Shown here: in pieces, positions 1 through 17,564 of the stretch
How positions within the stretch are numbered: the first letter of the stretch is position 1
How the letters are laid out: each line of letters begins with the position of its first letter
Assembly (NCBI GenBank): GCA_964583985.1
Contig: CAZOYD010000067.1
Coordinates: 1-17,564 of the forward strand
From: an uncultured archaeon
GTDB lineage: Archaea; Asgardarchaeota; Lokiarchaeia; Sigyniarchaeales; SOKP01
Direction of reading: 5' to 3'
DNA: 17,564 nucleotides
Notes under the pieces: model-generated
What the model was told of the DNA's origin: nothing
Seen by the model: the letters and a program-made list of their open reading frames with translations, nothing else
Database searches by the model: none
Program-made: the position numbers and the translations under genes

Positions 1-2
1 AA

Positions 3-1577
3 ATTATTGTTGATAATTCAAGAGCAGATATTATTATTTTTCCTGAGATGTCATTGGTAGGGTATCCATTAATGGATCATATTTATGATCCTTTAATTAA
101 AAAAGAGAATAAAGAAGCATTAGAAAATTTAAAGCGAATTAAGACTCACTCATCTCTTATTATTGGAACTTTTACCGAACCCGAGCATCTGAAAGACTCA
201 ATTCAACCTTTTTATAATTCAGCAGTTATCATTGAAGATAATCAGATCAAGGCGATCGTCAATAAACGCCTTTTACCAAATTATGATATCTTTGATGAAC
301 GCAGATATTTTTCTTTTGATAGTCAATTCAATCACATATCTCTAAAAGGCTATAAATGCGGAATTTTAATATGTGAAGATATTTGGGATGAACATTATGA
401 TGTGAAAGTGGCAGAGACTTTGGTTAGTAATGGAGCAGAATTATTGATCGTGACAAATGCATCTCCGTACCATATTGGTAAATTCAAAATGAGGATGGAT
501 CTTGTAAAGAAAAAAGCGATGTCACTTCACGTTCCAATCATTTACGTGAATATGGTAGGTGCATTGGATGAAATCGTATATGATGGACAAAGCTTCATAA
601 TAAATGAAAATGGAACACTAATAGAAAAGTGCAAAGCTTTTGAAGAAGAAATAAAACTTGTTCGCATTCAAGCGCCATTTAAATCAGATATTGAGGCTAT
701 TACAATTGAATCTGATTGGAGATCTGAAGTTGTGAAAGCTTTATGTCTAAATCTTTATGAATATTATTATAAAAGTGGAATTTTCAAAGGAATCGTATTG
801 GGTTTGAGTGGAGGAGTAGATTCTGCTTTTACCGCATTCATTTGTGCTAAAGCAATAGGACCAGAACATGTAACTGCTGTAATGATGCCTACTCGCTTCA
901 CTTCCCAAGAAAGCCTTGATTTAGCTAAAAATTTATGTGATAACTTGAAATTAAAATATAACATTCATCCCATTGATGATTTATTCAACTATTATGAAAA
1001 GGATATAGAACTTAATTTAGGTAAGATAAAATTTGATATTGCTGATGAAAATCTACAGGCAAGAATTAGAGCGACTATCCTCATGTATTATTCCAATAAA
1101 TACAATTGGTTGTTGGTCTCAACTGGTAACAAATCAGAAATTGGAGTTGGATATTGTACCTTATATGGAGATACAAACGGAGGAAAAAATGTTCCTGGAG
1201 ATTTATTAAAGACTCAAATTTATGAAATTTGTAATTGGATTAATAAAAAAGAAGAGGTGATTCCTCATGGAATTATTGAGAGACCTCCAACTGCGGAATT
1301 GCGAAAAAATCAAAAAGATAGCGATTCTTTACCTTCTTATGAAATATTGGATGTGATCTTGGAAGAGATAATCGAAAATGGAATAGGTTTAGAACCAGAT
1401 CACTTACTAAATAAAGGAATTGATTTAAAAACAATTGAAAGAGTTAGAAAACTTTATTTGAATTCAGAATACAAGCGAAGACAATTAGTCCAGACGATAA
1501 AAATCAGTAAAAGCGCATTTGGAATAGGGAGGAGATATCCCGTTTTAAAACGCTTAAGGTATGATGATATAACTTAA
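3..1577 (+). CDS. nadE: Glutamine-dependent NAD(+) synthetase (nitrilase domain + NAD synthase domain), 5'-truncated by the window edge
   Basis: The frame is open from base 3 (IIVDNSRADIIIFPE-MSLVGY), so the ATG at 48 is internal. The glutaminase triad is visible: Glu in FPE, Lys in KRLLPNYDIFDERRYF, Cys in ICEDIW. Synthetase motifs are GLSGGVDS, ENLQARIR, TGNKSEIGVGYCTLYGD and PPTAEL. Confidence 0.96.
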   Translation: MIVDNSRADIIIFPEMSLVGYPLMDHIYDPLIKKENKEALENLKRIKTHSSLIIGTFTEPEHLKDSIQPFYNSAVIIEDNQIKAIVNKRLLPNYDIFDERRYFSFDSQFNHISLKGYKCGILICEDIWDEHYDVKVAETLVSNGAELLIVTNASPYHIGKFKMRMDLVKKKAMSLHVPIIYVNMVGALDEIVYDGQSFIINENGTLIEKCKAFEEEIKLVRIQAPFKSDIEAITIESDWRSEVVKALCLNLYEYYYKSGIFKGIVLGLSGGVDSAFTAFICAKAIGPEHVTAVMMPTRFTSQESLDLAKNLCDNLKLKYNIHPIDDLFNYYEKDIELNLGKIKFDIADENLQARIRATILMYYSNKYNWLLVSTGNKSEIGVGYCTLYGDTNGGKNVPGDLLKTQIYEICNWINKKEEVIPHGIIERPPTAELRKNQKDSDSLPSYEILDVILEEIIENGIGLEPDHLLNKGIDLKTIERVRKLYLNSEYKRRQLVQTIKISKSAFGIGRRYPVLKRLRYDDIT

Positions 1578-2110
1578 CTTGTTTTTCTTGCTTCTACCAT
1601 TATCCTAGCGATGGTTTCAAAAATATTATCAACGTTCTCTCCCGTTTTGCTTGAACATTCAAAATAACCTTGTAAATTACGGGATTTAGCAAGTTCAATG
1701 CCCTCCTCTGTTGATATGGAGCGCTTATCCTCTAAATCTAACTTACTTCCTACCATGATAATTGGGATTTGAGTATTTGTGAATTTCATTTCGTTAATAA
1801 AGAGAGATAGCCAGTCATCGATATTCTTAATGCTAAAACGTCTCGTTAAGTCACACATATAAATTCCACCTTGAGCATCCTTGACAAAACTTGGAAAGAG
1901 TATTTTAAATCTCTCTTCACCTGCAAAATCCCAGATTTGTAAATTCACGGATAAATCATCGACCTGCACGTCCTTTACGCTAAAATCTGCACCGATGGTC
2001 ATTTTTAAATCTTGTTCAAAGATTCTATTTAGATATCTATGTGCAAATGTAGTCTTTCCAACCCCACCATCCCCAAAGATACATAATTTATATCGAATTG
2101 ATTTAGACAA
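1574..2110 (-). CDS. Rab-like small GTPase (Ras superfamily, eukaryotic-signature-type protein)
   Basis: G1 GDGGVGKT, G2 Thr in MTIGADF, G3 WDFAGEE, G4 GSKLD, G5 ECSSK. RabF-like segments IGADF, LQIW and RF are present. The TTG start is preceded by AGGTGA. There is no C-terminal Cys prenylation motif. Confidence 0.93.
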   Translation of the reverse strand: MSKSIRYKLCIFGDGGVGKTTFAHRYLNRIFEQDLKMTIGADFSVKDVQVDDLSVNLQIWDFAGEERFKILFPSFVKDAQGGIYMCDLTRRFSIKNIDDWLSLFINEMKFTNTQIPIIMVGSKLDLEDKRSISTEEGIELAKSRNLQGYFECSSKTGENVDNIFETIARIMVEARKTS

Positions 2111-2117
2111 TTAAAAA

Positions 2118-2123
2118 TCACCT
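2118..2123 (-). promoter_or_regulatory. Shine-Dalgarno-like site (AGGTGA) for the GTPase
   Basis: The minus strand reads AGGTGA-TTTTTAA-TTG. GGTGA is the typical archaeal SD core. Confidence 0.7.
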
Positions 2124-2148
2124 ATTTTAAATTTAAAGAACTATTCAA

Positions 2149-2232
2149 TTTATATCCATCTAATAAAAGTGTTCTTTATTAAACTATTATATTCCGATAT
2201 AATATAATTGTGATTAGTATAATGGATATAAA
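2149..2232. repeat. 11-bp perfect inverted repeat enclosing internal hairpins
   Basis: TTTATATCCAT (2149-2159) and ATGGATATAAA (2222-2232) are exact reverse complements. Internal inverted repeats lie at 2161-2167/2175-2181, 2185-2192/2197-2204 and 2205-2208/2213-2216. Function unknown. Confidence 0.6.
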
Positions 2233-2325
2233 AAAATGGAGTATTATGAAATAAAATCTTTTTCGTTAATATAAATAGGCTCTTAATTATCACTGTAGTT
2301 TACTATTGCTGATACCTAAAAATTA

Positions 2326-2976
2326 TTATGTTATTTCGATATGCTTCCCTGTCACCATGTAATACACTTTTTCAGCAATTTTGCAGGCATGATCTCCACA
2401 TCTTTCCAAATAACGTGCTATCATTATGAGATGCGCTGAAATTGTAATGTTTCTTGGATCTTCCATCATATAAGAAACGGATTCACGAAAAATACTCCAC
2501 CTTAATTGATCTATCTCAGTGTCTCTTTCAGAAAATCCCTTCAATTTTGAAATATCATCGGTAACAAATGAATCTACGGCATCATCTAACATTGATTGAA
2601 CGTGCTCCCACATGTGTTTTATTCCTATAATTTCTGAAAGTGGTTGTTTATTATTTAAAAGAGAAACTACTGCTGCAATATCTTTTCCATAGCGACCTAC
2701 TCGATATAAATAGGTGATAATCTTTAAAATAGCCGCAATGGTTCTAAGATCAATAGCCATTGGTTGATAAAGTGTAATTAATTGGAGCGATTTTGTTTCG
2801 ATTTCAACATCATATTCTCGTAATTTTTCCTTTTTAAGATCAACACTTTCCGCTAGTTCTGTGTTACTTGTTGAAAGTGCAGTTATTGAATCACCTAACA
2901 TTATGAAGGCCAATTTCGACATTTCAACAAGCTCTTGCTTTAAAAAATCCAAATTTTTATGAAATTCTTTTGTCAT
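2326..2976 (-). CDS. phoU: Phosphate signalling/transport accessory protein PhoU
   Basis: Two PhoU repeats with QPMAIDLRTI, YLYRVGRY, DTEIDQL and RYLERCGDHACKIAE. It lies directly downstream of pstB. Confidence 0.95.
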   Translation of the reverse strand: MTKEFHKNLDFLKQELVEMSKLAFIMLGDSITALSTSNTELAESVDLKKEKLREYDVEIETKSLQLITLYQPMAIDLRTIAAILKIITYLYRVGRYGKDIAAVVSLLNNKQPLSEIIGIKHMWEHVQSMLDDAVDSFVTDDISKLKGFSERDTEIDQLRWSIFRESVSYMMEDPRNITISAHLIMIARYLERCGDHACKIAEKVYYMVTGKHIEIT

Positions 2977-2987
2977 CTTTATTTCAC

Positions 2988-3809
2988 TTATCCAAACCTT
3001 CCTGTTATATAATTTTCAGTTAATTTTTTTTGAGGATTCTCAAAAATTTGAGTAGTTTCACCAAATTCTATCAATTCCCCTAAATACATGAAACATGTAT
3101 AATCTGAAATTCGCGCAGCTTGTTGCATGTTGTGAGTTACAATTATAACGGTCCATTCCTTTTTCAAATCAAGTATTAGTTCTTCAATTTTTTGAGTAGC
3201 AATTGGATCAAGAGAAGCGGTTGGTTCATCCATTAATAAAATCTCAGGCTCTACTGCTAAAGCTCGTGCAATGCATAACCGTTGTTGTTGACCTCCTGAT
3301 AAGCCCATGGCTGATTCATCTAATCTGTCCTTAACTTCGTCCCATATAACAGCTCTTTTAAGATTTTTTTCTGAAATTTTATCTAAGATATCTTTATCCA
3401 AAACGCGATGGATCTTTGGACCATAAGTGATGTTATCATAAATGGACATCGGAAAGGGATTCGGTTTTTGGAAAATCATTCCAATTTTTTTCCGATTTAA
3501 CCTAATATCAGCATTACTCGCATAAAGGTTTTTCCCATTAAATAATACCTCTCCCTCAATTTTACACCCTTCAATCACGTCATTCATCCGGTTAAGACAA
3601 CGTAGAAGCGTGCTTTTACCGCATCCAGAAGGTCCAATGATGGAACTTACCTTATTCTTTCGAAATTCAATGTTGATATTAATCAAGGCTTGAGTATCTT
3701 CATACCAAAGATTCAAGTTCTTACACTCTATAACATATTCGTTATTAGAGAATTCTTGATTTTGATGGTCAATTTCATTATTGTTGTTCTTTTTGATTTT
3801 GAATACCAT
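2988..3809 (-). CDS. pstB: Phosphate ABC transporter ATP-binding protein PstB
   Basis: Walker [30 protein letters not shown], signature [13 protein letters not shown], Walker [17 protein letters not shown] and C-terminal YITGRFG. I prefer the ATG at 3809 because GGTG(A) lies 6 nt upstream. The GTG at 3818 is the alternative start. Confidence 0.97.
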
Positions 3810-3814
3810 AAATT

Positions 3815-5944
3815 TCACCAGCGTTTTTTCTTTTCATATTTTAATCTAACAATAAAAGCAAAACTATAAAGAATTAAAACTAATAATAATAATGTTAAAG
3901 CAGTTCCGGCGGCTCTTTCAAGACCACCCGTTATTTCGTTACTTAACCGAAATAAATTATAAGTAAGAGCCATGGTAGGTTCAAAGATGCTTAATGATAC
4001 ATATTGTGCAGTGGATTTAACCGCAGTAAACAAAATCGGAGCCGTTTCCCCTGCACTGCGACCCATTCCAAGAACCGAACCTGTTACAATTCCAGGTATG
4101 GCTGCAGGTATAATTATTTTACTAATTCCTTGAAATTTACTTGATCCTAACGCTAAACTGCCCGCTCTAAATGAGTGAGGAATCGCTTTCACGGATTCCT
4201 CCGTGGTTCTAATAATAGTAGGTAAAATCATCAGCCCTAATGTAAGGGATCCAACCAAAATGGATCTTGTCAAACCTATAAAGACTATGAAAAATACTAC
4301 TCCAAATAATCCAAAAACAATTGAGGGAGTACCATTTAAGTTGTCAATTCCAGCTCTAATAAATTTAGTAATTCTATTTTCTTTGGCATATTCGGATAGA
4401 TATATCCCAGCAAAAACACCAAGTGGAAGTGCAAACAGTATGGACCCGGCAGTGAGTTGAAGCGTTCCGATAATGGCTGGAAAAATACCCCCTTCTCTTC
4501 CACTGTTCTTAGGAGTACCCGTTAAAAATCCAGGTTCCAGAAATACTGGAAGCCCTTTGGAAACAATATAGAATATTATAATTCCGACCATCAATACTGC
4601 AAATATCGAACAAGTGTAGACTACACCAAACCAAAATCTTTGTTGACCAACTGTAGAGAGTTCTCTGAAGAAAGTTAATACGACCAATATTAGGAGGCAT
4701 ATACTAACAGAAAGAAAGATCCCAATCCATGTGCTAAAAACCCATCCAATAAATGATAAACCCAAAGCATAATCAATAAATCGTTTATATTTTGGTGAAA
4801 TTTTTGATCTCCCCCAAAATAAGGTGCTTGCTCCAATACATATCCCACTCCCTATGATTTTAGAAAGAAGATCAGGAAAGATCCAAAAAATTAACAGTGA
4901 AATGATGATTGTAGCCATCAACTGCTTATATTTTACAAGTTTTTTCAAGATACTATTGCTCACAAAAAGATTTCTCAGTTTAGAATGTTTTTTAACTGCT
5001 AAATCCCCTCTAAACTTCTTTTGAACTCTATTTAAGATGATATTTGATGTAGTATTCACCAATAAGGTCATGAAAAAGAGGACTATCGCAAGAGCTAATA
5101 AACCTAGTTGAGGTAAACTTCCAGCAGCAGTAGGGCCCCATGTTAAAGCGATAGTTGATGTGATCACGGCCACTTGACTCAGCATATTTGTTAGGGGGTC
5201 AGGGAGCCTGAATTTATTGCCTAATACTAAAGTCATTGCCATTGTTTCACCCATTGCTCTTCCAATTCCTAACACAACTGCTGCAGTTATTCCAGACATT
5301 CCCGCTGGGATCACCACCCTACGAATTGTTTGCCATTTTGTTGCTCCCATTGCATATGAGGCTTCTCTATAATAATCTGGAACTTCTCTTATTGCATCTT
5401 CACACACGGAGACGATCGTTGGAAGTGCCATTATTGCTAAAATTAATGATCCCGATAGCCATGATCTTCCGTCATGTAATTGAAAGATATCCTTTATCCA
5501 TACATTTAAAACAATAACTCCAAAAAATCCATATACAATAGATGGGATACCCGCGAGAATCTCTATAGTAAATTTAAGAATCTTCCTTAATAATGGTGGA
5601 GCAAGCTCAGCAATGAAAATGGCAGTAAATATCCCTAAAGGGATAGCAATTATTAGCGCACCAAAAGTTACAAGGATGGAGTCTATAAAGATTGGAAATG
5701 CGCCATAAAAGTCACTATCAGGAAGCCAATTAGTGCCAAAAAAGAATTCTTGTAATGGCACTGCAGCAAAGAAAGGGGCACCTTCACTAATTAAAAAAAT
5801 TATTATTAAAAAAACGAATAATGTGGCAATAGATGCAAAGCCAAATAATGCCCATTTGATATAAGGCTCCCGATTTTTCTTTAGATATGAAAAATCATCA
5901 TGTAGCAAATATAATTTATTATCAAAAACAGTTTCATTAGACAT
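3815..5944 (-). CDS. pstC-pstA: Fused phosphate ABC transporter permease PstC-PstA
   Basis: One uninterrupted 709-aa ORF. The N-half is PstC-like ([36 protein letters not shown]). The C-half is PstA-like ([42 protein letters not shown]). A hydrophobic linker of about 130 aa joins them. Confidence 0.93.
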
Positions 5945-6180
5945 GATTAGTCGACTGAATTAATGTGTCTCCCATTTATATTATAGTATTAAATTGTTGA
6001 TATTTTTACTTATACCAAGTATTATAGTTTGTTCTATAGAAAGTAAAGCTATATCTAATAAATCATTGACCACCATATTCTATATATTGTATGGGTTTCT
6101 ATATAGATCCTATAAATTCTTTAGAATTATCCCTCAAAAAAGGTAACTGCTTCAAAATACAAAGGGATTATTCAATCTTA

Positions 6181-6243
6181 AGAATAAAAAAAGTGAAAAA
6201 TAATAATAAAAAAAGAATTAATTTTATTTTAAAAATAAAATTA
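6181..6243 (-). terminator. Probable U-rich archaeal terminator region downstream of pstS
   Basis: Several long A-runs on + (U-tracts on the pstS strand) follow the pstS stop. There is also an all-AT inverted repeat, TAATTTTATTTT (6219-6230)/AAAATAAAATTA (6232-6243). Confidence 0.5.
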
Positions 6244-6247
6244 TTAT

Positions 6248-7150
6248 TTAAAACCAAATTCGAATAAAACCTTCATCAGCAACTATTTTCTGACCATAAG
6301 GACCAAAAATATAATCTAAGAAGGCTTGTACCCAACCACTTACAGGTCCGTTGGTAATCAAGTGCAAAGATCGAGATACTGGATATGTATTATCTAGCAC
6401 GGTAGCGACTGATGGAGCAACTCCATTAACTGGTACAGCAATTACATCAGGAGTTACATAACCGAGACCACAATATCCAAATCCATAATCATTATCAGCA
6501 ACTCCTTGAACCATCAGTGAATTCGATGATACTGAAGTATAACCGGTGACTGCTAATTCATATCCTGAATCTTCTCCAAGTTGTTCTCCATCATATGTGA
6601 TTAATTCTTCAAAAGTAGCTCTGGTTCCTGAACCTTCAGCTCTACTAAAACAATCAATTGTATCTGTTGTTAATGAACCATCAATATCGTGCCATGTAGT
6701 ATAGTTACCATTATAGATTAGAAAGACTTGATCCATGGTTAGTCCATTTGATTCAAGCCACGCAGCATTCGGGTTGTCCGCATCTATTATTACAGCGATA
6801 CCATCCTTCGCAAATTTGTAATCAATTAAATTGTTTGCAGGTGTGGTTGATGCATTTTCAGTAGACTTGATATTTCTTGAAGACATGCCAATATCATTTA
6901 ATCCATTAATTGAATCAGAAATTCCAGATCCAGAACCTGTTCCAGTGACTGAAATGTCAACGTTAGGGTTAAGTAACATAAACTCTTCGGCGCTTGTTGT
7001 AATTACAGGTTCACATGTAGTAGAACCCGTAATGATAATGCTTACTCTCTGTGAACCGGTTGGGGTAAAAATAGCGGTGACACCCCAACCAATAAAGAAT
7101 GCAACAATAATACCTACAACGGCCAAGTATGTTATTCCTTTTTTTTCCAT
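6248..7150 (-). CDS. pstS: Phosphate ABC transporter substrate-binding protein PstS
   Basis: N-terminal hydrophobic anchor, followed by PstS motifs TGSTT, GTGSGSG, DIGMSSR, AKDGIAVI, RAEGSGTRATF and YPVSRSL. Confidence 0.95.
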   Translation of the reverse strand: MEKKGITYLAVVGIIVAFFIGWGVTAIFTPTGSQRVSIIITGSTTCEPVITTSAEEFMLLNPNVDISVTGTGSGSGISDSINGLNDIGMSSRNIKSTENASTTPANNLIDYKFAKDGIAVIIDADNPNAAWLESNGLTMDQVFLIYNGNYTTWHDIDGSLTTDTIDCFSRAEGSGTRATFEELITYDGEQLGEDSGYELAVTGYTSVSSNSLMVQGVADNDYGFGYCGLGYVTPDVIAVPVNGVAPSVATVLDNTYPVSRSLHLITNGPVSGWVQAFLDYIFGPYGQKIVADEGFIRIWF

Positions 7151-7469
7151 TTTACTGCCCTTAATTTTAAATTTTTTTTTTGTAAATTGTTAATTAGAGG
7201 TATTACCATTAAAATAAAAGATATTTCGACATACTGTCAATATGAATATTGATAATATAGAAAATATATATCTGAAGATTCTCTGAAAAATAACCAAAAA
7301 GGGGGGGTATAATCAGGAGATATTATTAAGAAAGAGATTAATCAGATACATTTAAACTATTACTATATAGATAATAAATTCATATATATTTTATATATAT
7401 CATATATATAATATTTTTATTATAGTATTCATTAGTACATATATAGAAATATAAACTATAAAAAAGGTT
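7151..7469. promoter_or_regulatory. Divergent promoter region between pstS and the AbrB-PhoU regulator
   Basis: A 319-bp very AT-rich non-coding gap between divergent starts. It contains several TATATA boxes, a CTATATAG palindrome and a 7-2-7 inverted repeat. Exact TATA/BRE positions cannot be assigned. Confidence 0.65.
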
Positions 7470-8480
7470 ATGATGTCATTTAATATAGAAACTAGGAAAG
7501 TTCAGCAAACTGGAGGCTCAAGTTTCATCATATCTCTTCCTAAAGAATGGATAATAAAACATGAAGTAAAAAAAAATGATACTTTAGGAATTTTAGCACA
7601 ACCAGATGGAAGTCTACTTATTACTCCTTACATTGATTCGCAAGAACACGTGAAAGAAAAAAAATTTAATGTGGAAGATAATATAAATCCAGACTTTCTT
7701 TTTCGGTTACTTATCGGAGCATATATAATGGGATATTCAATCATTATTATTCAGGCTACTGGGAATAAATTTGAGCGAATTATCAGAGAAACGATTGAAG
7801 CTTTTATTAAAATCACGATTGGTCCAGAAATTATCGAAGAAACAACTAATAGGATCTTCATAAAAGACTTACTTAGCCCAAAGGAAATGCCTTTTGAAAA
7901 AATAATACGGCGAATGTACATTCTCGCTCGAGAGATGCACGAGGATGCTGTAAAATCTTTTGAATTAGGAGATTTATCCTTAGCTAAAAAAGTGGTGGAA
8001 CGGGATGATGAATTAGATAGGTTGAATTGGTTAGTTGAGCGACAATCCCATATTGTCTTGAGAGACATCATTTTATGTCAAAAAATGAATATTACCCTTG
8101 AAGATGCAAGTAATTTCCAATTAATCAGTAAATCTCTTGAACGAATTGGAGATCATGCTGTAAAGATAGCTGAGAATGTGTTAAAAATAGATTACAATAA
8201 TTTAAGCCCCGAGTTATTTGAACTAATCAAAGAAGCTAGTAAGATGTCATTAGTCTTGCTAAATATAAGCTTAGATGCTTGGCTTCAAAAAAGTCTTGAT
8301 CTTGCAAATGCTAATATCGAATCAATTGATAGTCTCATTGAATTGTGCCAAAAAATTCGTGTAAATCCTGCTAATGCATCTGAATTCGCAGTTCAAATTG
8401 GTTATATTATAGAAAGTATTAGGAGAACTGGAGAATACTCTGCGGATATATCAGAGATCATCATAAATAATTTAATCTAA
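7470..8480 (+). CDS. Archaeal phosphate uptake regulator (N-terminal AbrB-like DNA-binding domain + PhoU domains)
   Basis: ETRKVQQTGGSSFIISLPKEW is the AbrB-like N-terminus of this archaeal family. PhoU motifs are ERDDELDRL, SLERIGDHAVKIAE and ESIRRTGEYSADISE. The gene is divergent from pstS. Confidence 0.92.
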   Translation: MMSFNIETRKVQQTGGSSFIISLPKEWIIKHEVKKNDTLGILAQPDGSLLITPYIDSQEHVKEKKFNVEDNINPDFLFRLLIGAYIMGYSIIIIQATGNKFERIIRETIEAFIKITIGPEIIEETTNRIFIKDLLSPKEMPFEKIIRRMYILAREMHEDAVKSFELGDLSLAKKVVERDDELDRLNWLVERQSHIVLRDIILCQKMNITLEDASNFQLISKSLERIGDHAVKIAENVLKIDYNNLSPELFELIKEASKMSLVLLNISLDAWLQKSLDLANANIESIDSLIELCQKIRVNPANASEFAVQIGYIIESIRRTGEYSADISEIIINNLI

Positions 8481-8482
8481 CG

Positions 8483-8782
8483 TTAAGTATTAGTAATTTT
8501 TGGATCATAATTATTCTTCACGCTAATAAGGGTAGTGGTAACGTCTAACCATTTTTGGAGGTCCTTATCTGTTCTGCAATAAGTTATAATTTTCTCTAAA
8601 TCATTCAATTTACTAAAAACGCATTCAAGCAAGAGATCCCAGCCACCATATGTTGGAGTTGAATATGTTATCCTCCATTCTTCACTTGATTCATTCTTAT
8701 TGAATTCTTTGAGTTTACGAATTATATCCCATTGAGTTCCTATGATTTTTAGCCTAATAAGGATATATCCACGGTAATAAAT
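8483..8782 (-). CDS. Stand-alone Lrp/AsnC ligand-binding (RAM) domain protein, 99 aa, probable ATT start; absent from the ORF track
   Basis: Manual translation: (M)YYRGYILIRLKIIGTQWDIIRKLKEFNKNESSEEWRITYSTPTYGGWDLLLECVFSKLNDLEKIITYCRTDKDLQKWLDVTTTLISVKNNYDPKITNT*. The GYILI, YGGWDLL, DLEKII and TTTLI segments match the RAM-domain pattern. The ORF fills an otherwise empty 300-bp gap. Confidence 0.8.
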   Translation of the reverse strand: MYYRGYILIRLKIIGTQWDIIRKLKEFNKNESSEEWRITYSTPTYGGWDLLLECVFSKLNDLEKIITYCRTDKDLQKWLDVTTTLISVKNNYDPKITNT

Positions 8783-8942
8783 TCTTTTAACACCGAATTA
8801 TAATCTGTTTTTTCTACATTTACTATAGATAGTTAATACTTTTTTAATAAGAAGTTTGATGTTAGACTGACAATAATTTTTAGTTATCCTTGATAGTTAT
8901 TGCCTTCGATAGTTTTTTAAACAAAAATAGTCTAAATACTAT

Positions 8943-9545
8943 TTGAATCTAAAAGAACATAAACGATTTGAGATGGAAAAATCACTATTAAAAGAAATTT
9001 GGAGGAACGAGCTTGCTCAATGGAACAAAGATGGCTGGAAAAGCGATCTTAACGTGGGTTTAAGCTCTATACTAATATTTTTATTTCCTGGTCTTTTTTA
9101 TTTTTTTAACGAATCTTTAATGCGTGAAGGTGGTCCATTTGTGGCTATTGTGGTACTTCTCGGTGCGTGCATTATGGGTGTACTCACGTTCTTATCTGTG
9201 CTTAGATATTTTTTAAGCTATATTATCATTTACGAGAATGGTATATTGCTTCGTAAGCCAATGATTTTATTCTTGCTGAGATCCAGATTTATCCCCTTTG
9301 AAGATATTGCCGATATTGATTACATAAAAATGAAAGAAGATTATCATCGTTTACGATCATCTTGGGTTCTTTTTTATTCTTCTAAAGAACCTAGAAGGAG
9401 GAAGACTATTCAACTTCGGATTTTTTTTAGAGATAGGAAACCTTATGTTATAAATTCTCGATGGGTCTCTAATTATAGAAGCTGCATAAATATCGTTTTA
9501 AACTACAAAAATCTTTCTGTTTCAAGACAGGAAATTTACACGTAA
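8943..9545 (+). CDS. Hypothetical membrane protein (two predicted TM helices followed by a basic, possibly PH-like domain)
   Basis: Two hydrophobic segments (VGLSSILIFLFPGLFYFF; FVAIVVLLGACIMGVLTFLSVL) are followed by IIIYENGILLR...RFIPFEDIADIDY, reminiscent of bacterial-type PH domains. The start could be TTG 8943 or ATG 8973. Confidence 0.7.
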   Translation: MNLKEHKRFEMEKSLLKEIWRNELAQWNKDGWKSDLNVGLSSILIFLFPGLFYFFNESLMREGGPFVAIVVLLGACIMGVLTFLSVLRYFLSYIIIYENGILLRKPMILFLLRSRFIPFEDIADIDYIKMKEDYHRLRSSWVLFYSSKEPRRRKTIQLRIFFRDRKPYVINSRWVSNYRSCINIVLNYKNLSVSRQEIYT

Positions 9546-9625
9546 ATCATTATATAACGAATAAGTGATTATAAAATTACTTTTTATTATTAAAAGAAAA
9601 ACTCAAATAACCAAGATATGTAAGA

Positions 9626-12600
9626 TCACCAGTATAATTCTTTTAACGATATATAATACTCATTCAATGATTTAATAGGAAACTTTTTTTCTCGAGTAGT
9701 TTCAATCGCCTTAAATAGAGCTTTGGCAAGTTCTAATGTCGTGACAACAGGTACGTTGAAATCTACTGCCATCCTCCTTATCTTATATTCGTCCTCCATT
9801 ATTTGTTGAAATTTTTTCTCATTTGTAGCGGGGACTGGGATGTTAATTACCATGTCAATGTGGCCTTCTTGTAAGCACTGCATGATATTAGGTTCCATTC
9901 CATATTCGTGTACCTTATATAATTTCACGGCATCAATTCCAAGAGTTTTTAAAGCTAAGGCAGTATCTTCAGTAGCAAATATTGTATATCCTAGAGCTTT
10001 CACCTTTTTGGCTAAAGGAATTACTTTTTTCTTCAATTCTTCACCACCTACTGAGATAAGAATGTTACCACCATCAAAAGGAATATTTTGTTCGGTAGAT
10101 TCTATAGCTTTTATCAAAGCTTCAGGAAAATCTTCTCCTAAAGCAGCACATTCACCTGTACTACTCATTTCTACTGAGAGTATCGGGTCTGCTTTTTCTA
10201 ACCGCATAAATGAAAACATCGGTGCTTTAACAGCTACATAATTTCCATAGGGTGCGTTTAAAATTCTTTGAGGAATATTTTTTCCCATAAATACTTCTGC
10301 AGCAAGTCGCATTAGATTTATCCCTCGGGTCTTTGATACATAAGGCATGCTTCTGCTAGACCTTAAATTGCATTCAATTACGGAAACTTCATCATCTTTT
10401 ACTAAATATTGAACATTGAATGGTCCATGAATTTTAAGAGCAATTGCAATTTCTCTTGTGTATTTTTCTATGACTTTTATCGTATTATCTGAAATGGTAT
10501 AATAACCAATTGACATTGTTGCATCTCCAGAATGAACTCCAGCATTCTCTATGTGTTCTACAATTGCTCCAATCAATACATTTTCACCATCACATACCCC
10601 ATCACATTCAACCTCACGGGCATCAGTAAAGAATTTAGTAATTACAACAGGGTAATCTTTTGAAACTGCAGCTGCTAAATCTAATGTATCTTGGAGTGTT
10701 TTTTCATCATAAGAAACACGCATCGCAGCTCCACTCAAAACGTAAGAGGGTCTCACAAGTACTGGGTAACCGACATCTTGGGCAAATATTAAAGCCTCTT
10801 CAGGAGTGGTAAGCATTTTCCATTGGGGTTGTTGTATCTCCAACTGATCCAACATATTACTAAATTTGGCGCGATCTTCTGCCATGTCTATTCGCGTGCC
10901 ATGAGTTCCTAAAATATTGATTCCCGTTTTACGAAAAACTTCTGAATATTTTGAAAATTTATTCGCAAGGTTATTAGCAATTTGACCTCCTACAGAAACT
11001 ACTATTCCATCAGCTTGTTCTAATTCACAAATATCAAGTACTCTTTCTCCTGATAATTCTTCGAAGTATAGTTTATCGCTTATATCATAATCTGTCGATA
11101 CTGTTTCTGGATTGTAATTAATCATTATCGCTTGATCTACTCCTAATTTTTTCAGCCCTAACAAGCAATTCACAGAACCCCAATCAAATTCTACAGAAGC
11201 TCCAATTCGATAAGTTCCTGAGCCTAACACAATAATTTTTCTTAGATTCTTCCTATTTTCTGATTTGTAATCAATATCATGCTCACATGCACTATAAGTT
11301 AGATATAAATAATTCGTAATAGCAGGCCACTCAGCAGCTAAGGTATCTATTCTTTTTGTATAAGGTATGATCCCTAAGTTTTTTCTCATTTGACGTATAA
11401 AAATCGTATCGACACCCATAATTTCAGCTATTTGACTATCTGAAAAACCAAATCTTTTTGCTCTCTTTAGCCAATATTTTTTCTCTTTGTCATCTGATTC
11501 TAGCAATTCAATATCTTGAATTTGTCTTTCTAAGTCTATGATATTTTTTATTTTATATAGGAACCATTTATCTACTCTTGATAAACGATATATCTCATCA
11601 ATTGAGATACCTCTTTTTAATGCTTCCACTATTCGAAAAATTCTTTGATCTGTTGGATTATGCAGAGCATACTTTAATTCATTAATATCCGTGATTGGAC
11701 CTAACTTATTAACAACTAATCCTTTCATTCCAATGTCCAGCATCCTTATAGCCTTCTGAAGAACTTCTTCAAATGTCCTTCCAATGGCCATAACCTCTCC
11801 GATACTTTTCATAGATGAGGTTATTCTTCTGTCAACTTTATCAAATTTTGCAAGATCCCAACGAGGAATTTTGAGAACTAAATAATCCAAAGCGGGTTCA
11901 AAGCATGCCGTTGTTATCCCCGTGATTTTATTTTTTAATTCTGGAAGGGAATATCCAATTGCTAATTTTGCTGCTATATAAGCAAGTGGATATCCAGTCG
12001 CTTTTGACGCAAGAGCAGAGGATCTTGAAAGCCGAGCATTCACTTCAATTACTCTGAATTCTTTTGAATAAGGATGTAATGCATATTGGATATTACATTC
12101 ACCGATGATTCCAAGGCCTCTTATAATACGAATGGAAGCGGATCGTAGCATGTGATATTCTTCATTAGTGAGCGTTTGAGACGGTGCAACTACAATACTC
12201 TCTCCAGTATGGACGCCAACTGGATCAAAATTTTCCATATTACAATTTATGAAGCAATTATCGACAGAATCTCTTACAACTTCATATTCGATTTCTTTCC
12301 ATCCATACACAGATTCTTCAATTAAGATTTGATGAATTCTTGATTGAGCAAGTCCTTTTTTTGCCATTCGCTCAAAATCTTCAATATTATCTATAATTCC
12401 AGAACCTCTACCTCCTAGAGTATAGGCTACTCGAAGCATTAAAGGAAAGCCGAAATTTTCAGCTACCATTAGTGCCTTTTTATATGAAGTTACCGCTTGG
12501 CTACGACACACTTTAGCATTTGCTTTATTCATGGCCTTGACAAACAAATCTCGATCTTCTGTGAGCTCTATTGCTTCAATGGGGGTACCAAGAACCCTTA

Positions 12601-12937
12601 TTTTATATTTTTCTAAAATTGCAAGTTCTTTTAATTCTACTCCAACATTTAATGCAGTCTGACCTCCGAATGCCAGTAAAATACCATCTGGTTTTTCTTT
12701 TTTTATAACTTCCTCAACATATTTTACATTTATCGGTAATAAATAAACTTCATCTGATAATTCAGGATCAGTTTGAATTGTTGCTATGTTTGGATTGATT
12801 AAAATCGTTTGTATGCCCTCTTCTTTTAATGCTTTCAAAACTTGACTTCCAGAATAATCAAATTCTCCCGCTTGTCCAATCCGTATTCCCCCTGAACCTA
12901 ATACGAGTGCTTTTTTAATAGTTGTATCTAAAGGCAT
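9626..12937 (-). CDS. carB: Carbamoyl-phosphate synthase large subunit
   Basis: IGQAGEFDYSGSQ, WKEIEYEVVRD, IEVNARLSRSSALASKATGYPLA, NYNPETVSTDYD, RPSYVLSG and HIENAGVHSGDA. It has two ATP-grasp halves plus a C-terminal MGS-like domain (1103 aa). Confidence 0.98.
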   Translation of the reverse strand: MPLDTTIKKALVLGSGGIRIGQAGEFDYSGSQVLKALKEEGIQTILINPNIATIQTDPELSDEVYLLPINVKYVEEVIKKEKPDGILLAFGGQTALNVGVELKELAILEKYKIRVLGTPIEAIELTEDRDLFVKAMNKANAKVCRSQAVTSYKKALMVAENFGFPLMLRVAYTLGGRGSGIIDNIEDFERMAKKGLAQSRIHQILIEESVYGWKEIEYEVVRDSVDNCFINCNMENFDPVGVHTGESIVVAPSQTLTNEEYHMLRSASIRIIRGLGIIGECNIQYALHPYSKEFRVIEVNARLSRSSALASKATGYPLAYIAAKLAIGYSLPELKNKITGITTACFEPALDYLVLKIPRWDLAKFDKVDRRITSSMKSIGEVMAIGRTFEEVLQKAIRMLDIGMKGLVVNKLGPITDINELKYALHNPTDQRIFRIVEALKRGISIDEIYRLSRVDKWFLYKIKNIIDLERQIQDIELLESDDKEKKYWLKRAKRFGFSDSQIAEIMGVDTIFIRQMRKNLGIIPYTKRIDTLAAEWPAITNYLYLTYSACEHDIDYKSENRKNLRKIIVLGSGTYRIGASVEFDWGSVNCLLGLKKLGVDQAIMINYNPETVSTDYDISDKLYFEELSGERVLDICELEQADGIVVSVGGQIANNLANKFSKYSEVFRKTGINILGTHGTRIDMAEDRAKFSNMLDQLEIQQPQWKMLTTPEEALIFAQDVGYPVLVRPSYVLSGAAMRVSYDEKTLQDTLDLAAAVSKDYPVVITKFFTDAREVECDGVCDGENVLIGAIVEHIENAGVHSGDATMSIGYYTISDNTIKVIEKYTREIAIALKIHGPFNVQYLVKDDEVSVIECNLRSSRSMPYVSKTRGINLMRLAAEVFMGKNIPQRILNAPYGNYVAVKAPMFSFMRLEKADPILSVEMSSTGECAALGEDFPEALIKAIESTEQNIPFDGGNILISVGGEELKKKVIPLAKKVKALGYTIFATEDTALALKTLGIDAVKLYKVHEYGMEPNIMQCLQEGHIDMVINIPVPATNEKKFQQIMEDEYKIRRMAVDFNVPVVTTLELAKALFKAIETTREKKFPIKSLNEYYISLKELYW

Positions 12938-12940
12938 ATT

Positions 12941-14074
12941 TTACAGACTCATCATTTCAATAAATTTATCAAATAAATAAAGAGAATCAAGTGGACCGGG
13001 TGATGCTTCAGGATGGAATTGTACTGCAATAATTTGTTTCTGATTATGCATTAAACCTTCATTTGAATTATCATCTAAATTTTTTAAAAATTCTTTAAAA
13101 CCACCTTGTTCGAAATCTTTAACGCAAAAGCCGTGGTTTTGAGATGTTATAAAACATCTTTGAGTATATGGGTTTATAACCGTTTTATTTCCGCCTCGAT
13201 GACCATATTTTAATTTATATGAAGACCCACCTGCAGCTAAACCGATAATTTGATTTCCTAAACAAATTCCCATTGTCGGTATGTTGTTTTTTATCAAGTT
13301 ACGAGCAACTTCTATGGCGCTTAAATATATTGCCGGGTCTCCAGGACCATTAGATATGAAGACTCCATTAGGGTTTAATGATATGATTTGTTCATAAGTA
13401 TAATCATGAGGAATGACAATTACTTCGATATCTCGACTTATAAAATTTCTCAATATGTTCAATTTCACGCCCATATCTAATACGACAACTCTACCCTTTA
13501 TATGAACGGGTTTATAATGAATGATTTCCTTCGTTGAAACTTCAGTGGATAAATTCCTTAAGTTTGGATCTTTTACCAGTTTTACTTCTTCTCGTAATTC
13601 TTCAATGTTAGGGGTTTCACCAGGATGCAAAACCGCAAGTAGTCCTAATTTTACTCCTTCCTCTCTTAGAATTTTAGTTATAGCACGAGTATCGATCCAT
13701 TCTATTCCGGGGATATCTTCTTCTAAAAGAAATTCATTTAGTGTTTTTACACTCTCATAATGACTTGGATTCTTGCAACATTCATTAACAACAAATCCAC
13801 TCACTTTTATTGAATCGGATTCAAAATACTTGAGAATGCCCGATTTATCTTTTTCCCAAGCAGGGACTCCATAATTTCCTACTAATGGGTGTGTCATGAC
13901 GACTATTTGACCGTTGTAGGAAGGATCAGTCAAAGTCTCATTGTAACCAGCACCAGTAATTGTTGTAAATACAATTTCTCCATGTACTTTTTTCGTAGCT
14001 CCAAATCCGATCCCTTCAAAATAGCGACCATCACTAAACATCAAAATGGCGGGTCTTTCTTTCTTGTATAACAT
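12941..14074 (-). CDS. carA: Carbamoyl-phosphate synthase small (glutaminase) subunit
   Basis: LTDPSY, PLVGNYGVP, GIEWIDTRAITK, SNGPGDP, catalytic Cys in GICLG, TSQNHGF and His-Glu in QFHPE. Confidence 0.98.
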   Translation of the reverse strand: MLYKKERPAILMFSDGRYFEGIGFGATKKVHGEIVFTTITGAGYNETLTDPSYNGQIVVMTHPLVGNYGVPAWEKDKSGILKYFESDSIKVSGFVVNECCKNPSHYESVKTLNEFLLEEDIPGIEWIDTRAITKILREEGVKLGLLAVLHPGETPNIEELREEVKLVKDPNLRNLSTEVSTKEIIHYKPVHIKGRVVVLDMGVKLNILRNFISRDIEVIVIPHDYTYEQIISLNPNGVFISNGPGDPAIYLSAIEVARNLIKNNIPTMGICLGNQIIGLAAGGSSYKLKYGHRGGNKTVINPYTQRCFITSQNHGFCVKDFEQGGFKEFLKNLDDNSNEGLMHNQKQIIAVQFHPEASPGPLDSLYLFDKFIEMMSL

Positions 14075-14262
14075 CGACGAAAATGTAATTTCTATTAAAT
14101 GCTCTTATCATAGTGATAACAAAATCCAATTTTTAAGCTTATTTATTAACTCCAGAATTATCAAACTAACAAAATTTTTATAATTAAAAGAAAAAATAAA
14201 AAAGAGAGTATTATGAAAATAAGACATTAAAAATATTAAGATAATAGTAATAAAAAGTAAGT

Positions 14263-15297
14263 ATGAGTATAGTATTCTATGGGGCAGGAGCTATTGGATC
14301 TACCTTAGCAGGTTGGTTGAGTGATCATTATGAACTTGTTTATTTGTTCGCTAGAGGAAAGAATGCTAATGCAATAAAATCAAGGGATTTAATTCTGTAT
14401 GAAATGGATAGGGAAAACTCTAGAAATATTCCGATTAAAGTTATAACAGATTTAAATGAAATTAAACCACCAAAATTTATTGTAATAATCGTTAAAAATT
14501 ATGACCTTGAAGAAGTTGCTGAAGATATACATAAAAAATTGGGTGATGAGCCTATTGTTATTGGTCTGGAAAATGGTGTTGAAAACCAAAAAATATTACC
14601 GAAATATTTCTCAAAGGTTGTTTATGGTGTTATTATGTGTTCAGCTTGGTATGATGAGCCAGGGATTTTTGGAAATCGTGGAAAGGGAGAAATCATATTG
14701 GGAACACCTACCAATGAAAGGCAGGAGTTAATAAATTTAGTCAGGGATCTCTTTATTTTAGGCTTTCCTACAAAGATTTCTAAGCGATTTAATGATGCTG
14801 TTCATTCTAAGTTAATTTTAAACAATGCAAACTCAATTTTTACATTGATTGACAATACTAATTTAACCGATGAGAAGAAATATAAGATTGTGAAATTATT
14901 TGTCTACGATTTTTTGGAAGGAATTGAAGTTCTAAAAAAAGCTGGATATAAAGAGCATAAATTAAAAGGCTTTCCCTCTTGGAAATTAATTAAATTAGCT
15001 AAAAAAATAGGAAAGGGATTGATACTTCGGGCTTTTAGTGATAGCATAAAATACGCTTGGCTCAATAGCATGGCACAGGATATGGTAATTCATAAGAGAG
15101 GAAAATCAGAAATAGAGTCATTAAACGGTTATTTCATAGAATTAGCTGAAAAGAACGGTGTTGATGTTCCAATTAACAGGACAATTTATAATCTGTGCAA
15201 GGAAGAATTCGCAAAAGTACCATTCAAAGCATTAGATATTGACATCATTTTAAATAGAATTAATGAAAACTTAGATGAAAAAATTAATTTCTTATGA
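14263..15297 (+). CDS. panE: 2-dehydropantoate 2-reductase (ketopantoate reductase PanE/ApbA family)
   Basis: Rossmann motif YGAGAIGS, then VKNYD, LENGV, catalytic Lys in KLILNN, SMAQD and catalytic Glu in SEIESLNG. The family is clear but the substrate is not proven. Confidence 0.85.
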   Translation: MSIVFYGAGAIGSTLAGWLSDHYELVYLFARGKNANAIKSRDLILYEMDRENSRNIPIKVITDLNEIKPPKFIVIIVKNYDLEEVAEDIHKKLGDEPIVIGLENGVENQKILPKYFSKVVYGVIMCSAWYDEPGIFGNRGKGEIILGTPTNERQELINLVRDLFILGFPTKISKRFNDAVHSKLILNNANSIFTLIDNTNLTDEKKYKIVKLFVYDFLEGIEVLKKAGYKEHKLKGFPSWKLIKLAKKIGKGLILRAFSDSIKYAWLNSMAQDMVIHKRGKSEIESLNGYFIELAEKNGVDVPINRTIYNLCKEEFAKVPFKALDIDIILNRINENLDEKINFL

Positions 15298-15302
15298 TTT
15301 TA

Positions 15303-15857
15303 TTAGTCTTTAGGCTTAAAAATTATTGCTGGTTTTGTTCTCTCTGAATATATGAAGTTATTTGCTTTTTGGATATTACCATATTTCTCTCTTAAATGCG
15401 AAAGGCTTCCTGCATCTAATGCATGGGATCGACAGGCTTCTATGCAAACCGGTAATTTCTGTTCTGAAAATCTGTCCAAACAATAATTACATTTGGCCAT
15501 TTTTGAACCTTTAACCGGACCAAATTGAGGAGCATCATAAGGACATGCTTTTAAGCATTTTGAATCACATTCTATATTGCCCAAACATTTCTCACTATCC
15601 ACAATTACAATACCATCTTCTATTCGTTTAGATATTGCTCCTACAGGACATACCGGAATACAAACTGGATCTTCACATTGAAAGCATGGATTTATGAGAT
15701 AACTAACAAATACATTTGGAAACCTTCCTGATTCATTATATTTAATTCGCATCCATCGTTCAGGACCCGCGGGAATGTCATGCCAATCTTTACAAGCAAC
15801 TGCACAAGCAGAACATCCTATACATCGTGTTTGGTCGAAATAAAATCCAACTTGCAC
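15303..15857 (-). CDS. dmsB: DmsB-like four-cluster Fe-S electron-transfer subunit
   Basis: GFYFDQTRCIGCSACAVACK, CFQCEDPVCIPVCP, CLGNIECDSKCLKACPYDAPQF and KCNYC...PVCIEAC give 16 Cys in four groups. The GTG start lies 2 nt after the dmsA-like stop, with GGAGG upstream. Confidence 0.88.
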   Translation of the reverse strand: MQVGFYFDQTRCIGCSACAVACKDWHDIPAGPERWMRIKYNESGRFPNVFVSYLINPCFQCEDPVCIPVCPVGAISKRIEDGIVIVDSEKCLGNIECDSKCLKACPYDAPQFGPVKGSKMAKCNYCLDRFSEQKLPVCIEACRSHALDAGSLSHLREKYGNIQKANNFIYSERTKPAIIFKPKD

Positions 15858-15859
15858 TT

Positions 15860-17563
15860 TTAAGCCCCTCCATTAAATTTTTTGATTTCTACAAGGCATG
15901 ACTTTAAAGCAGAAGCACCTCCGGGAGAAAAAGCATCCTTAGTTAAAGTATTGACACAGCCCCCACGATCAATTCCATTTTCATCCGGATCGTACCAAGC
16001 TCCTTCAAATATACTAATTACACCCGGAATTATTCTTTCTGTTAGCCATGCTGTTATTGTAAGCTTACCTCGATCATTAAAGACTAAAATTTCATCTCCA
16101 TCCTTTATATTTCTGGGCTTAGCATCAACAGGATTAATCCAAGCCACGTGTGGATCTACTTCTCTCAACCATTCAACTAAAAACATTTCTGAATGAACAC
16201 GATTTTTCGGATGTGGCGAAAGTAATTGTAATGGATATTTTTTTCCTAAGGGGTCATAACGACCTTCCCAACGTTCCATATATTTAGGGATTGATGGATT
16301 ATCAGGGTCATTTAGTTCAGCTATCCTTTGGGAATAAATTTCGATCTTACCTGATGGAGTCTCAAATGGTTTTTTTTCAATATCATCAATTTGTTCCTTG
16401 AATGCGATATAGGGTTGTTCAAGATCAAGCCGCTTGATCCCTTTTTCTCTAAATTCATCAATATCACGGATGTTTTTTCTTGTATCTTCACGTAATTTTA
16501 TTAAAAATTTTAATGCTTTTAATTCATCGGGGTATTTTTGAAAATCTTCTATTTCAAGCTTATCAGCTAATTCCTCAGCAATTCTTAAGTCAGACTTACA
16601 CTCTCCAATTGGTTCAATTGCTTTATTCATGGCAGTAAAATATGGTCCAGAAGGCCACGGTCTAGTGAGATCATTCCTCTCAGCTGCACTTGTTACGGGG
16701 AGGATTATATCGGCATATTTAGCAGTAGGGGTAAGCCATAATTCTGAACAAACCATAAAATCAAGTTGTTTAAGTGCCCTAGCGGCTTTATTTGTGTTTC
16801 CAAGTTGATTTAAAAAATTATTATTGACAAACCAAGCAAATTTAACATCAAATGGGTAACCTCCTTTTTTTCCTTCTAAGATTGCATCAAAGATTTTATT
16901 TGTGTGACATCTTGCTTGAAATCTTAACTGCAAATCTAACGATCCTCGGACAGATATCAATCCTTCTTCGACTGGATTCCTTTTTGGAGGAGGAATTCTA
17001 GAAGAGAAAAACATGTGGCCATAAGGTATTCCCATTAATCCCCCTGCGGCACTACCACCCCTTTTCCCCACATTTCCAGTCATGGCTGTTAATGTCATCG
17101 CACACCTATTGTATAATTCTCCTACTGCACTTCGAGCTGGTCCTTGACAATCCATTAGAGCGGCAGGTTTTGTAGAAGCATATTCTCGAGCGAGATTTCT
17201 TATTAGTCCAGCTGGAACCGCAGTTATTTTAGCAGCCCAATCTGGAGTTTTTGGAATACCATCCTCCTTTCCCATAACATAATCTGAAAATTTATCGAAT
17301 CCAATAGTAAATCTCTCTAAGAAATCGTTATCATAAATCTTCTCCTTAATCATTACATAGGCCATTGCAACCATCATTGCTGTGTCAGTACCAGGAATAA
17401 TGGGTATCCATTGATCAGCTAGAATAACAGCGGAATCCGTATATCTGGGATCAACACAGATAATTTTTATTCCTCTTTCTTTAGCTTGTATTAATTTATA
17501 GATAGTGTTAGAACCTGAAATCATTCTGGCAGGATCCCATCCCCACATTATGATTAATTTTGA
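15860..17563 (-). CDS. dmsA: DMSO-reductase-family molybdopterin oxidoreductase catalytic subunit (DmsA-like), 5'-truncated by the window edge
   Basis: The frame is open to the window end (SKLIIMWGWDP), so ATG 17548 is internal. Motifs include VDPRYTDSA, WIPIIPGTDTA, DGIPKTPDWAA, TPTAKYADIILP, TPSGKIEIYS and C-terminal INPVDA...VFNDRG. The substrate cannot be determined here. Confidence 0.88.
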   Translation of the reverse strand, partial: SKLIIMWGWDPARMISGSNTIYKLIQAKERGIKIICVDPRYTDSAVILADQWIPIIPGTDTAMMVAMAYVMIKEKIYDNDFLERFTIGFDKFSDYVMGKEDGIPKTPDWAAKITAVPAGLIRNLAREYASTKPAALMDCQGPARSAVGELYNRCAMTLTAMTGNVGKRGGSAAGGLMGIPYGHMFFSSRIPPPKRNPVEEGLISVRGSLDLQLRFQARCHTNKIFDAILEGKKGGYPFDVKFAWFVNNNFLNQLGNTNKAARALKQLDFMVCSELWLTPTAKYADIILPVTSAAERNDLTRPWPSGPYFTAMNKAIEPIGECKSDLRIAEELADKLEIEDFQKYPDELKALKFLIKLREDTRKNIRDIDEFREKGIKRLDLEQPYIAFKEQIDDIEKKPFETPSGKIEIYSQRIAELNDPDNPSIPKYMERWEGRYDPLGKKYPLQLLSPHPKNRVHSEMFLVEWLREVDPHVAWINPVDAKPRNIKDGDEILVFNDRGKLTITAWLTERIIPGVISIFEGAWYDPDENGIDRGGCVNTLTKDAFSPGGASALKSCLVEIKKFNGGA

Positions 17564-17564
17564 A

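Follow-up and report, generated by a model that had tools for sequence, protein, structure and literature searches.

What kind of gene, if any, lies in a reading frame that has no canonical start codon before codon 51? The question is raised by the window, a 17,564-nucleotide stretch of DNA from a Loki-type Asgard archaeon, in which a minus-strand frame of 99 sense codons is closed upstream by an in-frame TAA and ends 2 nt from the stop of a convergent AbrB-PhoU regulator gene (Table 1). A preliminary description had taken this frame for a hidden gene that encodes a stand-alone Lrp/AsnC ligand-binding (RAM) domain and initiates at ATT, and its account of the frame, of the closing TAA, of the lack of ATG, GTG, or TTG before codon 51, and of the 2-nt distance to the phosphate regulator was confirmed on the sequence. 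We propose, with a probability of about 0.85, that the frame is an intact predicted gene whose product is a single RAM module of about 98 amino acids without a DNA-binding domain, translated from an AUU codon led by a Shine-Dalgarno (SD) sequence.

Table 1. Features at and around the RAM-like gene, in window coordinates
Feature	Position	Strand	Remarks
AbrB/SpoVT-PhoU regulator	7470..8480	plus	Pfam domains; convergent; downstream neighbor conserved within genus only
RAM-like protein CDS	8483..8782	minus	99 sense codons (8782..8486) and TAA 8485-8483; predicted start ATT 8780-8782
First canonical start (TTG, codon 51)	8630..8632	minus	would give a 49-aa ORF
SD core GGTG	8791..8794	minus	8 nt upstream of ATT; complementary to CACC in 16S rRNA 3' end ...GGAUCACCUCCU
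Upstream closing TAA	8798..8800	minus	in frame; followed by five sense codons (TTC GGT GTT AAA AGA), none a canonical start, then ATT
Putative own promoter region	8820..8860	minus	A/T-rich block AAAAAGTATTAA, ~45-55 nt upstream of ATT
200-aa predicted membrane ORF	8943..9545	plus	between carB and RAM-like gene
carB (carbamoyl-phosphate synthase large subunit)	9626..12937	minus	ORF; conserved upstream same-strand neighbor
carA (carbamoyl-phosphate synthase small subunit)	12941..14074	minus	CPSase_sm_chain and GATase domains

A predicted gene with a divergent RAM domain

An ortholog of the RAM-like gene is present in all 23 genus genomes sampled and in 125 of the 133 genomes of the GTDB family, homologs of the frame being found in every sampled genus genome at E-values down to 1e-59, and the family alignment of the protein has a mean column identity of 63%. 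Against the closest orthologs, dN/dS is 0.14-0.22 over codons 2-50 and 0.08-0.11 over codons 51-93, values which indicate purifying selection on codons 2-50. Judged by this conservation, minus-strand positions 8483-8782 are a real gene, as had been proposed, and one that gene finders skip. The suspicion that annotation had missed it was also borne out: public gene calls on near-identical contigs leave this stretch empty, and neither a form of at least 54 amino acids nor the 49-residue form starting at TTG was found in the protein collection. Public entries for the family either start at internal leucine codons or bear spurious extensions. Pipelines limited to ATG, GTG, and TTG skip or shorten the gene, and Asgard gene catalogs thereby lack one of the conserved genes of the carAB locus.

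The RAM assignment was upheld at the level of sequence profiles and fold, but not by Pfam alone. PF01037 (AsnC_trans_reg) matches the window protein over residues 44-67 only, at 12.5 bits (E 0.14) against a gathering cut-off of 25 bits; NCBIfam gives no match for the single window protein, and a Pfam match to BROMI_C is spurious. Among 30 family members, 24 match PF01037, the best at an E-value of 0.0024, which is weaker than cut-off-level matches. The family profile, in turn, finds 2cvi and 2e1a, both stand-alone RAM proteins, as its top matches in the PDB (E 0.003), and an hhalign comparison with 12 RAM domains from this genome yields an E-value of 2e-5 and a probability of 77%. Bridging sequences connect the family to Pfam: its profile matches the protein P0107 at an E-value of 1.8e-10, and P0107 itself scores 27.7 bits against PF01037, with P0118, P0125, P0126, and P0128 likewise above the cut-off.

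The AF2 model (pLDDT 87.8) has a beta-alpha-beta-beta-alpha-beta topology (E3-11, H17-31, E36-43, E49-56, H59-71, E79-87), and its top VIA-align matches, in the range Z 9.1-9.9, are 1ri7 (9.9), 2djw (9.9), and 2zbc (9.6), along with 8q90, 2ia0, and 2cg4. Other ferredoxin-like folds score close (eEF1B at Z 9.5, designed proteins at 9.8, and the PII-like SbtB in Foldseek), and since unrelated ferredoxin-like folds fall within 1 Z unit, the fold alone is not specific to RAM. At the residue level, the family shows little or no variation in YYRGY, W18, W36, YGGWD, and TTT. At least 90% of members keep D49 of YGGWDL, which aligns with the aspartate of YGEYDL in 2cvi, and the invariant T82-T84 align with the T-S-T of 2cvi. 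In Lrp proteins, the strand-3 aspartate contacts the ligand (PMC3584215), and these residues may have a ligand-binding role here. Tied to known proteins by profiles, bridging sequences, and fold, the window protein is a divergent stand-alone RAM domain of the Lrp/AsnC type.

The absence of a helix-turn-helix (HTH), also claimed earlier, holds across the family. None of the 81 relatives of similar length (83-129 aa) has an HTH, and the sole long relative, P0087, is a 198-aa tandem double RAM, a duplication consistent with the dimer as the functional unit. Searches of longer proteins and of 1.84 billion representatives gave no HTH-fused relative, and the 160 nt upstream of the ATT, a stretch that runs into the divergent gene, have no HTH homology. 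The family is a tight clade confined to Lokiarchaeia, with 43 cluster representatives at E<=0.001 among the 1.84 billion proteins. The same genome has at least 12 open frames scoring above the PF01037 cut-off, which are candidate full-length Lrp partners.

The carAB neighborhood and candidate functions

The gene order around the family points to carbamoyl-phosphate synthase (CPSase). In 64/64 family loci that have carB near an intact copy of the RAM-like gene, carB lies 46-1333 nt upstream on the same strand, and all 64 of these loci encode proteins with at least 60% identity to the window protein. Outside family f1, carB is present in 15/15 genomes with the RAM family, and the RAM family is absent from 6/6 genomes without carB. 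The predicted carA-carB pair upstream is, on this conservation, the most informative context of the gene, rather than the phosphate regulator downstream, and the preliminary description had overlooked it. A Pho-box-like motif was sought near the RAM-like gene as well; its exact copy lies upstream of the PhoU regulator, not of the RAM-like gene, and the total count of such motifs is at chance level. The membrane ORF between carB and the RAM-like gene has a tblastn match in one locus only (L001) and is called as 190 aa in the assembly L146; elsewhere, an unrelated-looking place-holder is not kept, the corresponding stretch having either another membrane ORF on the opposite strand or none. With 843 nt and an opposite-strand ORF between carB and the RAM-like gene, co-transcription with carAB is unlikely in the window. 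An A/T-rich block upstream, partly conserved in the closest orthologs (40 nt upstream compared, L001-L004), could belong to a promoter of its own. A paralog on contig C30 adjoins genes for a Glu/Gln-tRNA synthetase and HAD hydrolases, a context that gave no functional lead, and nothing relevant to a link between RAM domains and CPSase was found in the literature searched.

This context suggests a small-molecule sensor domain connected with carbamoyl-phosphate synthesis in Lokiarchaeia. By analogy with known stand-alone RAM proteins, the RAM-like protein might form dimers and higher oligomers with an amino acid or a related metabolite at the dimer interfaces, and the signal could be passed to full-length Lrp regulators, for which the RAM-bearing genes of the genome would be candidates, or directly to CPSase. 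We put forward this role for the third gene of the carA-carB locus, a ligand-binding oligomer signaling to Lrp or to CPSase, tentatively and at somewhat less than even odds. A different view, unlikely in our judgment though far from negligible, is that the protein is not a partner of Lrp at all but a regulatory or accessory subunit of CPSase, comparable to the ACT-domain subunits of acetolactate synthase, or a generic ferredoxin-like protein with another ligand. The tight and ancient same-strand link to carB would suit a subunit, as would the two insertions relative to classical RAM proteins of 75 aa and the conservation of YYRGY, W18, W36, YGGWD, and TTT, which is unusual for a small sensor and fits a conserved protein partner, and PII-like, eEF1B-like, and ACT folds do score near RAM. 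All sequence-level links, however, lead to Lrp/AsnC RAM domains and none to ACT or PII, the beta-3 aspartate and C-terminal threonines that align with 2cvi are kept, and paralogs of the family stand in unrelated contexts, such as the C30 copy.

Predicted initiation at AUU and AUC

That the gene starts at ATT was also claimed in the preliminary description, and comparison across the family favors it strongly. Among 112 distinct family loci, the codon directly preceding the first-strand motif [YF][YF]RGY is ATT in 67, ATC in 18, and ATG in 17, the other 10 having ATG or GTG farther upstream. In 32 of the ATT/ATC loci, the frame is closed by a stop just one or two codons upstream (codon -2 or -3), and 64/85 have no canonical start between the ATT/ATC and the preceding stop; in the remaining 21, a canonical codon occurs in frame upstream and the start is ambiguous. 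The choice of codon is also unlike that of an ordinary isoleucine: ATA occurs in 0/85 loci at this position, compared with 25% of internal isoleucine codons and 31 of 106 (29%) at the next conserved isoleucine column, and neither valine nor leucine was ever found there in family loci. The 53 leaves of the carB-linked clade, whose proteins are as much as 1.8 substitutions per site apart, have ATT at this position in 45 cases, ATC in 7, and ATG in 1, and synonymous sites in codons 2-6 vary freely. The modeled first strand starts at residue 3. Translation of the RAM-like gene almost certainly starts at AUU, not AUG, and an AUU/AUC start, as read from these alignments, is conserved through the Lokiarchaeial family.

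The upstream region is consistent with such a start. The minus strand reads GGTG(8794-8791)-TTAAAAGA-ATT(8782-8780), and the noted resemblance to the Ras-family GTPase gene at 1574-2110, which reads GGTG-ATTTTTAA-TTG with an equal 8-nt spacing, is exact; pairing was assessed with the 16S rRNA 3' end taken from contig C19. Of the 85 ATT/ATC loci, 83 have GGTG 6-9 nt upstream (at 6 nt in 19 loci, 7 nt in 11, 8 nt in 52, and 9 nt in 1), compared with 2/17 ATG loci, and GGTG is the sole invariant upstream block among 8 orthologs. The covariation of codon and SD amounts to only two well-supported independent contrasts on the tree (eight on all branches), too few for power. No conserved RNA structure was found around the SD and start by RNAalifold on 8 orthologs (-0.42 kcal/mol, no covarying pairs). 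In the mechanism we favor, the GGUG SD would place the 30S subunit 8 nt upstream of the AUU, the initiator tRNA would read the near-cognate AUU so that the first residue would be methionine, and codon and SD would jointly set a moderate initiation rate, as suggested by the loss of GGTG from most AUG copies. With its adjacent stops, ATG substitutes at the same codon, and covariation of the SD, the family offers unusually clean comparative evidence for regular AUU/AUC starts in an archaeon.

The start type is not peculiar to this gene. A raw genome-wide count of codons following GGTG is swamped by GGTG inside coding sequence, and the count was confined instead to 5' frame ends, with SD-led 5' codons of long frames that lack a canonical start as the test set. 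Near-cognate codons make up 32 of 62 SD-led 5' ends against a background of 16% (binomial p 1.8e-10); ATT was observed 15 times with 3.75 expected, and ATC 7 times with 1.4 expected. The predicted AUU start of the RAM-like gene is, on these counts, one case of a genome-wide SD-led usage of AUU and AUC and not gene-specific. Reviews give AUG, GUG, and UUG as the only archaeal start codons (PMC7531240, PMC4705826), and nothing relevant to non-AUG starts in Asgard archaea or Lokiarchaeia was found in the literature searched. Near-cognate initiation depends on a fidelity factor, IF3 in bacteria and aIF1 in archaea, and the aIF1 of Sulfolobus solfataricus rejects AUU in vitro (PMC4705826), so that AUU initiation in an archaeon would need either a permissive aIF1 or compensation by the SD. 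The sole aIF1 (SUI1) gene of this genome (C19:34320-34535) itself has an early ATT and no ATG, GTG, or TTG within its first 37 codons.

These observations invite two further proposals, both of which we regard as rather improbable. One is that AUU and AUC starts behind strong SDs define a selected class of genes in Lokiarchaeia, including the carAB-linked RAM sensor and aIF1; if so, the class would be marked most cleanly, in comparative terms, by the RAM family, given that the codon persists across deep divergence and that AUG replacements mostly coincide with SD loss. The other is that the AUU serves control rather than a low fixed rate of initiation, with translation of the RAM-like gene, and of other genes with near-cognate starts, following the start stringency set by aIF1, whose own gene would be AUU-started. 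Retention of ATT or ATC in 52/53 carB-linked orthologs, despite saturated synonymous neighbors and with ATG a single T-to-G change away, is in keeping with such control, as are the early ATT of the aIF1 gene, the discrimination of S. solfataricus aIF1 against AUU, and the autoregulation of bacterial IF3 through its own AUU start (PMC4705826). On the other side, no RNA structure is conserved at the start, several lineages of the family have swapped ATT for ATG and survive, and it is not obvious why a RAM sensor should follow the fidelity of initiation. Control of this kind, which would have parallels in bacterial infC/IF3 and eukaryotic eIF1, would refine the preferred reading of an SD-led AUU start without contradicting it.

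It is very improbable that translation begins elsewhere, at the internal TTG, at another upstream codon, or at the GTG within GGTG followed by a frameshift. In some orthologs, canonical codons do lie in frame upstream (L005 has a TTG abutting the ATT, L006 and L007 a GTG at codon -11, and L024-L029 a GTG within the SD), and public gene callers adopted such codons, yet the resulting N-terminal extensions are unconserved and broken by stops in sister genomes, and the stops at codon -2 or -3 bar an upstream start in 32 loci. Starting at codon 51 would remove the first two strands and the first helix of the predicted fold and discard codons 2-50, which are under apparent purifying selection and make up half of that fold. 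The frameshift variant was rejected: because the spacer can be 6, 7, or 8 nt long, the GTG within GGTG may stand in any of the three frames with respect to the ORF, many spacer-6 loci have an immediate in-frame TAA (GGTGTAAGAA-ATT), and there is no conserved slippery site. Although the gene has no canonical start here and annotation pipelines call nothing, the ideas that it is a pseudogene in decay, derived from a full-length Lrp/AsnC gene by loss of the HTH and the start, or that the ATT is an assembly error, are refuted for practical purposes by the same architecture throughout the GTDB family and beyond, by relatives that bear no HTH and whose one long form is the tandem RAM, by dN/dS of 0.08-0.22, and by an ATT region identical over 131 bases in two independent JGI metagenome assemblies (L146, L147).

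Comparison with known systems

The nearest precedent for the start codon is bacterial infC, the gene for IF3, in which AUU/AUC is likewise kept by selection though a single base change would give AUG; in the RAM-like gene, the ATT/ATC state is found in 85/112 family loci and 52/53 members of the carB-linked clade. The two differ in that the host here is an archaeon and AUU/AUC is coupled to a strong SD and common genome-wide. They also differ in their products: infC encodes a fidelity factor, whereas the product here is RAM-like and aIF1 is encoded by a separate gene on C19. With a sensor rather than a fidelity factor as its product, no autoregulatory loop would run through the RAM-like gene.

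As for the protein, it shares with full-length Lrp/AsnC proteins (FFRPs) a homologous C-terminal effector domain. Unlike them, it has no N-terminal HTH; an in-frame stop and the divergent gene lie too close upstream to accommodate one. The closer comparison is with stand-alone RAM proteins (demi-FFRPs), of which archaeal examples are DM1 of Pyrococcus horikoshii (2e1a, 2cvi) and STS042 of Sulfolobus tokodaii (2zbc), with TTHA0845 of Thermus thermophilus (2djw) as a further comparator. The present family differs from these in length (94-99 aa compared with 75-83 aa), with insertions that add about 8 residues behind helix 1 and about 4 ahead of the last strand, and the window protein differs in falling under the PF01037 cut-off, in its carAB linkage, in its predicted AUU/AUC start, and in belonging to a clade restricted to Lokiarchaeia. 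It resembles them in consisting of a single beta-alpha-beta-beta-alpha-beta module without an HTH, in having them as its best profile matches (E 0.003) and among its top structural matches (Z 9.6-9.9, 16-22% identity), and in keeping the strand-3 aspartate of G-x-x-D and the C-terminal threonines. DM1 is an amino-acid-binding protein that switches between dimeric and octameric states and, in vitro, assembles with the full-length regulator FL11 into a hetero-octamer (PMC2995911).

Reading frame and start region

The hidden minus-strand gene, which encodes a protein resembling the RAM (Lrp/AsnC ligand-binding) domain, is very probably a real gene that starts at ATT; we put the probability at roughly 85%. 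Re-derived, its boundaries are those of the preliminary description (see table): the upstream in-frame TAA is separated from the ATT by five codons (TTC GGT GTT AAA AGA), the GGTG has the spacing found at the neighbouring Ras-family GTPase gene, and the stop lies 2 nt from that of the convergent AbrB-PhoU regulator (7470-8480). The genome's 16S rRNA ends in ...GGAUCACCUCCU, so that GGUG pairs with its CACC. Next to the GTPase gene is a pst operon with all its parts (PhoU, PstB, fused PstCA, PstS). An exact ACTATATAGAT stands at 7362-7372, about 100 nt upstream of the regulator gene, and TCTATATAGAT at 6098-6108, between pstS and pstCA; motifs of the ACTATATAGAT type, with 2 mismatches allowed, total 12 against 12.2 expected, which is chance level.

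Coordinates of the features discussed (C-numbers, contigs of the window's own genome, G000; L-numbers, family loci or assemblies from elsewhere unless noted; all others, window)
Feature	Position	Strand	Remarks
In-frame TAA 5' of RAM-like frame	8800-8798	minus	
Shine-Dalgarno GGTG	8794-8791	minus	8 nt before ATT
Start ATT	8782-8780	minus	
RAM-like gene frame	8782-8486	minus	99 sense codons
First canonical start in frame, TTG	8632-8630	minus	codon 51
Stop codon TAA	8485-8483	minus	
Ras-family small GTPase gene	1574-2110	minus	GGTG, 8 nt, then TTG start; Pfam Ras, E 8e-44
Membrane ORF between carB and RAM-like gene	8943-9545	plus	200 aa; no counterpart elsewhere
carB-RAM interval ORF	L055:1303-2313	minus	336 aa
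carB-RAM interval ORF	L067:1758-2276	minus	172 aa
Near-cognate-start frame, example	C85:10057-10449	plus	
Near-cognate-start frame, example	C5:51165-51845	minus	
Near-cognate-start frame, example	C76:1968-3182	plus	
Near-cognate-start frame, example	C73:5871-6671	minus	
Single SUI1/aIF1 gene	C19:34320-34535 in G000 (locus L145:1450-1800)	minus	

The ATT is not an assembly error hiding an ATG, since two JGI metagenome assemblies, made independently from the same population, agree base for base over the start region. Gene calls on the JGI contigs leave the stretch empty, and the protein collection searched holds no form of the window's own protein of at least 54 aa and no 49-aa TTG form, so the gene was, as suspected, missed by the public gene calls examined. 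A six-frame search recovers an orthologue (60-85% identity) in 23/23 sampled genomes of the genus, most of which have one or two further paralogues, and a family-profile search of the GTDB family detects it in 125 of 133 genomes. Further members turn up in several nearby families of the class, while matches in other Asgard classes are weak (E 1e-6 to 1e-8). NCBI labels the metagenome-assembled genomes with orthologues Promethearchaeota, that is, Asgard archaea. Two loci, L051 and L072 (DATKTW010000020.1, DATKTW010000157.1), are labelled 'Candidatus Nanopelagicaceae bacterium' by NCBI, yet carry the Asgard-specific RAM gene with carB and PhoU synteny; GTDB puts their assembly in the window's genus, and the organism name at NCBI thus looks mistaken. 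Mean column identity is 63% in an alignment of 30 family members. Between the window gene and its three closest orthologues, dN/dS is 0.08-0.11 over codons 51-93 and 0.14-0.22 over codons 2-50, a low value indicating that the half 5' of any canonical start is translated.

The start codon across the family

Across 112 distinct family loci, the codon immediately preceding the invariant [YF][YF]RGY motif is ATT in 67, ATC in 18 and ATG in 17; the remaining 10, mostly from more distant genera, have ATG or GTG further upstream. No canonical codon occurs back to the previous stop in 64 ATT/ATC loci, and in 32 that stop lies one or two codons upstream, so no other start is possible there; loci L009, L011, L012 and L017 read AAA TAG ATT TAC TAT. 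This codon is unlike an ordinary isoleucine codon: ATA occupies it in 0/85 cases, whereas it makes up 25% of internal Ile codons and, in the next column of conserved Ile, 31 of 106; valine and leucine never occur, and ATG is the sole alternative to ATT and ATC. The orthologue clade linked to carB, whose 53 leaves span protein distances of as much as 1.8 substitutions per site, has 45 ATT, 7 ATC and 1 ATG, with codons 2-6 free to vary at synonymous sites. The first strand of the AF2 model spans residues 3-11, which puts the ATT exactly at the domain boundary, and relatives annotated MYYRGY... likewise have their ATG there.

Of the 85 ATT/ATC loci, 83 carry GGTG at a spacing of 6-9 nt before the start (8 nt in 52), compared with 2/17 ATG loci; L013, the single ATG orthologue of the carB clade, has GGTT in its place. 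On the tree, start class must have changed at least 10 times, and only 2 independent codon/Shine-Dalgarno contrasts are well supported, so the apparent covariation is suggestive but unproven.

Public gene callers give some family members truncated forms beginning LIRLK or LKIIG and others extended forms (MKLKDSGVKL..., plus one of 129 aa); the N-terminal extensions lack conservation, and these forms were rejected. The GTG inside GGTG was also rejected as a start: its frame relative to the ORF differs among family loci, all three being represented, and in many loci with a spacer of 6 an in-frame TAA follows it immediately. No conserved slippery site was found near the start across family loci, nor conserved RNA structure around it among orthologues.

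Near-cognate starts in the genome

Across the whole genome (3.80 Mb, 31.7% GC), we considered codons 1-15 of frames at least 80 codons long that had GGTG at a distance of 6-8 nt upstream and lacked a canonical start close by. ATT was observed 15 times versus 3.75 expected and ATC 7 versus 1.4, and near-cognate codons made up 32 of the 62 non-canonical cases versus a background of 16% (binomial p 1.8e-10); canonical codons under the same filter numbered 41 ATG, 15 TTG and 3 GTG. Other long frames lacking a canonical start begin with ATT, ATC, ATA, ACG or CTG, 6-8 nt behind GGTG. Examples, identified from N-terminal sequence only, are a ribosomal protein uS11-like frame (ATT), a P-loop GTPase (ATT) in which every canonical start comes after the G1 motif, a thiolase-like frame (ACG) and an aldolase-like frame (CTG). 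The gene for aIF1, the start-codon fidelity factor, has no ATG, GTG or TTG in the first 37 codons after its upstream TGA, and the fourth of these codons, immediately ahead of the Cys-rich N-terminus, is ATT. On this sequence evidence, the ATT start is not unique to the RAM-like gene but part of a genome-wide start-codon habit. The reviews consulted give only AUG, GUG and UUG as archaeal start codons (PMC7531240, PMC4705826), and AUU is rejected in vitro by S. solfataricus aIF1 (PMC4705826); our literature search turned up no paper about Asgard initiation at codons other than AUG.

The RAM-like protein and the carAB locus

The proposed RAM-domain match finds support at profile level, the family profile placing the stand-alone RAM proteins 2cvi and 2e1a (P. 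horikoshii DM1) top among PDB sequences (E 0.003) and hhalign giving E 2e-5 and 77% probability against 12 RAM domains of the genome's own Lrp/AsnC proteins; Pfam PF01037 alone gives the window protein 12.5 bits, below its cut-off of 25. Among 1.84 billion representatives, the profile reaches 79-86-aa proteins (E 1.8e-10 to 8e-4) themselves above the PF01037 cut-off, and the family is small and lineage-restricted (43 cluster representatives at E<=0.001). The AF2 model (pLDDT 87.8) has a beta-alpha-beta-beta-alpha-beta fold. RAM domains (1ri7, Z 9.9; 2djw, 9.9; 2zbc, 9.6; 2cg4, 9.1) head its structural matches, with other ferredoxin-like folds within one Z unit. The strand-3 Asp (D49 in YGGWDL), a ligand contact in Lrp proteins (PMC3584215), and a C-terminal Thr triplet align with their 2cvi counterparts. 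Together these profile-level results are consistent with a RAM domain. It does appear to stand alone: no relative found has an HTH, and the sole long form, in which two modules occur naturally in tandem, is in keeping with a dimeric unit. This protein (P0087, 198 aa, ENA metagenome) begins MRYYKGY, its second module starting at about residue 104.

In 64 loci carB was found close to an intact family copy, always one with at least 60% identity to the window protein. It is upstream on the same strand in 64/64, where it adjoins the copy directly (46-290 nt) or is separated from it by a single variable membrane ORF on the opposite strand. These ORFs differ among loci, and the interval appears to be a hotspot for small membrane gene insertion. 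On the closed Asgard chromosome CP070831.1 (L102), at ~945-1060 and 1032-1751, a 23-codon 5' fragment of the RAM gene that includes GGTG-N8-ATC leads into sequence resembling carB (VIECNLR...) and then meets stop codons, upstream of the intact RAM gene; it looks like a scar left by rearrangement between carB and the RAM gene. A convergent PhoU-type regulator adjoins the gene only within the window's genus. In a sample of 26 genomes from the class, excluding GTDB family f1, carB is present in 15/15 with the RAM family, and the RAM family is absent from 6/6 without carB (one-sided hypergeometric ~0.002, calculated by hand and ignoring relatedness).

The preliminary observation is thus confirmed and its interpretation supported; new are the family-wide conservation of AUU/AUC with stops directly upstream, the covariation of ATG and Shine-Dalgarno sequence, the carAB link, and the place of this start within a genome-wide habit. 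Our confidence in a specific function is much lower than in the gene and its ATT start: tentatively, and at somewhat less than even odds, the protein may be a metabolite-sensing addition to the carAB locus, working through Lrp partners or on the enzyme itself. Stand-alone RAM proteins already described bind amino acids and interconvert between dimer and octamer; in vitro they can also assemble together with a full-length Lrp (PMC2995911). Compared with classical RAM proteins (75-83 aa), the window family differs by two short insertions.
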